A stretch of DNA of 64,000 bases, taken from positions 3,303-67,302 of IMG/VR virus record IMGVR_UViG_2529292906_000009; one strand, written 5' to 3'. The notes below the pieces were generated by a model. It did not search any database, was not told the DNA's origin, and saw nothing but the letters and a program-made list of their open reading frames with translations. The stretch is from a virus. Lineage: Duplodnaviria; Heunggongvirae; Uroviricota; Caudoviricetes. The position numbers and the translations under genes were made by a program. Shown piece by piece: positions 1 through 64,000 of the stretch (positions are counted from its first letter, which is position 1; each line of letters begins with the position of its first letter).

Positions 1-963
1 AGAAGGGCCACCGACGGCTGTTTGCCTTTCCTCATCATCGGTATTGGTCTTAGGAGCACGCAGATCGGCTTTGATTTGCTCCAGCATCAGGGGCGGCACT
101 TTTCCGCCATGCGCCTCGATGAATTCAGCTGCTTCCAGCACTGACCAGTTATTTTCACGCTTTCGTTCGTATGCCAGCTTAACAATGCCAGCTTGCCCCA
201 TAGATAAAGCGTGCTTTTCCGCCTCCCGGCTTTCTTTTCGATAGTTATTCCGGATGCTGTAAATGGTGTTGATCAGGCTGCTTATCTGCGCGGAACAGCT
301 GTTTAGCATGCTCGCGATACGATATTCAGGCGGAGTCCCTTCATCATCGTCTTTTTGCTGATCGCGCATTTCCTGCACCAGACGAATACACGTATCCCTG
401 GCGTTCTCCAGCATAAGGAGATGAGAAAGAGACTTTTCCAGAAGAGTGGTTTCCAGAACATCGGCCCCGGACCGACGCAACATAGCGCGCGCGGCCTTCC
501 GCGCTTCAACGTTATCTATCAGGTAATCGCCAGCTTCGAATTCAAAGCGTTCACCATCATCATCCAGGGTGTCGCGTTCCAGGCGATCACGTAAGGTCCG
601 GTGGGCGCGGGTGATCACGTCATGATCATCAGAACGATCATTTATGCGCTTATTTTGGCGCTTCGCATTCTCGACTGCGGCACTGACAACGGCATTAACC
701 CTTTGTTTTTCCGCTATTTCAGCCGCAATGTGATCACCTGCATGTTGATCATTAGAGTGATCAATGATCATGCTTTTTAGTGGCTTCCTGACTGGCTTAT
801 TTGGCTTGCGGCTGTCCGCTGTCCTGGTGTCTTCTTTGAAGGCACGGAGATAACGACGTGCAGTATTAGGGTTAAGATTAAACTCGGCGGCATACTGTGC
901 GATGGTGTAACCACCATCTCGCGCCAGGCGAGCAAAATTCTTCTTGTGATCGTCCCAGGTCAC
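1..963 (-). CDS. pacA: Terminase small subunit PacA (P1-type), partial: C-terminus lies beyond the window start
   Basis: Open minus-strand frame running off position 1; GTG start at 961-963 preceded by AAGGAAG; N-terminal HTH-like segment ([20 protein letters not shown]); pac hexamer repeats lie inside it; recalled match to P1 PacA N-terminus. Confidence 0.8.
612..770. other. pac DNA-packaging site: seven TGATCA/G hexamers (each with a Dam GATC) in clusters of three (612-640) and four (731-770)
   Basis: Hexamers read directly at 612-617, 623-628, 635-640 (CGATCA), 731-736, 746-751, 758-763, 765-770; 3+4 arrangement matches the described P1 pac site. Confidence 0.75.
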
Positions 964-998
964 TTATGCTTCCTTTCGTAAAAACTCTTTTTGACGCG

Positions 999-1015
999 AG
1001 GGTAACGAAAGTCAC
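999..1015 (-). promoter_or_regulatory. Candidate late promoter for pacA (GTGACTT-N4-TACCCT on minus strand)
   Basis: Between lpa stop and pacA start; same TGACT(T/A)-N4-TANNNT architecture recurs upstream of three other late operons in this window. Confidence 0.4.
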
Positions 1016-1048
1016 ATGTCAAAAGGCCCGGAACGGGCAAGCAATCAA

Positions 1049-1501
1049 TCAGATACGTGCGGATGTGGCATTACCGTAATGACGGTGCTGACGGGCCACC
1101 TTATTGAAAAGTTGACGCGCCATTACCCAAGGCTGGTGCTCCCGGCGTTCCTTTTCGTCCTGCGTCATATAGAGTTCGTTCTGGAGTTTTTCATCAAACC
1201 GGCGCGGAGCGCGGCTACGGCGAAAGAATTCAGGATTCAGAGAGTGGATCTGAAATCTACGTGGGCGTGTACTGTCATCAATCAAAACAGACGAATACTT
1301 AGACACAGCGATAGCCTTTAAGCGCAGATAAACATCGCGCTTATCGACATCCAGATGCGGGTATTCCTTTTCAAGAATTGCTGCGAGTTCTTTCGCTGAT
1401 AGAAGAGATTTAGTGCGGATCATGTAATCCGCAATCTCGTACGATGTTATTCGTGAGTGATTTATTTCCATGAAGTGGCGTCCCTGCCAGTTAAGTAACA
1501 T
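1049..1501 (-). CDS. lpa: Late promoter activator Lpa-like protein (150 aa)
   Basis: Position immediately upstream of pacA as in P1; size about 150 aa; RBS AGGTGA before ATG at 1501; C1-operator-like site just upstream. Confidence 0.55.
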   Translation of the reverse strand: MLLNWQGRHFMEINHSRITSYEIADYMIRTKSLLSAKELAAILEKEYPHLDVDKRDVYLRLKAIAVSKYSSVLIDDSTRPRRFQIHSLNPEFFRRSRAPRRFDEKLQNELYMTQDEKERREHQPWVMARQLFNKVARQHRHYGNATSARI

Positions 1502-1571
1502 CCTGTCACCTACTGATTAGCCCATGTCAACTAATCAACGTGGAATATAATACCCTCGATTAAAGAAATAG

Positions 1572-1588
1572 CAATACATTAGAGCAAT
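1572..1588 (-). promoter_or_regulatory. C1-repressor operator-like 17-mer (14/17 to ATTGCTCTAATAAATTT)
   Basis: caatacattagagcaat read on + strand; sits upstream of lpa, overlapping the stop of the preceding gene. Confidence 0.45.
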
Positions 1589-1589
1589 T

Positions 1590-2633
1590 TTATCTAACGC
1601 TCGACGAGTGACTTGTGATAGCGCCGACTCCAAGCGCGTAATCAAAGAACAATCGTTGATGCATCGCCAGCCTACCGTGCGTCTTCTCCCAATTATCGCG
1701 GTCACGCTCAATATCACGCTGGCATGACTGGCACAGAGGAATAGCATAAATGTCATGCGCGCATAATCGACTATGACGAACGATATAAGGCGTAATGTGA
1801 GCGCCAGCTCCCGCAGCTCCACAGCCACAGCATGGACGGGAAGCCACAAAGTCCATGTACTCGGGCAATTTTAGCGATTGAAGTTTTGGTATTTTGAAAT
1901 GCGCCATACCTGGGTCGGAGTCAACATCCACAGGGCATACTTTTGCACGCATCGGCGCGGCGCGTTCTTCCATCATCTGAACATATGCTGTAGCGCGATC
2001 GTCATACGGGCGAATATCCGCCTCTTTCAGAGGTCCGCTATCCTGCGGAGTAGCCTTCATCTTATTTATTGATATGCGGCAGACTTCTTCCGGCATCAGG
2101 TGCATCATGTTGCGCATGAAAGCCCACCAGCACAGCTCCTGAATACTTAAATCATGGCTATTTGAAAGGCCCATTTCCTGACGGGCGACATCCAGTATCC
2201 AGTTAACGCGATTATTGTGCAGCGTTTCTTTCAGCTCATTAAAACCACGCATCCGGTAATGGTTATCGTGATGCCAGCACAACAACACCGCGCTATTGTC
2301 TCGTTCAGCGTGGACAATATGGTTGTCACACCAACTACGATCTGCGGCCTGGCATTGACCCTCTTTCCTACGCAACCACGCCACCAGCGCGTCAATTCCA
2401 CCAATACGGCGAAACAGTTCATCGCTGTTAAAAAACGGCTGCAACGCCTCATTTGTTGCCATGGTTTGCTCGGTAACAACGAGGCCGTCTTCCATGTGCT
2501 CGATTAACTCACGCGGCACCGGCTCCATGATAAATTTACGGCCAGCCTCCACCAGCTTTCTGACCTCCTGATCCACTTTGAACGTGGCGAGGCCAAGCTC
2601 TTTCTGTACAAAGGGAGTAATTACGGCTTTCAC
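1590..2633 (-). CDS. Hypothetical protein, 347 aa, Cys-rich C-terminus (CCGCG...CxxC, possible zinc-binding/HNH-like); post-doc gene
   Basis: Long ORF in track; C-terminal CxxC pairs; position between doc and lpa. Confidence 0.55.
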
Positions 2634-2660
2634 ATCACACCTTTAATCACTGATTGGGCT

Positions 2661-2840
2661 TTATCTGCTGCCCGGCATTCTCTGTTTAAGCACAACCATT
2701 TCCTGACGGCATAACACAGCAATAGCGGTCCTGACTCCAATTTGCTTACCAACCAGGTATTGCTTTACCTTGCGGCGACTCACGCCATCAAGAAGCATCT
2801 TTAACGCTTCACGGGACAATTTGTTGTATTTGCGTGCCAT
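2661..2840 (-). CDS. Small basic hypothetical protein (post-doc)
   Basis: ORF 2661-2861 in track; start moved to second Met to avoid overlap with doc; weak support. Confidence 0.3.
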   Translation of the reverse strand: MARKYNKLSREALKMLLDGVSRRKVKQYLVGKQIGVRTAIAVLCRQEMVVLKQRMPGSR

Positions 2841-2844
2841 TAAT

Positions 2845-3225
2845 CTACTCCGCAGAACCATACAATCTACGTAACGTGTCGGCGACAGAAGATACAGATA
2901 TCTCGCCAGTCGCAGCGCCTACAGTAAGGTCTGCCAGTTCAGGTGAATCAAATACCTGCACCCCGTTACGGCGTAGAAATAGCAGCGCACTGTTTAGCGC
3001 GGTACGCTTATTGGCATCATTGAATATATGCCCTCTCGCTGTAGCCACCAGGTAGGTGGCGGAGACTTCGAAAAGGTCGGTGATCTCTTCGTAGGCAACT
3101 CTGGCCTGAACTCTCCCGATAATGGCCTCTGCCCTACCCGGATCTGACATTCCCGGCAGGCCGCCGTAGCGGCTTATATTCGCATCATGAAGCGCAATAA
3201 GTTCTTCCGGTGATATATGCCTCAT
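2845..3225 (-). CDS. doc: Doc toxin (Fic/Doc family) of the phd-doc addiction module
   Basis: 126-aa product recalled as identical or near-identical to P1 Doc ([22 protein letters not shown]...); start overlaps phd stop by 1 nt (TAATG). Confidence 0.95.
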
Positions 3226-3446
3226 TATCGGTTAACCAGTTCCTTGTTGGTGGAGTCCAGGGTGTCAAACAGGGATGCAAATTCAGCATCCAGCGCCGCT
3301 TTTTTGTAGGCTTCGAAAGTAGCCTTGCTGACAATTACTGCTGGCTCACGGCCTCTGCGGGTGATTTCAACCTCTTCCCCGGCTTCAACATTGTTGAGCA
3401 CTTCAGAAAGGTTGCCACGCGCGGTACGGAAGTTAATGGATTGCAT
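3225..3446 (-). CDS. phd: Phd antitoxin
   Basis: 73-aa product [32 protein letters not shown]... recalled as P1 Phd; immediately upstream of doc. Confidence 0.95.
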
Positions 3447-3518
3447 AAACACCTCGTGTACTCGTTATGTGTACACAATTATAAACTTCACAGGCATAAA
3501 GCACCAGCACTTTGCAGC

Positions 3519-3908
3519 TTAAATAACCGGACAATCATCAAATTCCCCACTTCGGGCATCATTGATGACATGAGTGATCACACCAAAAACAGCATTACTG
3601 CCCGTGTATCCATCGTCATCTACTGGTAACGCCTCTTTCTTCCCGGTGCTTAAATCCTCCAGGTGCTGGCGCGGATACTTCCTGTATCTCTTTATGCGAT
3701 ATTCACCCTCCATAGCGCACACAAGCAGAGAACCATCAACCGGAGTAAGCGAGGAATCAACCACCAGCAAAGCACCCTGCAATATTCCCTCACGGTGATG
3801 GCTATCAGCTGCCCGCATGAAGTAGGTTGCTGATGGATGCCTGATTAGTTGCTGATCAAGAGAAATTCGGCTTTCAACATAATCCGCCGCAGGAGAAGGG
3901 AAGCCCAT
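3519..3908 (-). CDS. humD: UmuD'-like protein HumD (S24 peptidase fold)
   Basis: GFPSPAADYVE...HPSATYF motif as in UmuD; LexA box directly upstream; P1 order humD-phd-doc. Confidence 0.85.
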   Translation of the reverse strand: MGFPSPAADYVESRISLDQQLIRHPSATYFMRAADSHHREGILQGALLVVDSSLTPVDGSLLVCAMEGEYRIKRYRKYPRQHLEDLSTGKKEALPVDDDGYTGSNAVFGVITHVINDARSGEFDDCPVI

Positions 3909-3927
3909 AGCGTTTTCACCTCAATAA

Positions 3928-3947
3928 TACTGTTCATTTATACAGTA
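3928..3947. promoter_or_regulatory. LexA (SOS) box TACTGTTCATTTATACAGTA
   Basis: CTGT-N8-ACAG palindrome in the divergent region between humD and the rightward ORF at 4083. Confidence 0.8.
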
Positions 3948-4082
3948 TACATTAAAGAGACACCTTTGGTGCAAACGCGTTACGTACATCAACCACCGCT
4001 GATGATTTTGTGCTCTTTGCTACTATTCATCACCAACGGATCAGCGTAACCTCGTTGCCAATCAGTTAATAAGGAATTAGCT

Positions 4083-4667
4083 ATGCCTAATCGCATTCCT
4101 CTCGCTCCTGTATTGCCCAAAAATTTTGACTGCACTCCTAACGAGAAACGCTCTAAAGCTCAGCTGGACGCCTGGTGGGACCATCCATATGGGGTTACAC
4201 AACCTGACGGGAAAATTGTAGTTTATTGTCTGAATGGTGGGGCGTGGGACCGTCCATCCGTGCTTTGTTTGGCAGATAACTATGATGAAGCCTGTGAACT
4301 TGCCGAAAGACAGCAGGCAAGCTGGGTAAAAACACGGTCTGAACCGACATTCATGTTTTCAAAAGAACCGCCATTTATACTGGCGAGGATGCCGCAGCGA
4401 CCGGATCATCAACAAGAAATTGTTGCTGAATTTTCCTCTAGGGATGAGATGAATCTCTTCTCATTAAAGCAGGAAGAAAGGGATCGCGTCGAAGTGTCTC
4501 CAACTCTCGACCACAACCGGATGAACCTGGCCCAACTCGCCTGGTACAGCAAAGAATTAGAGATGTCTATTGCCCGACTTGAAAACGAAAAAGCCGCTAT
4601 CCAAGCCCAGCATGAAGTAGTTCTGAACCGGATTAGAGAAATGCAAAACGATAACAGGGGATTTTGA
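4083..4667 (+). CDS. Hypothetical protein, 194 aa, divergent from humD and probably LexA-regulated (lxr-like position)
   Basis: ORF in track; shares the LexA-box intergenic region with humD. Confidence 0.55.
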   Translation: MPNRIPLAPVLPKNFDCTPNEKRSKAQLDAWWDHPYGVTQPDGKIVVYCLNGGAWDRPSVLCLADNYDEACELAERQQASWVKTRSEPTFMFSKEPPFILARMPQRPDHQQEIVAEFSSRDEMNLFSLKQEERDRVEVSPTLDHNRMNLAQLAWYSKELEMSIARLENEKAAIQAQHEVVLNRIREMQNDNRGF

Positions 4668-5024
4668 ATGGCTAAAATCGAGTACCATCGCGATCGCGGT
4701 AATTACCTGGAAATATACGATCATGAATCTCTTAACGATATCAACGATGCGTTATATGAATACTGTGAAAAAACGAGCATCACAGATGCACCTGATGCAT
4801 TTGTCGAGCTACCGGTATATCTCCGCGACATCTATGCAATACGAACACCGCCCGTATCGGTGATCCACATTGGCTATGTCCGCCTGTCCATCGAAGAAGA
4901 TGAAGATCGTTATATCGTGCGCCACTATACATTGGACAGAAAAGAACTTCCTAATGAATGGAACATGAGTAATTTCTACAACGGTGAATATGGCTTAAAA
5001 TCCACTAATAATTTACGGTCATAA
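4668..5024 (+). CDS. Hypothetical protein, 118 aa
   Basis: ORF in track; start overlaps the stop of the preceding ORF (translational coupling). Confidence 0.5.
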   Translation: MAKIEYHRDRGNYLEIYDHESLNDINDALYEYCEKTSITDAPDAFVELPVYLRDIYAIRTPPVSVIHIGYVRLSIEEDEDRYIVRHYTLDRKELPNEWNMSNFYNGEYGLKSTNNLRS

Positions 5025-5886
5025 TCTATACAGGCATGTATAACAACAACGAGCCTATTAGCTGTCAACAACGTTATTTTCTCAAATAAGAAAAAGCAGA
5101 AAACAAATTGTTTAAGGTCACAAATTGTGGCCTTGATGGAGGAGGGAGGCTTATTGGCTATGGCTAAAAATCAAATTAGACACTTCATGTTGCTGTAGCT
5201 CATCAAGATCCGAGGCCACAAAACCTTTTCCGAAAAACTTCACAAGTAACTCACTAGCCGCATCATTGTCACCTATTACACGAAAGTCATACGGCAACGT
5301 CGCAAGTTGACGATGTAATCCTGCTGAGAAAGTCGAATCTAACAGCGACCAGAATTCCCACCGCAGGATAATACTCGCCTCTTAATACTGTATATATGTT
5401 GTTACGATATGTTTTTCTGTCTCTAAAAAAAGATGTTAATAGAATGCTAACCATTGAAGGGGATAAAAATATACAATTCCAACAAACGTTATTTTTAACA
5501 ATTTTTTTCTTTGCGTTGACTTTCCCGGACACCTTGTCTGACCGAAGGTGCGCGAAAGCCACTTTTTCCTTCCTGAGTTATCCACAAAGTTATGCACTTG
5601 CAAGAGGGCCATTTTCTACATATTGTGGTGGCTAACAGATGAAATGAATGTAGATTAATTGAAGATAAGGAGAAAATTTGAGATGCAATCATGACGTTAA
5701 TAGATAGGGTCTGCATTACAGACCCCATCCGCATCAAGGAATTAGCCGTTCCCTGATGTTGTTCCGAAAACATGTGCCGTAAGCTCACGTTAACGACTTT
5801 CTTTCACCGAATCCAACTATATAGGGGTTGGGTTTCTACGTCAACGTGAGCAAGTGCTCCTTTACATTTGACAAGGAACCACCTTA

Positions 5887-6024
5887 ATGACTGCTTTTTT
5901 TCAGTTCCTGAGTGCATTTTTAGATGCGCCTGTTATTAGCCAGATTCTGGCGATCATCCTCATCATCGTTTTGATTTTGCTTTTAAGGTCAGTAAAAAAT
6001 GGAATTATGCACTGGCTTACTTAA
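5887..6024 (+). CDS. Candidate 45-aa hydrophobic peptide (MTAFFQFLSAFLDAPVISQILAIILIIVLILLLRSVKNGIMHWLT)
   Basis: Not in ORF track (below size cut-off); ATG at 5887 with AAGGA 9 nt upstream; single predicted transmembrane helix. Confidence 0.35.
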   Translation: MTAFFQFLSAFLDAPVISQILAIILIIVLILLLRSVKNGIMHWLT

Positions 6025-6098
6025 TGTTCAGTGAAACATTAAAATCTCCTTGATGTGGAAACAATCATTTTCTGTATGTGCTGGTGGGTACCTGTAGT

Positions 6099-6455
6099 TC
6101 AGCTTTCGTTGGCATTTAACTTCGTCTTTGCTTTCTCCACCAGCAACTTCCAGATGCCTATTTCATTAGCAGCCGCCTTGATGGCGGCATAAAAAGCATC
6201 TTGCTGATCGTAACGCTGAATCTGTTTTTTCAGTTTTGCCTCCACCAATTTAATTTCATTACGTGCTTTCTGAAGCCGAAGCGCCGCCCGGTTACGTCTG
6301 TTCTTGTATAGCGCGTTAATCTCTGACAATTGCTTTAATTTACCAGCCTGACTGCGGATTATCGCCTCTCTGACTTCTGCCGTGCGTCTCATCTGATCTC
6401 TTAAGAGTTCACCGTTTTCGATAATTCTTTCAAGGTGTTTGATGTGATCTGCAAC
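6099..6455 (-). CDS. Coiled-coil hypothetical protein whose first four codons are separated from the body by IS2 (native start ATG at 7798-7796)
   Basis: Native reading ATG AGA GTT GC / [IS2] / continues at 6450; track ORF 6099-6482 borrows a start inside IS2. Confidence 0.5.
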   Translation of the reverse strand, partial: VADHIKHLERIIENGELLRDQMRRTAEVREAIIRSQAGKLKQLSEINALYKNRRNRAALRLQKARNEIKLVEAKLKKQIQRYDQQDAFYAAIKAAANEIGIWKLLVEKAKTKLNANES

Positions 6456-6466
6456 TGGATTTGCCC

Positions 6467-7372
6467 CTATATTTCCAGACATCTGTTATCACTTAACCCA
6501 TTACAAGCCCGCTGCCGCAGATATTCCCGTGGCGAGCGATAACCCAGCGCACTATGCGGATGCCATTCGTTATAATGCTCGAACGCCTCTGCAAGGTTCT
6601 TTGCTGCCGTTAACCCGTCTGGTTTGGGCATGATACTGATGTAGTCACGCTTTATCGTTTTCACGAAGCTCTCTGCTATTCCGTTACTCTCCGGACTCCG
6701 CACCGCCGTGTTCTTCGGTTCAAGTCCCAACATCCGGGCGAACTGGCGTGTTTCATTAGCCCGGTAGCATGAACCATTATCCGTCAGCCACTCCACTGGA
6801 GACGACGGAAGATCGTTGCCGAAGCGGCGTTCCACCGCTCCCAGCATGACGTCCTGTACTGTTTCACTGTTGAAGCCGCCGGTAGTCACCGCCCAGTGCA
6901 GTGCCTCACGATCACAGCAGTCCAGCGCGAACGTGACACGCAGTCTCTCTCCGTTATCACAGCAGAACTCGAACCCGTCAGAGCACCATCGCTGATTGCT
7001 TTCTTTCACGGCCACTCTGCCTGTATGTGCCCGTTTCGATGGCGGTACAGCAGGTTTTCGCTCAAGCAACAGCGCATTCTGGCGCATGATCCGGTAAACA
7101 CGTTTGGCATTGATCGCAGGCATACCATCAAGTTCTGCCTGTCTGCGAAGCAGCGCCCATACCCGACGATAACCATACGTGGGCAGCTCTCCGATAACAT
7201 GGTGTATACGGAGAAGCACATCCGTATCATCAGTGTGACGACTGCGGCGGCTATCCATCCAGTCATCGGTTCGTCTGAGAATGACGTGCAACTGCGCACG
7301 CGACACCCGGAGACAACGGCTGACTAAGCTTACTCCCCATCCCCGGGCAATAAGGGCGCGTGCGCTATCCAC
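6467..7372 (-). CDS. insD: IS2 transposase InsD (OrfB, DDE)
   Basis: 301-aa ORF recalled as IS2 InsD; overlaps insC in the -1 frame. Confidence 0.9.
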
Positions 7373-7695
7373 TTTTTTGCCCGTCCATATTCAACGGCTT
7401 CTTTGAGGAGTTCATTTTCCATCGTTTTCTTGCCGAGCAGGCGCTGGAGTTCTTTAATCTGCTTCATGGCGGCAACAAGTTCAGAGGCAGGAACAACCTG
7501 TTCTCCGGCGGCGACAGCGGTAAGACTTCCTTCCTGGTATTGCTTACGCCAGAGAAATAACTGGCTGGCTGCTACACCATGTTGCCGGGCAACGAGAGAG
7601 ACCGTCATCCCCGGTTCAAAGCTCTGCTGAACAATTGCGATCTTTTCCTGTGTGGTACGCCGTCTGCGTTTCTCCGGCCCTAAGACATCAATCAT
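7330..7695 (-). CDS. insC: IS2 InsC (OrfA, HTH)
   Basis: [26 protein letters not shown]... recalled as IS2 InsC, 121 aa. Confidence 0.9.
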
Positions 7696-7793
7696 CTGTT
7701 CTCCAATGACTAGTCTAAAAACTAGTATTAAGACTATCACTTATTTAAGTGATACTGGTTGTCTGGAGATTCAGGGGGCCAGTCTAGCAACTC

Positions 7794-8471
7794 TCATACT
7801 TCACCCTCGCTTGTATCGCCAGCATCCACCAGCGGCAATAAAGCCCTGGCCATCTTATGAACCAATAGTGCATCAATAATGCCAAGCGTATGCCCCGGCT
7901 TAATGTTTAATGCCGCCTCAAGGTGACACCTTTCCAAGCCACTTTTCTCGGCTTGTTTATGATGATCTGGCGTAATAACGTCGCCCAAAACACGGCTAAT
8001 TCTTTCTCGTAATTGCTGGGTGCCCGCACACTTGATCGCTGTATCGTGGAGACGGTTAACCAGTTCGCGATAAACATGCGGTTTAATGCGGATACGTTCA
8101 CCGGTGACGCCCTTTCCTGGCCCTGGCACCGAACTATCCGGAATATCCGGATAGTTGCCAGCCTCGTAAGCTACCCGCAGCCAGTGCATGAATGTTTCCG
8201 CAGACACACAACCGCAGTCCACATCGATTTCCCCGCGTTGCTGCTCCAGCCATTGCTCAAAATCTAACTTGTAAGCATCACTTCCAAGTTGCTCTTTTTG
8301 TCTCAATGTCAGCACCTGTTGGGCTAGTTCCAGAACGATACCGGGTGACGCTAACCTCTCAAATTCCAATAAATAGTTTGCGTCTGGATGACAAGTAGCT
8401 TCCCCTGCAAAAAATACCAGTTGCTGTAAGTATGCTGTCGTTATTGCGGTCATAACTTTATCTCCTTGCAT
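7794..8471 (-). CDS. Hypothetical protein, 225 aa
   Basis: ORF in track; stop overlaps native start of the IS2-interrupted gene. Confidence 0.55.
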   Translation of the reverse strand: MQGDKVMTAITTAYLQQLVFFAGEATCHPDANYLLEFERLASPGIVLELAQQVLTLRQKEQLGSDAYKLDFEQWLEQQRGEIDVDCGCVSAETFMHWLRVAYEAGNYPDIPDSSVPGPGKGVTGERIRIKPHVYRELVNRLHDTAIKCAGTQQLRERISRVLGDVITPDHHKQAEKSGLERCHLEAALNIKPGHTLGIIDALLVHKMARALLPLVDAGDTSEGEV

Positions 8472-8680
8472 GGTTCGCCTTTACGGCAAACAGCTACACG
8501 GTCATTTCTTACATTAACCACAGTCACCGTTCCGTCATCGCATTGAATAACGATGAAAGGGTGTTCATTCTCTTTTGTGCAATGTTGCTGTTCCCCTGCT
8601 GTAACAGTGAGGGGAATTAATAAAATAATAATTACTGCGAATTTACTAAATGTTGTCATAGCAATCTTTCTGTTTTTCAT
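8450..8680 (-). CDS. Small secreted Cys-containing protein, 76 aa (N-terminal signal peptide)
   Basis: MKNRKIAMTTFSKFAVIIILLIPLTVTAGE signal-like N-terminus. Confidence 0.5.
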   Translation of the reverse strand: MKNRKIAMTTFSKFAVIIILLIPLTVTAGEQQHCTKENEHPFIVIQCDDGTVTVVNVRNDRVAVCRKGEPCKEIKL

Positions 8681-8973
8681 TATGGTTGAATCCAGTTATC
8701 TTCAATAGCAATGCTCAATCTTTGTAACCATTCTGCTAATTTCAGCATTGCTTCTCTTTCGCTTAAACCACACGGAAAATCATCAAGCGATATTGTTGGC
8801 TTGAAGTTTCCCAAATTATCCATTTCAACGGTCAGATTTTGCTCCAGCACGGTATTCCTTACGCGGCTATTGTGCCGAAGCAAATATACTGAACGTGATT
8901 TATTGGTTTTGTGGTCGAACGTATATTCGGTAAGTATCATCTGGCTTCCGCCATGATTATTACCGCGCCACAT
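8680..8973 (-). CDS. Hypothetical protein, 97 aa
   Basis: ORF in track within a tightly packed minus-strand operon. Confidence 0.45.
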   Translation of the reverse strand: MWRGNNHGGSQMILTEYTFDHKTNKSRSVYLLRHNSRVRNTVLEQNLTVEMDNLGNFKPTISLDDFPCGLSEREAMLKLAEWLQRLSIAIEDNWIQP

Positions 8974-9319
8974 AATTACTCCGTGTTAATTTTACTTTTA
9001 TCGCGAACACCTTTACCGGTTTATCGCCGAAGTGGGGATGTGTGATTGTCTTGATTTCATATCCGTCATACGGGACGTTAATTCTGCGGCTGGAGTCGTC
9101 GCGCTTCGGATATCCCTTTGTGATAATCAGGCGGTCATACTTACGGTTAACGAGGCGCTTATTCCAATAGTCATTACACAGGCGATACTCTTCCGTTTTC
9201 TCTCTGCGAATCATGGCATCGAAGTATTCACCTTTGACGGCAAGTTGCAGGTTAGCCACGGTTAACCTCCTGCGGCGGTTCCGGTAGCGGCATCCAGTGA
9301 GTTGCTTGCTCAATACCAT
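8960..9319 (-). CDS. Hypothetical protein, 119 aa, possible ASCH-like fold
   Basis: FDAMIRREKTEEYR resembles the ASCH GxKxxExR motif; weak. Confidence 0.45.
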   Translation of the reverse strand: MVLSKQLTGCRYRNRRRRLTVANLQLAVKGEYFDAMIRREKTEEYRLCNDYWNKRLVNRKYDRLIITKGYPKRDDSSRRINVPYDGYEIKTITHPHFGDKPVKVFAIKVKLTRSNYVAR

Positions 9320-9890
9320 TACCCGGCTTAATCGTTGCTTCTCCTCGCCGAAAGGTGCTTCCGGTATAGCGTGCGGAGCATATTAGCGGCTCAACCAGAT
9401 CGCTATCGAAATTCACCGAAATAAGTACGTTCTGATTCTTTTTCGGCATTCGCTCACTACAGCTTATCCAACCATCCGGAGTTACCGGAGAGTTGCCATT
9501 TACATCGAAGTTTGGCTCTGCGTCCTGAACCAGGAGGATGTAACCATTCTTGGCTGTATCAAGTTCTAACGCCTCGGTGACGGTGCCGAAATAGCGATTA
9601 CCTAAATCAGCATCACAAGTGCTTACATCAATGGAAACTTCCATGCCTTCGATTAATTCTGGCAAGTTGTAAGTTTGGCTTACAGGCTCTGCTTCCAGCG
9701 ATGCCAGCACAATTCGTGCCAACTCACGCACAACTTCAGGGGGCGCGTGACGGTCATTCAGGTCATCCCACAGACGTAGCATGTTATCGCTACCAGGGTG
9801 AACATCCTCATTAGTTCCGGCCAGCGCACTAATAACCTCATCGGCTGCTTCAATAATTTTCTGTGCCTGTTCTCTGGTAATAGTGGTCAT
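9252..9890 (-). CDS. DUF551-like phage protein, 212 aa
   Basis: C-terminal WMPLPEPP motif typical of DUF551 prophage proteins. Confidence 0.6.
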   Translation of the reverse strand: MTTITREQAQKIIEAADEVISALAGTNEDVHPGSDNMLRLWDDLNDRHAPPEVVRELARIVLASLEAEPVSQTYNLPELIEGMEVSIDVSTCDADLGNRYFGTVTEALELDTAKNGYILLVQDAEPNFDVNGNSPVTPDGWISCSERMPKKNQNVLISVNFDSDLVEPLICSARYTGSTFRRGEATIKPGNGIEQATHWMPLPEPPQEVNRG

Positions 9891-10096
9891 TTGTTAATCC
9901 TCAAAACTTTATGCCCGGGCGCAAAAGCACGTGTTTTGTCTTTACTTATTCGCCACCCGTCTTTACGGGCCTCTTTTGCACAACCAGACCATGACGTACC
10001 GATATACTCACCGAAGTCTGGCACTGGATATACACCTTCCGTACACTGGCGGCAGTCACAATAGAGATGCATGGTGTAACTTGCAGCGATAGCCAT
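9887..10096 (-). CDS. Small Cys-rich protein (start set at internal Met)
   Basis: Track ORF 9887-10177 overlaps upstream gene; internal ATG at 10096 removes the overlap. Confidence 0.35.
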   Translation of the reverse strand: MAIAASYTMHLYCDCRQCTEGVYPVPDFGEYIGTSWSGCAKEARKDGWRISKDKTRAFAPGHKVLRINK

Positions 10097-10097
10097 A

Positions 10098-10688
10098 TCA
10101 CTCTCCTTTGATGCGAATGCCAGGGGCGCGTGGCACATTAACTTCCACGATGCGCACAGTTGGTTTGTACATCTCAATCGCAGTCAGCCAGTCAGCGCCA
10201 GTCATGCGCTTTTCTGCATCGCCATTAGTCCACTTAACCGGTACACCAATAGCCTTCATCGCGATTTCTATTTCCCCGGCAATGGCGCTTTTTCCGCAAC
10301 CAGTAAAACCAGATACAACGACCAGAACTTCACCTTTGGCTGGTTTTATTTCCCGCGCTTCCAGTTCTGCTATGCGCTTACTTCCATCCGAGATAACACC
10401 TTCGTAATACTCACGCTGCTCGTTGAGTTTTGATTTTGCTTCCTCAAGCTCAACTCTCAGCTTCCCTACCGTTAGCGCAATATCCTCGTTCTCCTGGTCG
10501 CGGGATTTGATGTATTGCTGGTTCCTTTCCCGTTCATCCAGTAGTGCCAGCACGGTTTCTGGCGAAAAGTGCTTCATAAAATCGTTAAGCGCATTAATTC
10601 GCTGATCGAAAGGCATTACAGGTGCTTCACCAGCAATTTTTGTTTTTTCAGCGATTTCACGAAGCTTTTGATAATCAATCTTGCTCAC
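10098..10688 (-). CDS. Ea22-like coiled-coil protein, 196 aa
   Basis: N-terminus MSKIDYQKLREIAEK and coiled-coil core resemble lambdoid Ea22/ead family. Confidence 0.55.
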   Translation of the reverse strand: MSKIDYQKLREIAEKTKIAGEAPVMPFDQRINALNDFMKHFSPETVLALLDERERNQQYIKSRDQENEDIALTVGKLRVELEEAKSKLNEQREYYEGVISDGSKRIAELEAREIKPAKGEVLVVVSGFTGCGKSAIAGEIEIAMKAIGVPVKWTNGDAEKRMTGADWLTAIEMYKPTVRIVEVNVPRAPGIRIKGE

Positions 10689-11419
10689 TGGTTGCCTCCT
10701 TTGCGAAGCTGGGCAGCAAAGTCAACTAACCACTCAGTCATTTCAACCTTCCCTACCAGGTCTGAACCAGGGTGCATACAGCAATCACTCTGCGCCGCTT
10801 TGAAATCCTTATACTCATATTCTTGGGCCACCAGATTTTTTGCAGCTTCTATAGCAGCATCCACGCCCTGCGCCCGCACTTCAGCCAGGAAAGCATCGGT
10901 GGCTGGCATATTTCCTGTTGCCTTCATGGCCTCCAAAATAACCAGAACGCCATCTCGCCCAACCACCTCAGCGATAACCTCGGTGTTGTCGCCAACAACA
11001 TCGCAGAATGCCTGAACTGCCTTACGAGCCAGCTCATTCTCCACTGCCAGCGCCGTGCGATTACCCTCCAGCTCTGCAATGCGCTGTTTTGCGGCATCCA
11101 GTTCAATCGACAATTTTTCCAACTGCTCTTGATGCTTCTTGTATTCCTGATATGCGTGCCAAGACTGACCTTTGCGCACACTATCAGTGATATCAGTAAT
11201 CTGTTCTGGTGTTAGCGTGATCAGTGGCTGTGATGGGAAAATAAGCACTTTCCCGGAATCCCAATCAAAACCAGCGTGAATTGACTGAACCTCAACTGAA
11301 GGTGTTGAACCAATGCTGCCAGGCGAATGAACAACGATTGTTACATCCATATCGCGACGATGGCTGTGGTTGTTGGACAAAATACGATTCACCAACTCAG
11401 AAAATTTGGAAAATTTCAT
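10685..11419 (-). CDS. Hypothetical coiled-coil protein, 244 aa
   Basis: ORF in track; coiled-coil segment similar to neighbours. Confidence 0.55.
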   Translation of the reverse strand: MKFSKFSELVNRILSNNHSHRRDMDVTIVVHSPGSIGSTPSVEVQSIHAGFDWDSGKVLIFPSQPLITLTPEQITDITDSVRKGQSWHAYQEYKKHQEQLEKLSIELDAAKQRIAELEGNRTALAVENELARKAVQAFCDVVGDNTEVIAEVVGRDGVLVILEAMKATGNMPATDAFLAEVRAQGVDAAIEAAKNLVAQEYEYKDFKAAQSDCCMHPGSDLVGKVEMTEWLVDFAAQLRKGGNQ

Positions 11420-11706
11420 GCTGATTCCCCTTTCTCTGCTCTCTCCTGTCGGAACATCACTATCATCAGGTCGCCTTTTGTCGCTATCCTGGCTGTTGTA
11501 CCTGGTTCAATGCGGCTAAGCTCAAATGCGTCATAGAACGCTTCTAATGCCTTCTGGCGTAGTTCCTGTTTGCGCCGTTTTTTCCACTGTTTTAGGAAAA
11601 TGGAACCCAGCCATCGCCATGTGCGGGACATGATGTAAAGCCAACCGAGAAGTGCCAGACCGGTATTTAGGAGCGTATCGATCGTTATTGTCGTGTCGAT
11701 ATTCAC
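11416..11706 (-). CDS. Small membrane protein (GTG start overlapping upstream stop)
   Basis: Hydrophobic segment LLNTGLALLGWLYIM; GTGA start/stop overlap. Confidence 0.4.
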   Translation of the reverse strand: MNIDTTITIDTLLNTGLALLGWLYIMSRTWRWLGSIFLKQWKKRRKQELRQKALEAFYDAFELSRIEPGTTARIATKGDLMIVMFRQERAEKGESA

Positions 11707-12578
11707 TGGCTGCTTCCTTTGCGAATCTGTTCCGCCCATTCTTCAAGGGATTTCTCCGCATATTCACCAGACAGGCCATCAATCGGATGCGCTTCATTAG
11801 CCAACTCTTCTTTCGCTGACAAAATCATGCGTGTAACGTCGAAAACTTCACGCAAAGACTTATTGATAAATCCGTGATTGAACGCAGCAGCAAGACGGCT
11901 GGCGGTATAGTTAATCCCCTCGTTGCGTGCTTCCGCACGAATTTCAGACAGGAAAGCATCGGTGGCTGGGGTTTCGACATTAGGTCGAAGCTCATAATCA
12001 CAAACTCTTTCAATCCATGGTGATACTCTGTCGCATTTCCTCTTCTTGCGTTCACCGACCTTGGTTGCCTGCTGAATAATTACCCCCCAGCAAATGCTTT
12101 CGACCTCTTCGCTCCATCCATCGCAAGCATCGCCTCTATAGTCGTCAATTGCAGCCTCAGCAGCAGCGATAGCCTCCTCAGCAGTTTTGTGACACTCGAA
12201 ACTAAATTCAGAGCCATATGAGAAATACATAGCCCCGGCCTTCAGCGCCGCATTCTCCGCTGCCAGCGCCGCGAGATTAGTCTCAAGCTCTGCAATTCGA
12301 CACATAGCATCAATATTTGTGTCCTCCAGGCGCTTAATTTCACCAAGCAGCTCCAGTGCAACCTTTGGGTTGAACGCGGCAACATAACGAGCGTTGTTCT
12401 CTGCATTTTTCTGTCCATCAAAGCCGGTCCATTTGATAACGTCTTCACATCGTTCATCACCGGGCGTGTGCACCGCATAAGTACCAGTATCCGTCGAAAT
12501 AAATGCGACCCATTCGTCTGGTGTTGCCTTTTCTGCCGCCTCACGCAGTACCTGATAGTCAATTGTCATTCTCGCCAT
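11703..12578 (-). CDS. Ea22-like hypothetical protein, 291 aa
   Basis: MARMTIDYQVLREAAEK N-terminus parallels the 196-aa paralogue. Confidence 0.55.
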   Translation of the reverse strand: MARMTIDYQVLREAAEKATPDEWVAFISTDTGTYAVHTPGDERCEDVIKWTGFDGQKNAENNARYVAAFNPKVALELLGEIKRLEDTNIDAMCRIAELETNLAALAAENAALKAGAMYFSYGSEFSFECHKTAEEAIAAAEAAIDDYRGDACDGWSEEVESICWGVIIQQATKVGERKKRKCDRVSPWIERVCDYELRPNVETPATDAFLSEIRAEARNEGINYTASRLAAAFNHGFINKSLREVFDVTRMILSAKEELANEAHPIDGLSGEYAEKSLEEWAEQIRKGSSQ

Positions 12579-13210
12579 CCTTCACAGTTGTAATCACTAC
12601 AGCCTTCAAAATCATATGGGCTGTACTGCCAGGTTATTTTTCCGCAATGCGGACAATTCCAACGCACCTTCCCGCTTCGCGACTTCTTTCTTCTGTTTTG
12701 CTTTTTCAACCAGTCAGGCATGACCAAACCTGCGCCCTGAACCATTGTTCTGCGGTTAAAGTTATTGATATTGAACGTCCGGCGCTTTGCTGCATCAGCA
12801 ATGGAAAATGGCAACCAAACTATTCCTGGTTCGTTTTTGTTGGCGACGCTAAAGATGGTCGCTTTACTGAAGTCATCTGTTGGCAATCCACCGTGTTGAA
12901 GCCAGTAAACATCGTTGCCGTTCCAGCTACCTTTTTTGTAGGCCACATACGCAGTGCAATCTGACTCAATCAGGCTTTCTGTAGGGATGTACTGGCAATC
13001 AACGTGCCACACAGCCATTGCATCCACGCTATCAGCGCAAACAGGCTGATCGATATCTCGTCCACAATTCCAGGCTTTTTGGGCTGCTTCCAGCGTGTAA
13101 ACATGAGCGCGATCGATATCAGAACTGTAACCATTGCCGTTATGGCAATGGAATGAGGCGTTATTACCCACAGTTTCACGCAAGCACATCATGTAAAAGC
13201 GGTTATTCAC
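12566..13210 (-). CDS. Hypothetical protein, 214 aa, C-terminal CxxC zinc ribbon
   Basis: CPHCGK...CEGW at C-terminus. Confidence 0.5.
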   Translation of the reverse strand: MNNRFYMMCLRETVGNNASFHCHNGNGYSSDIDRAHVYTLEAAQKAWNCGRDIDQPVCADSVDAMAVWHVDCQYIPTESLIESDCTAYVAYKKGSWNGNDVYWLQHGGLPTDDFSKATIFSVANKNEPGIVWLPFSIADAAKRRTFNINNFNRRTMVQGAGLVMPDWLKKQNRRKKSRSGKVRWNCPHCGKITWQYSPYDFEGCSDYNCEGWRE

Positions 13211-13418
13211 TGGATGCCTCCCAGCAAATTTGTCTTATATAAGAACTGTTAACGCGCTTTACTTTCCCGTCGAACTCCAGTTTCTTTAGACGACGCAAAA
13301 CGTATGCCGTTTTGAGTGTGCGATATTTATCCCTAAGCCAGTTGGTCACGACGTAAGTCATACAGCGCCCGTGTTCTTCCAACACCCGAACTATTTCTTC
13401 GTCGGTTGGCTTGCTCAT
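13203..13418 (-). CDS. Small basic winged-helix-like protein, 71 aa
   Basis: ORF in track, overlapping neighbours by a few nt. Confidence 0.45.
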   Translation of the reverse strand: MSKPTDEEIVRVLEEHGRCMTYVVTNWLRDKYRTLKTAYVLRRLKKLEFDGKVKRVNSSYIRQICWEASSE

Positions 13419-13636
13419 TTTGTCGCTCCTTCAGCTTTCTCTACTTTCGCTGCCATGATTTCCAGCTTTTGTGCTGCCGATGCCGCTAACCTGTGAAATT
13501 CTTCATCTGTTTCAACTGGAATTGGTACAAACCTGACACCAATTTGAGCAAGGCTATGCGCCATTTCGAGACTTGCTCTTAACTCTGCTGGGGATGCTTT
13601 ATTCAGGCCGACTTCCTCACAAATAACTGATTGCAT
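13415..13636 (-). CDS. Hypothetical protein, 73 aa
   Basis: ORF in track. Confidence 0.45.
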   Translation of the reverse strand: MQSVICEEVGLNKASPAELRASLEMAHSLAQIGVRFVPIPVETDEEFHRLAASAAQKLEIMAAKVEKAEGATK

Positions 13637-13645
13637 ACGCTCGCC

Positions 13646-14251
13646 CTACTGAATACGCTCAAACTCGATTACCCAAACCCAGGGATTAGCACTCCAGCTT
13701 TCTTCGCCGTAGATGGATTCCCACAGGCGCTGGAACGCAACCTTGGCCATTGCGAAATCCCCCTTGGGAGTAAGGAATGTTCCCGGGTGATCAGGAAGCA
13801 AACTTCCAGCAGGCGGAACGCCCTCATCCCTTGCATCGCATTCGCTGATATCGTTCAACCGCTCAACGCGCACGTTGGTAATTTCCAGAAGAATGCGCGA
13901 TGCCCAGCGCGGCATGTGAATTGATGGCGTCCACTTTTCTGATACTGGTTTATTACAAACCTCGACCGGAACCCGGTGCGTTTGTTCTGTCCAGGAGTTA
14001 CGCACGCTTGCGCGATAAACCAGCGTTGCGACGTCCGTCGCTTTGCCATGTACCCGGTAGGTTTCGCGAACCCAAATACGATCGCCCGGTTGACCATATG
14101 GACAATGCTTGGCAAGCAACTCTGCGGCCACTGCCCGTCCATAGAATTTTTCTTCAACAATCCTGCGAGTCTGTGTTTTATTCCCGCCAAGAATTGCCCG
14201 GACCATCTCATCGTTAAAAATCATGCCGCGCTCTTTCACTTCGCCTTTCAT
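13646..14251 (-). CDS. ASCH-domain protein, 201 aa
   Basis: ILGGNKTQTRRIV matches ASCH GxKxxExR motif; strong RBS AAGGGGGA before ATG at 14251. Confidence 0.6.
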   Translation of the reverse strand: MKGEVKERGMIFNDEMVRAILGGNKTQTRRIVEEKFYGRAVAAELLAKHCPYGQPGDRIWVRETYRVHGKATDVATLVYRASVRNSWTEQTHRVPVEVCNKPVSEKWTPSIHMPRWASRILLEITNVRVERLNDISECDARDEGVPPAGSLLPDHPGTFLTPKGDFAMAKVAFQRLWESIYGEESWSANPWVWVIEFERIQ

Positions 14252-14260
14252 GCATCCCCC

Positions 14261-14347
14261 TTACCCATGTGCGACGATGCCGCCAAAAGTGATAGAGAAC
14301 AGCCAGAAATAGATCGCGGCCATAATGATTTTGAATGCCGTGTTCAT
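14261..14347 (-). CDS. Candidate 28-aa hydrophobic peptide (MNTAFKIIMAAIYFWLFSITFGGIVAHG)
   Basis: Not in ORF track; AGGAG 8 nt upstream of ATG at 14347; stop 10 nt before the next gene; stable hairpin in its leader. Confidence 0.35.
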   Translation of the reverse strand: MNTAFKIIMAAIYFWLFSITFGGIVAHG

Positions 14348-14429
14348 ATTTTCAGCTCCTGTGATTGATTGGATACATGCCGCGCCTTGCGGCATGTTTT
14401 TATTTTCACTTTCTCTGTTTTAAAAATCA

Positions 14430-14446
14430 AGATTTATTAGAGCAAT
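14430..14446 (-). promoter_or_regulatory. C1-operator-like 17-mer (16/17)
   Basis: agatttattagagcaat on + strand, overlapping the stop of the HAD phosphatase gene. Confidence 0.5.
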
Positions 14447-14952
14447 TATTGTTGATGGAGAAGCGCGTTTTCATACTCCCTGACCATTAACGTAAGTACG
14501 CCGTGACTCCTGAAAACACGCGCCACGTCAATCTTATCTTCCAGCGCGAACGCAATTTTACTTAGACCAATTTTCTTCAGGAGATCAATCTTTGCTGGAC
14601 CGTCATTTCTGTCATCGGTGGCAGGACGCATAGATAGCAAAGGCTCAGTCCCATTTGTTACGTGCTTACGCAACCAGGCTCGTGTTTTATCCCTGGCTAT
14701 CTCACAGCGCCCGGTTACAAACCAGAGGGTGTAAATGCCGGACAACTGGCGCACCATATCAATAACTGGAGTGATGGGAGCATCAGTGTCACAGGCAAGG
14801 TTAAACTCGTTCCAGTGCTCTGTTAATGCACCTTTGCCAGGTGGTGGAAGTAAATGCAGCCTGTCTTCCGTTGCCTCTGATATCGTCCCATCAATATCTA
14901 CTATGACGATGTACGGACGTTCCTGGTGTGCGTGTTTATTGAAAATACTCAA
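14446..14952 (-). CDS. HAD-superfamily phosphatase-like protein, 168 aa
   Basis: VDIDGT motif I of HAD hydrolases near N-terminus. Confidence 0.6.
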   Translation of the reverse strand: MSIFNKHAHQERPYIVIVDIDGTISEATEDRLHLLPPPGKGALTEHWNEFNLACDTDAPITPVIDMVRQLSGIYTLWFVTGRCEIARDKTRAWLRKHVTNGTEPLLSMRPATDDRNDGPAKIDLLKKIGLSKIAFALEDKIDVARVFRSHGVLTLMVREYENALLHQQ

Positions 14953-15024
14953 ATGCCCTCCTCATTGGACGAAAAAAATGCTGGTGGGAGCACTCCACCA
15001 GCATTAAAAGTGACACTGTAACTA

Positions 15025-16287
15025 TCAGCGAACGTAAATAGTGCCGCCGTTCTCTTTTTCCCATGCATCGCTACGTGCATAGCAAACATCGAGAAGTCTT
15101 CTTGCCGCAGTTTCCTCTAAACCCAATTCGACAACCAACTGCTCATGACGGCGGGTAACCACATCAAACAGGGTATGCAGCCCTTTAGTTGCCAGATCAT
15201 CAATGAATTCCGGTTCGAACGGAAGCTCTGCATCTGCCAACATAACCTCTTGCGCCCACTCAACTCGACGGACCAATTCCGGGCGGCGGCTTTCCATCTC
15301 TTTACAGATCAATTCATGGAAGAACTCTACCCAACCTTCCGGCTGGAACTCGCGGAAAATTGCCAACGGCTGGAAGTTTGGCATCAACCATTCGTTGATT
15401 CGGATATCAATGGCATAGCCCATGTCGCAGCAGAACTGATAAGCAAAGTCCAGCTTAGACACGATATAAGGACGCTCGTTATTGAACTCTTTAGGCGATG
15501 AGATCCCATAAGCCAGGAGGCGCGGGAAGAAGGATATTTGCCCTAACGTCGGATGAAGTTTGCTTGCAGGGAAACGGCGCTCAGTAATGCCATACATTTC
15601 CTTCTTGAGCGTCGCAAATTTGGCATTCTCATTAACCAGCGCGGTAACCTCTGCTTTTTTATTAGCAAATGCCACGCGCGCTTCGTTTGCATCTTTAATA
15701 GTTTTTTTGAGCTGTTGGTTAAGGTCGGCGACCTGCTTACGCAGTTCCTGTCGCTCGCTTTTAGCTTTGTTATAGCGTTTCTCAAGGTTAAAAGGATCAA
15801 GTTTCATGATCTCTTTATATTGAGATTTTAGCGTTGAAATCTGTGAGTTCCGCAGTTCAACCATCGCGGTCATTTCATTGAGTTTTGTTTCCAGCTCAAT
15901 GCTTATACGTTCGGCATTATCAGCACGCTGGTTGGCGTCATGCGTCGCATCGTCGATCGCGTCCTGTTGCTGGCGTTTCAAATGTTCAATTTGCAGCTGA
16001 AGCTCTTCAATTTCTTTATCCTTCAGACCGAGATCCAACTGCATATTTTCAGCTGCATCTACCAGGGAGTTATGGCTATCAGCTTCTGCGTTATAAACAT
16101 CAATAAGCTGTGCGTGAAGCATCTCCGCTGACTGAACCGCATTATCAAAAAAACGCGCTGTGAGGTCATCACAACTAACGCGGCGTTGCGCGGCCCGGAT
16201 GTTCTGGATAATGGCCGGGATACCGGCATTCAGGACGTCAGGGATAGATACATTTTCGATTGATTGGTTTTGTGCTGAAGTGATCAT
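15025..16287 (-). CDS. Coiled-coil protein, 420 aa
   Basis: Long heptad-rich N-terminal half, globular C-terminal half; no recognised catalytic motif. Confidence 0.55.
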   Translation of the reverse strand: MITSAQNQSIENVSIPDVLNAGIPAIIQNIRAAQRRVSCDDLTARFFDNAVQSAEMLHAQLIDVYNAEADSHNSLVDAAENMQLDLGLKDKEIEELQLQIEHLKRQQQDAIDDATHDANQRADNAERISIELETKLNEMTAMVELRNSQISTLKSQYKEIMKLDPFNLEKRYNKAKSERQELRKQVADLNQQLKKTIKDANEARVAFANKKAEVTALVNENAKFATLKKEMYGITERRFPASKLHPTLGQISFFPRLLAYGISSPKEFNNERPYIVSKLDFAYQFCCDMGYAIDIRINEWLMPNFQPLAIFREFQPEGWVEFFHELICKEMESRRPELVRRVEWAQEVMLADAELPFEPEFIDDLATKGLHTLFDVVTRRHEQLVVELGLEETAARRLLDVCYARSDAWEKENGGTIYVR

Positions 16288-16288
16288 T

Positions 16289-16507
16289 TCAAAGTTCCGT
16301 ATTAGCTTGTGCTTCGGTCATTTTTCCTAAGTATGAAGGAGGAAGGACTACGCAATTTGTATCCAGTCCCTCACCTATGGCAGCCTGTAAAATTCTGGCT
16401 AAGGTGAGTCTCTTGTTGCGATACCTGGTGATGACATGCCTGATACCGCCGGTCGGCGTAACAAAGGCGATCAGCCAGTAGTGATATTTCCGTCGGAATG
16501 GCCACAT
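16289..16507 (-). CDS. Hypothetical protein, 72 aa
   Basis: ORF in track, immediately downstream of operator pair. Confidence 0.4.
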   Translation of the reverse strand: MWPFRRKYHYWLIAFVTPTGGIRHVITRYRNKRLTLARILQAAIGEGLDTNCVVLPPSYLGKMTEAQANTEL

Positions 16508-16521
16508 AGTGCACCTTGTAT

Positions 16522-16587
16522 ATTGCTCTAATAAAAAACGTGATGAGTGTACATCACGTTTTAAAAATATGGAATTATTAGAGCAAT
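16522..16587. promoter_or_regulatory. Pair of C1-operator-like 17-mers in inverted orientation (16522-16538 + and 16571-16587 -) flanking a 20-bp hairpin
   Basis: attgctctaataaaaaa and ggaattattagagcaat, each 14/17; cgtgatgagtgtacatcacg palindrome between. Confidence 0.45.
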
Positions 16588-16588
16588 A

Positions 16589-17290
16589 TTATTCTGATTC
16601 TCGCTCAAAAAATGAGCTGATAAGGGGAAGCCAATCCTCTGACACTTCGCGAGGTCGCGGTTTGCCGTGGAAAAAGATTATTCGGCAGTCTTTTGGTAAT
16701 GCCCCATTCCCCCTGGAGTAACGCGCGCTCGCATATTTTGAACCAGGTTCCACAACATCGGCCTTGTAACTTACAAACCATCCTGGATACAGATCCTGAA
16801 ATGCTGGTGTATCATCGCCCATAACCTTTCGTAAGAACCCCTGGTCACCCCAACACTCAGTAGTGACACAACGAGAAATCCAACCTTCCGGATCTTGCCA
16901 GAATGAACTCCAGATATGCGCTTTAACACTATTTGGTATCCACAGGGCACCGCTGCCACGATATTGTGGATGGTAAAAATCCCTAAGCATGGTGAAGCTG
17001 GTTGGTGGATGCTCTAGGATTGGGCGTATATCACCGGCAATAACCGTGTCCAAATCCAGATAGAACAGATCATCGGTTATATCCGGTCGGAACAACTCGA
17101 TTTTCGCCCACCAGCCACGGCACTTTTGCCACTGGTTGATCAATGGGATAACTTTGACGCCAGGTACATGTAAACACTTCAGGTCTGTCAGGCAAATAAT
17201 TTCATAGTCTTTTGGCAGTTGATTAACCAGCCACTGCACATCGGAAGCGTTATAGTCACCACCAGAGCGAAGAACTAAAGCAATCTTCAT
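16589..17290 (-). CDS. Putative glycosyltransferase-like protein with DxD motif, 233 aa
   Basis: YLDLDTV (DxD-like) in a predicted alpha/beta N-terminal half; family not confirmed. Confidence 0.4.
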
Positions 17291-17979
17291 GCTGCACCAT
17301 CACCTTTCACTTTCATCAATGTCAGGTTTCCGCAAAATACGGCACCAGTGTCGATATACTGCTGATTCCAGAATGTCTTCGGGCTTTTCACCGGAGTGTG
17401 ACCAAAGATAAAACGATCTGCGCCCGAAATTTCGCCACCAATATCATCCATCGAATCACTGATACGCTCGCGCGCCCAGACAACGTTGAAAAGCGGTACC
17501 TCCTTACCGAATTGGTATTCATTATCCGGATAGTCGGCATGGGCTATAACGATAGTTTCTTGCCCGGTGTTCAACTCAATGATATAGGGCAGACGCTTTA
17601 CCAGCTCCACCAGCGCCCAGGCTAATATTTCCTGATCAGTGTCCAGCATGAAGAACCATTGTCCGCCATTCATTAGCCAGTTATTCACGTTGCCATCTGG
17701 ACTTAACGCATCAATCATCAGCCGCTCATGGTTCCCCATCACTGCCCTGAACCAGGGCATCTGCAATAGTTCCAGACATTCGACATTTTCAGTACCGCGA
17801 TCGATAAGGTCGCCGACCGATATCAGTAAATCCTGCGCCGGGTCAAAATCCACACGATGGAGTTCGGACATCAGTCTGGTGTAGCAACCATGCAGATCAC
17901 CAACAACCCAGACATTCCTGTATTTGGTACCGTCGATACGGTGATAAATTGTGGGTGCCATCATGTATTCTTCAGCCAT
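17287..17979 (-). CDS. ppp: Ser/Thr protein phosphatase, lambda-PPase family
   Basis: GDLHG, GDLIDRG and GNHE metallophosphatase motifs; P1 carries ppp in this region. Confidence 0.85.
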
Positions 17980-18587
17980 TCTTTAAGAGTCATCTGCGGA
18001 ATACCTCCCATTTTCCCGCATGAAACAACGTCAATCCGTTCACGCGCAGACTGGAATAACAAAGGCAGGTGACTTAGATTTTTTGGCGTGCCGCCGGAGT
18101 GAACGCGTGGTTCTTGTGTAGCGTCAACGCCCACCAGGGCGACATGTTTGAATCCGATATGGAAAGCCAGGTTCAGAGCACCATATGCACTATTGCCGCT
18201 GGCAATTTCATTCTCATCTTCGCAAAGTCCGAAATGTGCGGACCAGCGCCACGCCCACCACTCGGGAGAATTCGTATTTTTTGGCTCCATGCCACGTTCA
18301 GCCACACGACGGAAGCACAGAACGCCGTCTCTGACTTCACGTTCTTTAACATCGGGTAGTGCCATGCAATAACAAACACCACGGCGACGGCGGCCACGAC
18401 CAACGCGCCGCATATTGTCTGGCGATGGATCAAGTGTGAAAAAATAAGAAGCGCGGTTCAGCCAGTCGATGGCCCCATTGACCGCTATAATCGGCACTCC
18501 GCGCGGCGCAACAAAGTTTGCGGCGCTTGGGCCACTGCCGACGATAATAACGCGATCACTGCCTCTAAATTTATTCTTGGGAAACAT
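17961..18587 (-). CDS. Sialyltransferase-fold (GT42 / DUF115 Maf-like) protein, paralogue B, 208 aa
   Basis: [10 protein letters not shown]...IIAVNGA...[24 protein letters not shown] mirrors the Cst-II/Maf motif order. Confidence 0.5.
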
Positions 18588-19147
18588 TGAATTGCACTGC
18601 TCCTACTTGCATTCAAAATATGTAAATCTGCGTGTTTTTTGCGGGTATCCAGGAACTGCTGTTGCCATTTTGAAATAGACACCTGCGTTGGATTCCGTAG
18701 GGCTTGAGGGTGCGCGCCATGCCAATGAAGGCCGTTTTGCAGAGAACAGTCATAGCCGACTAATACAACTACTTCAGCCCCTGATTCAGCAGCCAGACTG
18801 ATAGCCTGCGCGCCGCTATTTACCCCTTCCGCCGGTCCACAATATCGCCTGTACTCCAACGAAAATGATTTCGCCGCCGCCAGGTTGGCTGTCACTTTGC
18901 GGAATTTCCCTCCCGGTATGGTGGATCCGTATTGCTTCCACCATGACAAATCACCGGCGTATAAGGCATAAATGTCATCGAACATCTGCCAGGAATTGTT
19001 AACCGCGATGATTGAACAGCCAGTTTTTTCTATAGCAGCACAGTCCTCACGAGTGAGTGACGGACCGCTACCGACACAAAAAACAGTCCTAGTCGCCCTG
19101 GGTGGTATGTTCATTCTCAGCTGCAAATTCAGCCTCCAGGCGAGCAT
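18485..19147 (-). CDS. Sialyltransferase-fold (GT42 / DUF115 Maf-like) protein, paralogue A, 220 aa
   Basis: VFCVGSGPSL...IIAVNNS...NSGAQAISLAAESGAEVVVLVGYD; C-terminus overlaps paralogue B by about 100 nt. Confidence 0.5.
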   Translation of the reverse strand: MLAWRLNLQLRMNIPPRATRTVFCVGSGPSLTREDCAAIEKTGCSIIAVNNSWQMFDDIYALYAGDLSWWKQYGSTIPGGKFRKVTANLAAAKSFSLEYRRYCGPAEGVNSGAQAISLAAESGAEVVVLVGYDCSLQNGLHWHGAHPQALRNPTQVSISKWQQQFLDTRKKHADLHILNASRSSAIQCFPRINLEAVIALLSSAVAQAPQTLLRRAECRL

Positions 19148-19311
19148 TCATTTCAGCGATTACCGGGTCCACTACAGCATCTGCTTCCTGTTCATTACGC
19201 GGCATGATCGATGCCAGCGATTCATAATTAGCCTTGGATGACACGATTATTCTCCCGATGTTAATGTGCGCTGTATCAAAGATACACATATGCACTAATT
19301 AATTTATTATT

Positions 19312-30555: not shown

Positions 30556-32810
30556 ATACCTAAAACGTCATGAGCTACACCTCGAGTGTCCCCCTTACAA
30601 GACACAGAACGTCTGGCAAAAAGAGGTTCCACTCTGAAGCCACTGTCATGATAAAGCTCTCTGATATTTGGCGCGCCACTGTTAGTAATGAGAACCTTTG
30701 CACCTCGACGATGAGCATCCGTCAACAGAGACACCAGGCGTTTTTGCTCTTCAAACTTAAAGTCATGACCGGAATAGTTCGTGAATCCCTCTGTATTTGG
30801 AAGCGGTTCATACGGCGGATCGCAAAAGATGACATCTCCTTCTCCGGCAGCTTCAATCACCGCTGCAAAATCACCGCATACAAACTCAGACCGCCCTTCC
30901 GCACCGAGGAAGGCTTCCATCTCCTGTAATGGGAAATACGGAGTTTTATACTTCCCATAACCGACATTGAACTCACCGGCCTGGTTGTAACGCGTCAATC
31001 CGTTAAAACAATGTCGGTTCAGGAACAAAAACGCCGCTGCGCGATGTAAATCATCATAGACTTGTTTGTTAAACGCATTCCGTACTGCCAGGTATCCTTC
31101 CTGTGTGTTGTAGTCCTGGAAGAAACGATGTGCCAGAGTGATAAGTGAATGCGCCTCGCGTTGCAGAGTCTTGTAAAAGTTAATCAGGTCAGCATTCACA
31201 TCATTTAGCAGATTTTCCTGGTATCCGGCATTCATGAAGACAGCTCCGCCACCAACGAAAGGTTCAATCAGGCGCTTCCCTTCTGGCAAATAGCGAAAGA
31301 TTTGTTCCAGAACACCAAATTTTCCACCAGCCCATTTGAATATGGACCGTTCGAATTCTGCCGCTGGTTTAACTTTTCGCTCTTTTGTTTTACTTCCTTC
31401 TTTCTGCCGACATACGGCCTTAGTAATCCGATCGCCAATCCAGCGCATTACTGGTATTGCCATACTATTGCCGATCGCTTTGTAACGCGGTCCGTCAGCT
31501 GCAAGCATCGCGGCCTCTTCTTCGCTTAAATCTGGATAGTGATTGCGAAGATATGCCAGTTCATCTGAATTAACTTTTTTACGCTTTTCCGTCGGGATCA
31601 ACGTATGCCCATCAGGAAAACCTTGCAGCCTTTCACATTCGACAGGGGTAAGACGGCGGACAGCTACTTCTGCGTTTCTTACTTCATAGCAAACAGCTGT
31701 TGGATTTTTAGCCATTAGAGATGGTGAAGTATTCTTAGTTGCAGCATGTTGTGTACCGCTCATACGCTCAGGAAAAGCCAATGTAACAAGATGCTCATGG
31801 CTTTCTTGCTCACGTGCCCGCAATGTACCATGCCCTTCTGACCAAAAACCTGCTCCTGTGCTGCTAAAAACGGCAAGGTCAGTGGCATCTTTAAAATCTC
31901 TTGCCTTTACTGTCGATGCGGTTTCATCGTCAATATATTCCCCAAATGCTGCCATCCTGAAAGCGTTTACGGCTTTCGTCGATTTCATACCGGGTGGAAT
32001 GTCAGCGTGTAGGCATGGATTTAGGCTTTCGCCACTGATTGCAGCGCCATTTGCAATAATGGCGGAAGCGATTTCCTTCTTTTTTCGGCTCGGCGCAATA
32101 TCCCGGCGCACGCCTTCGAACTCAAAAAGTACCGTTGCGGGATCGAGGTCTGTTCGAGCACTTGCGACAACAAACACGCGTCGGCGTCGTTGTGCCACTC
32201 CGAAGTATTGGGCATCAAGGATTCTCCAGGCCACCTTTCGCTGCGGTCCATAAATACAACCACACTGCGGCCACTTTGGAGCATGGCAACCGGTTTTGCC
32301 ATCCCACCGCCAGAACGCGTTACTTTTTCCTGATTCAGGTCGATCACCTGGTTCAAATGGCGCATCTTCTCCAGCCAATCCGGCAAGGAAACATCCGAAG
32401 GCGTTATCTGCCGATGACAGGACTCCTGGGACATTTTCCCAGACGATAACTGTCGGTTTGAGGAAGGACTCAGACCGTTTGTCGTCAATTGCATTTGCAA
32501 GCTCCACATACTTCAAAGTTAGCGCGCCGCGTTCATCATCAAGCCCACCACGTAAGCCCGCGATACTGAATGCCTGACAAGGTGTTCCCCCGACGAGCAC
32601 ATCAGGGGATTCGATTTCCCCAGCCAGGACTTTTTTGGCAAGTTTTGTCATGTCGCCAAGGTTGGCGACATGGGGCCAGCGGTGCGCAAGAACGGCAGAT
32701 GGAAAAGGCTCGATTTCAGCAAACCACGCCGGACGCATACCCAACGGTTCCCAGGCAATACTCGCGGCTTCAATTCCACTGCAAACAGATCCATAGCACA
32801 GCTCTTTCAC
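30546..32810 (-). CDS. dmt: Bifunctional DNA methyltransferase Dmt: N-terminal C5-cytosine MTase, C-terminal Dam-like N6-adenine MTase
   Basis: 754 aa; GGTPCQAFS and ENV motifs in N-half, DPPY motif in C-half; P1 Dmt has this size and architecture. Confidence 0.9.
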
Positions 32811-33712
32811 TGCTTAGCCTCTCCACCAAGGGCATTTACCAGAGCATCAACCAGGCACGAAATTTCACTGGTTAACAGGAAGAAATCTGCGTCCAGTCGC
32901 TGCGCAACATCTTCACTATCAATATCAGAGTTCTGCTCAAGCAATTCATCCGCAAATTTGACGCTGGTAAGGCTGAAGTTATGGTCCAGTGTAAATTTAA
33001 TGCGGTTCTGCCAGTCGAGTGCCAACTTAGTGACGAGCTTGCCAGCTTCCAGGTGTGTGGAAATTTCATCGCTTCCCAAATCCTGCTTTTTCACTCGGGC
33101 AATACCGCCATCCTCAAGCACTGCCTTAAGTTCTGCCGCATCCCCCATTTGAAATCCCTGTGGAGCACTACCATCACGTACCCAGTCGGTCAGCGTTAAT
33201 TCAATGGGATTTTCAACACTCAGGGGAACAACAGGAAGAGAACCAAGAGACTTACGCATAAGCGCGAGCATATCCTCTGCCTGCCGCGCGCTGGCATTGA
33301 TATAGATACGTTTAGTTGAACCGTCGTAGATCGCCTGGATAACAGAAAACTTTGAAAAAGCCCGTGGCAGAAGAGAATGCAGAACTTCGTCTTTCAGGGA
33401 GTCCTTCTCTGTTTTCTTCAGTTTACGCGCTTGTTCTTGCTCAAGTTTTTCAATTTTTTCTTGAATAGCTCGCTGGATAACCGGCGGGGGAAGAATTTTT
33501 GTTTCGCGCTTTGCTTCAACAAGGATAAAACCATTTCCATGCATAGCGATAACTTCGGAATTATCACCAAATGGCGATACAAAACCGAACTTAGCCATAT
33601 CCTGACTACCGCATGGCGTGAAAAGGATCATTTTCTTTTTATCTTCTAAGTCGGTCAGATCCGCCTCACGAGAAAGTTTATAAATAGTAATGTTTTTCCA
33701 GTGCTTAAACAT
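32807..33712 (-). CDS. hrdC: RdgC-like recombination-associated protein
   Basis: [14 protein letters not shown]-terminus resembles RdgC; track ORF extended upstream to 33826. Confidence 0.75.
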
Positions 33713-33989
33713 GTTGTAACCCTTGAATATCAACCACAGAAAGCTCGTCTTTGTAGAAAAAGGCCAGGTTGTGGCACCCCCTCGTTTGAGCGTATGAGCT
33801 GGGACCAATTTCGTTCTTCCAGACAAATGGCTTCAAATCCGTACGGCGAAGCATAAAAACGCGATTTGTTCCGCTCTGATTCCCAATGAGGCAAAAGCCT
33901 TCTTTCACCTTGATAGCCTGCAAGTTGTCGAGTTCACCGCTGGTTACACGGCTATCGAACTCTTTGCGGCTTATTAGCTCCATCTGCAT
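33705..33989 (-). CDS. Hypothetical protein, about 94 aa (start uncertain)
   Basis: Track ORF 33705-34061 begins at a TTG inside the operator; internal ATG at 33989 has GGAG upstream. Confidence 0.4.
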
Positions 33990-34060
33990 CTGACGACTCC
34001 AAACAAATGCCCATTGAAGGGCGATGGCTGAATGGTACCGAAAATACGACATAAAAAACA

Positions 34061-34077
34061 ATATTTATTAGAGCAAT
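34061..34077 (-). promoter_or_regulatory. C1-operator-like 17-mer (16/17)
   Basis: atatttattagagcaat in the divergent region between the hrdC/dmt operon and the rightward PAAR-like operon. Confidence 0.5.
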
Positions 34078-34158
34078 TTTACAATAGTTGAACTCCATGT
34101 AGACCACAAACAACCTGAGTTAAAATAACGAAAATCAGAGCAAATAATTGGTGATGAC

Positions 34159-34443
34159 GTGGCAAGTATTGCAACAAAAGACAGCATTTGTTCGGGGCAC
34201 GGAGGATTCCCATCCAGGCCTCCCGTAGAGAGCGAACCACTACTTAAAGTCAACGGAGTCGAAGTGTTAGTTGATGGTAAGCAATATGCACAGCATACCG
34301 ATGGGAACAGCACGCACGGCGGGCAAGCTATATCAACCAGGGCATGGTTTACCGTCAACGGGAAAGGGATCGTATGCGTTGGTGATCCTGTTTCATGCGG
34401 CTCTACCGTAGCGTCCGGAGACGGCCTGGTTCAGGTAAGTTAG
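34159..34443 (+). CDS. PAAR-like domain protein, 94 aa (GTG start)
   Basis: KVNGVEVLVDGKQYAQHTDG... and FTVNGKGIVCVGDPVSCGSTVASG resemble PAAR repeats. Confidence 0.5.
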   Translation: MASIATKDSICSGHGGFPSRPPVESEPLLKVNGVEVLVDGKQYAQHTDGNSTHGGQAISTRAWFTVNGKGIVCVGDPVSCGSTVASGDGLVQVS

Positions 34444-34451
34444 GAGATATC

Positions 34452-35240
34452 ATGCTGGAAAAAGACTACCAGTTATCCGCATATAAAAAATTGGCCGCCG
34501 CCGGTGGGATGAAAACACCTGGTGCCATAACATCGGCACGAAACAGTGCTAACACAGCAAAACTGCTTGCAGAAGAATTGACCGGATTAATTCTGGATAC
34601 AATTGTCTATCCCGACACTATTACCAGCTATGTTTCAACGATCAGAACAACCGCAACCGGTTTAACGAATATTGGAGGGCTGGCAACTCAGCACGCGGAC
34701 CTGTTGGCTGGTTATGCTGATCTGTCAATGCTCCTTCAACTCGATATTGGTTGGGATGTTTACTGTCGTGCTAATGAGCGAGAAGTTTCAGAACTGCCGA
34801 TCTCTATTGCCATTGGTGATGTGACTATTACTAAATCGCTTGAGGACGCTGTAAACGCGCTTAATACATCAAGTTTAGTCGCTGCTATGGGGGAGATTAA
34901 CCAGACCCTTAACACTGGCTCAGGAAGCTCGTCAGGCTCTGGTTCAGGCGGCGGCACTGCCACTCCCCCACCAGCACTAACAGAAGAGCAAATTGAATCT
35001 CTGAAAGTAGCAACTGAACAGTTTGGGATTGTTTTCAACCAGACAACAGCACCCACAACTGCGTTACAACAGCAGTATGAACGAGCGAATGAAAGCGCCA
35101 ACGTAGCCATAACTGCTTATAACCATGCTATCGGTATCGCGCTTGCGGAAGCATCAGCAAATAAGGCCAGCACAGCCAGCGCAGTTGCCGCTTTGGTTCC
35201 TGATTCTGTTCTTGATGAATTAAACAAAGCGGCACAGTAA
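34452..35240 (+). CDS. Hypothetical protein with Gly/Ser-rich linker, 262 aa
   Basis: ATG at 34452 with AGGAGA RBS; GSGSSSGSGSGGG linker. Confidence 0.5.
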   Translation: MLEKDYQLSAYKKLAAAGGMKTPGAITSARNSANTAKLLAEELTGLILDTIVYPDTITSYVSTIRTTATGLTNIGGLATQHADLLAGYADLSMLLQLDIGWDVYCRANEREVSELPISIAIGDVTITKSLEDAVNALNTSSLVAAMGEINQTLNTGSGSSSGSGSGGGTATPPPALTEEQIESLKVATEQFGIVFNQTTAPTTALQQQYERANESANVAITAYNHAIGIALAEASANKASTASAVAALVPDSVLDELNKAAQ

Positions 35241-35279
35241 CAAAGGACTTCATTGATAATTTTTCTTCAGGAGGAAGAC

Positions 35280-35702
35280 ATGTCATTCTTTTCTACGTTA
35301 AAAACAGCTTTGTCTTTGAAGGAGAAACTTGCTGCTACTGGTGTTCTTGTTCTGATTTGCGCACTTGTTGGTGCTGGGTTTGCATGGGAACGTCATCAGC
35401 TAAAGCAAGCCATAGAGAAAATTGGCAGTCTTGATCAGGCTGTTAAGGAACGTGATAAGTCAATAATGGATCTTAACCAGACCATTGAGACGATGAACAA
35501 AGCAGAGCAACATTTTCACAGCCAGGAAGTGAAAAATGAATCAGAACAAGCCAAGTATGCTGACAGGCAAATGGAACGAAAAGCTGAAGTTCAGAAACAA
35601 CTGGTTGCGGCGGGTAATGTTCGCCAGCGTATTCCTGCTGACACTCAGCGGTTGCTCCGGGAGTCGATCAGCGAATTTAACGCCGACGCCGACAAAGGTT
35701 AA
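35280..35702 (+). CDS. Putative i-spanin (Rz-like): N-terminal TM helix plus coiled coil
   Basis: AGGAGG RBS before ATG 35280; TM segment GVLVLICALVGAGFAW; o-spanin-like lipoprotein ORF in +1 frame at its 3' end. Confidence 0.5.
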   Translation: MSFFSTLKTALSLKEKLAATGVLVLICALVGAGFAWERHQLKQAIEKIGSLDQAVKERDKSIMDLNQTIETMNKAEQHFHSQEVKNESEQAKYADRQMERKAEVQKQLVAAGNVRQRIPADTQRLLRESISEFNADADKG

Positions 35703-35868
35703 CCACCCTGCCCCCAAAAGTGCATTTATGTGCAGGATGCCAGAGTTTAGCAGTGAATATTTTGATGATCTGCCAGCTTATATCCTCGATACAGAAACGA
35801 TGCTGATGGGGATTAACAGGAAGAATCGCAACGTTAATGATTACAACCGAGCTATTAGCGGTAACTAA
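35617..35868 (+). CDS. Putative o-spanin (Rz1-like outer-membrane lipoprotein), overlapping the i-spanin gene
   Basis: MFASVFLLTLSGC lipobox followed by Pro-rich LTPTPTKVNHPAP. Confidence 0.45.
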   Translation: MFASVFLLTLSGCSGSRSANLTPTPTKVNHPAPKSAFMCRMPEFSSEYFDDLPAYILDTETMLMGINRKNRNVNDYNRAISGN

Positions 35869-35879
35869 AAGGGATTTTT

Positions 35880-36272
35880 ATGTCTGATAAAGTAACAGTA
35901 AAGCAAACTATCAACAAAGCGACTTCAATCTACAAAATTGAGCAAATCACTGTTGGCAAGCCAGGATCTGAACAATACCGTCGTGCTTTCGAGCTTGCCG
36001 ATCAGCTTGGTTTAAAACACCCGGATTGCATTGAGCATGTATTTCCGACCTATGCTGATGAGCAATGTACTCATGTTCTTACCGAAGAGGATTTTTTCAG
36101 CACTGAAGAACGAGAAGGCGTTGATCGCTGCATTGGTGTGATTTGTTCTTCGGTAAGTGATGAGTTATTCCCTAATGTGCCTGAATATGGTGGTATTGGA
36201 TACCAATTCCTGTACGAGGGCGATGAGCTTAAATGCTATGAACATGGTCTTCTCATCGAAAGCGTAGAATAA
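35880..36272 (+). CDS. Hypothetical protein, 130 aa
   Basis: ORF in track; followed by a terminator. Confidence 0.5.
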   Translation: MSDKVTVKQTINKATSIYKIEQITVGKPGSEQYRRAFELADQLGLKHPDCIEHVFPTYADEQCTHVLTEEDFFSTEEREGVDRCIGVICSSVSDELFPNVPEYGGIGYQFLYEGDELKCYEHGLLIESVE

Positions 36273-36286
36273 TACGACTCCCTTCC

Positions 36287-36310
36287 AACCGGCTACGTTG
36301 GCCGGTTTTT
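36287..36310 (+). terminator. Rho-independent terminator before oriR
   Basis: AACCGGC-TACGTTG-GCCGGTT hairpin followed by TTTTT. Confidence 0.6.
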
Positions 36311-36590
36311 CACTTATCCACATTATCCACTGGATAGATCCAATAATCAGGTCCATACAGATCCCAATTAGATCCATATAGATCCCTGATCGTTGCAGGC
36401 CGCGCCACGTCTGGCTTAGAAGTGTATCGCGATGTGTGCTGGAGGGAAAACGATGTGTGCTGGAGGGATAAAAATGTGTGCTGACGGGTTGCTAATGTGT
36501 GCTGGCGGGATATAGGATGTGTGCTGACGGGAAAGCCTGGGTAGTTATCACCACTTATAAAAACTATCCACACATTTCGGAAAAAGTAAT
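36305..36590. other. Plasmid replication origin oriR: tandem DnaA boxes, five GATC sites in AGATCC heptamers, incC iterons
   Basis: TTATCCACA/TTATCCACT at 36314-36331; GATC cluster 36335-36395; iterons 36431-36535; DnaA box at 36565-36573. Confidence 0.8.
36431..36535. repeat. incC: five direct iterons (GATGTGTGCTGGAGGGAAA type)
   Basis: Five roughly 19-bp repeats at about 21-bp spacing directly upstream of repA. Confidence 0.85.
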
Positions 36591-37451
36591 ATGAATCAAT
36601 CATTTATCTCCGATATTCTTTACGCAGACATTGAAAGTAAGGCAAAAGAACTAACAGTTAATTCAAACAACACTGTGCAGCCTGTAGCGTTGATGCGCTT
36701 GGGGGTATTCGTGCCGAAGCCATCAAAGAGCAAAGGAGAAAGTAAAGAGATTGATGCCACCAAAGCGTTTTCCCAGCTGGAGATAGCTAAAGCCGAGGGT
36801 TACGATGATATTAAAATCACCGGTCCTCGACTCGATATGGATACTGATTTCAAAACGTGGATCGGTGTCATCTACGCGTTCAGCAAATACGGCTTGTCCT
36901 CAAACACCATCCAGTTATCGTTTCAGGAATTCGCTAAAGCCTGTGGTTTCCCCTCAAAACGTCTGGATGCGAAACTGCGTTTAACCATTCATGAATCACT
37001 TGGACGCTTGCGTAACAAGGGTATCGCTTTTAAGCGCGGAAAAGATGCTAAAGGCGGCTATCAGACTGGTCTGCTGAAGGTCGGGCGTTTTGATGCTGAC
37101 CTTGATCTGATAGAGCTGGAGGCTGATTCGAAGTTGTGGGAGCTGTTCCAGCTTGATTATCGCGTTCTGTTGCAACACCACGCCTTGCGTGCCCTTCCGA
37201 AGAAAGAAGCTGCACAAGCCATTTACACTTTCATCGAAAGCCTTCCGCAGAACCCGTTGCCGCTATCGTTCGCGCGAATCCGTGAGCGCCTGGCTTTGCA
37301 GTCAGCTGTTGGCGAGCAAAACCGTATCATTAAGAAAGCGATAGAACAGCTTAAAACAATCGGCTATCTCGACTGTTCTATTGAGAAGAAAGGCCGGGAA
37401 AGTTTTGTAATCGTCCATTCTCGCAATCCAAAGCTGAAACTCCCCGAATAA
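36591..37451 (+). CDS. repA: Plasmid replication initiator RepA
   Basis: 286 aa; recalled match to P1 RepA; flanked by incC and incA iterons. Confidence 0.9.
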   Translation: MNQSFISDILYADIESKAKELTVNSNNTVQPVALMRLGVFVPKPSKSKGESKEIDATKAFSQLEIAKAEGYDDIKITGPRLDMDTDFKTWIGVIYAFSKYGLSSNTIQLSFQEFAKACGFPSKRLDAKLRLTIHESLGRLRNKGIAFKRGKDAKGGYQTGLLKVGRFDADLDLIELEADSKLWELFQLDYRVLLQHHALRALPKKEAAQAIYTFIESLPQNPLPLSFARIRERLALQSAVGEQNRIIKKAIEQLKTIGYLDCSIEKKGRESFVIVHSRNPKLKLPE

Positions 37452-37740
37452 GTGTGTGCTGGAGGGCAGCTGCATTTGAAAAATGTGCGCTGCCGGGAAT
37501 GCCTGCCCATTTTCCTGTTTTTGGTGTGCGCTGGAGGGTTGCGCCACGCAGTTTGCCCAGACATTCCCTCCAGCACACATCTAACCATCCAAGTTTCCCT
37601 CCAGCGCACATCTAATCTTCTATCTTTCCCTTCAGCGCACATATTTGATACCAGCGATCCCTCCACAACACATAATTCAATGCGACTTCCCTCTATCGCA
37701 CATTCTGGTCCTGCATCATCCCTCCAGCACACATCTAATA
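37452..37740. repeat. incA: nine iterons (three forward, six reverse) downstream of repA
   Basis: GTGTGCTGGAGGG-type repeats and their reverse complements CCCTCCAGCACACA counted directly. Confidence 0.8.
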
Positions 37741-37844
37741 GCCTCATCGCTATTTCTTTACGTGCAATAATTTACGCACGAATCAAAATAAGTTGCACGT
37801 AGCAGAATCAAACGTACAATTCACTCATACGAAATGATAAGGAG

Positions 37845-39056
37845 ATGATGATGAAACGCGATTACGGCGGTGTCGGCACCATAGCTCTTCGTGCAAGCGC
37901 ATTACTTAAGGCCATGAGTCAGGATATTGAAGATCAGCGCAAAGAGTTCAATCAGACCGAGTATTATCAGACGTTCACTCGTAACGCTGTGGCAAAGTTG
38001 CCGAAGCTGAGCCGCCGCATTGTGGAGCAGGCCATCAAAGAGATGGAAGATGATGGGTACCAGTTCAACAAGAAACAGGTCGGTAACGTTGAACAGTACG
38101 CGCTGACCATCCAGAACGTCATTGATATCTATGCCCACCGTAAGATCCCAAAATATCGCGACATTCACAAATCGCCTTACGTTATTTTTGTCGTAAACCT
38201 GAAGGGTGGCGTATCCAAAACGGTTTCCACAGTCACGTTGGCGCACGCTCTGCGTGTGCATCAGGATTTACTGCGTCACGATCTGCGCATTCTGGTAATT
38301 GACCTTGACCCTCAGGCATCCAGCACAATGTTCCTCGACCATACTCACAGTATTGGTTCCATCCTGGAAACCGCCGCGCAGGCGATGCTGAACGACCTGG
38401 ACGCGGAGACGCTACGCAAAGAGGTGATTCGTCCGACCATCGTTCCTGGCGTAGACGTGATTCCAGCCTCTATCGACGATGGCTTTGTTGCCAGCCAATG
38501 GAAAGAGCTGGTTGAAGAGCATCTTCCCGGACAAAATCAGTACGAAATCCTTCGACGCAATATCATTGATCGTGTTGCGGATGATTATGACTTTATCTTT
38601 ATTGATACCGGTCCACACCTGGATCCGTTCCTGCTCAACGGTCTGGCGGCCAGCGATTTGCTGCTTACCCCTACCCCACCAGCCCAGGTTGACTTCCACT
38701 CAACACTGAAATATCTCACCCGTCTGCCAGAAATGCTGGAGCAACTGGAGGAGGAAGGCGTAGAACCGCGTTTAAGCGCCAGCATTGGTTTTATGTCGAA
38801 GATGACCGGCAAGCGCGATCACGAGACATCACACAGCCTTGCGCGTGAGGTTTACGCCAGCAACATTCTGGACTCTTCTCTACCTCGTCTGGATGGATTT
38901 GAGCGATGCGGCGAGTCTTTCGACACCGTAATCAGTGCCAACCCGCAATCGTATCCAGGCAGTGCAGAGGCGCTGAAGAAGGCTCGAACCGAGGCCGAGC
39001 GTTTCACTAAGGCTGTGTTTGATCGAATTGAGTTTGTTAGGGGTGAGGCGGCATGA
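37845..39056 (+). CDS. parA: Partition ATPase ParA (type Ia)
   Basis: 403 aa; NLKGGVSKT deviant Walker A; N-terminal HTH extension; parB follows. Confidence 0.9.
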   Translation: MMMKRDYGGVGTIALRASALLKAMSQDIEDQRKEFNQTEYYQTFTRNAVAKLPKLSRRIVEQAIKEMEDDGYQFNKKQVGNVEQYALTIQNVIDIYAHRKIPKYRDIHKSPYVIFVVNLKGGVSKTVSTVTLAHALRVHQDLLRHDLRILVIDLDPQASSTMFLDHTHSIGSILETAAQAMLNDLDAETLRKEVIRPTIVPGVDVIPASIDDGFVASQWKELVEEHLPGQNQYEILRRNIIDRVADDYDFIFIDTGPHLDPFLLNGLAASDLLLTPTPPAQVDFHSTLKYLTRLPEMLEQLEEEGVEPRLSASIGFMSKMTGKRDHETSHSLAREVYASNILDSSLPRLDGFERCGESFDTVISANPQSYPGSAEALKKARTEAERFTKAVFDRIEFVRGEAA

Positions 39057-40018
39057 AAAAAATAGTTTCCCGTGGACGAGTGCTGGGCAAGAATAGCTCC
39101 GAGTTTGCTCGCATGCTTGAAGGCAGTGAAGGCACCAAAACCTTTACCCTAAAATCTGGCCGCCAGGCTAAATTTTTGCTTACCGTTGTGCTGAGTGGTG
39201 AGATTGAGTCGCGCACGTTCGTTGACCCGGCAGTTAACGGCCGCGATCAGTCTCTGCTCACCCCTGAGTCGGTAAGCGATATTTCCCGCACCATTAAATT
39301 GCAACAGTTCTTCCCGGCTATCGGTCGTATGGTTGGGGAGCGCATTGAGGTATTGGACGGATCACGTCGCCGCGCTGCGTGTATCTTCAATGAAACGAAA
39401 TTTGAGATTCTGGTGACGAAAGATGAGATCAGCCTGGCGGATGCACGCCAGCTGGCCATTGATATCCAGACAGCCCGCGAACACACCCTGCGCGAACTGG
39501 GTAAACGCTTCGAGGTTATGTATGGTAAGAGCATGACCAAAGAAGAGATCGCCCGCGCTGAGAACATTTCAAAGGCTAAAGTTACGCGCGCGTTCCAGGC
39601 GGCAGCGGTGCCGGATGAGATGATTGCTGTCTTCCCTGTTGCCAGCGATCTCGCCCTGCCAGATTACCAGTTACTGCTCCAGATCTCCGAGGATGCCAAC
39701 GCTAAAAGCGTGCCTATTGAAGAGCTGGTTGATACGGTGCGCGAACGAATTGCAGAGACTGAGGGCGCGAAAGAGGATAAAGCGAAGATACTGGCTATCT
39801 TCAAAGCGGAAAGCAAAAGCCTGAAGCCCGCGCCGGTTAAATCTGTGGTGGTTGAGAAGCTGCGAGACTTCTCTGACCGTCGCCAATATGCTCGAAAGAA
39901 GTCCGATCCGAAAAAACGGGTTGTCGCCTACGAGTTCTCCAGACTCCCGTCTGAAGTGCAAACTGAAATTGACGAAGCAATAAAAAAAATCATTGGGAAA
40001 ATGTCTGCTGGGGAATAA
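39053..40018 (+). CDS. parB: Partition protein ParB
   Basis: 321 aa; ILDGSRRR ParB box; start overlaps parA stop. Confidence 0.85.
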   Translation: MKKIVSRGRVLGKNSSEFARMLEGSEGTKTFTLKSGRQAKFLLTVVLSGEIESRTFVDPAVNGRDQSLLTPESVSDISRTIKLQQFFPAIGRMVGERIEVLDGSRRRAACIFNETKFEILVTKDEISLADARQLAIDIQTAREHTLRELGKRFEVMYGKSMTKEEIARAENISKAKVTRAFQAAAVPDEMIAVFPVASDLALPDYQLLLQISEDANAKSVPIEELVDTVRERIAETEGAKEDKAKILAIFKAESKSLKPAPVKSVVVEKLRDFSDRRQYARKKSDPKKRVVAYEFSRLPSEVQTEIDEAIKKIIGKMSAGE

Positions 40019-40069
40019 TCCCGCTGGTGGGAGGTGGTGTTAGCCCCTCCCCTTCCTAAAATGTCCCGC

Positions 40070-40150
40070 ACCAATTTCATTGCTAACATTATGATTTGCA
40101 TGTGTTTTTTAGGAGAATTTCAGACTGAAATTCCCACGATTTAACGCCTG
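40070..40150. other. parS-like centromere region (ATTTCA-type heptamers and TTCCCA hexamer)
   Basis: ...AATTTCATTGCTAACATTATGATTTGC... and ...TGAAATTCCCACGATTTAAC... downstream of parB; boxes assigned by eye. Confidence 0.45.
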
Positions 40151-40213
40151 CATTCACCGTCCACTTCCCCGCACAAAAAATTTAAAAATTACTTTTCGCG
40201 AGAAAGTCAACAA

Positions 40214-40230
40214 GTGACTTTCAATAAAAT
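40214..40230 (+). promoter_or_regulatory. Candidate late promoter GTGACTT-N4-TAAAAT
   Basis: 52 nt upstream of the large late ORF; preceded by AGTCA-N5-TGACT inverted repeat. Confidence 0.4.
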
Positions 40231-40281
40231 CTCTTCCGAAAAGGGATTCACACAAGTGCCTTGTGTTTAAGGAAGAGTAAC

Positions 40282-41988
40282 TTGAGTAACTTACGCGAAT
40301 ACCAGAATCGTATTGCAGATATCGCAAAACGCTCTAAAGCCGTTCTTGGCTGGGCAAGTACAGCACAGTTCGGTACTGATAACCAATTCATCAAAGATGA
40401 TGCCGCGCGTGCCGCATCTATCCTTGAAGCTGCACGTAAAGACCCGGTTTTTGCGGGTATCTCTGATAATGCCACCGCTCAAATCGCTACAGCGTGGGCA
40501 AGTGCACTGGCTGACTACGCCGCAGCACATAAATCTATGCCGCGTCCGGAAATTCTGGCCTCCTGCCACCAGACGCTGGAAAACTGCCTGATTGAGTCCA
40601 CCCGCAACAGCATGGATGCCACTAATAAAGCGATGCTGGAATCCGTCGCAGCAGAGATGATGAGCGTTTCTGACGGTGTTATGCGTCTGCCTTTATTCCT
40701 CGCGATGATCCTGCCTGTTCAGTTGGGGGCAGCTACCGCTGATGCGTGTACCTTCATTCCGGTTACGCGTGACCAGTCCGACATCTATGAAGTCTTTAAC
40801 GTGGCAGGTTCCTCTTTTGGTTCTTATGCTGCTGGTGATGTTCTGGACATGCAATCCGTCGGTGTGTACAGCCAGTTACGCCGCCGCTATGTGCTGGTGG
40901 CAAGCTCCGATGGCACCAGCAAAACCGCAACCTTCAAGATGGAAGACTTCGAAGGCCAGAATGTACCAATCCGAAAAGGTCGCACTAACATCTACGTTAA
41001 CCGTATTAAGTCTGTTGTTGATAACGGTTCCGGCAGCCTACTTCACTCGTTTACTAATGCTGCTGGTGAGCAAATCACTGTTACTTGCTCTCTGAACTAC
41101 AACATTGGTCAGATTGCCCTGTCGTTCTCCAAAGCGCCGGATAAAGGCACTGAGATCGCAATTGAGACGGAAATCAATATTGAAGCCGCTCCTGAGCTGA
41201 TCCCGCTGATCAACCACGAAATGAAGAAATACACCCTGTTCCCAAGCCAGTTCGTTATCGCGGCTGAGCACACGGTACAGGCGGCGTATGAAGCACAGCG
41301 TGAATTTGGTCTGGACCTGGGTTCCCTACAGTTCCGCACCCTGAAAGAATACCTGTCCCATGAACAGGATATGTTGCGTCTCCGCATCATGATCTGGCGT
41401 ACTCTTGCGACCGACACCTTTGACATCGCTCTGCCGGTTAACCAGTCCTTTGATGTATGGGCAACCATCATTCGTGGCAAATTCCAGACTGTATATCGCG
41501 ACATTATTGAGCGCGTTAAATCTTCTGGTGCGATGGGGATGTTTGCTGGCGCTGATGCAGCATCTTTCTTCAAACAGTTGCCGAAGGATTTCTTCCAGCC
41601 AGCCGAAGACTATATCCAGACTCCGTATGTTCACTACATCGGTACCCTGTTCGGTAACGTGAAAGTGTACGAAGTACCTGCTGGTATTTGTAAGAACTTA
41701 ACGACAGAGAACATTCAGTTCAGCTCGATGGATGTGCTGTGCTACGTCCGTGATGAAAATCCGGGTAAAGCAGGCTTCGTGACTGGTGATGCTGTCCCGG
41801 CCATCCCGTTCCAGCATCCGACCACTCCGGCGCTGGTCAACCGTACCACGCTGTGGGGTTCGGCTATCAACGATATGCACCCACGCAACGGCGCTGATTA
41901 CTTCACTCGTGTAACGCTGACAATGGCCAAAAAAGGCGGGCTTAACTTTATAAGCGGCGACACGATTGATGCCGGTGACTCTGAGTAA
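40282..41988 (+). CDS. Large late structural protein, 568 aa, probably major head protein precursor (P1 gene 23 position); TTG start
   Basis: TTG at 40282 with AAGGAAG RBS; first gene after parS as in P1; function by synteny only. Confidence 0.5.
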   Translation: MSNLREYQNRIADIAKRSKAVLGWASTAQFGTDNQFIKDDAARAASILEAARKDPVFAGISDNATAQIATAWASALADYAAAHKSMPRPEILASCHQTLENCLIESTRNSMDATNKAMLESVAAEMMSVSDGVMRLPLFLAMILPVQLGAATADACTFIPVTRDQSDIYEVFNVAGSSFGSYAAGDVLDMQSVGVYSQLRRRYVLVASSDGTSKTATFKMEDFEGQNVPIRKGRTNIYVNRIKSVVDNGSGSLLHSFTNAAGEQITVTCSLNYNIGQIALSFSKAPDKGTEIAIETEINIEAAPELIPLINHEMKKYTLFPSQFVIAAEHTVQAAYEAQREFGLDLGSLQFRTLKEYLSHEQDMLRLRIMIWRTLATDTFDIALPVNQSFDVWATIIRGKFQTVYRDIIERVKSSGAMGMFAGADAASFFKQLPKDFFQPAEDYIQTPYVHYIGTLFGNVKVYEVPAGICKNLTTENIQFSSMDVLCYVRDENPGKAGFVTGDAVPAIPFQHPTTPALVNRTTLWGSAINDMHPRNGADYFTRVTLTMAKKGGLNFISGDTIDAGDSE

Positions 41989-42048
41989 TCAGGGGAAGTT
42001 CTCCGTTTAACATAGCGCCCCCGTGCGGGGCGCATAACAGGGAAAGTT

Positions 42049-43638
42049 ATGTCTCAATATTCAATTCAACAGTCATTAGGTAATGCATCCGGCGTCGCTG
42101 TTAGCCCGATCAATGCCGATGCGACGTTATCTACCGGTGTTGCATTAAATAGCAGCTTGTGGGCTGGTATTGGCGTATTTGCGCGTGGCAAGCCGTTTAC
42201 TGTTCTTGCGGTTACTGAGTCCAATTACGAAGATGTTCTCGGCGAACCGCTGAAGCCGTCTTCCGGCTCACAGTTCGAACCAATTCGCCACGTATACGAA
42301 GCTATTCAGCAAACGTCAGGTTATGTTGTTCGTGCTGTTCCGGATGATGCGAAGTTCCCGATTATTATGTTCGATGAATCAGGCGAACCGGCTTACAGTG
42401 CGTTGCCATACGGTTCTGAAATTGAACTTGATAGTGGCGAAGCCTTTGCTATCTACGTTGATGATGGTGATCCGTGTATTTCACCTACCCGTGAGTTAAC
42501 CATCGAAACGGCAACAGCGGACAGCGCGGGTAATGAACGCTTCCTCTTAAAACTGACCCAGACGACTTCGCTCGGCGTGGTAACGACCCTGGAGACACAC
42601 ACTGTGTCTTTGGCGGAAGAAGCGAAAGATGACATGGGCCGCTTGTGTTATCTGCCTACGGCTCTGGAAGCCCGTTCTAAATATCTGCGCGCGGTTGTTA
42701 ATGAAGAGCTGATTTCGACGGCGAAAGTAACAAATAAAAAATCGCTGGCGTTCACTGGCGGTACCAACGGCGATCAGTCGAACATTTCCACTGCTGCTTA
42801 CCTGCGTGCGGTGAAAGTGCTGAACAATGCGCCGTACATGTACACCGCTGTTCTCGGCCTGGGCTGCTATGACAATGCGGCTATCACCGCATTAGGTAAA
42901 ATCTGTGCAGATCGCCTGATTGATGGCTTCTTTGATGTCAAACCGACATTGACGTATACGGAAGCGCTCTCTGCTGTTGAAGATACCGGTTTACTTGGTA
43001 CCGATTATGTAAGCTGTGCTGTCTATCACTTCCCGTTCTCCTGCAAAGACAAATGGACCCAATCCCGTGTGGTCTTCGGTCTGTCTGGCGCGGCGTATGC
43101 GGCGAAAGCTCGTGGCGTCAAGAAAAACTCTGATGTCGGCGGTTGGCATTACTCACCGGCTGGTGAAGAACGTGCCGTCATTGCTCGTGCGTCAATTCAA
43201 CCGCTGTATCCGGAAGATACCCCGGACGAAGAAGCAATGGTTAAGGGCCGCCTCAATAAAGTATCTGTTGGCACCTCTGGCCAGATGATCATCGACGATG
43301 CTTTAACTTGCTGCACGCAGGATAACTATCTGCACTTCCAGCACGTCCCATCCCTGATGAATGCAATCAGCCGTTTCTTTGTCCAGTTAGCCCGCCAGAT
43401 GAAGCATAGCCCTGACGGTATTACTGCCGCTGGTCTGACTAAAGGGATGACCAAACTTTTGGATCGCTTTGTCGCCTCCGGCGCTCTGGTGGCTCCTCGT
43501 GATCCTGATGCTGACGGTACAGAACCGTATGTGCTGAAAGTTACGCAGGCGGAATTCGATAAATGGGAAGTAGTCTGGGCCTGCTGCCCGACTGGCGTAG
43601 CCCGTCGTATCCAGGGCGTACCGCTGCTTATTAAGTAA
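42049..43638 (+). CDS. Late structural protein, 529 aa (P1 gene 22 position; possibly tail sheath)
   Basis: ORF in track; function assigned by synteny only. Confidence 0.45.
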   Translation: MSQYSIQQSLGNASGVAVSPINADATLSTGVALNSSLWAGIGVFARGKPFTVLAVTESNYEDVLGEPLKPSSGSQFEPIRHVYEAIQQTSGYVVRAVPDDAKFPIIMFDESGEPAYSALPYGSEIELDSGEAFAIYVDDGDPCISPTRELTIETATADSAGNERFLLKLTQTTSLGVVTTLETHTVSLAEEAKDDMGRLCYLPTALEARSKYLRAVVNEELISTAKVTNKKSLAFTGGTNGDQSNISTAAYLRAVKVLNNAPYMYTAVLGLGCYDNAAITALGKICADRLIDGFFDVKPTLTYTEALSAVEDTGLLGTDYVSCAVYHFPFSCKDKWTQSRVVFGLSGAAYAAKARGVKKNSDVGGWHYSPAGEERAVIARASIQPLYPEDTPDEEAMVKGRLNKVSVGTSGQMIIDDALTCCTQDNYLHFQHVPSLMNAISRFFVQLARQMKHSPDGITAAGLTKGMTKLLDRFVASGALVAPRDPDADGTEPYVLKVTQAEFDKWEVVWACCPTGVARRIQGVPLLIK

Positions 43639-43647
43639 GGGAATACA

Positions 43648-44463
43648 ATGAGCAAAAACTTTTTTCAATCCGGGGCATTTTTGGGGAATGGACTGTCCCG
43701 TTTCGCTTTGAACTCTGATCCTGTGCAGCTGATGGAGTCTGCCCGAGCAAGCGCCGAACCGCCAACAGATCCGGTTATTAATAATAATCCGGAACCGGCG
43801 GCACAGACTAACGATAACGTTCCATCTGCCCCGGCTCCTGAGCAAATCCTGGAAGGGAAAGACGGTAAAGAATGGACCGTCGAACAGGCGCACCAGATGA
43901 TTCTGGAAGCTGCAAATCGAAGTGCTATGCAGAATGCGTTGAGTGATGCGGCCGACGCCGTTTTCGCCTGGGCTGATAGCGGTGATCTGACTTTCGACTC
44001 CCTTGATGGTTTCGTTCAGGCTATCGCTGGTATCTCTGATGACGACGACTCCGAAGTTACAGAAGAACAGGACGATGCCTATAACGAAGCATGGGCAAAT
44101 GTTGCTGACTTCCTCGCAGCATGCGGTGTAGATGATGACCTGATCGAAGCACTGGCTGACGATGAAGACGACGACGCAGCCGCTGATGTTGGTGCCTCTA
44201 TCGCTGGTTTAGATAGCGACGACCGTGACGAACTGGAAGCGGCGTTTGTTGTTGCTGGCACTTCTGATGAAATGCTGACTGAAGCATTTAAGAAGGTTGT
44301 TCGTAACGGTGAGATCAAACTCATCCGTAAACGCCTGCGTAAAAAACGTCTGACTGCGGCTCAAAAATCGGCGCTGAAAAAAGCGCGTCGAAAAGCCCAG
44401 ACCGGCGCGGCAAAACTTGCCCGCAAAAAGTCAATGAAACTGCGCCGTAAGCGCCTTGGCTAA
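43648..44463 (+). CDS. Late protein, 271 aa, acidic core and Lys/Arg-rich C-terminus
   Basis: DDDSEVTEEQDD and DDEDDDAAAD stretches; KKRLTAAQKSALKKARRKA tail. Confidence 0.55.
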   Translation: MSKNFFQSGAFLGNGLSRFALNSDPVQLMESARASAEPPTDPVINNNPEPAAQTNDNVPSAPAPEQILEGKDGKEWTVEQAHQMILEAANRSAMQNALSDAADAVFAWADSGDLTFDSLDGFVQAIAGISDDDDSEVTEEQDDAYNEAWANVADFLAACGVDDDLIEALADDEDDDAAADVGASIAGLDSDDRDELEAAFVVAGTSDEMLTEAFKKVVRNGEIKLIRKRLRKKRLTAAQKSALKKARRKAQTGAAKLARKKSMKLRRKRLG

Positions 44464-44498
44464 AGGAGGAGGCCGGAGAACTCCGGCCTTTAACTTGA

Positions 44499-45080
44499 AT
44501 GGCACCTATACCTTATGGGGTTTACAGCCAGGCTGACGGTGTATCGCCATATCTGAAAGTTACTTTAACGAACTCTCAGTACCAGGTTACCGGATATATC
44601 AGCCAGGGAGCGGCAATGAACATGGCCCAGAATTGGGAAGCGCCGTTTACCGGTATGTCCATGGGATCTGTTTCTGGTGCTCTGGGTGGTTTTGTGCAAG
44701 TAGGTACTGAAACAACATCGGTTGCCCGTTGGAATAGCTTAATGGTTTGGGAAGGGGGGACTCCGCCGACGTTCACGCTGCCTGTAACTTTCATTGCTTT
44801 GAACAATCCATTCATTGAAGTTTCAGGCGCTATCGCCGCGTTGACAGCCATGATTAGCCCGGAACTAAAAGCGGCCAATGTTGGTGGTCGAATCCCGGAG
44901 CGCGTGACGCTAAACATTGGTCGCCGGATCAACATCACCGATGTCGCCATCCAGGACTTAAGTTTTGATCTCGATGCGCCAAGGGACAGTAATGGATATT
45001 TCCTGAAAAACACCGTCAACCTCCAGTTGACCGGTTCTTCGATATATAACAGCTCCGATATTGTTCGGGCGTTCCAGTAA
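44499..45080 (+). CDS. Late protein, 193 aa (possible tail tube-like)
   Basis: ORF in track; preceded by hairpin GGCCGGAG-AACT-CTCCGGCC. Confidence 0.45.
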   Translation: MAPIPYGVYSQADGVSPYLKVTLTNSQYQVTGYISQGAAMNMAQNWEAPFTGMSMGSVSGALGGFVQVGTETTSVARWNSLMVWEGGTPPTFTLPVTFIALNNPFIEVSGAIAALTAMISPELKAANVGGRIPERVTLNIGRRINITDVAIQDLSFDLDAPRDSNGYFLKNTVNLQLTGSSIYNSSDIVRAFQ

Positions 45081-45091
45081 AAGGATTTTAT

Positions 45092-45601
45092 ATGGGGCAC
45101 AATAACACTAAGGGAAACCGTAAATTTATTAAGGGCCGCTATACTGCCAACGCGGCCAAAGGTGAACGACTGGTATCTTCTGAATTCCAGCTCACTTTTG
45201 CTGGCCATGAAGATATCAGCGTACTGGTTCGCACGTCGCAAATCCCTGAAATGACCCGCGAGGATGTGGAGGACTATGGTCCGAATGGTGTGAAGTTCAA
45301 CCAGCACGGTCCAATTCGAAACTCTGGGGAAATCCAGGTCCAGTGCGTGGAGACTATCGAAGGTGATATTCTTCAGTTCATTAAGGATCGCATTGCGGCG
45401 AAGGACTATGTTGATATCACGATGGCTGCGACCCCTGAATCCAAATCTTCCGGGGTTAACGCTGTGACAAAAGCTGCTACAACAATTGAAATGTTGGACT
45501 GCAAAATCTACAGTGATGCAATCGACTTTAGTACCGAAGATGTGACTGCCGCTGTGCGCCCGTCACTTCGTATCGTCTACAACTGGATTGATTGGGATTA
45601 A
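45092..45601 (+). CDS. Late protein, 169 aa
   Basis: ORF in track; followed by a strong terminator. Confidence 0.5.
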   Translation: MGHNNTKGNRKFIKGRYTANAAKGERLVSSEFQLTFAGHEDISVLVRTSQIPEMTREDVEDYGPNGVKFNQHGPIRNSGEIQVQCVETIEGDILQFIKDRIAAKDYVDITMAATPESKSSGVNAVTKAATTIEMLDCKIYSDAIDFSTEDVTAAVRPSLRIVYNWIDWD

Positions 45602-45620
45602 GAGTCATCCCTTGTATTTT

Positions 45621-45644
45621 AAAGCTCCTACGGGAGCTTTTTTT
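45621..45644 (+). terminator. Rho-independent terminator ending the head/tail late operon
   Basis: AGCTCC-TACG-GGAGCT hairpin followed by T7. Confidence 0.7.
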
Positions 45645-45772
45645 ATAACTATTTTATATAAAAATGCATCGATAACATTGTCTGGAGTTTTATGTTAGAT
45701 TATTAATGTTCTAATAAACTACAATTATTGAGGTAGATGTTTGTGCCTGTACTGTTAAAGGGGGACTCTAAA

Positions 45773-46369
45773 ATGGCTGTGATTCCAATGTCGTACTCCC
45801 CGGGTACTGTCGCTCGTCGATTTTCGATCCTGGACGGAGTTACCATCCAGGGTGTGCTTTACCAGGTTATATGGGATTCCAAAACCCCATTTGCAGCTGT
45901 AATAGAGGCTGCGCCTTCTGTTATCGATGGTGATATGCGCCATAAGGTTGTCGCTACTCTTGAACTTCAACGTCGTCCGCAGCTTGAAGGCGTACTGGTA
46001 AGGAAGTTTTGGGAGGATAGCGATGTTGCCCAGATTGAAGGTATTGTGGTTGATGGAACTGTCCGGGATGTAGGTTTAGCTACTTTTGTTTACGAAACCG
46101 TAGCCTCAAAAGCTGGTGTTGTTTTGCTCAGTGATAATGAGCAATACGAAGGTGGAAAAGCTCTTTGGCAACACATCGCCCGTCGCTCTTCCGAGCTAAA
46201 AGTGTTTATCCTCGACACCGATGCCGCTCAGTATTACCCGTTTGACGGCGAACGTGTTTGCTATGACGGGGTAAGTATTCCTGAATCCGAGATATGGAGT
46301 GAACACCCAGATCGAAGTAAGCATGGGGTTGTTCTGGTCGCTGAATCCATAACTGGAAAGGCGGCATAG
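45773..46369 (+). CDS. Hypothetical protein, 198 aa
   Basis: Second ATG (45773) has AAGGGGGA RBS; no convincing domain. Confidence 0.5.
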   Translation: MAVIPMSYSPGTVARRFSILDGVTIQGVLYQVIWDSKTPFAAVIEAAPSVIDGDMRHKVVATLELQRRPQLEGVLVRKFWEDSDVAQIEGIVVDGTVRDVGLATFVYETVASKAGVVLLSDNEQYEGGKALWQHIARRSSELKVFILDTDAAQYYPFDGERVCYDGVSIPESEIWSEHPDRSKHGVVLVAESITGKAA

Positions 46370-46659
46370 CAGTAAAAAATTCCTTACCCCTTAAAAGGGG
46401 AGAGGGTTAATCTACGTATGCTAAGCATAGATGTGGCCTCAGATTAATGTTAAGCGTCTTGCCGGACGCGTAATGTTATCTGGGGCTTTCTTCTGTTATT
46501 TGTTTGAGTGCTAGGTAGCAAAGAGAGCTAGTATTCATCAGGCAAATCTATCAATAAATAGCGTTAGTTTTTGTTGTGTGTATGTTTCTTTATTGTTATT
46601 GTGCTGTTTGTTTTTTAGGCGGCACAATTCCTATAATCTATAGAATAAAGGAAGTATAT

Positions 46660-46947
46660 ATGGCTGATGTACGCATTACTTGCATTACCCTCTCCGGCTC
46701 GCAATCAATCCATGAGCATATTACTCATGTGGGAAGTCCTCAATTTAATACTGGCAATGGGAAATGGACTGTTGAGCAGGTGATTAATGCTATTGATAAT
46801 AATCTCCATACATTCTATGTAACAGATAATGCAGGTAATCGTGTAGAAGTTGGGGTCGTTAATCCTGGTAATGGTGGAAGGCAGTTTATTAGAACGTATG
46901 CAGACAATCGATGGAATAATAATTTACTATCGCTACCAATCTGTTAA
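46660..46947 (+). CDS. DUF3892-like small protein, 95 aa, with its own sigma70-like promoter and terminator
   Basis: MADVRITCI...HEHITHVG...FYV.D..G..VEVGVV motif pattern; perfect TATAAT at 46632-46637; AAAGGAAG RBS. Confidence 0.55.
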   Translation: MADVRITCITLSGSQSIHEHITHVGSPQFNTGNGKWTVEQVINAIDNNLHTFYVTDNAGNRVEVGVVNPGNGGRQFIRTYADNRWNNNLLSLPIC

Positions 46948-46956
46948 TGTAATTTT

Positions 46957-46992
46957 ATAAAAAAGGCTGCAACCTCTGTTGCAGCCTTTTTT
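46957..46992. terminator. Bidirectional rho-independent terminator
   Basis: AGGCTGCAAC-CTCT-GTTGCAGCCT 10-bp stem flanked by A6 and T6. Confidence 0.75.
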
Positions 46993-47017
46993 CAGCCATT
47001 ATGACTGAGATAAGCCA

Positions 47018-48073
47018 CTATAAACTCTGAACAAGACGTTCAATTGCTGCACCATATCTTTCTAATGGTTCATTATTGATTTGTGGCTCAGTGTCATGGA
47101 TCTGATATCTGCCGGGTTTTATATCAAATAGAGGTCTTCCTAGATGGGAAGATACTATAGCTACGGAATGGTTATCTGGCACAGTAAACGTTTTTAAATT
47201 TCCGCCTTGGAACGCTGTTGGTTTATTCGTCCGCAGATTTTCAGCTCTATCCCTGATTTCGTCGAACATTGCCGAAAACGCTTTACTTGCTCGTTTGTCA
47301 TACTCTGTCGAACGATTAAAAACTAGAGAATGAATGACAGGAACCGCTAGACCAAACTGTTGACACCGATCGTAAAAGTTAACAGAACGATAATCGTTTT
47401 GTACTCCAACGCCATAAACCAACTGGCTTAGGTTATCCACTGCTCGAGCCGAAGAACCATCACTTGAGCAAGGTATTATAATTGCATTTGCTGCTATCAG
47501 TGATAGTTCGGTATAGGCAGAGAAACTGGGGTTGCAATCAATAAAGCAAATGGTTTCTTCGATACCTTGTTGTTGTGCACATGCAACAAGCAAATCTCGT
47601 AGCCACAGGTGGATGCTTTTCCATGAGTCAACTGGTAAGTTTACGCTGCTTAACTGATTGATTACTTGCGCCTGAACTTCCAGGCTTGGGTCGCCTGCAA
47701 TCAAAAATACATTGTCAGGGACATGCCCGTTAATTTCAGAGACATGAATTAAGAAACTTGTTTCTGAACCGGTAAGCATGTGGGGGCTGCGAGTTCTTCT
47801 GTCAAAGTACCCACCGACAGTTTTTCGTTGTTGAATTAAGCTCGCGAGGTTAGCAGCACCAGTACCGTTACCGCCGAGCAATATTTCAGATAAGTTAGCC
47901 TGCGGACACATATCTGCAAAAATAATACGCTTTTCTGGATTTTGCCTTGCGTATTCACAGGCCATAGCGAAAGATAAGTAGGTCTTTCCTACGCCACCTT
48001 TATTATTCCAAATAGCATACGATTTCATGGTATCCCCGGCGTTATCTGCTGTTTGTGTGCCAGCATAAGTCAT
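47018..48073 (-). CDS. ParA/MinD-family ATPase, 351 aa, no adjacent ParB-like partner
   Basis: KGGVGKT deviant Walker A, DMCPQANLS Walker A', ICFIDCNPS Walker B; GGAG RBS before ATG 48073. Confidence 0.7.
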   Translation of the reverse strand: MTYAGTQTADNAGDTMKSYAIWNNKGGVGKTYLSFAMACEYARQNPEKRIIFADMCPQANLSEILLGGNGTGAANLASLIQQRKTVGGYFDRRTRSPHMLTGSETSFLIHVSEINGHVPDNVFLIAGDPSLEVQAQVINQLSSVNLPVDSWKSIHLWLRDLLVACAQQQGIEETICFIDCNPSFSAYTELSLIAANAIIIPCSSDGSSARAVDNLSQLVYGVGVQNDYRSVNFYDRCQQFGLAVPVIHSLVFNRSTEYDKRASKAFSAMFDEIRDRAENLRTNKPTAFQGGNLKTFTVPDNHSVAIVSSHLGRPLFDIKPGRYQIHDTEPQINNEPLERYGAAIERLVQSL

Positions 48074-48336
48074 TATGCATCTCCATTACTATCCATGAAT
48101 TGAGTCAAAAAATATGTAAAAGTAGCAATGTATCACTCTTTTACTCATTATAAACGTTACAAGTTGTGATGGTTAGCTGTGTTTTTATCAGTACAAGTTT
48201 TGATCTGGCTTTGGGTTTTTATATATGGATATGTCTCAAAGATGCCCTGCAAAAGCGATCGCTAACTGTAAAAAATCAGATTGCATCTCCGACCTCAAAC
48301 TGAAAACGCCAGGTGACTCCAGATTAGAGCAATCTA

Positions 48337-49181
48337 TCACCCTCTGAATCCTGCCGGTATACCCCATTGTTCGTTATCTTTATTTTTGGCTAAAACCGCA
48401 TTAAGAGCTTCGTTTACCGTCATGCAATGCGGCAGATTATCGAAGTTTGATATCCCGCCAATATCAGGAGAACGCTTGTCCTTCAGGTAAGCATATTTCC
48501 GCGCTGCCGCCTCTACTTTCTGCTTGAACTCATGTTTTTGAGCGCGTTTTTTGGATAACCGCAGATTGTCAGCCTTTGCTTTTGCCTCAGCGATCCATGA
48601 AGTCAATTTTTTGAGTCTGGTCGTTCCGGCACCGCCGGAAACTGATCTTTTTGTTTTTTAACTTGTGACTTCTTATTCTTTATTGCCACGTCATCCTGAC
48701 AGGGGGAGGGGGTATCATTTTGACATGGGGGTGTGGATAAAAAATTAAATAAAGCCAATGTCTTAGCGAGAACAGCTTTAACCTTGGTTGCCGCTGAAGA
48801 GATCTTTAATTTGCTTTCAATCAGCGCATTTTTGGCTTGTTGTGCGAAGGCCAAAAAGGATGGTGTAAACCGGTACAGGTTAGCGCGACGTTCACGGTGA
48901 TCGCCGATAACAATCTCTACAGACAGGATTCCTTTGTTTACAGCTTCACGGAATGCACGAACGACGGTTGATTGGCTATAACCAGTTTCTGCCGCGATCA
49001 GGCGGTGAGGCTTGTGAATGAAGTATTCACTGGTTGTTGCCGCGAGATTTGCACATTGCGACAGGATATGCCAGGCGCTACGGGATAGACCGGAGTGTGT
49101 TACAAAGCAGGCCAATTCATAGCCAGAAAAAGTAAAATCGCTCATCGTTATACAGCTCAGGAAAGTGACTTTAGCCAGCAT
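48337..49181 (-). pseudogene. repL: RepL-like lytic replication gene, apparently split into 192- and 89-codon ORFs at a T6/A6 run (48607-48612)
   Basis: Two abutting ORFs; downstream one starts at a TTG inside the homopolymer with no RBS; combined length about 281 codons as recalled for P1 RepL. Confidence 0.4.
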
Positions 49182-49785
49182 TACAATGCTGGTGGTTCTT
49201 ACTACGTCTGTTAGCGCGTTGCCGCGACAGGTACCAGCACACCAGCATCAAGCAATCGCTTCATCAGCCACTGCTGACCCTTGCCGGTTATACGAGTCGT
49301 GAAAGAAATCCTGCTTCCATTGCTTGTATCGATCACGGTTTCTTTAAGGGTGAAATACCCACGGGATATGTATTCTTGTTTGGGGACGTTCCTGCGTTCA
49401 CCGGTTGCGATCAGAATTCCGTTATCACGCAACCAGGTGAAGAGATAGTTTTGGCCCAGGCCGAGCACTTTGGCATAGTTGCCGATTAGAACCCCGCTGG
49501 CGGTAGCAACGCGTTCGGCGAATTCGACTTTAGGTGCATCCATAAGCATTTTTTGCTCCAGCCGTTGCTTTTGCTCTGCCAGGTCGGCAGCCAAACGGAG
49601 AGCTTCAGGGAGACTCTGCGGAATAGCAGGTTGTAATCTTCCGGCTCGATAGTCGATAAATGTCTGGTTTACCTTCAGCCGAAACGCGGGAGAAATCCAG
49701 CCTGCGTACTCCACAGCGAGCAATTCATGGGCAAAAGTGCCGCCGCCACGGCCTTCGAACGAAACTATGCAATTCTGCATAGTTT

Positions 49786-50494
49786 CTTTTTGTGCACAGA
49801 AAACCCCCAGCTAGGCTGGGGGTTCCGGAAAGCTTTCAGCTTTGAGCCAGTTATTAAAACCCCTTTTGATTTGTTAAAACACCTTGCGGTCTGGCAACTG
49901 CAAGTGTCAAACAAGAAATCAAAAGGGGGTCCCAATGGGGAACGAAAAGAGCTTAGCGCACACCCGATGGAACTGTAAATATCACATAGTTTTTGCGCCA
50001 AAATACCGAAGACAAGTGTTCTACAGAGAGAAACGTAGAGCAATAGGCAGTATTTTGAGAAAGCTGTGCGAGTGGAAAAGCGTACGGATTCTTGAAGCTG
50101 AATGCTGTGCAGATCATATCCATATGCTTGTGGAGATCCCGCCCAAAATGAGCGTATCCGGCTTTATGGGATATCTGAAAGGGAAAAGCAGTCTGATGCT
50201 TTACGAGCAGTTTGGTGATTTGAAATTCAAATACAGGAACAGGGAGTTCTGGTGCAGAGGGTACTACGTCGATACGGTGGGTAAGAACACGGCGAAGATA
50301 CAGGATTACATAAAGCACCAGCTTGAAGAGGATAAAATGGGAGAGCAGTTATCGATTCCCTATCCGGGCAGCCCGTTTACGGGCCGTAAGTAACGAAGTT
50401 GGATGCAAATGTCAGATCGTGTGCGCCTGTTAGGGCGCGGCTGGTAAGAGAGCCTTATAGGCGCATTTGAAAAACCTCCGGCTATGCCGGAGGA
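49786..50494 (+). mobile_element. IS200 (IS200/IS605 family), about 0.7 kb; ends approximate
   Basis: tnpA inside; terminal hairpins CCCCCAGC-TAGG-CTGGGGG (49801-49820) and CCTCCGG-CTATG-CCGGAGG (50475-50493). Confidence 0.8.
49935..50393 (+). CDS. tnpA: IS200 transposase TnpA (HUH Y1), 152 aa
   Basis: MGNEKSLAHTRWNCKYHIVFAPKYRR... with HxH motif (HIHML); recalled match to IS200 TnpA. Confidence 0.9.
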   Translation: MGNEKSLAHTRWNCKYHIVFAPKYRRQVFYREKRRAIGSILRKLCEWKSVRILEAECCADHIHMLVEIPPKMSVSGFMGYLKGKSSLMLYEQFGDLKFKYRNREFWCRGYYVDTVGKNTAKIQDYIKHQLEEDKMGEQLSIPYPGSPFTGRK

Positions 50495-50792
50495 TATTTA
50501 TTTCAAGCTCTTCGATGAGCTGTTTTGCTGACAGCGTTCTTAGCCATTGAGCTGGCGCTTTATGGGCACCGAGTCCGCTCGCTCTGTGTAGAGCATTAAG
50601 GTTGTAACGGCCAGCGCGGTCGGTCGTAATTTCAACACCACAAATAACGGGCAGAGTGGTTGAAGGATCGACATTTTGATGAAGGTTTGATATATTCATA
50701 TCCGCATTGAATGTTTGTTGCATTTTTTCTCCAAATTTGCATCAACCTTCAATCACCAGCTCGAAATGGTGATTCTTTGCACTTAGAAAACG

Positions 50793-50809
50793 AAATTTAT
50801 TAGAGCAAA
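50793..50809 (-). promoter_or_regulatory. C1-operator-like 17-mer (16/17) upstream of kilA
   Basis: aaatttattagagcaaa; position corresponds to the C1-controlled promoter of the lytic replicon. Confidence 0.5.
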
Positions 50810-50887
50810 TTTTTCTGACTCGATCCAGATCGGGTTGGACGATCTGCTCAGAAACCTGCCAGTTTGCTGGCAGGTTTTTTTCTTTTG

Positions 50888-51934
50888 TTAACCTATTGCT
50901 ACTGGTTTTAACAAACCAGCATCAAGTAGCTTGCGAGTTAACCACTGCTGGCCTTTACCCGTTAATTGGGGCGTCAGCCGTATCTGGTAGCCATTTTCAT
51001 CATCCAGCACCACTTCTTTCACCGTGAAATACCCGGCGTTGATGTACTGTTGGCGCGGTACGTTTTTGCGCGCACCAAAAGCCATGAGAATGCCGTTCTG
51101 GCGCAACCATGAGAAAAGGGCGTTTTGCTTAAGTCCAACGACCTTTGCAAAGTTCCCGATCAGGATTCCATTAGCCACTGATACCCGGTCGGCAAAATCG
51201 ACTTTAGGGGCTGCGGCCACCAGCTGTTGTTCCAGCTGCATTTTCTGTTCTGCCAACTCGGCAGCCAGGCGTAGAGCTTCTGGTAATGTTTGGGGGATCG
51301 ATGGGGCAGGGGAGTTTGCCTGCTGCAATTCTTCCAGTTTGTCGATCAGCGAACGGCGGACCGCTTTCGATTCGCGAGCAGCAACGCGCAGGGCTTGTTT
51401 GTATGTCATTACTATAACTACCTGATCCGCTCCACCTTTTTTCTTATCCATAGGGGTTACGAAGATTTCGTAACCCTCCCCATCAAGCTCATCCTTAACT
51501 CTGGCAATGAAATCATTGTTGCGAACTGGTTTTTCGCTACATAATTTCCGTGCCTCATTGACCATCTTTAACAGTGTCAGGCTGTCGATTGTGTCTCCGG
51601 TGTTGGGGATAATATTCACGGCTGGTGCTGGCGTAGCTGACGTAACAGGTGCTGGTTTTTCAACATTCAAATTATTACCGGTCATTCTATGTGCCTCCTT
51701 TCTCATTTCTGCTGCCACTGTTGCGTAACGTAGACGTCCTTGTTCAATCAAATAATCCCTGATCTCGGCTATCAGTAGCCTGTTGATCACAGCCTTATCT
51801 GTTCGGGTATAAAAACGCCTGGTTATCATGAAATAGTTAGCAATTGCGCCGGGGATCTCCCGTGTCGGCATACAGGCAGTATGCAAAGCGATCGCTTCGG
51901 CTATTTCATTACGGGTGACGAGAGGTTTTTTCAT
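50888..51934 (-). CDS. ant: Antirepressor-like protein (N-terminal Rha-like region, C-terminal KilAC domain), 348 aa
   Basis: C-terminal APKVDFADRVSVANGILIGNFAKVVGL...QQYINAGYF KilAC motif paralogous to kilA C-terminus; immI-like position. Confidence 0.6.
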   Translation of the reverse strand: MKKPLVTRNEIAEAIALHTACMPTREIPGAIANYFMITRRFYTRTDKAVINRLLIAEIRDYLIEQGRLRYATVAAEMRKEAHRMTGNNLNVEKPAPVTSATPAPAVNIIPNTGDTIDSLTLLKMVNEARKLCSEKPVRNNDFIARVKDELDGEGYEIFVTPMDKKKGGADQVVIVMTYKQALRVAARESKAVRRSLIDKLEELQQANSPAPSIPQTLPEALRLAAELAEQKMQLEQQLVAAAPKVDFADRVSVANGILIGNFAKVVGLKQNALFSWLRQNGILMAFGARKNVPRQQYINAGYFTVKEVVLDDENGYQIRLTPQLTGKGQQWLTRKLLDAGLLKPVAIG

Positions 51935-52152
51935 AAAACCCCCTGAACGTCGGCAGAGAAGGGGAGGTTCCAGTAACTAAGTGAATTGCGCGAGTTAGTT
52001 GAAAAACGGGCAGTAAAAATGCAGGGGCCATCAGGCAATTGGGAGCGTGCTTCGTCTTCTGTTGCTGCGATAACGAAGTGATAGTGGTGTTTTTTACAGG
52101 AATAGAAACGCCAGATGAATTCTTGGCGTGCGCAAGGATTGGCATTAACCAT
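51931..52152 (-). CDS. Small protein, 73 aa, overlapping the antirepressor start (icd-like position)
   Basis: ATGA start/stop overlap with ant; size and position as recalled for P1 icd. Confidence 0.4.
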   Translation of the reverse strand: MVNANPCARQEFIWRFYSCKKHHYHFVIAATEDEARSQLPDGPCIFTARFSTNSRNSLSYWNLPFSADVQGVL

Positions 52153-52159
52153 AGTTACG

Positions 52160-52460
52160 GCCTCGTAAGTTGATAAACAACCTGCGACCCGCTGTCAAAC
52201 AGGTGGCAGGACGTGACAGGGTTGACAGACTGGCACTTACGAAACCAGCAGGCCGAAGCCTCCCCATCACGCCCCACCATAATTCGGGCGTAACGTGGTT
52301 TTACGGACACAAAAATACCGCAATATCGGAAATGTGCGGTTGTCCGCGTAAGTATTCAGGCTGTCAAACCTGGTCGCAGAATTTGCTGCGACGGCGGAAC
52401 TATAAGCCTGAACGATTAAAAGGTCAATATGATGCGAAAAGATAGCATTCGTGACTTAAA
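52160..52460 (-). ncRNA. Region expected to encode a c4-like antisense immunity RNA and its targets; exact gene not delimited
   Basis: Leader of icd/ant contains repeated GTTTGACAGC and complementary CTGTCAACC elements and several short hairpins. Confidence 0.3.
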
Positions 52461-52465
52461 AATAC

Positions 52466-52482
52466 AAATTTATTAGAGCATT
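52466..52482 (-). promoter_or_regulatory. C1-operator-like 17-mer (16/17) upstream of the immI-like operon
   Basis: aaatttattagagcatt. Confidence 0.5.
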
Positions 52483-52550
52483 GTTTGTTTAATAAATACA
52501 CAAATGGATCTAATAACCTCTTTTTTTAAAGGCGAAAATATGTACCCTAA

Positions 52551-53225
52551 ATGAGTTATAAGGCAGGTGAGGTTATAATGAGAAAACTATTACTACCGTT
52601 ATTATTTATGGCTGGGACTGTTAATGCAGCATCAAGCGTAAAGGAGATTTGTACCGATTATACGAAATACCTTGGGCACGTTTACGGCTTTGCTGTCAGT
52701 CAAGACGAATCCATGCGCAAGAAGTTACTGTCAGATATGAAACGCCTTAAACTTTCTGAAGCGATGGTGCAGCAAGAACTGTATAAAGTCGCAACCAACG
52801 AAAATGCTAAATATCAATATTCTCGCCTGTTAAATCCCGACGCAAACGAGATCAATCGAAGCTCTTTCGATTATATGGTAAAGGCATGCGAAACCGCTCC
52901 TGATTTTGCTATCCCTAGCTGGGGTGTGCTGGTGGCGAGCAATGCCGTTAATAAAGAAGACGTTGGAAGAAATGGCATTGATTCAATCAGAAACGCCCCG
53001 GGAATGCGCCATCAAAACGTGCAGGGTACGCTTGAAGAGCGGGCCAGGGGGCCGGGTACAAACTCCCCAATGGGAAACCTCTCACCAGAGGAATTGCAAG
53101 AGTATAACCAACGGATGGAGCAGTATGAGAAAGCGGCACGCGAACAAATGGAACAACAAAAGAACGGCTCACTTAATACCTTCCAGCAAGGTTTAAAAGC
53201 GCTTAATTTACCCTATGAATGGTAA
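52551..53225 (+). CDS. Secreted protein, 224 aa, carrying a motif shared with Sit
   Basis: Signal peptide MRKLLLPLLFMAGTVNAASS; IRNAPGMRHQNVQGTLEERARGPGT matches two segments of Sit. Confidence 0.6.
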   Translation: MSYKAGEVIMRKLLLPLLFMAGTVNAASSVKEICTDYTKYLGHVYGFAVSQDESMRKKLLSDMKRLKLSEAMVQQELYKVATNENAKYQYSRLLNPDANEINRSSFDYMVKACETAPDFAIPSWGVLVASNAVNKEDVGRNGIDSIRNAPGMRHQNVQGTLEERARGPGTNSPMGNLSPEELQEYNQRMEQYEKAAREQMEQQKNGSLNTFQQGLKALNLPYEW

Positions 53226-53286
53226 ATATATTATGGATAACCAATTAAAATATTGATAATCGTTAATATCCAAAGGAGATAAATTA

Positions 53287-53763
53287 ATGCGCATCAAACG
53301 ATTTTTTCTAATTCTTGCTTTGCTTACTCCATTTTCATCAATGGCAAATGTAAGCAAATGGTCAACCGGCGAGACTCATGGTGTTCGTTCTTATGCTGTT
53401 TCCAGCAAAGATAATTATACGCTTACATTTGAGTGCGATGTTGGATTTAATAATACGGATCCCAATCAAGTAGGAACACGACTACTCACTCTCATGAAAA
53501 CAGAACCTGGCGGTGAGTCATTTGATGCTAAAAAAGAACAAATAACGCTGAAAGTTGGTGATGATGAATATCCTATCAGTTCTATCGGTTCCTCTGTGGG
53601 TGATAGTTACTGGTATGGTTTTTGGTCAGATACCCCTGATATGGAAGTTAAAACATTCGATGCATACGTAGACGGAAAAAAAATCGCAACATTTACGCTA
53701 CGTAAGGCCGCAGAGCTTTTCAACGCGGCACCTGAAGATGGCTGCCTGAAGCGCGCAAAATGA
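53287..53763 (+). CDS. Secreted protein, 158 aa
   Basis: Signal peptide MRIKRFFLILALLTPFSSMA. Confidence 0.6.
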   Translation: MRIKRFFLILALLTPFSSMANVSKWSTGETHGVRSYAVSSKDNYTLTFECDVGFNNTDPNQVGTRLLTLMKTEPGGESFDAKKEQITLKVGDDEYPISSIGSSVGDSYWYGFWSDTPDMEVKTFDAYVDGKKIATFTLRKAAELFNAAPEDGCLKRAK

Positions 53764-53774
53764 CCTGTCACAAA

Positions 53775-53790
53775 TGACTACTCGTAGAAT
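53775..53790 (+). promoter_or_regulatory. Candidate late promoter TGACTA-N4-TAGAAT
   Basis: Same sequence architecture as 20240-20255; 32 nt upstream of the next ORF; -10 lies in an 11-bp inverted repeat. Confidence 0.45.
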
Positions 53791-53797
53791 CGGTTAA

Positions 53798-54388
<591 letters not shown>

Positions 54389-54398
54389 GGGGGCTGAT

Positions 54399-55010
54399 AT
54401 GGGGCTTAATGTTGCTTCAGTAAAGTCTTATGTATCTTCGGCATTAACGACGACATTATTTGGCTCCGGCGTTGGTGAGCGGGAAGTTGGTAAGCTGACG
54501 TCAATCATCATGAACAAAATGCTGTTCGCGCAAGGATGGCAGTTCTCTGTCGAAGTTGATGGTCTGGAGGGGGCAGACTTCTTTGCTAAAGACATTACCT
54601 ACCACGATTACAGCATCGAATATGAAACGATTAAAATCGGCGGAGGGAATATCCTTCAACCAACGGAGCGTTCGCCAGGGCAGATAACAATGATGGTCAG
54701 GGATACCGTTGATGGCCTCGTTTTGGACTGGTTTAAGACGGCAAAAAGTCGGGTGATTAATCCAGACGGTACCGGGAATATACCGTCTAAATATTTGCTC
54801 AATGTGCGTATTTATCGGTTGCTGTCTTCCGGCTTAACCAAACTGGAAAATGAGATGACGGTATTCCCGGTCACTACCGGCGATGTCACCTATGCGCGAG
54901 ATCAGGTTACGGAATTTAAGTCATTCCCAATGACCTTCGCATTGCACAGCACGTTTAACCAATCCTCAAGTTCTTTAGCTTCCCTTCTGGGCTTTAGTTT
55001 TTCTCTTTGA
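54399..55010 (+). CDS. Late morphogenesis protein, 203 aa
   Basis: ORF in track. Confidence 0.55.
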   Translation: MGLNVASVKSYVSSALTTTLFGSGVGEREVGKLTSIIMNKMLFAQGWQFSVEVDGLEGADFFAKDITYHDYSIEYETIKIGGGNILQPTERSPGQITMMVRDTVDGLVLDWFKTAKSRVINPDGTGNIPSKYLLNVRIYRLLSSGLTKLENEMTVFPVTTGDVTYARDQVTEFKSFPMTFALHSTFNQSSSSLASLLGFSFSL

Positions 55011-55024
55011 ATTAAGGAGCAAGG

Positions 55025-55906
55025 ATGCTTTTACCTCTTTTCCCGCTACCATCGCGGCCAACTGAATTGATCCAGTTCCGTCAGCCAAATATTGCTGATG
55101 CGATGCGTTTCAACTCGATAACACCGGAGGAACAAGAACAACAGACAACGGCGTATTTAAAAGCCTTGCTGGCTGAACCCGCGAAACATGATCCCCTGAC
55201 ATGGACGGCGCAGGACCGGATTACCGCGTTATGGTGGATATTTACCGGCTCCCGTGAAACACCGGTCGAGACATTCACCTACACCTGTAAACATTGCGGT
55301 AAAGAGCATTATTACGATTGCGATATGAATGCTCTGGCTGAAGATATCCAGGTCCTGGAAGTGGAACCTTTCATTGACGATATTGAGGTGTCTGTAGAGG
55401 GAGTACCTTATCAATGGCGTATCGTGCCGCTTGATGGTTGGGCAATGGAAATGCTGGAGATGCGCCGTGCAGCATTGCCACCTGAAGACGACGCGGAATT
55501 CAAAGAAGCGATCGTTGATTTGCGTTTTTGGGAATTCGCTTATCAGTGTGAACTTTATAACGATGTTAGCGGTACTCGTGAAGAGCAGGCTGAGCGTCGT
55601 TATGAAACGATCAAACGGATGGCCATTGATACTGAATTTATGAAGCTGGCGGCACACATCCGGCTGGCTCATGAAAAGCTCGAACATGGTTTACCGTGCT
55701 ACATCGATAAAGGCGAAATGCGTCTTCGTCTCCCGCCGCACAAATGCCCAAACCAGGATACAAAGGAGTCCACAGAGGGTGCGTATACCCGTCTGTGGGT
55801 GCCCTTTCGGGCTACCGACTTCATTCCACAGGTGGGGATTGAAAAGCTATCAGACCTTAGTGTCCAACCTGGTTTTGTATGGGGGTATACCGATTCAGGA
55901 CGCTGA
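55025..55906 (+). CDS. Late morphogenesis protein, 293 aa
   Basis: ORF in track. Confidence 0.55.
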   Translation: MLLPLFPLPSRPTELIQFRQPNIADAMRFNSITPEEQEQQTTAYLKALLAEPAKHDPLTWTAQDRITALWWIFTGSRETPVETFTYTCKHCGKEHYYDCDMNALAEDIQVLEVEPFIDDIEVSVEGVPYQWRIVPLDGWAMEMLEMRRAALPPEDDAEFKEAIVDLRFWEFAYQCELYNDVSGTREEQAERRYETIKRMAIDTEFMKLAAHIRLAHEKLEHGLPCYIDKGEMRLRLPPHKCPNQDTKESTEGAYTRLWVPFRATDFIPQVGIEKLSDLSVQPGFVWGYTDSGR

Positions 55907-55987
55907 AAGGCTCACTGAATCCTATGCGTTTTTCCTGTTGGAGAAACTGGAAGAAAAACTTAAACCGAAGCGGTAGGCGATAAGATC

Positions 55988-58900
55988 ATGGAAAGAAAAA
56001 ACGCCAACATTGACGATGTGATAAGGACGGTTGAAACCGCCAGCGCAAAAGAGCTGGAAGAGCTTGCAGGTATTCGGGAAGCCGTTGAAGATTTGAAAGG
56101 GGGGCGAGTTGCTACAGTTGATCCTGTCTCTCGCAGTGTGTCGGCATTAAATCGCACAATCGAAAATTCCCGGCCAGACTTTGTGGCCAATGCGCCATCA
56201 GTGGACCCTATTGTTGAGGCAATGAAACGGCTTAATTTAGGGGACGTTTCTCGTGTAGTTCAGGAGGATGTTGCTCTACAGGAACCGCAGGCCAAATCAA
56301 CTACGCGAAAGGGTAAAAAACGACGCAAGAAGGCTATAACAGAAGATGTAAAGGCGCAACGGACCGAAGCAGCCGAACACGCTCGCGAAATGTTCGGTCA
56401 AAAAGGCGGTGCGCAAAAAAGCCAAAACCAACGCGATGCGCGTGGTCGTTTTATTGGAAAGTCAGGGAGTAAGGCCGCAGCGGAAGATGCCCGTGCTGAA
56501 CGTGCTGAAAAGGCCTGGCGCAAAGAGGATGATGAGCGTCTAAATGCTGAATCAGGTTTATTAAAAAAACTGTCAAAAGTAGCTGAAGGCATAGGTAACC
56601 CTTCAGAGACTCGTGCCGTCGATGCGTTAGGTTATGCCGTTGCTGGTCCATTGTGGGCAGCAGGGAAGGAGCTTGGCGGGATATCAAAAGAAGTTGGTGG
56701 ATCGCTTAATGGTGCCAGAAAGTCTATTGCCGATGTGATTCGTGGCAATGACGATAACAGCCGTAGAAAAGGTTTTTTTAGGCGTAAATCGCAAAATAGT
56801 GCCGATGTCGTTCAGGTTAACACCCAAAAACGGACGGTTCAGGAACTTCAGGAGCAGACCAGCGAAATTAAAGAGGGCAATGACAAGATTCTCAGCGCCC
56901 TTGATCAGATAGCCAAAAACACCGGGAAAAAGAAGGGCGGCTTGCTGTCCAAACTATTTAGCCTGTTAGGGAAGGGGGACGGTGGCGTCGCGTCGTTGTT
57001 AATGGGGCGTGGCATGCTGAAAAAAGCTGGAGCACTCGCTTTTGGCGCTCTGGGGGCAAAGAAACTTGTAGGGATGCTACGCGGTGGTGGCAAGAAGGCT
57101 CTCGCCCATGAAGGCGGAGATTTGGCTGCCCGGGCAGCAGGTAAACTTGGATTAAAGGCCGTTGGTAAAGGAGCGTTACGCGCAATTCCCCTAGTCGGCA
57201 CAGTGGCTGGAGGTATTTATGATGCGGTAACCGGTTGGAATGATACAGAAGCGCAACGTCGAGCGTTTGGGCTTAAATCAGGACAAGATCCATCATTCCA
57301 GCAAAAAGCCGCTTATACGTTAGCTAATGTTCTTGATATGGGGGGACTGGTATCTGGTATTAGCAGCGCCATTGGTGAGGTTCTCAAATCACTTGGATTT
57401 GAGGATATCGGCAATATGTTGCAATCATTTTCGACGGAAAGTATTGCCCTGGCCATTGATAGTGGGATTACCAACTTAGAAACTTATATTTCTAACCTTG
57501 GCGACACCATTTCTACCAAGTTCGATGATTACACAGCAAAGATTGGTGATGCTGTTTCAGCATGGTTTAGCGATACATCTAATAAGCTGCTTGAAAAGCT
57601 GGATGCCATCAAAGACTTCTTTACTGTCGATAACCTGAAACAGGTTTTCAGTGATGCAATTGATAGTGCAATTGATTTCATTAAGAACCCAGGGAAACAC
57701 ATTAAAGAGGCGGCTGGTAATATTTGGGATGGGGTTAAAAATTTACCCGGTAAAGCATTAGATGCAGCGGTTGATGCCGTTAAAAATACCCCTGCGGCAA
57801 TGATTGTATCAAAAATACCCAATCCGATCGGCGAGGCTAATGCGAAAGAAATCACTCCAGAGTTAAAAGCTCCGGTTAATAGCCACCAGGAGACGTCTAA
57901 TTCTAAAACTGAATCCGATGCCAAACAGAGTAATATTGCTACCCGCGTGATAAATGCGGCACTGGACACGGCGAAAGATAGCAATAAAACAGTAAAACAA
58001 ACTGCCAATCAGATTATCAATGCAAATGCCGTAGAAACGGGCAATAGCGCGTTGCAGAAAATTGATAAAGCTATTGGTCAAAATAGCTCGTCATCATCGT
58101 CGCTTAATACCACTGGCACCAGGAATGACATTCAGAAAGCTGCGGATACCTACAACAATGGCAACTTGGATGTAAAAGTCGGAAGTCTTGGCGCTGAAGG
58201 TAAGGCTAATCTCGATAAGTTGGCTCCGTATTTTGCCGAACTAGAGAATAAATACGGTCTTCCAGAAGGCACTCTTTACGCGATTGCTGCAACTGAATCT
58301 GGTGGTAATCCGTATGCAAAATCCCAAACCGGTGCTCTGGGGATGTTTCAGTTCACGGGGATTGCTCGTGAAGAGACTGGCTTAGCTGAAGGTGAATCGT
58401 TTGATCCTGTGAAATCGGCAGAAGCTGCGGCTCTTCTCATGAGCAAATATCTGAAGCAAGCCAATGGAGACTTAAACGAGGCCATCACTGCATATAATGC
58501 TGGGTTTGGCACTATCAATAAGTGGAAAAAAGGCACAGGTGACTTATCGAAAGAAAACCGTGAGTACGCGATCAAGGTCAATACTCATCGTGCTCGCTAT
58601 TTAGGTGGTGAAATCTATACACCTGGAGCAGGAGCACAGGGTGGGGCGCAATATGGAGTGAGGGGACCACTGCCTGATAACGCTGTTATCGATCAGTCTA
58701 CTGGCCTGGCGTTTACCCCTGGTGATAGCCCGTTTGAGAAAGGCGGTCTGGTAGACAAAATTGGCAATGCTGTTGGCGTTAACGATCTGGTCAACAAATT
58801 CATGAATGGCCGGGGTATGCGTCGGGAAGTCGTTCAGGGAACGCTCGAAGAACGTGCACGAGGGAGGGGGACCGCAACAGCTGCTGGCAATGTGTATGTT

Positions 58901-59380
58901 GATACTCCGATGCCAGTCGAAGAGGCGCGTCCGGTGGCCAGCAACTCAAGTTACTTTGACCAACTCGGCGCACAAATGGGGATTGATGGACTATTCGATA
59001 AACTCCGCAACTCGCCGGGGATGCGGAAAAATAATGCGCCTGAACCAGCCTCCACGTCCCAGGTGACGACTGCCGCCAACGATTTGCAGCAACCAACCGG
59101 TCGTATGCAGATAGACGGGCAGGTTATTAGTGACCTTGGTGGTTCCGGTGCCAAGCCGACAATGCAGTTGGCTGATAATACCGTTTCACTTGATGGTGAA
59201 ACGAAGCGGCTGTTTGCGCAGATGACCTCATTGCTTGCCAGGATTGAGGAGCACACCAAAGACTCGGCGAAAGGCCAGGGAACTGTCGTAAAGGTCAGCA
59301 CGCCTCAGCCGGGCGTTATGCGCACGGTACCACTGTCAATTGATGATCCGTTGATGAATGACTACGCGAGAGTTGATTGA
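55988..59380 (+). CDS. sit: Tape-measure-like injection protein with lytic transglycosylase domain (Sit)
   Basis: 1130 aa; SLT motif AIAATESGGNPYAKSQTGALGMFQF; Gly/Ala-rich repeats. Confidence 0.85.
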   Translation: MERKNANIDDVIRTVETASAKELEELAGIREAVEDLKGGRVATVDPVSRSVSALNRTIENSRPDFVANAPSVDPIVEAMKRLNLGDVSRVVQEDVALQEPQAKSTTRKGKKRRKKAITEDVKAQRTEAAEHAREMFGQKGGAQKSQNQRDARGRFIGKSGSKAAAEDARAERAEKAWRKEDDERLNAESGLLKKLSKVAEGIGNPSETRAVDALGYAVAGPLWAAGKELGGISKEVGGSLNGARKSIADVIRGNDDNSRRKGFFRRKSQNSADVVQVNTQKRTVQELQEQTSEIKEGNDKILSALDQIAKNTGKKKGGLLSKLFSLLGKGDGGVASLLMGRGMLKKAGALAFGALGAKKLVGMLRGGGKKALAHEGGDLAARAAGKLGLKAVGKGALRAIPLVGTVAGGIYDAVTGWNDTEAQRRAFGLKSGQDPSFQQKAAYTLANVLDMGGLVSGISSAIGEVLKSLGFEDIGNMLQSFSTESIALAIDSGITNLETYISNLGDTISTKFDDYTAKIGDAVSAWFSDTSNKLLEKLDAIKDFFTVDNLKQVFSDAIDSAIDFIKNPGKHIKEAAGNIWDGVKNLPGKALDAAVDAVKNTPAAMIVSKIPNPIGEANAKEITPELKAPVNSHQETSNSKTESDAKQSNIATRVINAALDTAKDSNKTVKQTANQIINANAVETGNSALQKIDKAIGQNSSSSSSLNTTGTRNDIQKAADTYNNGNLDVKVGSLGAEGKANLDKLAPYFAELENKYGLPEGTLYAIAATESGGNPYAKSQTGALGMFQFTGIAREETGLAEGESFDPVKSAEAAALLMSKYLKQANGDLNEAITAYNAGFGTINKWKKGTGDLSKENREYAIKVNTHRARYLGGEIYTPGAGAQGGAQYGVRGPLPDNAVIDQSTGLAFTPGDSPFEKGGLVDKIGNAVGVNDLVNKFMNGRGMRREVVQGTLEERARGRGTATAAGNVYVDTPMPVEEARPVASNSSYFDQLGAQMGIDGLFDKLRNSPGMRKNNAPEPASTSQVTTAANDLQQPTGRMQIDGQVISDLGGSGAKPTMQLADNTVSLDGETKRLFAQMTSLLARIEEHTKDSAKGQGTVVKVSTPQPGVMRTVPLSIDDPLMNDYARVD

Positions 59381-59736
59381 TGGCCAACAATAACGAAATT
59401 GATCCTTTACTGACGCTGGAGTTATCCGGCGTAAAAACGTATGAGTCCCAGGAGGAGGCCTGGGGCGCTCGTTTATATGAGTGGCTGAACACTTATCAGG
59501 GTGAGGTATACGGAGATCCGTCATGGGGCAATGTTTTGCCGCAGTTTAAACACGAACCGACCAACTTGTCGTATGTTCAAATTGCGGTTGAGGCAATGCT
59601 GTTGCAAAAACTGACGGTAGATTTACCTGACATACCGATTTCTGGCTTGTCAGTAGCCGAGGGAGATGCTTTTGATAAGTTGAAAATATCCATTCGTATC
59701 AGGGATATAACTATCACACAGGACGTGGTGCTATGA
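59377..59736 (+). CDS. Late protein, 119 aa
   Basis: ORF in track; start overlaps sit stop. Confidence 0.55.
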   Translation: MMANNNEIDPLLTLELSGVKTYESQEEAWGARLYEWLNTYQGEVYGDPSWGNVLPQFKHEPTNLSYVQIAVEAMLLQKLTVDLPDIPISGLSVAEGDAFDKLKISIRIRDITITQDVVL

Positions 59737-61166
59737 GTAAAACAACACCGACTAAAGACAGTATTCGTGCAGAGTTTGAAGAGCTTGTCGAGAAAGATTC
59801 ATTCTGGTCGAAGTTTGTCGGCTCTCAATTTGTCTCGATGCTGACATTGTTTATTACCCAGATTGTCTACAGGTGCTTTCAGTATGCCGATGCGGCGCTG
59901 GCTGAAGGCTTTATATCGACCGCGACGCGGCGTTCCTCTATCCTGGCTGCGGCAGAAACGAACAGTTATGTTGGTACCAAGCCAACACCGTCATCGGGGA
60001 TGATTGAGATCACCGCCACAAGTGAAGATGCCCCAGCGGTAATCCCCAAAAACATGCCTTTAATATCTGACGACCAGTACCCTTACATGACTATGGATGT
60101 ATGCAGGTTGGTTGACGGCACCGGTACGGTAGAAGTGGCACAGTTGGAAATCCAGGAGGTGACATATACCGTTACGGCAGCCAAAGAATTTCTGGAAGTC
60201 GTGTTATCAAAGGCTCTTACTGCTGTCTGCTATAAGCTGGAAGTATTCGTGACGACCGATGGGAAGACCACGCAGTGGTCTTCCAGCACTATGTTCCGGT
60301 TAGCCGGTAGTAAAAGCCAGGTCTACGTTGAGTTTTATAAACCATCCGAGCAGTTGGGGGTTCGATTCGGCGATGGGCTAATTGGGCAAATACCGCCAGA
60401 AGGTTCGACAATTACGCTTAAGGTATGGTGCACCAACGGCGATATAACCCTGGTTGCTGGCCAAAACCTGACGCCTGTCGATTCTGCGGCTGATTTAGCT
60501 AATTTGATTTCAGTTAAGACAACGACACCTATAACCGCAGGTACCGATGCTGAAACAACGGAGATCACACGTAACCGTGCACAATATTACCTTGCCTATG
60601 ATGATCAGGTCGTATGGGGCGGGGACTATACGTATTTTCTGGTTCGTAACATCCCGGGGCTGTCCTGGGTAAAGGCATGGGGCGAAGGCCAGCAAGAGAA
60701 ATTAGATGGTGCTTATAATGTTCAGAATATCAATAAGATATTTATTTCAGGATGGCATCCGAATAAAAGTCAGTCAGAGCTTGAAGAAATGATCCTGACC
60801 GCCTTTAAGAAGGTGCCGAATGAGTTGAACAAGAAATTCTCGTATAAAGAGGTCAGAAAACTACCATTTAAGATAACCATCACCGGACGGATATCGGCAA
60901 GCCTGACCATTGAGAATGTGACCGATGAGCTGAAGTCGGCACTGGAAACAAAATTTGGGCGCGATTCAACTTTCTTTGATCCGAACCGCGTCGGAAAGTA
61001 CATCCTGATTAAGAAAAAAGACGTTTGGGCGTTTATCGAAACGCTGGGTTATTTCCGCGACTTTTATCTGGAATTTGTCGAGTGGAATGAGTCCAACGGC
61101 TTTTACGATTTCGTTTATCTGGATACAGAAAACTCCACCTTTAATATTTCGTATGAGGAGGAGTGA
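59733..61166 (+). CDS. Late structural protein, 477 aa (probably baseplate)
   Basis: ORF in track; position between sit and tail-fibre genes. Confidence 0.55.
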   Translation: MSKTTPTKDSIRAEFEELVEKDSFWSKFVGSQFVSMLTLFITQIVYRCFQYADAALAEGFISTATRRSSILAAAETNSYVGTKPTPSSGMIEITATSEDAPAVIPKNMPLISDDQYPYMTMDVCRLVDGTGTVEVAQLEIQEVTYTVTAAKEFLEVVLSKALTAVCYKLEVFVTTDGKTTQWSSSTMFRLAGSKSQVYVEFYKPSEQLGVRFGDGLIGQIPPEGSTITLKVWCTNGDITLVAGQNLTPVDSAADLANLISVKTTTPITAGTDAETTEITRNRAQYYLAYDDQVVWGGDYTYFLVRNIPGLSWVKAWGEGQQEKLDGAYNVQNINKIFISGWHPNKSQSELEEMILTAFKKVPNELNKKFSYKEVRKLPFKITITGRISASLTIENVTDELKSALETKFGRDSTFFDPNRVGKYILIKKKDVWAFIETLGYFRDFYLEFVEWNESNGFYDFVYLDTENSTFNISYEEE

Positions 61167-62002
61167 TGCAGCGTTCCTGGTTTAATAACCGGCTTACATC
61201 AGCTAAGCAAAAGTCATTGCTCTATAAATCATTGGCTGATTTGGTTCAGTCAATGATGGACACCTTTGTTGACCCATGGTTGGAGCGAATTACCAACCGG
61301 AAGTCTATTTTCTCCATGAGCAAGGAGGATCTGGAGACCAGGACAAATGAACTTGGCCAGTTCTTTACTATCAGAACCTCGAACTCATCTTCCGTTCCGA
61401 TGTTGTTACAACAGCGGCTTGATGAGATCCACTTTAAGGGAACTGAACGTCCTATAAACCAGACAATTTACCGCGAATTTAACGGTATTTCTGTTTTATG
61501 GGATCCGATATATGCACCGGTGGACCTTGAGCGTCATCCCTATGGCACAGTTCTAATACCAGAAAGCACACTGGAGACTACCGGCGGCACATTCGGCGAG
61601 ATGTTTCTGACTTCCAGAGGGATGATCAGTATTCCCATAAACGACCTGGCCCGGACAATGGGTATTACTGGCACGATAGATCAGTCCGCAATTACAGAAG
61701 AAATTCTCAGAAAGTTTAATCAGTTCGTAAAGCCTCTACTGCCACTGCATATAGTGTTTGATGGGCTTACGCTCTATTTGTCGGTTGTTTTAAATGAACA
61801 GGCCGACATGATCACTTTGAACGAGATTTCTGATACCGAAAAAGCATTCTGCTGGTTTGAAACTTCGGATACAACTTCGCTTACTGGAGTTACGTCGATT
61901 AGCGCCCCGATCACCGCAACGCCTGGTGGCACTATTGTGAAAGCGACACCTACGTTTGATCGCACACGCGCAGATGATTTGTTGCTGGATAGCGACGCCT
62001 GA
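61163..62002 (+). CDS. Late structural protein, 279 aa
   Basis: ORF in track; followed by an 11-bp-stem hairpin without T-tract. Confidence 0.55.
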   Translation: MMQRSWFNNRLTSAKQKSLLYKSLADLVQSMMDTFVDPWLERITNRKSIFSMSKEDLETRTNELGQFFTIRTSNSSSVPMLLQQRLDEIHFKGTERPINQTIYREFNGISVLWDPIYAPVDLERHPYGTVLIPESTLETTGGTFGEMFLTSRGMISIPINDLARTMGITGTIDQSAITEEILRKFNQFVKPLLPLHIVFDGLTLYLSVVLNEQADMITLNEISDTEKAFCWFETSDTTSLTGVTSISAPITATPGGTIVKATPTFDRTRADDLLLDSDA

Positions 62003-62080
62003 CAATCACCCCGTCCGTAGGGCGGGGTGACAAGTTACTTCTCTTACAATGAGGCTTCACAACATTGATTAGGGAAAATC

Positions 62081-62515
62081 ATGTCTGACGTCTCAACAAA
62101 CCTCTATAAGAGTCAGTTGTTGGACTATTACTATCAGCGGCGCGCTGAATCGTCCATTAACAAAGGCTCTCGATTTTTAATCAGCAAGGCCGTTTTCGGT
62201 ACCAGTTCACTGGTTACTAAGAAAGGAGATGGCACTTATGAGATTGGAGAACTGCCAAAGGCTTTCGATCTGGCAGAACTGACCAGTCAATTTTGCACCA
62301 TCAACCTCGTCCCAACCTACTCAGGCGGGATAATTACTGTCCGAATGGACCTTGATCAAAGCCAGTTGCAGGAAGGGAAAAACTACCCATTCAACACTCT
62401 GGTTGTTCTGGATAACGAGAACAAGCCAATCGCCATTATTTGTGTCCAGGAAGACTCGCTGTATGTGGGCAAAACATATACCGCAGTTATGGCCATAAAC
62501 ACGACAACAGCATAA
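62081..62515 (+). CDS. Tail-fibre-associated protein, 144 aa (P1 gene R position)
   Basis: Immediately precedes the tail-fibre gene. Confidence 0.5.
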   Translation: MSDVSTNLYKSQLLDYYYQRRAESSINKGSRFLISKAVFGTSSLVTKKGDGTYEIGELPKAFDLAELTSQFCTINLVPTYSGGIITVRMDLDQSQLQEGKNYPFNTLVVLDNENKPIAIICVQEDSLYVGKTYTAVMAINTTTA

Positions 62516-62526
62516 GGATATGCTTG

Positions 62527-64000
62527 ATGAATGACGTTACAGTTGTTACATCAGTTACTTACCCATCACCCGAGTCGTTGGCTCTGGTGGCTGATGTGCA
62601 ATACCACGAACCATATCTGTCAGCCGCGCTAAACCGAAAATTCAGGGGGATTGTTGACCCGGGATTTTATGCCGGTTTCTTACCTAAGCCTGGCGGTGGG
62701 ATGAACCTGTTAATCACCTCAGTGGATGGTGATAAAACCGCAGGCGCGGCGTCGGTGGATATTGGTGAATTCTACCAGGTAACTATTCAGCATCGTAAGG
62801 ATATTTCTCTTGCACTTAGCGCAGGTAAGAAATATGCAATTGTGCTGAAGGGAAGATATCTCCTTGGAGAGGATACCTATCAGGTTAATACAGCGTCACA
62901 TATTCATGCGGCTGAATTTGTTACCAGAACCTATACCGATTCATATCAGTTGGGAGATGGGGAACTGCTTGTTTGTACGGTGAATATCCCTGCTGGCGTA
63001 TCTGCCATTACCCAGGAGATGATTGATACATCCGAGCGTATTAACCGCACGATCGGCATTGATATTTCAGACTCTGTAACCAGTACCAGAAGTGATGTTG
63101 CGGCAAGTTCGCTGGCGGTTAAAAAAGCCTACGATCTGGCAAAAAGCAAGTATACGGCGCAGGATGCAAGCACAACGCAAAAGGGATTAGTTCAGCTCAG
63201 TAGCGAAACTAACAGCGACAGCGAAACAATGGCGGCGACCCCTAAAGCCGTTAAGTCTGTAAAAGATCTTGCTGATACCAAAGCGCCAATAGAAAGCCCG
63301 AGTCTGACAGGAACGCCAACCGCGCCGACGGCAGCGCAAGGTACAAACAGCACGCAGATCGCAAATACAGCCTTTGTTAAGGAAGCTATAACTGCACTTA
63401 TCAACGGTGCGCCTGGCACACTGGATACGCTGAAAGAAATAGCGGCTGCGATCAATAACGACCCGAATTTCAGCACAACTATCAACAATGCCCTGGCTCT
63501 CAAAGCGCCTTTGGCAAGCCCTGCATTAACGGGTGTCCCTACTGCGCCGACCGCCGCACAGGGCACAAATAATACGCAGATTGCTACGACCGCTTATGTA
63601 AGAGCTGCCATATCCGCATTGGTTGGTTCATCACCAGAAGCTCTTGATACCCTGAATGAGCTTGCCGCAGCACTTGGCAATGACCCGAACTTTGCGACAA
63701 CAATGACAAATGCGCTGGCAGGCAAACAGCCTCTGGATGCAACTTTAACCGCGCTCGCTGGCCTTGCGACTGGTGCAAACAAACTGCCTTATTTCACTGG
63801 TAAGGATACGGTAGCTCAGACTGATTTAACGTCAGTCGGTCGCGATATTCTGGCTAAAACAAGCACACTGGCCGTTATCCAATACCTTGGTTTAAGAGAA
63901 CTCGGTACCAGCGGTGAAAAGATCCCCCTGTTGAGCACGGCTAACACATGGAGTGCACGCCAGACTTTCAACGGCGGGATCACCGGGGCGCTGACAGGGA
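62527..64000 (+). CDS. Tail fibre protein (S-like), partial: continues beyond the window end
   Basis: ATG 62527 with AAGGA RBS; open frame to the end; two tandem copies of a PxxSPxLTGxPTAPTAAQGTNxTQIA...NDPNF block typical of Mu/P1/T-even tail fibres. Confidence 0.8.
   Translation, partial: MNDVTVVTSVTYPSPESLALVADVQYHEPYLSAALNRKFRGIVDPGFYAGFLPKPGGGMNLLITSVDGDKTAGAASVDIGEFYQVTIQHRKDISLALSAGKKYAIVLKGRYLLGEDTYQVNTASHIHAAEFVTRTYTDSYQLGDGELLVCTVNIPAGVSAITQEMIDTSERINRTIGIDISDSVTSTRSDVAASSLAVKKAYDLAKSKYTAQDASTTQKGLVQLSSETNSDSETMAATPKAVKSVKDLADTKAPIESPSLTGTPTAPTAAQGTNSTQIANTAFVKEAITALINGAPGTLDTLKEIAAAINNDPNFSTTINNALALKAPLASPALTGVPTAPTAAQGTNNTQIATTAYVRAAISALVGSSPEALDTLNELAAALGNDPNFATTMTNALAGKQPLDATLTALAGLATGANKLPYFTGKDTVAQTDLTSVGRDILAKTSTLAVIQYLGLRELGTSGEKIPLLSTANTWSARQTFNGGITGALTG

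Follow-up and report, generated by a model that had tools for sequence, protein, structure and literature searches.

We found that two neighbouring genes of a P1-like phage-plasmid, one encoding a ParA/MinD-fold ATPase and the other a DUF3892 protein, are unrelated, independently acquired, low-GC accessory genes, and that the ATPase is not a partition protein. Both lie in a 64,000-nucleotide stretch of a Caudoviricetes record (positions 3,303 to 67,302 of IMGVR_UViG_2529292906_000009), which is referred to here as the window. ParA-type ATPases are textbook DNA- or cargo-positioning motors that require a partner; a family without one would indicate that the ATP switch is put to a different use, probably when mobile elements compete. 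The role that we tentatively favour, although at less than an even chance, is that the ATPase is expressed in lysogens and acts in mobile-element conflicts rather than in partition. The family is uncharacterised, with no functional study found in the literature, and we regard it as a moderately interesting lead. The observations made in a preliminary description of the two genes were confirmed, whereas its interpretation was borne out only in part. The genes are better studied separately, and they define one more cargo variant of a known hotspot in P1-like phage-plasmids, elements through which resistance genes spread in E. coli.

The variable locus between bplB and repL

The interval between bplB and repL is a known hypervariable hotspot of P1-like phage-plasmids, previously published as region 5 (PMC9603915) and RD-3 (PMC6906374). 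P1 itself carries pmgF-rlfB-rlfA there, and P1, P7, SJ46, 673R5, and mokW-carrying variants share the flanks but differ in contents. In the window, the left backbone flank is bplB with its terminator (45092–45640, plus strand; terminator at 45621–45640), and the right one is repL (48337–49181, minus strand), split into 192 and 89 aa by the loss of 1 nt from an A-run. Between them, this variant carries a PmgF-related gene, a hok/sok relic, the DUF3892 gene, and the ATPase gene. The GC content of the hotspot is 36–45%, against 47–52% in the flanks; that of the ATPase and DUF3892 cargo is 39–43%, against 47.8% for the window. Of 5426 complete E. coli genomes, 39 carried the cargo, plasmid-borne every time, and 517 carried repL, giving a cargo frequency of approximately 7% of P1-like plasmids. 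Thus, as in morons and hotspot cargo, the genes come and go among relatives that are otherwise nearly identical, and their base composition is atypical. Because the P1-like copies are 98.5–100% identical, we counted them as one acquisition. Across P1-like elements, the content of the hotspot is interchangeable and dispensable.

Position 45773 marks the start of a third gene, which was absent from the preliminary description. This gene, of 198 aa (45773–46369, plus strand; 210 aa from an upstream ATG at 45737), is 43% identical to P1 PmgF over residues 4–66, and an 88% homologue is labelled ‘N-acetyltransferase’ in one source. It is followed by a leader/sok relic of a hok/mok/sok-type locus that has lost the hok coding part (46401–46495, minus strand; Rfam sok, 20 bits, below the gathering score); other P1 variants have an intact mokW/hok at this position. 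Over 45600–48400, nothing exceeded the Rfam gathering scores, and the weak matches to Thr_leader and STnc there are merely terminators.

The ATPase and DUF3892 genes stand in place of P1 rlfB-rlfA. Like the ATPase gene, P1 rlfA/rlfB (rapA/rapB of P7) lie between repL and bplB in the orientation of repL, but BLASTP of both cargo proteins against P1 RlfA and RlfB detected no similarity (E > 2). The preliminary description saw no obvious role for the two genes here, a view that clear orthology to backbone genes of known function would contradict. As neither protein resembles RlfA or RlfB, no such orthology was found in the alignment to the P1 genes following repL, and the two are alternative cargo, not orthologues; the candidate assignment of the ATPase as a backbone counterpart of rlfA/rlfB was rejected on this result.

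The ATPase and DUF3892 genes converge on a single perfect hairpin, which forms the bidirectional intrinsic terminator (46959–46992) that had been described between them. It has 15 perfect pairs, with arms at 46959–46973 and 46978–46992, a GC-rich core at 46965–46973 and 46978–46986, A6 on one flank, and T6 on the other; the energies on the two strands are −22.4 and −23.9 kcal/mol (z = −5.4 and −6.0).

At the other end of the ATPase gene, a 263-bp spacer of 36% GC (48074–48336, minus strand) runs from the repL stop to the ATPase start. It contains a pair of 13-nt direct repeats (48158–48170 and 48192–48204), the ATPase Shine–Dalgarno sequence (GGAG, 48081–48084), and, 74 nt upstream of the ATG, a perfect TATAAT (48147–48152, minus strand) as a candidate −10 box by consensus match only, with a weak −35 element (TAACCA at 17 nt) that left the pair under the promoter-scan threshold. 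We looked for a terminator-like site in this spacer and found none. The ATPase gene may thus end the kilA-repL operon, as had been claimed, but the AT-rich spacer with its TATAAT intervenes. Within the window this operon is damaged upstream, kilA being interrupted by an IS200-type insertion and repL by the frameshift. The preliminary description had gone on to read the ATPase as having a lytic, replication-linked function, namely that the gene is co-transcribed with kilA-repL from a C1-controlled promoter and its product helps to organise or position phage DNA during replication. This fits the shared orientation, the continuity with repL, and the position taken by rlfA/rlfB in P1, and ParA-type ATPases do position DNA and large cargos (PMC9178275). 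However, given the dissimilarity to RlfA/RlfB, the intervening spacer, the dispensability of the hotspot content, and the fact that the gene belongs to the repressor operon rather than to one for replication in every lambdoid-type prophage examined, we consider a lytic function quite unlikely.

A ParA-type ATPase that is not a partition protein

The ATPase gene (47018–48073, minus strand) encodes 351 aa, including a conserved 336-aa core that starts at M16 (48028). The 351-aa start is probably correct, judging from the Shine–Dalgarno sequence, ATG, and 15-codon extension (fixed in length, variable in sequence) kept in nine of nine enterobacterial copies; distant homologues begin at the equivalent of M16. 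The deviant Walker A motif KGGxxK[ST] with the N-terminal signature lysine is present as NNKGGVGKT, with K10, G11, G12, G14, and K15 invariant among 115 sequences. The Walker A′ and Walker B aspartates and the features that define the ParA/MinD fold were also found, and the motifs are intact for ATP binding, ATP-sandwich dimerisation, and hydrolysis. McdA and ParA were the closest structures to an AF2 model built with 115 homologues, and the closest kind of protein overall is the ParA/Soj/McdA-type (type Ib-like) deviant Walker A ATPase, to which approximately 247 of the 336 core residues align, leaving approximately 85 extra residues. In NCBIfam, only sub-threshold Walker A matches to the ParA, BcsQ, and RepA models were obtained. 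Fused domains were considered for the longer homologues (385–446 aa) and rejected: their extensions are N-terminal, mutually unrelated, and resemble mis-called starts.

Members of the family retain 87–92% protein identity at a DNA identity of just 73–76% (dN, 0.06–0.10); no numeric dN/dS is given because synonymous sites are saturated. Identity is 52–61% even with archaeal and acidobacterial copies. By these comparisons, the family is compact and very strongly constrained, and its conservation across phyla is much tighter than would be expected for an accessory gene, unlike that of ParA/Soj/McdA-type proteins.

The element already encodes repA, a type Ia parA (HTH_54), and parB at 36591–40018, 8 kb from the ATPase gene. 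The ATPase matches this ParA over a 67-aa Walker A segment only, so that a second, unrelated ParA-type protein indeed exists beside parAB. The further statement that it is complete as a ParA-type ATPase but lacks a partner also held: no ParB-like gene or HTH domain was found in its neighbourhood in the window, and no neighbour gene is conserved across 70 + 26 related ATPase loci. Centromere-like repeats were sought over 45600–48400; there were no tandem repeats, and two-copy matches occurred at chance level only. Homologues reside in chromosomes and in lambdoid- or D3-type prophages or temperate phages. The contigs have the gene content of integrated prophages and the phages are of the lambdoid/D3-like temperate kind, settings in which partition would not be needed. 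A ParABS-type ParA was therefore rejected: the partner gene and the repeats are missing, and the element has its own parAB. The ATPase family differs from ParA/Soj/McdA proteins both in this lack of a ParB/McdB-like partner, centromere, and HTH and in its settings, namely integrated prophages and, as a solitary gene, chromosomes.

The full ParA fold and the closeness of the model to McdA and ParA would be compatible with a ParB-independent maintenance or positioning ATPase that tethers the element or another cargo to the nucleoid, and the authors who described phi297 speculated on a link to lysogen stability (PMC3564109). The same absence of repeats and partner, the parAB already present in the P1-like element, and the prophage-type and chromosomal loci without need of partition make this very unlikely.

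Genomic settings and possible roles of the ATPase family

The ATPase family occurs sporadically in bacteria and archaea as a stand-alone gene, often adjoining IS transposases. Among 126 immediate neighbours from 70 bacterial or archaeal loci, the only recurrent ones were transposases of IS1595 and IS1 (10) and a few defence genes. Defence genes made up approximately 5% of the genes immediately beside bacterial homologues, and housekeeping genes the majority; a defence-island signal around the family is at best weak.

In the lambdoid-type prophages and phages examined, the ATPase gene lies directly downstream of the cI repressor gene. Such homologues are found in Pseudomonas phi297 (71% identity), a Serratia prophage (85%), and Klebsiella phage ST11-VIM1phi8.2, whose copy is just 35% identical. 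In 17 IMG/VR prophage contigs, the gene follows repressors of at least three families (S24-type and short CI-type among them), with a DUF3024 gene in between in some. A second ParA had been called unexpected in an element with parAB; given that lambdoid-type prophages repeatedly carry a member of the family as cargo immediately behind cI, this is no longer really the case. The Enterobacterales lambdoid-type copies form a promoter-less cassette of ribosome-binding site, ORF, and terminator. Similarity across contexts, compared among nine enterobacterial copies, extends from the Shine–Dalgarno sequence to just past the stop codon; one terminator is common to the eight non-P1 copies, whereas that of the P1-like copy differs. 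A scan of the gap between cI and the ATPase gene at three prophage loci found no promoter or terminator consensus. The family is transferred between genomes as a single gene.

This position suggests that in lambdoid-type prophages the ATPase is co-transcribed with cI and would therefore be produced in the lysogenic state; its expression in the P1-like element would come from its own weak spacer promoter or from read-through out of repL. The protein may be an ATP-dependent dimer switch with a conserved target, either DNA or some component that an incoming element brings with it; binding to this target would keep out superinfecting phages or rival plasmids and so favour the resident prophage. 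The repeated post-cI position of a single-gene cassette without a fixed partner points to such a function in conflicts. Lambda rexAB and 933W stk, which are lysogen-expressed exclusion genes, share with the lambdoid ATPase copies the slot after the repressor, the strand, and a terminator of their own; however, they are unrelated to the ATPase in sequence or fold, the analogy is positional only, and the P1-like copy is in a different locus. Moreover, the post-cI position is circumstantial, as lysogenic-conversion genes other than exclusion genes occupy the same slot. The P1-like gene follows a lytic-phase operon instead of a repressor, where lysogen expression is putative, and the P1-like copies represent only the one acquisition. 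Strong constraint is also atypical of defence proteins, which often evolve fast, and defence genes are few among the neighbours. A search of PADLOC-DB v2 (5027 models, E ≤ 0.01) with the ATPase, the DUF3892 protein, and the upstream ORF (210-aa form, 45737–46369) gave no match, which, although it does not favour a conflict role, also leaves the family outside current defence catalogues and hence makes it a concrete, cheap candidate to test.

Additional evidence for the conflict role comes from a sister clade with approximately 40% identity: at 10 of its 12 loci, a RiboL-PSP HEPN gene lies 4–19 nt downstream of the ATPase gene. Such an arrangement resembles the ParA/Soj-HEPN dyad, a predicted toxin-antitoxin system with the ATPase as antitoxin (Anantharaman et al. 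2013, PMC3710099). HEPN profile matches were confined to these 10 loci, with none in the window or in closer loci, and the clade of the window ATPase (43–100% identity) is solo throughout. Membership of the window ATPase in the dyad was rejected because no HEPN RNase gene is immediately downstream. A bolder form of the conflict role, in which the ATPase is a widespread single-gene immunity determinant that occupies the rexAB slot and the rlf hotspot, keeps out incoming phages or plasmids through a universally conserved target, and is sister to an ATPase-HEPN abortive-infection module, is possible but more doubtful.

Orphan antitoxins encoded by phages are a known strategy, for example T4 Dmd. 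By analogy, the solo ATPase of a phage might neutralise HEPN toxins or related abortive-infection effectors of the host and thereby aid establishment or induction, as the predicted antitoxin role of the ATPase in the dyads (PMC3710099) would allow. Solo copies, however, far outnumber dyads among the recovered loci, many of the genomes show no phage context, and identity to the dyad ATPases is only approximately 40%, with no HEPN partner in the window or in the Enterobacterales and Pseudomonas loci examined. Expression from a repressor operon also suits a function in lysogens better than one during infection. We judge counter-defence of this kind to be distinctly improbable.

Compared with it, a ParI-like role is somewhat less improbable, though still unlikely. 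ParI, an orphan ParA from a genomic island of P. putida KT2440, acts in replicon conflict: it destabilises IncP-7 plasmids and requires its Walker A motif (PMC9178275, PMC8544851). The ATPase, compared with ParI by description only, is likewise an orphan on a mobile element with an intact KGGVGK[ST], and it might titrate or mis-regulate the ParA or ParB of competitors, destabilising low-copy plasmids as an incompatibility factor and so shielding the resident element from them. Because the ParA of its own element is very different (type Ia), self-interference would be unlikely. On the other hand, integrated prophages commonly carry the family, as do organisms without obvious plasmid competition, interference normally requires similarity to the target ParA, and near-invariance across phyla would be left unexplained. 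ParI is induced by plasmid carriage, whereas the ATPase family is found in prophage repressor operons. A ParI-like activity would be a specific form of the conflict role, with plasmids as targets instead of phages.

The DUF3892 gene

The DUF3892 gene (46660–46947, plus strand) encodes 95 aa and matches PF13031 over profile positions 1–71 of 71 (5.3e-15; 56.1 bits, cut-off 22.3) and phrog_8224 (1.9e-38). Its real start is ATG 46660, located 5 nt after the Shine–Dalgarno sequence AAGGAAG (46648–46654), within a mechanical ORF of 46576–46947. The gene had been credited with its own promoter and terminator. A perfect TATAAT −10 box (46632–46637, plus strand) does end 22 nt before the ATG, inside a 26-nt imperfect palindrome (46628–46653), and this hexamer is rarer than expected in the window (15 observed vs 28.5). 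The best −35 element, however, is merely TTGTTT at 18 nt, which is why the promoter fell below the threshold of the promoter scan and was not called, and since a single hairpin lies between the convergent genes, the terminator is the one shared with the ATPase gene.

The two genes are adjacent, have this terminator in common, and occur together in all of the approximately 40 plasmids, as would be expected if they formed one two-gene system of a sensor and an ATPase switch. Their convergent orientation, however, rules out a shared operon, and the plasmid copies trace to the single acquisition. Across approximately 95 other ATPase loci, the DUF3892 profile found no match, adjoining the ATPase gene in P1-like loci only, and no ATPase was called alongside at 12 other DUF3892 loci. 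Judged by distribution, then, the pairing is already largely refuted; these neighbours show no functional link, a joint system is extremely unlikely, and each protein probably works on its own.

DUF3892 is a separate, solo moron. The moron-like character noted earlier was upheld by its low GC content, −10 box, and terminator, and by its solo occurrence elsewhere at prophage ends, in satellite-like elements, and in islands. A tblastn search against 50,697 phage records gave no match, and no experimentally tested member of the DUF3892 family was found in the literature. Published predictions give the family a fold that senses RNA or ribosomes and connect it with defence (10.1101/2022.04.27.489752; 10.1101/2025.01.14.632903). 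The gene in the window resembles the defence-context PF13031 proteins in its full-length Pfam match and in being a small solo gene of mobile elements, but lacks a fused or adjacent effector. Among homologues with 68–73% identity, the one in Salmonella forms a pair with an FRG-domain gene, which agrees with these predictions; others stand alone, within a satellite-like element or at the end of a prophage.

A cargo hotspot of a P1-like phage-plasmid

DNA searches identified the window as a P1-like phage-plasmid. The genes flanking the locus of interest, bplB/pmgG and repL/kilA, are 98–99% identical to those of P1, P7, RCS47, SJ46 and relatives, whereas the interval between them had no full match in any of these elements. 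This interval holds pmgF (+), rlfB (−) and rlfA (−) in P1, a 210-aa ORF with two small genes in SJ46, only the mokW/hok toxin locus in other "P1" isolates, and a further, different gene set in 673R5. Two papers place it in the small set of hypervariable, low-GC segments that P1-like elements contain, as "region 5: rlfA, rlfB, pmgF" (PMC9603915) and as RD-3 (PMC6906374). In the window it carries a 351-aa ParA/MinD-fold ATPase (47018–48073, minus strand) and a convergent DUF3892 gene (46660–46947, plus strand), and the GC content of the cargo is 39–43%, compared with 47.8% for the window. The locus is thus a cargo hotspot. At least 40 plasmids in PLSDB carry the ATPase–DUF3892 module with 98.5–100% identity. 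Of 5426 complete E. coli genomes, 39 have it, in each case on a plasmid of roughly P1 size. Because repL occurs in 517 genomes of the same set, about 7% of P1-like elements have this variant.

The true plasmid maintenance genes of the element lie elsewhere: repA (36591–37451), a type Ia parA with the ParA HTH domain (37845–39056) and parB (39053–40018). As the preliminary description had noted, the ATPase is a second ParA in an element that already has parAB; its similarity to the element's own ParA is confined to a 67-residue Walker A match. That description also proposed a comparison with P1 rlfA and rlfB as backbone genes. Neither the ATPase nor the DUF3892 protein showed similarity to RlfA, RlfB or PmgF (E > 2), and neither is a backbone gene.

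A third gene of the locus (45773–46369, 198 aa), at the start of the region first described, resembles PmgF: its N-terminal 65 residues are 43% identical to the P1 protein, and no family assignment was found for the C-terminal remainder. One database source labels an 88% homologue "N-acetyltransferase", and P1-like plasmids carry this gene much more often than they carry the ATPase and DUF3892. Between this gene and DUF3892, about 90 nt (46401–46495) are 94–96% identical to the leader/sok part of mokW/hok, the hotspot occupant of other P1 variants, and the hok coding part is absent beside them. This remnant seems to be a trace left by an exchange of cargo. It scores just 20 bits against the Rfam sok model, and a sok-like antisense promoter, now orphaned, might still function there.

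Organization and separate origins of the gene pair

The DUF3892 gene encodes 95 aa from an ATG preceded by the Shine–Dalgarno (SD) sequence AAGGAAG, and is the gene annotated by RefSeq in an identical plasmid. A single hairpin separates it from the ATPase (46959–46973/46978–46992, 15 perfect pairs), with an A-run at one end and a T-run at the opposite end; its folding energies for the two strands are −22.4 kcal/mol (z −5.4) and −23.9 kcal/mol (z −6.0). This agrees with the bidirectional terminator described previously. The terminator scan did not call it, in our opinion because the A:T stem extension consumes the T-tail. DUF3892 had also been credited with a promoter and terminator of its own; the hairpin is there, but it is the only one between the two genes. 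The TATAAT box exists as well (46632–46637, ending 22 nt before the start codon), and so does a minus-strand copy (48147–48152) 74 nt before the ATPase start codon, but both have poor −35 elements and fall under the promoter-scan threshold, and both are considered promoter candidates only. TATAAT is depleted in the window, occurring 15 times on the two strands where shuffled sequences give an expectation of 28.5 ± 5.6. A 26-nt imperfect palindrome, TTCCTATAATCTATAGAATAAAGGAA (46628–46653), covers the DUF3892 −10 box and SD sequence, and a pair of 13-nt direct repeats, TACAAGTT[G/T]TGAT, 34 nt apart, lies within 48158–48204 just upstream of the candidate ATPase −10. These could be operators or could have arisen by chance.

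A profile built from 111 DUF3892 homologues placed the gene beside the ATPase in P1-like loci only, that is, in one lineage. Elsewhere, homologues with 68–73% identity occur in three kinds of context. In E. coli, a gene with 73% identity stands alone in opposite orientation (5001–5288 of loci L117–L121) in a capsid-encoding, satellite-like element with AlpA, D5_N primase, SSB, major capsid and head decoration genes; a truncated capsid gene and tail genes of lambda type border this element. In Proteus, the homologue sits at a prophage end beside terminase genes. In Salmonella (5001–6358 of loci L122–L125), an FRG-domain gene immediately follows DUF3892 within an island that also encodes a DEAD/ResIII helicase and TrbL, possibly forming a two-gene defence-type module. 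The ATPase and DUF3892 were therefore independent acquisitions, and a two-gene system comprising both is very improbable, given their adjacency in a single lineage. For DUF3892 itself, a three-stranded-meander-plus-helix fold, like those of dsRNA-binding/ribosome-hibernation domains, and a link to defence have been predicted (10.1101/2025.01.14.632903; 10.1101/2022.04.27.489752, which cites Burroughs and Aravind 2020). Our literature search on DUF3892 found no experimental work.

A stand-alone, constrained ATPase family after prophage repressors

Pfam covers only the N-terminal P-loop region of the ATPase. A model from 115 homologues was confident (pLDDT 91, pTM 0.91), and no catalytic or dimer-sandwich residue varies in the family, bearing out the full ParA motifs reported earlier. 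Nearly all homologues are 333–338 aa long, and no fused domains were found in them. The family is compact, since a library clustered at 50% identity contained only 96 representatives at E ≤ 1e-30. Homologues 50–61% identical to the E. coli protein nevertheless span Acidobacteriota, Planctomycetota, Chloroflexota, Desulfovibrionaceae, many Proteobacteria, Patescibacteria and several Archaea. Enterobacterial copies share 87–92% protein identity but only 73–76% DNA identity (dN 0.06–0.10, synonymous sites saturated), and the conservation of the family reflects constraint, not recent spread.

In Pseudomonas phage phi297 (71% identical) and a Serratia marcescens lambdoid prophage (85%), the ATPase gene comes immediately after that of the repressor, in the same orientation, and this arrangement recurs in 17 IMG/VR prophage contigs, whose repressors belong to at least three unrelated families (HTH plus peptidase S24, or short CI-type). 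Even a copy only 35% identical follows the repressor in Klebsiella phage ST11-VIM1phi8.2 (divergent cro/cII/O, followed in order by cI, a small ORF, the ParA-like gene and gam-bet-exo). In some prophages a DUF3024 protein of about 113 aa intervenes (L018, 5360–5701; L027–L029, 1228–1572). Similarity across contexts starts at the SD sequence and stops a few bases past the stop codon. Eight non-P1 copies share a terminator, AACCCGGCC-N6-GGCCGGGTT plus a T-run, which differs from that of the P1-like copy, and no promoter or terminator consensus was found between repressor gene and ATPase in the three prophage loci scanned. The mobile unit in enterobacterial copies is therefore RBS–ORF–terminator, apparently positioned where repressor transcription can carry it. 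In the lambdoid-type prophages examined, the ATPase lies in the repressor's transcription unit, the same slot that rexAB occupies in lambda.

Among 126 immediate neighbours in 70 bacterial and archaeal loci, we found no conserved partner gene, in line with the partnerless state first described, and nothing common beyond IS1595 and IS1 transposases (10 of 126) and a small number of defence genes (two GmrSD-like proteins, a type III methylase, ShosA, HEC-05 and a PADLOC candidate). As a ParA-fold enzyme the ATPase is intact, and it belongs to no partition system; the members of its family are stand-alone, mobile and under strong constraint. A positioning ATPase acting without a partner is a decidedly improbable reading of such a protein. 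The preliminary observation was real and its description largely right, but a second ParA is less unexpected than it had seemed: these are uncharacterized but recurrent prophage cargo genes, within the known kinds of orphan ParA-fold ATPases and morons in phage hotspots.

Possible roles of the ATPase

We tentatively propose that lysogens express the ATPase and that it aids the resident prophage in conflicts with other mobile elements: an ATP-dependent dimer would bind a conserved target, and phages or plasmids would thereby be excluded. Against a defence role stand the lack of a PADLOC match, a weak defence-island signal around homologues, and conservation unusually high for immunity proteins. 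A ParI-like factor causing incompatibility against plasmids is an unlikely alternative to such exclusion.

A sister clade, the most distant group recovered (39–41% identical; cyanobacteria, Frankia, Micromonospora, Thiotrichaceae, Luteolibacter and Gallionellaceae) has a RiboL-PSP HEPN protein of about 200 aa encoded 4–19 nt downstream of the ATPase in 10 of 12 loci (L105–L109 and L112–L116, at about 7036–7650 in most). This pair resembles the ParA/Soj–HEPN dyad predicted to be a toxin–antitoxin module (Anantharaman et al. 2013, PMC3710099). The HEPN profile matched nothing in the window or in any locus closer than the clade at about 40% identity, and we doubt that the ATPase is an orphan antitoxin against HEPN modules. 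The steady placement after cI and these HEPN-linked relatives make the ATPase family a reasonable candidate for functional study.

It had also been proposed that the ATPase is linked to lytic replication by read-through from repL. An IS200-family (Y1) transposase gene (49884–50393, plus strand) breaks up kilA (49211–50723) into a KilA-N N-terminal piece (50430–50723) and a remainder with the KilA-N C-part and ANT (49211–49780), so that the kilA–repL operon is disrupted here. In repL (48337–49181), an A-run (about 48606–48612) is one nucleotide short (A6 instead of A7), which leaves ORFs of 192 and 89 aa, compared with 281 aa for the intact gene in plasmid NZ_CP080229; either the frameshift is genuine and inactivating or it reflects a homopolymer sequencing error. 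If genuine, these lesions would make the lytic replication operon ahead of the ATPase defective in the present copy, which weakens any argument that the ATPase depends on it; we regard a lytic, replication-linked role through read-through from repL as improbable. Upstream of the interrupted kilA lies a second antirepressor-type gene (50888–51934, 348 aa, ANT/KilAC domain), corresponding to the ant1/ant2 region of P1.

Follow-up and report, generated by a model that had tools for sequence, protein, structure and literature searches.

The lytic replicon of bacteriophage P1 is arranged as P53/Op53, kilA and repL, with oriL situated inside repL (Hansen 1989 and Sternberg & Cohen 1989, via PMC9948254). 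P1 is stated to need transcription of repL for its lytic replication, the AT2 region with its 13-mer-like element has been proposed as the DNA-unwinding element of oriL, and substitutions at the 13-mer-like motif of AT2 abolished RepL-driven replication (PMC9948254). In one CRISPRi study knock-down of repL did not lower the plating efficiency of P1, although repL is still counted there among the known essential genes (PMC10695390). In pJIE250-3 and other defective P1-like elements lytic replication has been lost and plasmid functions kept (PMC6906374; PMC10879196), whole modules having been deleted there and cargo gained.

IS200 was first discovered as a polar insertion, the hairpin at its left end is a bidirectional rho-independent terminator, and the promoter of its antisense RNA points to the left end, with the transcription start at IS nucleotide 153/154 (PMC4513863). 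The original polar insertion of Salmonella, hisD984::IS200, is located beside a hairpin and a T-run. The locus described below combines these two systems: a copy of IS200C, likewise inserted beside a hairpin and a T-run and likewise expected to be polar, lies in antisense orientation in the lytic operon of a phage-plasmid, where its polarity is deduced from sequence.

A P1-type lytic replicon in the DEC6A element

The analysed DNA (64 kb at full length, hereafter the window) belongs to a P1-like phage-plasmid of E. coli DEC6A, represented by the draft contig AIFV01000003.1 (67.3 kb); c1 and about one third of the element are outside the window. P1-like (Punavirus-type) synteny and high identity are present across phage and plasmid modules, blocks 95.8–100% identical to a complete P1-like plasmid span most of the window, and C4 RNA was found together with its targets. 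The lytic replicon keeps the gene order of P1; its nucleotide sequence is 98.6% identical to P1 across repL plus the 3′ part of kilA (window positions 48323–49791) and 94.5% identical over positions 50501–52403. Its assignment to the P1 type in the preliminary description is borne out by Op53, P53 and P53as, all of which are the same as in P1 (Table 1), P53as being the only sigma-70-like site given by the promoter scan. The 13-mer-like motif of AT2 is present as well. Three differences from P1 are apparent: an IS200C copy interrupts kilA, which is intact in P1; the reading frame of repL shifts after codon 176, the T-run of AT2 being one base shorter; and the place downstream of repL held in P1 by rlfA/rlfB is occupied by a DUF3892 gene and a gene for a ParA-like ATPase. 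No homologue of rlfA/rlfB that might serve as a back-up is present in the window, and PADLOC gave no match for the DUF3892 and ParA-like cargo.

Table 1. Features of the kilA–repL region (window coordinates)
Feature	Position	Strand	Basis or remark
repL, frameshifted as sequenced	48337..49181	-	P1 alignment
13-mer-like motif GATCTTTTTGTTT, AT2 region	48644..48656	+	motif quoted in PMC9948254
Lesion in repL: T6 for T7 (A7 to A6 on the coding strand)	48654..48659		comparison with P1 and nine relatives
kilA 3′ fragment, residues 75–266	49211..49791	-	P1 alignment and Pfam
PrepL, predicted internal promoter	49413..49441	-	downstream of the IS; P1 annotation; hexamers unchanged
Insertion target in kilA: hairpin (49761–49786) and T5 run	49761..49791	+	
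IS200C, 709 bp	49792..50500	+	antisense to kilA; junctions versus P1
IS200 left-end hairpin	49802..49824		perfect 10-bp stem; IS nucleotides 12–34 in PMC4513863
tnpA 5′UTR / art200 region	49802..49925	+	Rfam STnc490, 146.4 bits, full-length
tnpA, intact Y1 (HUH) transposase, 152 aa	49935..50393	+	Pfam Y1_Tnp, 3.8e-38
IS200 right-end hairpin	50475..50493		GC-rich, terminator-like on the kilA-sense strand; terminator scan
kilA 5′ fragment, codons 1–74	50501..50723	-	P1 KilA alignment
Antisense promoter P53as (PaskilA)	50668..50696	+	hexamers same as P1
C1-controlled promoter P53 (PkilA) and operator Op53	50793..50827	-	P1 annotation mapped via alignment
P53 hexamers	-10, 50799–50804; -35, 50822–50827	-	same as P1
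Op53, 17 nt	50793–50809		overlaps P53, upstream of kilA; same as P1

Splitting of kilA by IS200C

Insertion of IS200C into kilA is certain. The gene starts on the minus strand from the ATG at 50723, and P1 kilA aligns on both sides of the 709-bp insert, so that intact kilA (266 aa, KilA-N plus KilAC/ANT) is absent and its near-identical halves are parted after codon 74. The 5′ fragment is read as a 97-aa ORF (50430–50723) ending with 23 residues encoded by the IS, and exactly this product was also found in two other assemblies. Beyond the IS, an ORF of 189 aa beginning from Met78 retains the end of KilA-N and the whole KilAC/ANT domain. The Pfam KilA-N profile is cut in two, positions 5–54 falling in the 97-aa ORF and 69–106 in the 189-aa ORF, and the splitting of this domain by an IS200 copy, as claimed earlier, is confirmed both by this division and by the P1 alignment. 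The same is true for the intact tnpA and the terminal hairpins of the preliminary description: besides Y1_Tnp the transposase matches NCBIfam transpos_IS200 at 1.9e-43, above the cut-off, and a hairpin is found at either end of the IS. The TnpA protein is 100% identical to IS200C-annotated TnpA in five other plasmids, while the IS as a whole has 98.6–99.2% identity to the IS200C copies annotated in other plasmids, with which it shares the length of 709 bp, the single Y1 transposase gene, the subterminal hairpins, which stand in place of terminal inverted repeats, and the art200/5′UTR region. A search of the literature for papers linking IS200 with P1 kilA found none.

Transcripts from P53 meet the right-end hairpin as the first obstacle and the left-end hairpin as the second. 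On the kilA-sense strand the former is composed of CCUCCGGC-AUA-GCCGGAGG, then UUUUUCAAAU, with a predicted RNA fold of −18.6 kcal/mol (z = −3.0), while the latter is followed by UUUUCUGUG. Two terminator-like hairpins are thus placed by the IS between P53 and repL. The assertion of the preliminary description that transcription from P53 into repL is blocked draws support from these hairpins and from what has been published on IS200 polarity, and we retain such a polar effect as plausible only. The left end of the IS faces repL, and the promoter of the antisense RNA is therefore oriented towards this gene.

Three extra T at 50501–50503, at the right junction, may represent either the end of the IS or a target duplication, and the same TTT is found 3′ of the IS at an intergenic site in other plasmids. 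Three other plasmids have IS200C in the same orientation in the T-run that follows the terminator hairpin of ant1; the element is recorded at two sites within 400 bp, with at least three junction variants. The kilA::IS200C junction of the window is itself present in six complete plasmids, all with intact repL. In the public records for E. coli 2020N21-110, 98228, 98200 and 98190 both junctions and orientation are the same and RefSeq calls the kilA halves pseudogenes; their repL is intact, unlike that of the window. The same-junction copies, which match exactly an IS found at another site, differ from the IS of the window at 6 positions, and a cluster of 4 of these lies within 80 bp. To judge from this pattern, the sharing of the insertion may result from common descent with gene conversion or from independent insertion at the same site.

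A one-base deletion in repL as sequenced

As the preliminary description had it, repL is listed as two ORFs, of 192 aa (48603–49181) and 89 aa (48337–48606). The frameshift had been placed at the T6/A6 run of the ORF junction (48607–48612), and this location has to be abandoned: P1 is identical there, also having T6, and the shifted frame merely meets a stop, TGA at 48603–48605. When repL is compared with P1 and nine relatives a single indel is seen, the loss of 1 nt at 48654–48659, some 45 nt upstream of the junction and outside the stretch 48600–48615 that had been singled out for inspection of reads. In RepL as sequenced, 176 native residues are followed by 16 out-of-frame ones and the C-terminal 105 are missing, and an intact gene (281 aa) is absent from this draft sequence, in which the deletion is either real or an assembly error; the truncation claimed for RepL consequently holds for the sequence as it stands and would disappear with such an error. 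Residues 193–281 can still be read as the 89-aa ORF, whose TTG start is the Leu193 codon of intact RepL; given the identity of this codon, the start arises from the mechanical listing of ORFs and does not attest a second gene. Both pieces have a precomputed match to Pfam PF26868 Phage_P1_RepL, while the Pfam and NCBIfam libraries searched locally returned no RepL family above threshold. The shortened T-run is the 3′ end of the 13-mer-like motif, and the T/A tract of AT2 is accordingly one base short.

The run length characteristic of intact 281-codon repL, T7, was registered in about 99% of approximately 1,000 complete-plasmid and genome records, as well as in all 38 metagenome contigs, with T6 in none of the latter. 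Other T6 calls in the complete-plasmid collections are four (CP016549, CP042641, CP090325 and CP121349); all of them come from error-ridden assemblies with many frameshifted genes and were rejected as representatives of a natural A6 allele. A6 is also found in the drafts AIGC01 (a different plasmid), AKNH01 and JAEEGD01, the neighbouring genes being intact in the last one. The WGS prefix of the AIGC draft is adjacent to that of the window, which suggests the same sequencing project, and AIGC and AKNH probably both date from 2012 and share a sequencing project. The window contains a second private −1 change, in the T8 run at 52521, and RepL repaired by one base is the same as an allele seen on 106 contigs. 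Among runs of at least 7 bases in the aligned blocks of a relative, 10 of 15 are unchanged in the window, and other 1-nt indels versus this relative lie outside its annotated CDS, except for one at an alignment end. A8 at 30338 differs from the relative but is exactly common to 59 records, from which it follows that run-length differences in the DEC6A assembly can be real. A stop-creating allele, A6-T-A5, occurs in two independent complete plasmids as a real null allele of the same tract and looks derived from A6. On these comparisons we regard the deletion as about equally likely to be real and to be an assembly error.

Independence of the lesions and the state of the replicon

Since each lesion occurs alone in other plasmids, the IS200C insertion with intact repL and repL damage in this A-tract with intact kilA in other assemblies, the two are not linked, and their being apart is far commoner than their being together. 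Judged by this distribution they are independent hits and not a coordinated system. A frameshift that accumulated under selection relaxed by the IS was considered too and is not supported, each lesion being found separately elsewhere. Apart from kilA and repL, 55 conserved CDS of the window were tested, among them lpa, ban, dam, phd/doc and genes for morphogenesis; all 55 are full length and free of stops, and no structural, lysis or regulatory gene of the phage was found lost in this set. Because these genes are intact, the damage is recent rather than a sign of long-term domestication, and the domestication of a phage-plasmid proposed earlier is not shown by this DNA. What is seen is a known module decaying in an ordinary way through two kinds of mutation, each individually recurrent. 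It is conceivable, though rather improbable, that more general rules operate here: the A7CA5 tract in AT2 would be a mutational hotspot, possibly reversible by slippage, that repeatedly switches off RepL and perhaps oriL, hairpins with T-runs would be preferred targets of IS200C, and both would form recurrent routes to the loss of lytic replication before other decay. In favour of this are the 7 of 9 other split repL loci with their lesion in the 13-nt tract and the two IS200C sites within 400 bp.

We favour, with a probability of roughly 60%, the interpretation that the kilA–repL lytic replicon of the DEC6A element is impaired by the IS200C insertion and the repL deletion as ordinary independent hits. 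After relief of C1 repression, transcripts from P53 would be translated only into the 97-aa KilA stub and would then pass about 650 nt untranslated through the IS and two terminator-like hairpins; few of them would reach repL, and those that did would encode RepL without its last 105 residues. Replication of the element would then be confined to the plasmid origin, with no amplification of DNA for a burst. Several observations weigh against it: PrepL downstream of the IS is intact, the six plasmids with the same insertion keep repL, and CRISPRi knock-down of this gene left P1 plating unreduced (PMC10695390). A possible alternative, to which we give somewhat less than an even chance, is that only the IS is real and the repL deletion is a homopolymer miscall, with an undamaged repL in the cell; the replicon does not need kilA, and the element may still be inducible if some transcription reaches repL. 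The many-frameshift origin of the other complete-plasmid T6 calls, the lack of T6 in metagenomes, the same A6 in an adjacent-prefix draft and in AKNH, the second private −1, the common allele recovered by repair and the intact repL beside the same IS junction all speak for a miscall, whereas the otherwise clean window, with its intact CDS and mostly unchanged long runs, the genuine-looking A8 at 30338, the natural null A6-T-A5 and the A6 of JAEEGD01 amid intact genes speak for a true deletion.

It is unlikely that both lesions are real but leaky, partial function being kept through a low level of RepL restored by −1 ribosomal or transcriptional slippage on A6, together with transcription from PrepL or read-through of the IS terminators. 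From the codon layout, tRNA-Lys slipping by −1 on AAA-AAA would give exactly the wild-type KKTKRS, and the PrepL hexamers are intact; however, a frameshift-stimulating element was not found, efficient transcriptional slippage would call for a longer run than A6, PrepL is a prediction in the P1 annotation, and the deletion also changes the AT2 tract in cis. The antisense RNA promoter directed towards repL (PMC4513863) and the knock-down without a plating effect, suggesting that little RepL is needed (PMC10695390), are in line with residual function. A similarly low probability is given to selection for the double hit, with a silenced lytic replicon being favoured on the path to a plain plasmid, for example if the frameshift compensated harmful RepL freed from C1 control after the IS insertion. 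Lytic-replicon loss is known in pJIE250-3 (PMC6906374), P1-like phage-plasmids are documented to become plasmids through the loss of genes (PMC10879196), cytotoxicity has been raised as a possible effect of high RepL activity (PMC9948254), and repL lesions and IS200C insertions recur in this module in several lineages. Nevertheless, the lesions are far more often separate than joint, no other phage gene in the window is decayed, and the recurrence is explained by hotspots, namely the A7CA5 tract and the target of hairpin plus T-run. Hardly credible is the idea that a two-ORF repL is the natural arrangement in some lineages of the P1 family, which the preliminary description had named as a finding that would speak against the damage. 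Although the 89-aa ORF is called alone on 75 contigs in exactly this form and on 210 as a variant, every inspected locus with this call has repL damaged, by an indel or a stop within the A-tract or by a lesion elsewhere in the gene (within the 13-nt A7CA5 tract in 7 of 9 other split loci), the start of the ORF is an internal Leu codon of the intact protein, and T7 is nearly universal; the two-ORF organisation was therefore rejected.

For annotation it means that split repL calls (192 + 89 aa), common in public data, are in many cases sequencing errors in the A7-run and should not be taken as biology without read support. In contrast to pJIE250-3 and its kin, the window carries two point-like lesions with the rest intact. 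If both are real, the DEC6A element would possess full virion genes without a working lytic replicon, an early snapshot of a phage-plasmid becoming a plain plasmid, and would offer a natural allele for testing the need for RepL and AT2 in P1 induction, which CRISPRi has left unclear.

Interruption of kilA by IS200C

The 64-kb stretch belongs to a P1-like phage-plasmid. Exact-protein match assigned it to the 67,302-bp contig AIFV01000003.1 in the draft assembly of E. coli DEC6A (GCA_000249595.2), and its segment 48200-50900 is 98.6-99.5% identical to P1, P7 and many P1-like plasmids on either side of a ~0.7-kb insert. Alignment to P1 stops after 50501 and picks up again at 49791, that is within kilA, which starts at 50723 on the minus strand. 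KilA is broken after residue 74, and the Pfam KilA-N domain is divided between a 97-aa N-terminal ORF (profile positions 5-54) and a 189-aa C-terminal ORF (positions 69-106). The insert is 98.6-99.2% identical to the annotated IS200C copies of five other plasmids; its TnpA is identical to that of these five copies, and the tnpA 5'UTR region matches Rfam STnc490 with 146 bits. Splitting of KilA-N by an IS200 with intact tnpA and terminal hairpins, as noticed in the preliminary description, was fully confirmed by P1 alignment, Pfam, NCBIfam and Rfam.

Coordinates of the features considered (window positions unless stated otherwise)
Feature	Position	Strand	Details
IS3-family insertion sequence	6457-7782	-	orfA 7330-7740, orfB 6467-7372
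DUF3892 gene	46576-46947	+	in the 1.7-kb segment 46495-48236 downstream of repL
ParA-like ATPase gene	47018-48073	-	351 aa; in the 1.7-kb segment 46495-48236
13-mer-like motif of AT2	48644-48656	+	shortened T-run continues the motif
IS200C insert	49792-50500		709 bp; first bases GTGCACAGAAAACCCCC, last bases GGATATTTA
IS left-end hairpin	49802-49824		present
tnpA	49935-50393	+	intact; Pfam Y1_Tnp 3.8e-38; NCBIfam transpos_IS200 1.9e-43
IS right-end hairpin	50475-50493		present
IS200C at the ant1-terminator T-run, three plasmids	~50875-50885		loci of other plasmids: L002 3230-3300, L003 3230-3300, L006 4835-4905
C4 antisense RNA	52199-52284		intact (Rfam)
a1/b1 target element of C4 RNA	52353-52405		intact (Rfam)

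The C1-controlled promoter P53 upstream of kilA, its operator Op53 and the antisense promoter P53as do not differ from those of P1. The P53 transcript would be translated into a 97-aa stub ending at 50430 and would then cross the IS untranslated and antisense to tnpA. Long untranslated RNA favours Rho-dependent termination. The first obstacle on this way would be CCUCCGGC-AUA-GCCGGAGG followed by UUUUUCAAAU, and ~650 nt further the transcript would reach the left-end hairpin and then UUUUCUGUG. According to the literature, the left-end hairpin of IS200 acts as a rho-independent terminator in both directions, and it was a polar insertion that led to the discovery of IS200 (PMC4513863). The suggested block of transcription from P53 into repL has, therefore, a plausible mechanism, but its completeness is opposed by the predicted internal promoter PrepL (P1 annotation), which lies downstream of the IS and is unchanged, and by the promoter of IS200 antisense RNA, which is directed towards repL.

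On the plus strand the left flank of the IS carries a hairpin (49761-49786) followed by T5. In E. coli ETEC1701, E. albertii RM9973 and E. coli 405 IS200C resides in the same orientation ~380 bp away, upstream of P53, where it occupies the T-run 3' of the ant1 terminator hairpin; the junction differs among the three plasmids. Since the kilA and ant1 sites both have a hairpin and a T-run on the same strand, both are hairpin-plus-T-run sites. This agrees with target selection by IS200C on the basis of sequence and structure and suggests its preference for such sites. Six complete E. coli plasmids, namely three records of the 2020N21-110 strain set (Taiwan) and those of strains 98228 (Egypt), 98200 and 98190, match 48300-50800 with both junctions as a single unbroken piece (100% coverage), and the exact 97-aa fusion ORF is present in two more short-read assemblies. 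Six positions, four of which fall in a stretch of 80 bp, distinguish the IS copy of the window from copies at the same kilA junction. In comparison with five other IS200C copies, the 80 bp at 50015-50093 contain four substitutions that are private to the window, all synonymous. IS copies of the other kilA-junction plasmids are identical to that in the intergenic site of ETEC1701. This pattern suggests either shared descent with gene conversion from another IS copy or independent insertion of a different IS variant at the same site.

Position and reality of the repL deletion

The repL ORFs of 192 and 89 codons are indeed present, but the lesion does not lie at their junction, where the preliminary description had placed it. 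The T6 run at 48607-48612 is ~45 nt off and is likewise T6 in P1, while the TTG taken for the start of the second ORF is the Leu193 codon of intact RepL. The sole indel in repL relative to P1 and nine relatives is the loss of one T at 48654-48659 (T6 versus T7, or A7->A6 on the coding strand). It converts ...SQVKK-TKRSVSGG... into ...SQVKK-QKDQFPAVPERPDSKN-stop, so that RepL as sequenced consists of 176 native and 16 aberrant residues, with the final 105 gone.

We estimate the probability that this deletion is real as about one half. Several results favour an artefact of sequencing. T6 was found in 2/514 and 3/511 records of complete genomes and plasmids, representing four distinct plasmids, and all four lie in assemblies with numerous broken genes: in CP016549 8/8 fully shown CDS at the locus are frameshifted, in CP042641 kilA is split too, in CP090325 tail, baseplate and dnaB genes are frameshifted, and in CP121349 17 of 45 genes are broken. 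Metagenome contigs have T7 in all 38 occurrences, and RepL, if repaired, equals an allele present on 106 contigs. The same A6 appears in draft AKNH01 and, within a different plasmid, in the AIGC draft, whose WGS prefix close to AIFV suggests the same project. A second private shortening was registered in the intergenic run 52521-52527 upstream of the c4 region (T7 versus T8 in 2020N21-110), which is one base shorter than in the three closest E. coli records and is a possible sign of homopolymer under-calling in the DEC6A assembly. In favour of a real mutation, all 55 other conserved CDS tested in the window are full length and without stops, and other single-base indels relative to a 98% relative fall outside its annotated CDS, with one exception at the alignment end. 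Runs of at least 7 bases in the aligned blocks of this relative are unchanged in the window in 10 of 15 cases, and the A8 run at 30338, another difference from it, occurs in identical form in 59 records. Finally, the A6-T-A5 variant of two complete plasmids seems to be derived from A6 and does not have the form of a homopolymer miscall.

This variant, GTTAAAAAATAAAAAGATC, is shared by CP088422.1 (L058) and CP051361.1 (L064), creates a stop at ~codon 176 and represents a null allele of repL. An 89-aa ORF identical to that of the window is among the gene calls of 75 contigs, and 210 contigs have another 89-aa variant. Among nine other split-repL loci listed, A6 is present in three (drafts AIGC01, AKNH01, JAEEGD01) and the stop-creating A6-T-A5 in two (CP088422, CP051361); the remaining ones comprise one A12, one A7CA4 and two with lesions elsewhere. 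Judging by these sequences, the A7CA5 tract is a hotspot of lesions or miscalls. In seven of the nine loci kilA was called intact (266 aa), and in two there was no kilA call. Plasmids 2020N21-110 and 98228, both checked directly, combine the kilA::IS200C junction with an intact 846-bp repL. Since each DEC6A lesion thus occurs in other records without the other, the two are independent events; neither is unique, and each is already in public records.

State of the element and the domestication question

Most of the window is covered by blocks 95.8-100% identical to one complete 97-kb P1-like plasmid, and lpa, ban, dam, phd/doc, C4 RNA and the morphogenetic genes within it are intact. The immI control region is apparently normal, because C4 RNA and its a1/b1 target are preserved. 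Proteins of the replication/partition module 36651-40000 are only 42-58% identical to those of the otherwise similar 2020N21-110 plasmid, a divergence that indicates module exchange. An extra 101-aa ORF (26054-26359) between ban (dnaB-like) and the next gene is missing in the reference plasmid used. Plasmid pQ502, otherwise 99.9% identical, lacks a ~640-bp segment (13032-13669) and the IS3-family element located where two small overlapping hypothetical genes meet.

P1 genes rlfA/rlfB, which were at one time considered a candidate region for an alternative lytic origin (PMC9948254), are absent, their place being taken by the DUF3892 and ParA-like ATPase genes. This segment gave no PADLOC match; the plasmids of 2020N21-110, 98228 and strain 405 have a small 81-aa gene there, while the same ParA-like gene is present in two other P1-like plasmids inspected (ECO12, H1998). 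As to whether growth of the whole phage requires RepL, there is one loose end: plating efficiency of P1 did not change when repL was knocked down by CRISPRi, although the authors list repL among known essential genes missed by their screen (PMC10695390).

Phage-plasmid domestication, proposed from the two lesions, has a plausible mechanism but was overstated, given the intactness of other CDS (55/55) and the chance that its repL pillar is a sequencing error. Nor is the idea new, because lytic-replicon loss is documented for the P1 derivative pJIE250-3 (PMC6906374) and conversion of P1-like phage-plasmids into plasmids via gene loss has been described (PMC10879196). Both lesions are ordinary damage types in a well-known module, and the DEC6A sequence supports no more than a recent defect. 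What these data add is the hairpin-plus-T-run targeting of IS200C, the A-tract as a place where lesions or miscalls of repL cluster, and the location of the deletion in AT2 of oriL. This A/T-rich region of repL is required in cis for RepL-driven replication, as reported by Huan et al., and ends with a 13-mer-like motif 5'-GATCTTTTTGTTT-3' resembling the unwinding repeats of oriC (PMC9948254). If the deletion is real, it would both truncate the initiator and introduce a one-base change into the proposed unwinding element.

Follow-up and report, generated by a model that had tools for sequence, protein, structure and literature searches.

How does a small secreted protein, encoded in the superimmunity region of a P1-like phage, come to share a peptide with the tape-measure protein Sit of the same phage, and what might this peptide do in each of them? 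The question arises from a window of 64,000 nucleotides, the whole stretch of DNA that was analyzed, which belongs to a P1-like phage (Punavirus) whose nearest sequenced relative over positions 52300-53900 is Escherichia phage vB_EcoM-Ro157c2YLVW (96.8% identity). The shared motif suggests that the secreted protein, a full-length SimA, could serve as a periplasmic decoy that blocks the entry of related phages.

The gene for this protein lies on the plus strand and can be read from either of two start codons. Translation from the ATG at 52551 yields 224 aa (ORF 52551-53225), while translation from the ATG at 52578 yields 215 aa (52578-53225). We consider the latter to be the likely start, since it is preceded by a GGTGAGG Shine-Dalgarno sequence and corresponds to the RefSeq start of a 215-aa orthologue. 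The protein matches phrog_3933 over residues 10-224 (E = 6.3e-137) and its homologues are called "simA domain protein" in the sources. Its N-terminal 57 aa are 88% identical to SimA from P1, a protein of 52 aa that ends shortly after its signal peptide and has neither the domain nor the motif described below. Because of this N-terminal identity and of the early stop in P1, the alignment indicates that our ORF is the intact form of SimA and that the 52-aa simA of P1 is a truncated remnant.

As for its localization, the initial annotation had described the 224-aa protein as secreted, which agrees with our predictions. A predicted Sec-type signal peptide, MRKLLLPLLFMAGTVNA (52578-52628, plus strand), with cleavage predicted before ASS, is the sole hydrophobic window of the protein, and both the n-h-c pattern and the ANA↓(A/S)SS context are kept in all homologues, making a secretion signal plausible. 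SimA has no lipobox cysteine, and no hydrophobic segment beyond the cleavable signal peptide. The next portion (52629-52961, plus strand) is predicted to be a helical periplasmic domain. AlphaFold2, run with the family alignment, models residues 20-125 as all-helical with a pLDDT of ~85-93 (~90 for the helices at 21-120), and since the two invariant cysteines of the family (C25 and C104) fall in this portion, the model probably depicts a periplasmic domain of ~110 aa with a disulfide. A structure search with the helical domain gave no significant structural neighbor, and searches of NCBIfam and PADLOC gave no match. The one Pfam match, a PTP-like phytase (PF14566), was rejected: the score of 26.5 bits is below the cutoff of 27, only profile positions 47-132 are covered, the predicted fold is all-helical, and the cysteine contexts ICTDYT and KACETAP do not fit the Cx5R of the catalytic HCx5R loop.

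The simA gene occupies a slot with clear borders. Its left neighbor, in P1 as here, is the C4/immI region, with a C4 antisense RNA and its a1/b1 targets on the minus strand at 52199-52405 (Rfam RF01695, 69.6 bits; RF03163, 61.2 bits), after which come icd and ant, all on the strand opposite to simA and upstream of it. An operator-like site for the C1 repressor, equivalent to Op51/Oc4 in P1, is found at 52466-52482 (minus strand), with one mismatch to ATTGCTCTAATAAATTT. Seven such sites occur in the window vs. 0.03 expected, and this one precedes the likely start of simA by 96 nt, a position in agreement with the P1 annotation. Its presence upstream of simA makes the expression of this gene in lysogens uncertain. 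Downstream, a second secreted protein of 158 aa (53287-53763, plus strand) is YfjT-like (phrog_3429, E = 1e-80) and shows 28-61% identity to the product of the gene that follows simA in five other loci (L003, L005, L006, L032, and L047), with PF27224 YfjT appearing among the precomputed domains of the partner genes in L003, L005, and L006. The yfjT-like gene is a conserved partner of simA, usually found downstream of it across divergent lineages, its place being taken in some loci by a gene for a SimC-like protein or for other secreted proteins. The right border of this variable cassette is a site at 53772-53790 (plus strand) equivalent to the P1 late promoter LPsit, which the P1 annotation places 32-50 nt upstream of pmgC. 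Identity to P1 returns at ~53770 and is 100% from there to the start of pmgC, which is followed by tub, pmgB, and then sit. Both secreted-protein genes thus lie upstream of the late promoter, in line with the initial annotation.

In P1, the slot between c4 and LPsit contains simA-simB-simC, all with signal peptides on their products, while here it contains full-length simA and the 158-aa gene. Neither the 215-aa nor the 158-aa protein showed homology to SimB or SimC of P1, which belong to different PHROGs, and the cassette variants that we examined encode mainly products with signal peptides (SimA, YfjT-like protein, SimB, and SimC-like proteins). The Sim phenotype is a post-adsorption block exerted by a processed periplasmic protein. 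It is said to have been assigned, through work by Devlin in 1982, Kliem and Dreiseikelmann in 1989, and Maillou and Dreiseikelmann in 1990, to present-day simC; the last of these studies reportedly mapped the classical phenotype to the simC ORF, unrelated to simA, so that the documented exclusion activity of P1 would belong to simC and not to simA. We know of no phenotype for SimA itself. Since the Sim phenotype maps to the unrelated simC, and P1 simA is only a 52-aa remnant, guilt by association with the sim locus is indirect. The region is annotated as superimmunity, with simA-C non-essential and dispensable for P1 lytic growth (PMC10695390), and it counts among the eight regions described as hypervariable in P1-like phage-plasmids (PMC9603915). 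A decoy or inhibitor relationship with Sit, one of the options raised by the initial annotation, is strengthened by the finding that the protein is a full-length SimA located in the sim superimmunity cassette, and by the conservation of the motif throughout the SimA family and the Sit orthologues.

Comparisons within the window confirm the peptide shared by the two proteins. The 224-aa ORF contains IRNAPGMRHQNVQGTLEERARGPGT, and the corresponding stretches of Sit are GRGMRREVVQGTLEERARGRGT, encoded at nt 58808-58873, and LRNSPGMRKNNAPEP, encoded at nt 59003-59047, in agreement with the initial annotation. When the SimA ORF is compared with Sit by BLASTP, there are 23/47 identities (E = 9e-9), and the 32-aa aligned stretch in SimA, IRNAPGMRHQNVQGTLEERARGPGTNSPMGNL, corresponds to nt 52986-53081 (plus strand), within a linker modeled with low confidence. 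The second copy in Sit (LRNSPGMRKNN) is matched with E = 0.015. When SimA is compared with every window ORF of 80 aa or more, Sit is its sole non-self match (E = 2.6e-7), and PHROG profiles cross-match at the motif, phrog_2533 with SimA (8.6e-8) and phrog_3933 with Sit (5e-6). A six-frame translation of the 64-kb window has three occurrences of the pattern [FILMV].[NS]..GMR, two of them in Sit and the third in the SimA ORF, and the whole 80.7-kb Ro157c2YLVW genome contains the same three occurrences plus one in a 28-codon open frame; no other virion protein of the window or of this genome has the motif.

As DNA, the two aligned stretches of 96 nt are 59% identical, and the same codon is used at only 5/19 identical residues. 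Codon sharing at identical residues is low in four independent SimA/Sit lineages (5/19, 4/8, 6/17, 4/10, and 6/17), which rules out recent duplication or gene conversion, and since the codons differ in all four lineages, the peptide must have been kept at the protein level. The main claims of the initial annotation on this point, namely that the two proteins share a peptide, that its codons differ, and that it is conserved by selection rather than by recent DNA duplication, are thus all upheld, the last one by the fact that across the family the motif forms a conserved island in a variable, low-confidence region. Comparison of the homologues shows the peptide to be under purifying selection in both SimA and Sit.

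In Sit, the motif belongs to the C-terminal part of the protein. The sit gene (55988-59380, plus strand) encodes a protein of 1130 aa, matching phrog_2533 over its full length and containing an SLT transglycosylase domain (PF01464, aa 748-857, E = 9e-27). Two studies of P1 name Sit as the tape-measure protein (PMC9024508, PMC12810830), and its C-terminal part is unresolved in the cryo-EM structure of P1 (PMC12810830). Sit motif 1, FMNGRGMRREVVQGTLEERARGRGTATAAGNV (58799-58894, plus strand), is found ~85 aa past the SLT domain, with which it forms part of one conserved C-terminal module, and displays a G-M-R...G..RA.G block that is invariant in all the Sit homologues recovered, including those from Salmonella, Klebsiella, and Cronobacter, and one that is only 37-42% identical. 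The same block is present in Sit proteins with a different SLT subtype, so the motif does not track the enzyme domain. Sit motif 2, LFDKLRNSPGMRKNNAPEP (58991-59047, plus strand), which is the second BLASTP match to SimA, consists of the core only and is part of a ~60-aa insertion found only in E. coli P1-type Sit; it is absent from the Sit proteins of Salmonella, Klebsiella, and Cronobacter.

Structural predictions place the motif in comparable surroundings in the two proteins. In SimA, residues 130-167, which include the motif, have a pLDDT below 50. In a model of Sit aa 730-1130, these C-terminal 401 aa have a mean pLDDT of 52, with confidence restricted to the SLT domain and a value of ~30 in the motif region. 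While these alignments are shallow (10-11 sequences), and low pLDDT may reflect their depth instead of true disorder, the motif probably sits in a disordered stretch in both proteins. A low-pLDDT stretch beside a confident domain is what a short linear motif usually looks like in such models, and what we find here is a conserved island, within a variable region predicted to be disordered, in two unrelated proteins. The consensus reads Phi-x-N-x-x-G-M-R-x-Q, often extended by -x-V-x-G-T-L-x-E-R-A-x-G-x-G.

We surveyed the SimA family in 68 IMG/VR loci, 267 PLSDB plasmids, and protein databases, and found it only in P1-like phage-plasmids, from Escherichia, Salmonella, Klebsiella, Shigella, and Cronobacter. 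Among the PLSDB matches, 263 of the 267 plasmids are predicted to be non-mobilizable, with sizes of ~68-128 kb among the matches listed, and a scan of genome contigs recovered only four loci. The gene is usually positioned upstream of pmgC-tub-pmgB-sit, as in the window. In Cronobacter phage JK004 and in locus L005, the simA/yfjT-like pair is inside the tail gene cluster, without immI, and in the distant element L084, simA is found near spike/PAAR-like genes, ~15 kb from sit. These exceptions mean that the link of SimA to immunity is not universal. SimA itself exists in several allelic states: the 52-aa stub of P1, a common form of 163/172 aa that ends five residues past the motif (...ERARGPGVAP*), the 215/224-aa form described here, and divergent proteins of 176-246 aa.

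Throughout this diversity, it is the motif that is constrained. Its core, NxxG[MV]RxQ, is kept in every SimA form longer than the N-domain, and a set of 10 diverse proteins shows no exception at the N, G, R, and Q, in contrast to the linker around them, which varies and has indels. Even the most divergent member (P0045), the N-domain of which is ~30% identical, reads ENAPGMRHQAVKGSMAERARGDGT. Conservation in related phages, on which the significance of the peptide depended in the initial annotation, is therefore universal, both in SimA forms extending beyond the N-domain and in the Sit orthologues. What follows the core in SimA comes in two flavors. An extension resembling Sit motif 1 (xVxGTLxxRAxGxG) is present in the window protein, P0017, P0018, P0043, and P0045, while other proteins have QPS...FKxC...C tails, the start of which resembles Sit motif 2. 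About half of the SimA proteins have the core motif only, followed by an unrelated Cys-containing tail.

The motif is also restricted to these two families. An exhaustive hmmsearch, run against 1.84 billion representative proteins, gave 14 matches, all to SimA-family or Sit proteins, using a profile of 215 positions and not of the motif only, with which weaker motif bearers may be missed. Sit proteins were recovered by this profile via the motif alone, with 64 and 41 bits, and at that sensitivity no host protein or other phage family with the extended motif was found. A database search with the motif only, which was limited by its word-index prefilter, returned three fragments. We then compared cognate with non-cognate SimA/Sit pairs in six lineages and saw no general matching. 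Some substitutions are nevertheless common to the two proteins of a lineage: GTLEE in SimA and Sit of E. coli phages, G.GV in those of L003, and GSMA in those of the distant element L084/L085, where the two genes are ~15 kb apart and their codons differ. When only the three lineages are considered in which SimA and Sit both carry the extended motif, the cognate assignment ranks first of six permutations, a weak result. Lineage-specific co-variation between SimA and Sit, resting mainly on one divergent lineage, is therefore suggestive but weak.

The explanation that we favor, though we put it at a little less than an even chance, is that SimA may be a periplasmic exclusion factor bearing a Sit-like linear motif, which would compete with or poison the incoming Sit. 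In its favor are the identity and locus of SimA, the secreted products of the cassette, the constraint on the motif in both families and its restriction to them, its placement in low-pLDDT stretches, the differing codons, the hint of co-variation, and the precedents given below. Counting against it are the indirect link to the Sim phenotype, the absence of general matching between cognate pairs, the loci without immI, the many SimA proteins with the core motif only, the shallow alignments behind the models, and the C1 operator-like site upstream of simA. SimA would be exported by its Sec signal peptide and, once in the periplasm, would consist of a folded helical domain of ~110 aa followed by a flexible tail displaying the Sit motif, the counterpart of the peptide found just after the lytic transglycosylase domain of Sit. 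When an infecting phage ejects Sit into the periplasm of such a cell, SimA would act there, providing superinfection exclusion or protection against lysis from without. We infer that its motif would compete with that of Sit for a partner needed in cell-wall passage and DNA delivery, be it a component of the host envelope, a different part of the Sit conduit, or SimA's own helical domain; alternatively, SimA might cap Sit. In either mode, genome entry of P1-like phages would stall. A more specific reading, which we hold only tentatively, is that the Sit motif marks a docking step of P1-type genome delivery, in which it would engage a host envelope component or assemble Sit's own trans-periplasmic conduit, and that SimA from a prophage would be a secreted decoy closing that step.

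Exclusion proteins acting on ejected tail proteins are a known class, to which a soluble protein that copies a linear motif from its target would add a new variant. HK97 gp15, for example, blocks genome entry after adsorption via the tape-measure protein. T4 Imm is likewise an exclusion protein acting on the tape-measure protein (bioRxiv 10.64898/2026.03.06.709160), P22 SieA excludes via the ejection proteins gp16/gp20 (PMC10883804), and TP-J34 Ltp is described as acting via the tape-measure protein (Bebeacua 2013, as cited in PMC3952083). However, Imm, gp15, Ltp, and SieA are inner-membrane proteins or lipoproteins, while SimA has no membrane anchor other than its signal peptide and no lipobox, and we know of no report that any of them has a sequence motif in common with its target. 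SimA also resembles cases of short-linear-motif mimicry, with which it has in common a short conserved peptide, in a region predicted to be disordered, in unrelated proteins and with different codons. In contrast to viral motif mimicry, the protein that SimA copies is an injected tail protein of its own or a sibling phage, and not a host protein. Our literature search found nothing relevant on motif mimicry by exclusion proteins, and no report of full-length SimA or of the SimA-Sit motif, although the 2004 P1 genome paper was outside this search and may contain an earlier mention.

A special case of antagonism, directed at the enzyme and not at a docking partner, is brought to mind by Spackle (gp61.3) from T4. 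This phage-encoded protein, a small helical bundle in the periplasm stabilized by a disulfide, neutralizes the muralytic domain of the incoming tail, the gp5 lysozyme (PMC7677548). SimA is similarly predicted to be secreted and helical, with two conserved cysteines, and Sit, the protein that it resembles, carries a muralytic domain of the tail. The helical domain of SimA might thus bind and inhibit the SLT domain of incoming Sit, in which case the motif, by copying a segment that follows this domain after ~85 aa in the same C-terminal module and perhaps regulates it, would offer a foothold on Sit. We consider this unlikely. Nothing in Spackle is copied from the protein that it targets, while the tail of SimA, predicted to be disordered, mimics a motif of Sit, and no relationship in sequence or fold between the two proteins could be detected.

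Similarly improbable, in our view, is that the peptide is recognized or cut by a protease, chaperone, or isomerase of the host periplasm, which would handle each of the two proteins independently and without any antagonism, for instance in the maturation of ejected Sit or in the turnover or processing of SimA. Its location would suit this role, since low-confidence linkers beside folded domains are typical of processing sites, and so would the natural SimA form that ends just past the motif and the module boundaries of SimA, where variable tails begin directly after GMRxQ or ...RARGPG. However, conservation over 20 residues, together with the substitutions shared within lineages, exceeds what a protease site usually needs, and it would be odd for a general host signal to be found in no other family among 1.84e9 representatives. 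In addition, we found no sign that Sit is processed: the passages on cleavage or processing in the P1 virion proteomics study (12 of 18 matches) concern the major capsid protein, and not Sit (PMC9024508).

It is less probable still that SimA and its YfjT-like partner serve the cycle of the resident phage itself, by preparing the envelope, guiding Sit, or restraining late in infection the Sit of adsorbed progeny. Such a role would account for the pairing of the two genes across divergent lineages, and for their presence in JK004 and L005 in the tail block directly upstream of pmgC-tub-pmgB-sit, without immI. It is difficult to reconcile with the finding that simA-C are non-essential in P1 (PMC10695390), which retains only 52 aa of SimA and infects well, with the location of both genes upstream of the late promoter, and with a hypervariable cassette (PMC9603915), as expected of accessory conflict genes. 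Finally, that the similarity is a relic without present function, left by an old copying of sit into simA or the reverse between genes ~5.8 kb apart on the same strand of a recombination-prone region, is very hard to sustain, given that the peptide has been retained in four lineages with saturated synonymous sites, shows much stronger conservation than the sequence around it, and stronger than the N-domain in the most distant member, and is kept in the truncation variants of SimA.

The motif bears on a long-standing gap. Although P1 has served for decades as a workhorse of transduction, we know of no account of how its DNA passes across the periplasm and the inner membrane. A motif of 20-30 residues, which all Sit orthologues have conserved and which recurs in a secreted protein from the superimmunity cassette, offers a concrete, mutable handle on this passage, and simA, hitherto an annotation placeholder known only from the P1 stub, gains a plausible identity. 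If SimA is indeed a decoy, it would join the known exclusion strategies as a soluble mechanism based on motif mimicry, and it might be put to use in controlling transduction by P1 or the spread of P1-like phage-plasmids with resistance genes. If, moreover, the Sit motif marks a docking step, SimA would be the first exclusion protein to mimic a linear motif of a tape-measure protein, and the motif, used as bait, would directly identify the entry factor of P1.

In one common variant of the sim cassette (IMG/VR loci L032-L044; for example, L032 7974-10147), the secreted protein SimA ends directly after the motif that it shares with the tape-measure protein Sit, at a length of 163/172 aa. After this short SimA come first a YfjT-like protein of a more distant type (168 aa) and then a 357- or 394-aa protein, for which no family match was found in NCBIfam or PADLOC. 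A SimA homologue far from sit is found in one distant P1-like element, represented by two loci (L084 6500-11500 and L085) on the same 94-kb contig, IMGVR_UViG_2871745582_000001. Its neighbors are a PAAR-like spike-tip ORF and further probable baseplate genes, and a different secreted protein (123 aa) and then a membrane protein (161 aa) are encoded 3' of it. In Cronobacter phage JK004 (L079), which is missing the c4-icd-ant block, simA lies directly 3' of the tail-tube gene bplB, the two being separated by a terminator-like hairpin and the C1-operator-like ATTAGAGCAAT (L079 7868-8000). When sites with ≤2 mismatches to the P1 consensus ATTGCTCTAATAAATTT are counted as C1 operator-like, the window contains seven (at 14430, 20196, 30528, 30539, 34061, 50793, and 52466) against 0.03 expected, two of which form an overlapping inverted pair (30528-30555).

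As for Sit, the E. coli P1-type protein carries an insertion of ~60 aa (window 58895-59090, Sit residues about 970-1034) in which part of the motif appears a second time and which occurs in two allelic versions, LRNSPGMRKNNAPEP and LINARGMRSNNSPQP. The Sit proteins of Salmonella, Klebsiella, and Cronobacter are without it.

Within simA, several 205-aa database variants (P0002, P0004, P0007, P0008, and P0016) shift, at differing switch points, into an overlapping +1 frame (window 52906-53196); these are probably pseudogenes or the result of sequencing errors, not evidence of a second product. The 215-aa form terminates in an aromatic Y-x-W ending (...LPYEW, window 53214-53225) that is absent in other SimA forms; as pure speculation, this recalls the signatures read by periplasmic PDZ proteases at the C-termini of outer-membrane proteins.

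A further alternative frame on the + strand (window 55671-55976) overlaps the 3' end of pmgB (55025-55906). It is in frame +1 relative to pmgB, runs for about 75-100 codons with no stop, and ends 12 nt 5' of sit. Its C-terminal peptide, ..YQTLVS.LVLYGG.P.QDAE.LTE.FAFFL.EKL.EKLKPKR, is kept in divergent P1-like loci. In JK004, the separate gene that has been annotated here covers no more than the final 29 codons of the frame. This frame would appear to extend PmgB by a programmed frameshift, on the pattern of the tail-assembly-chaperone pairs that are located 5' of tape-measure genes.
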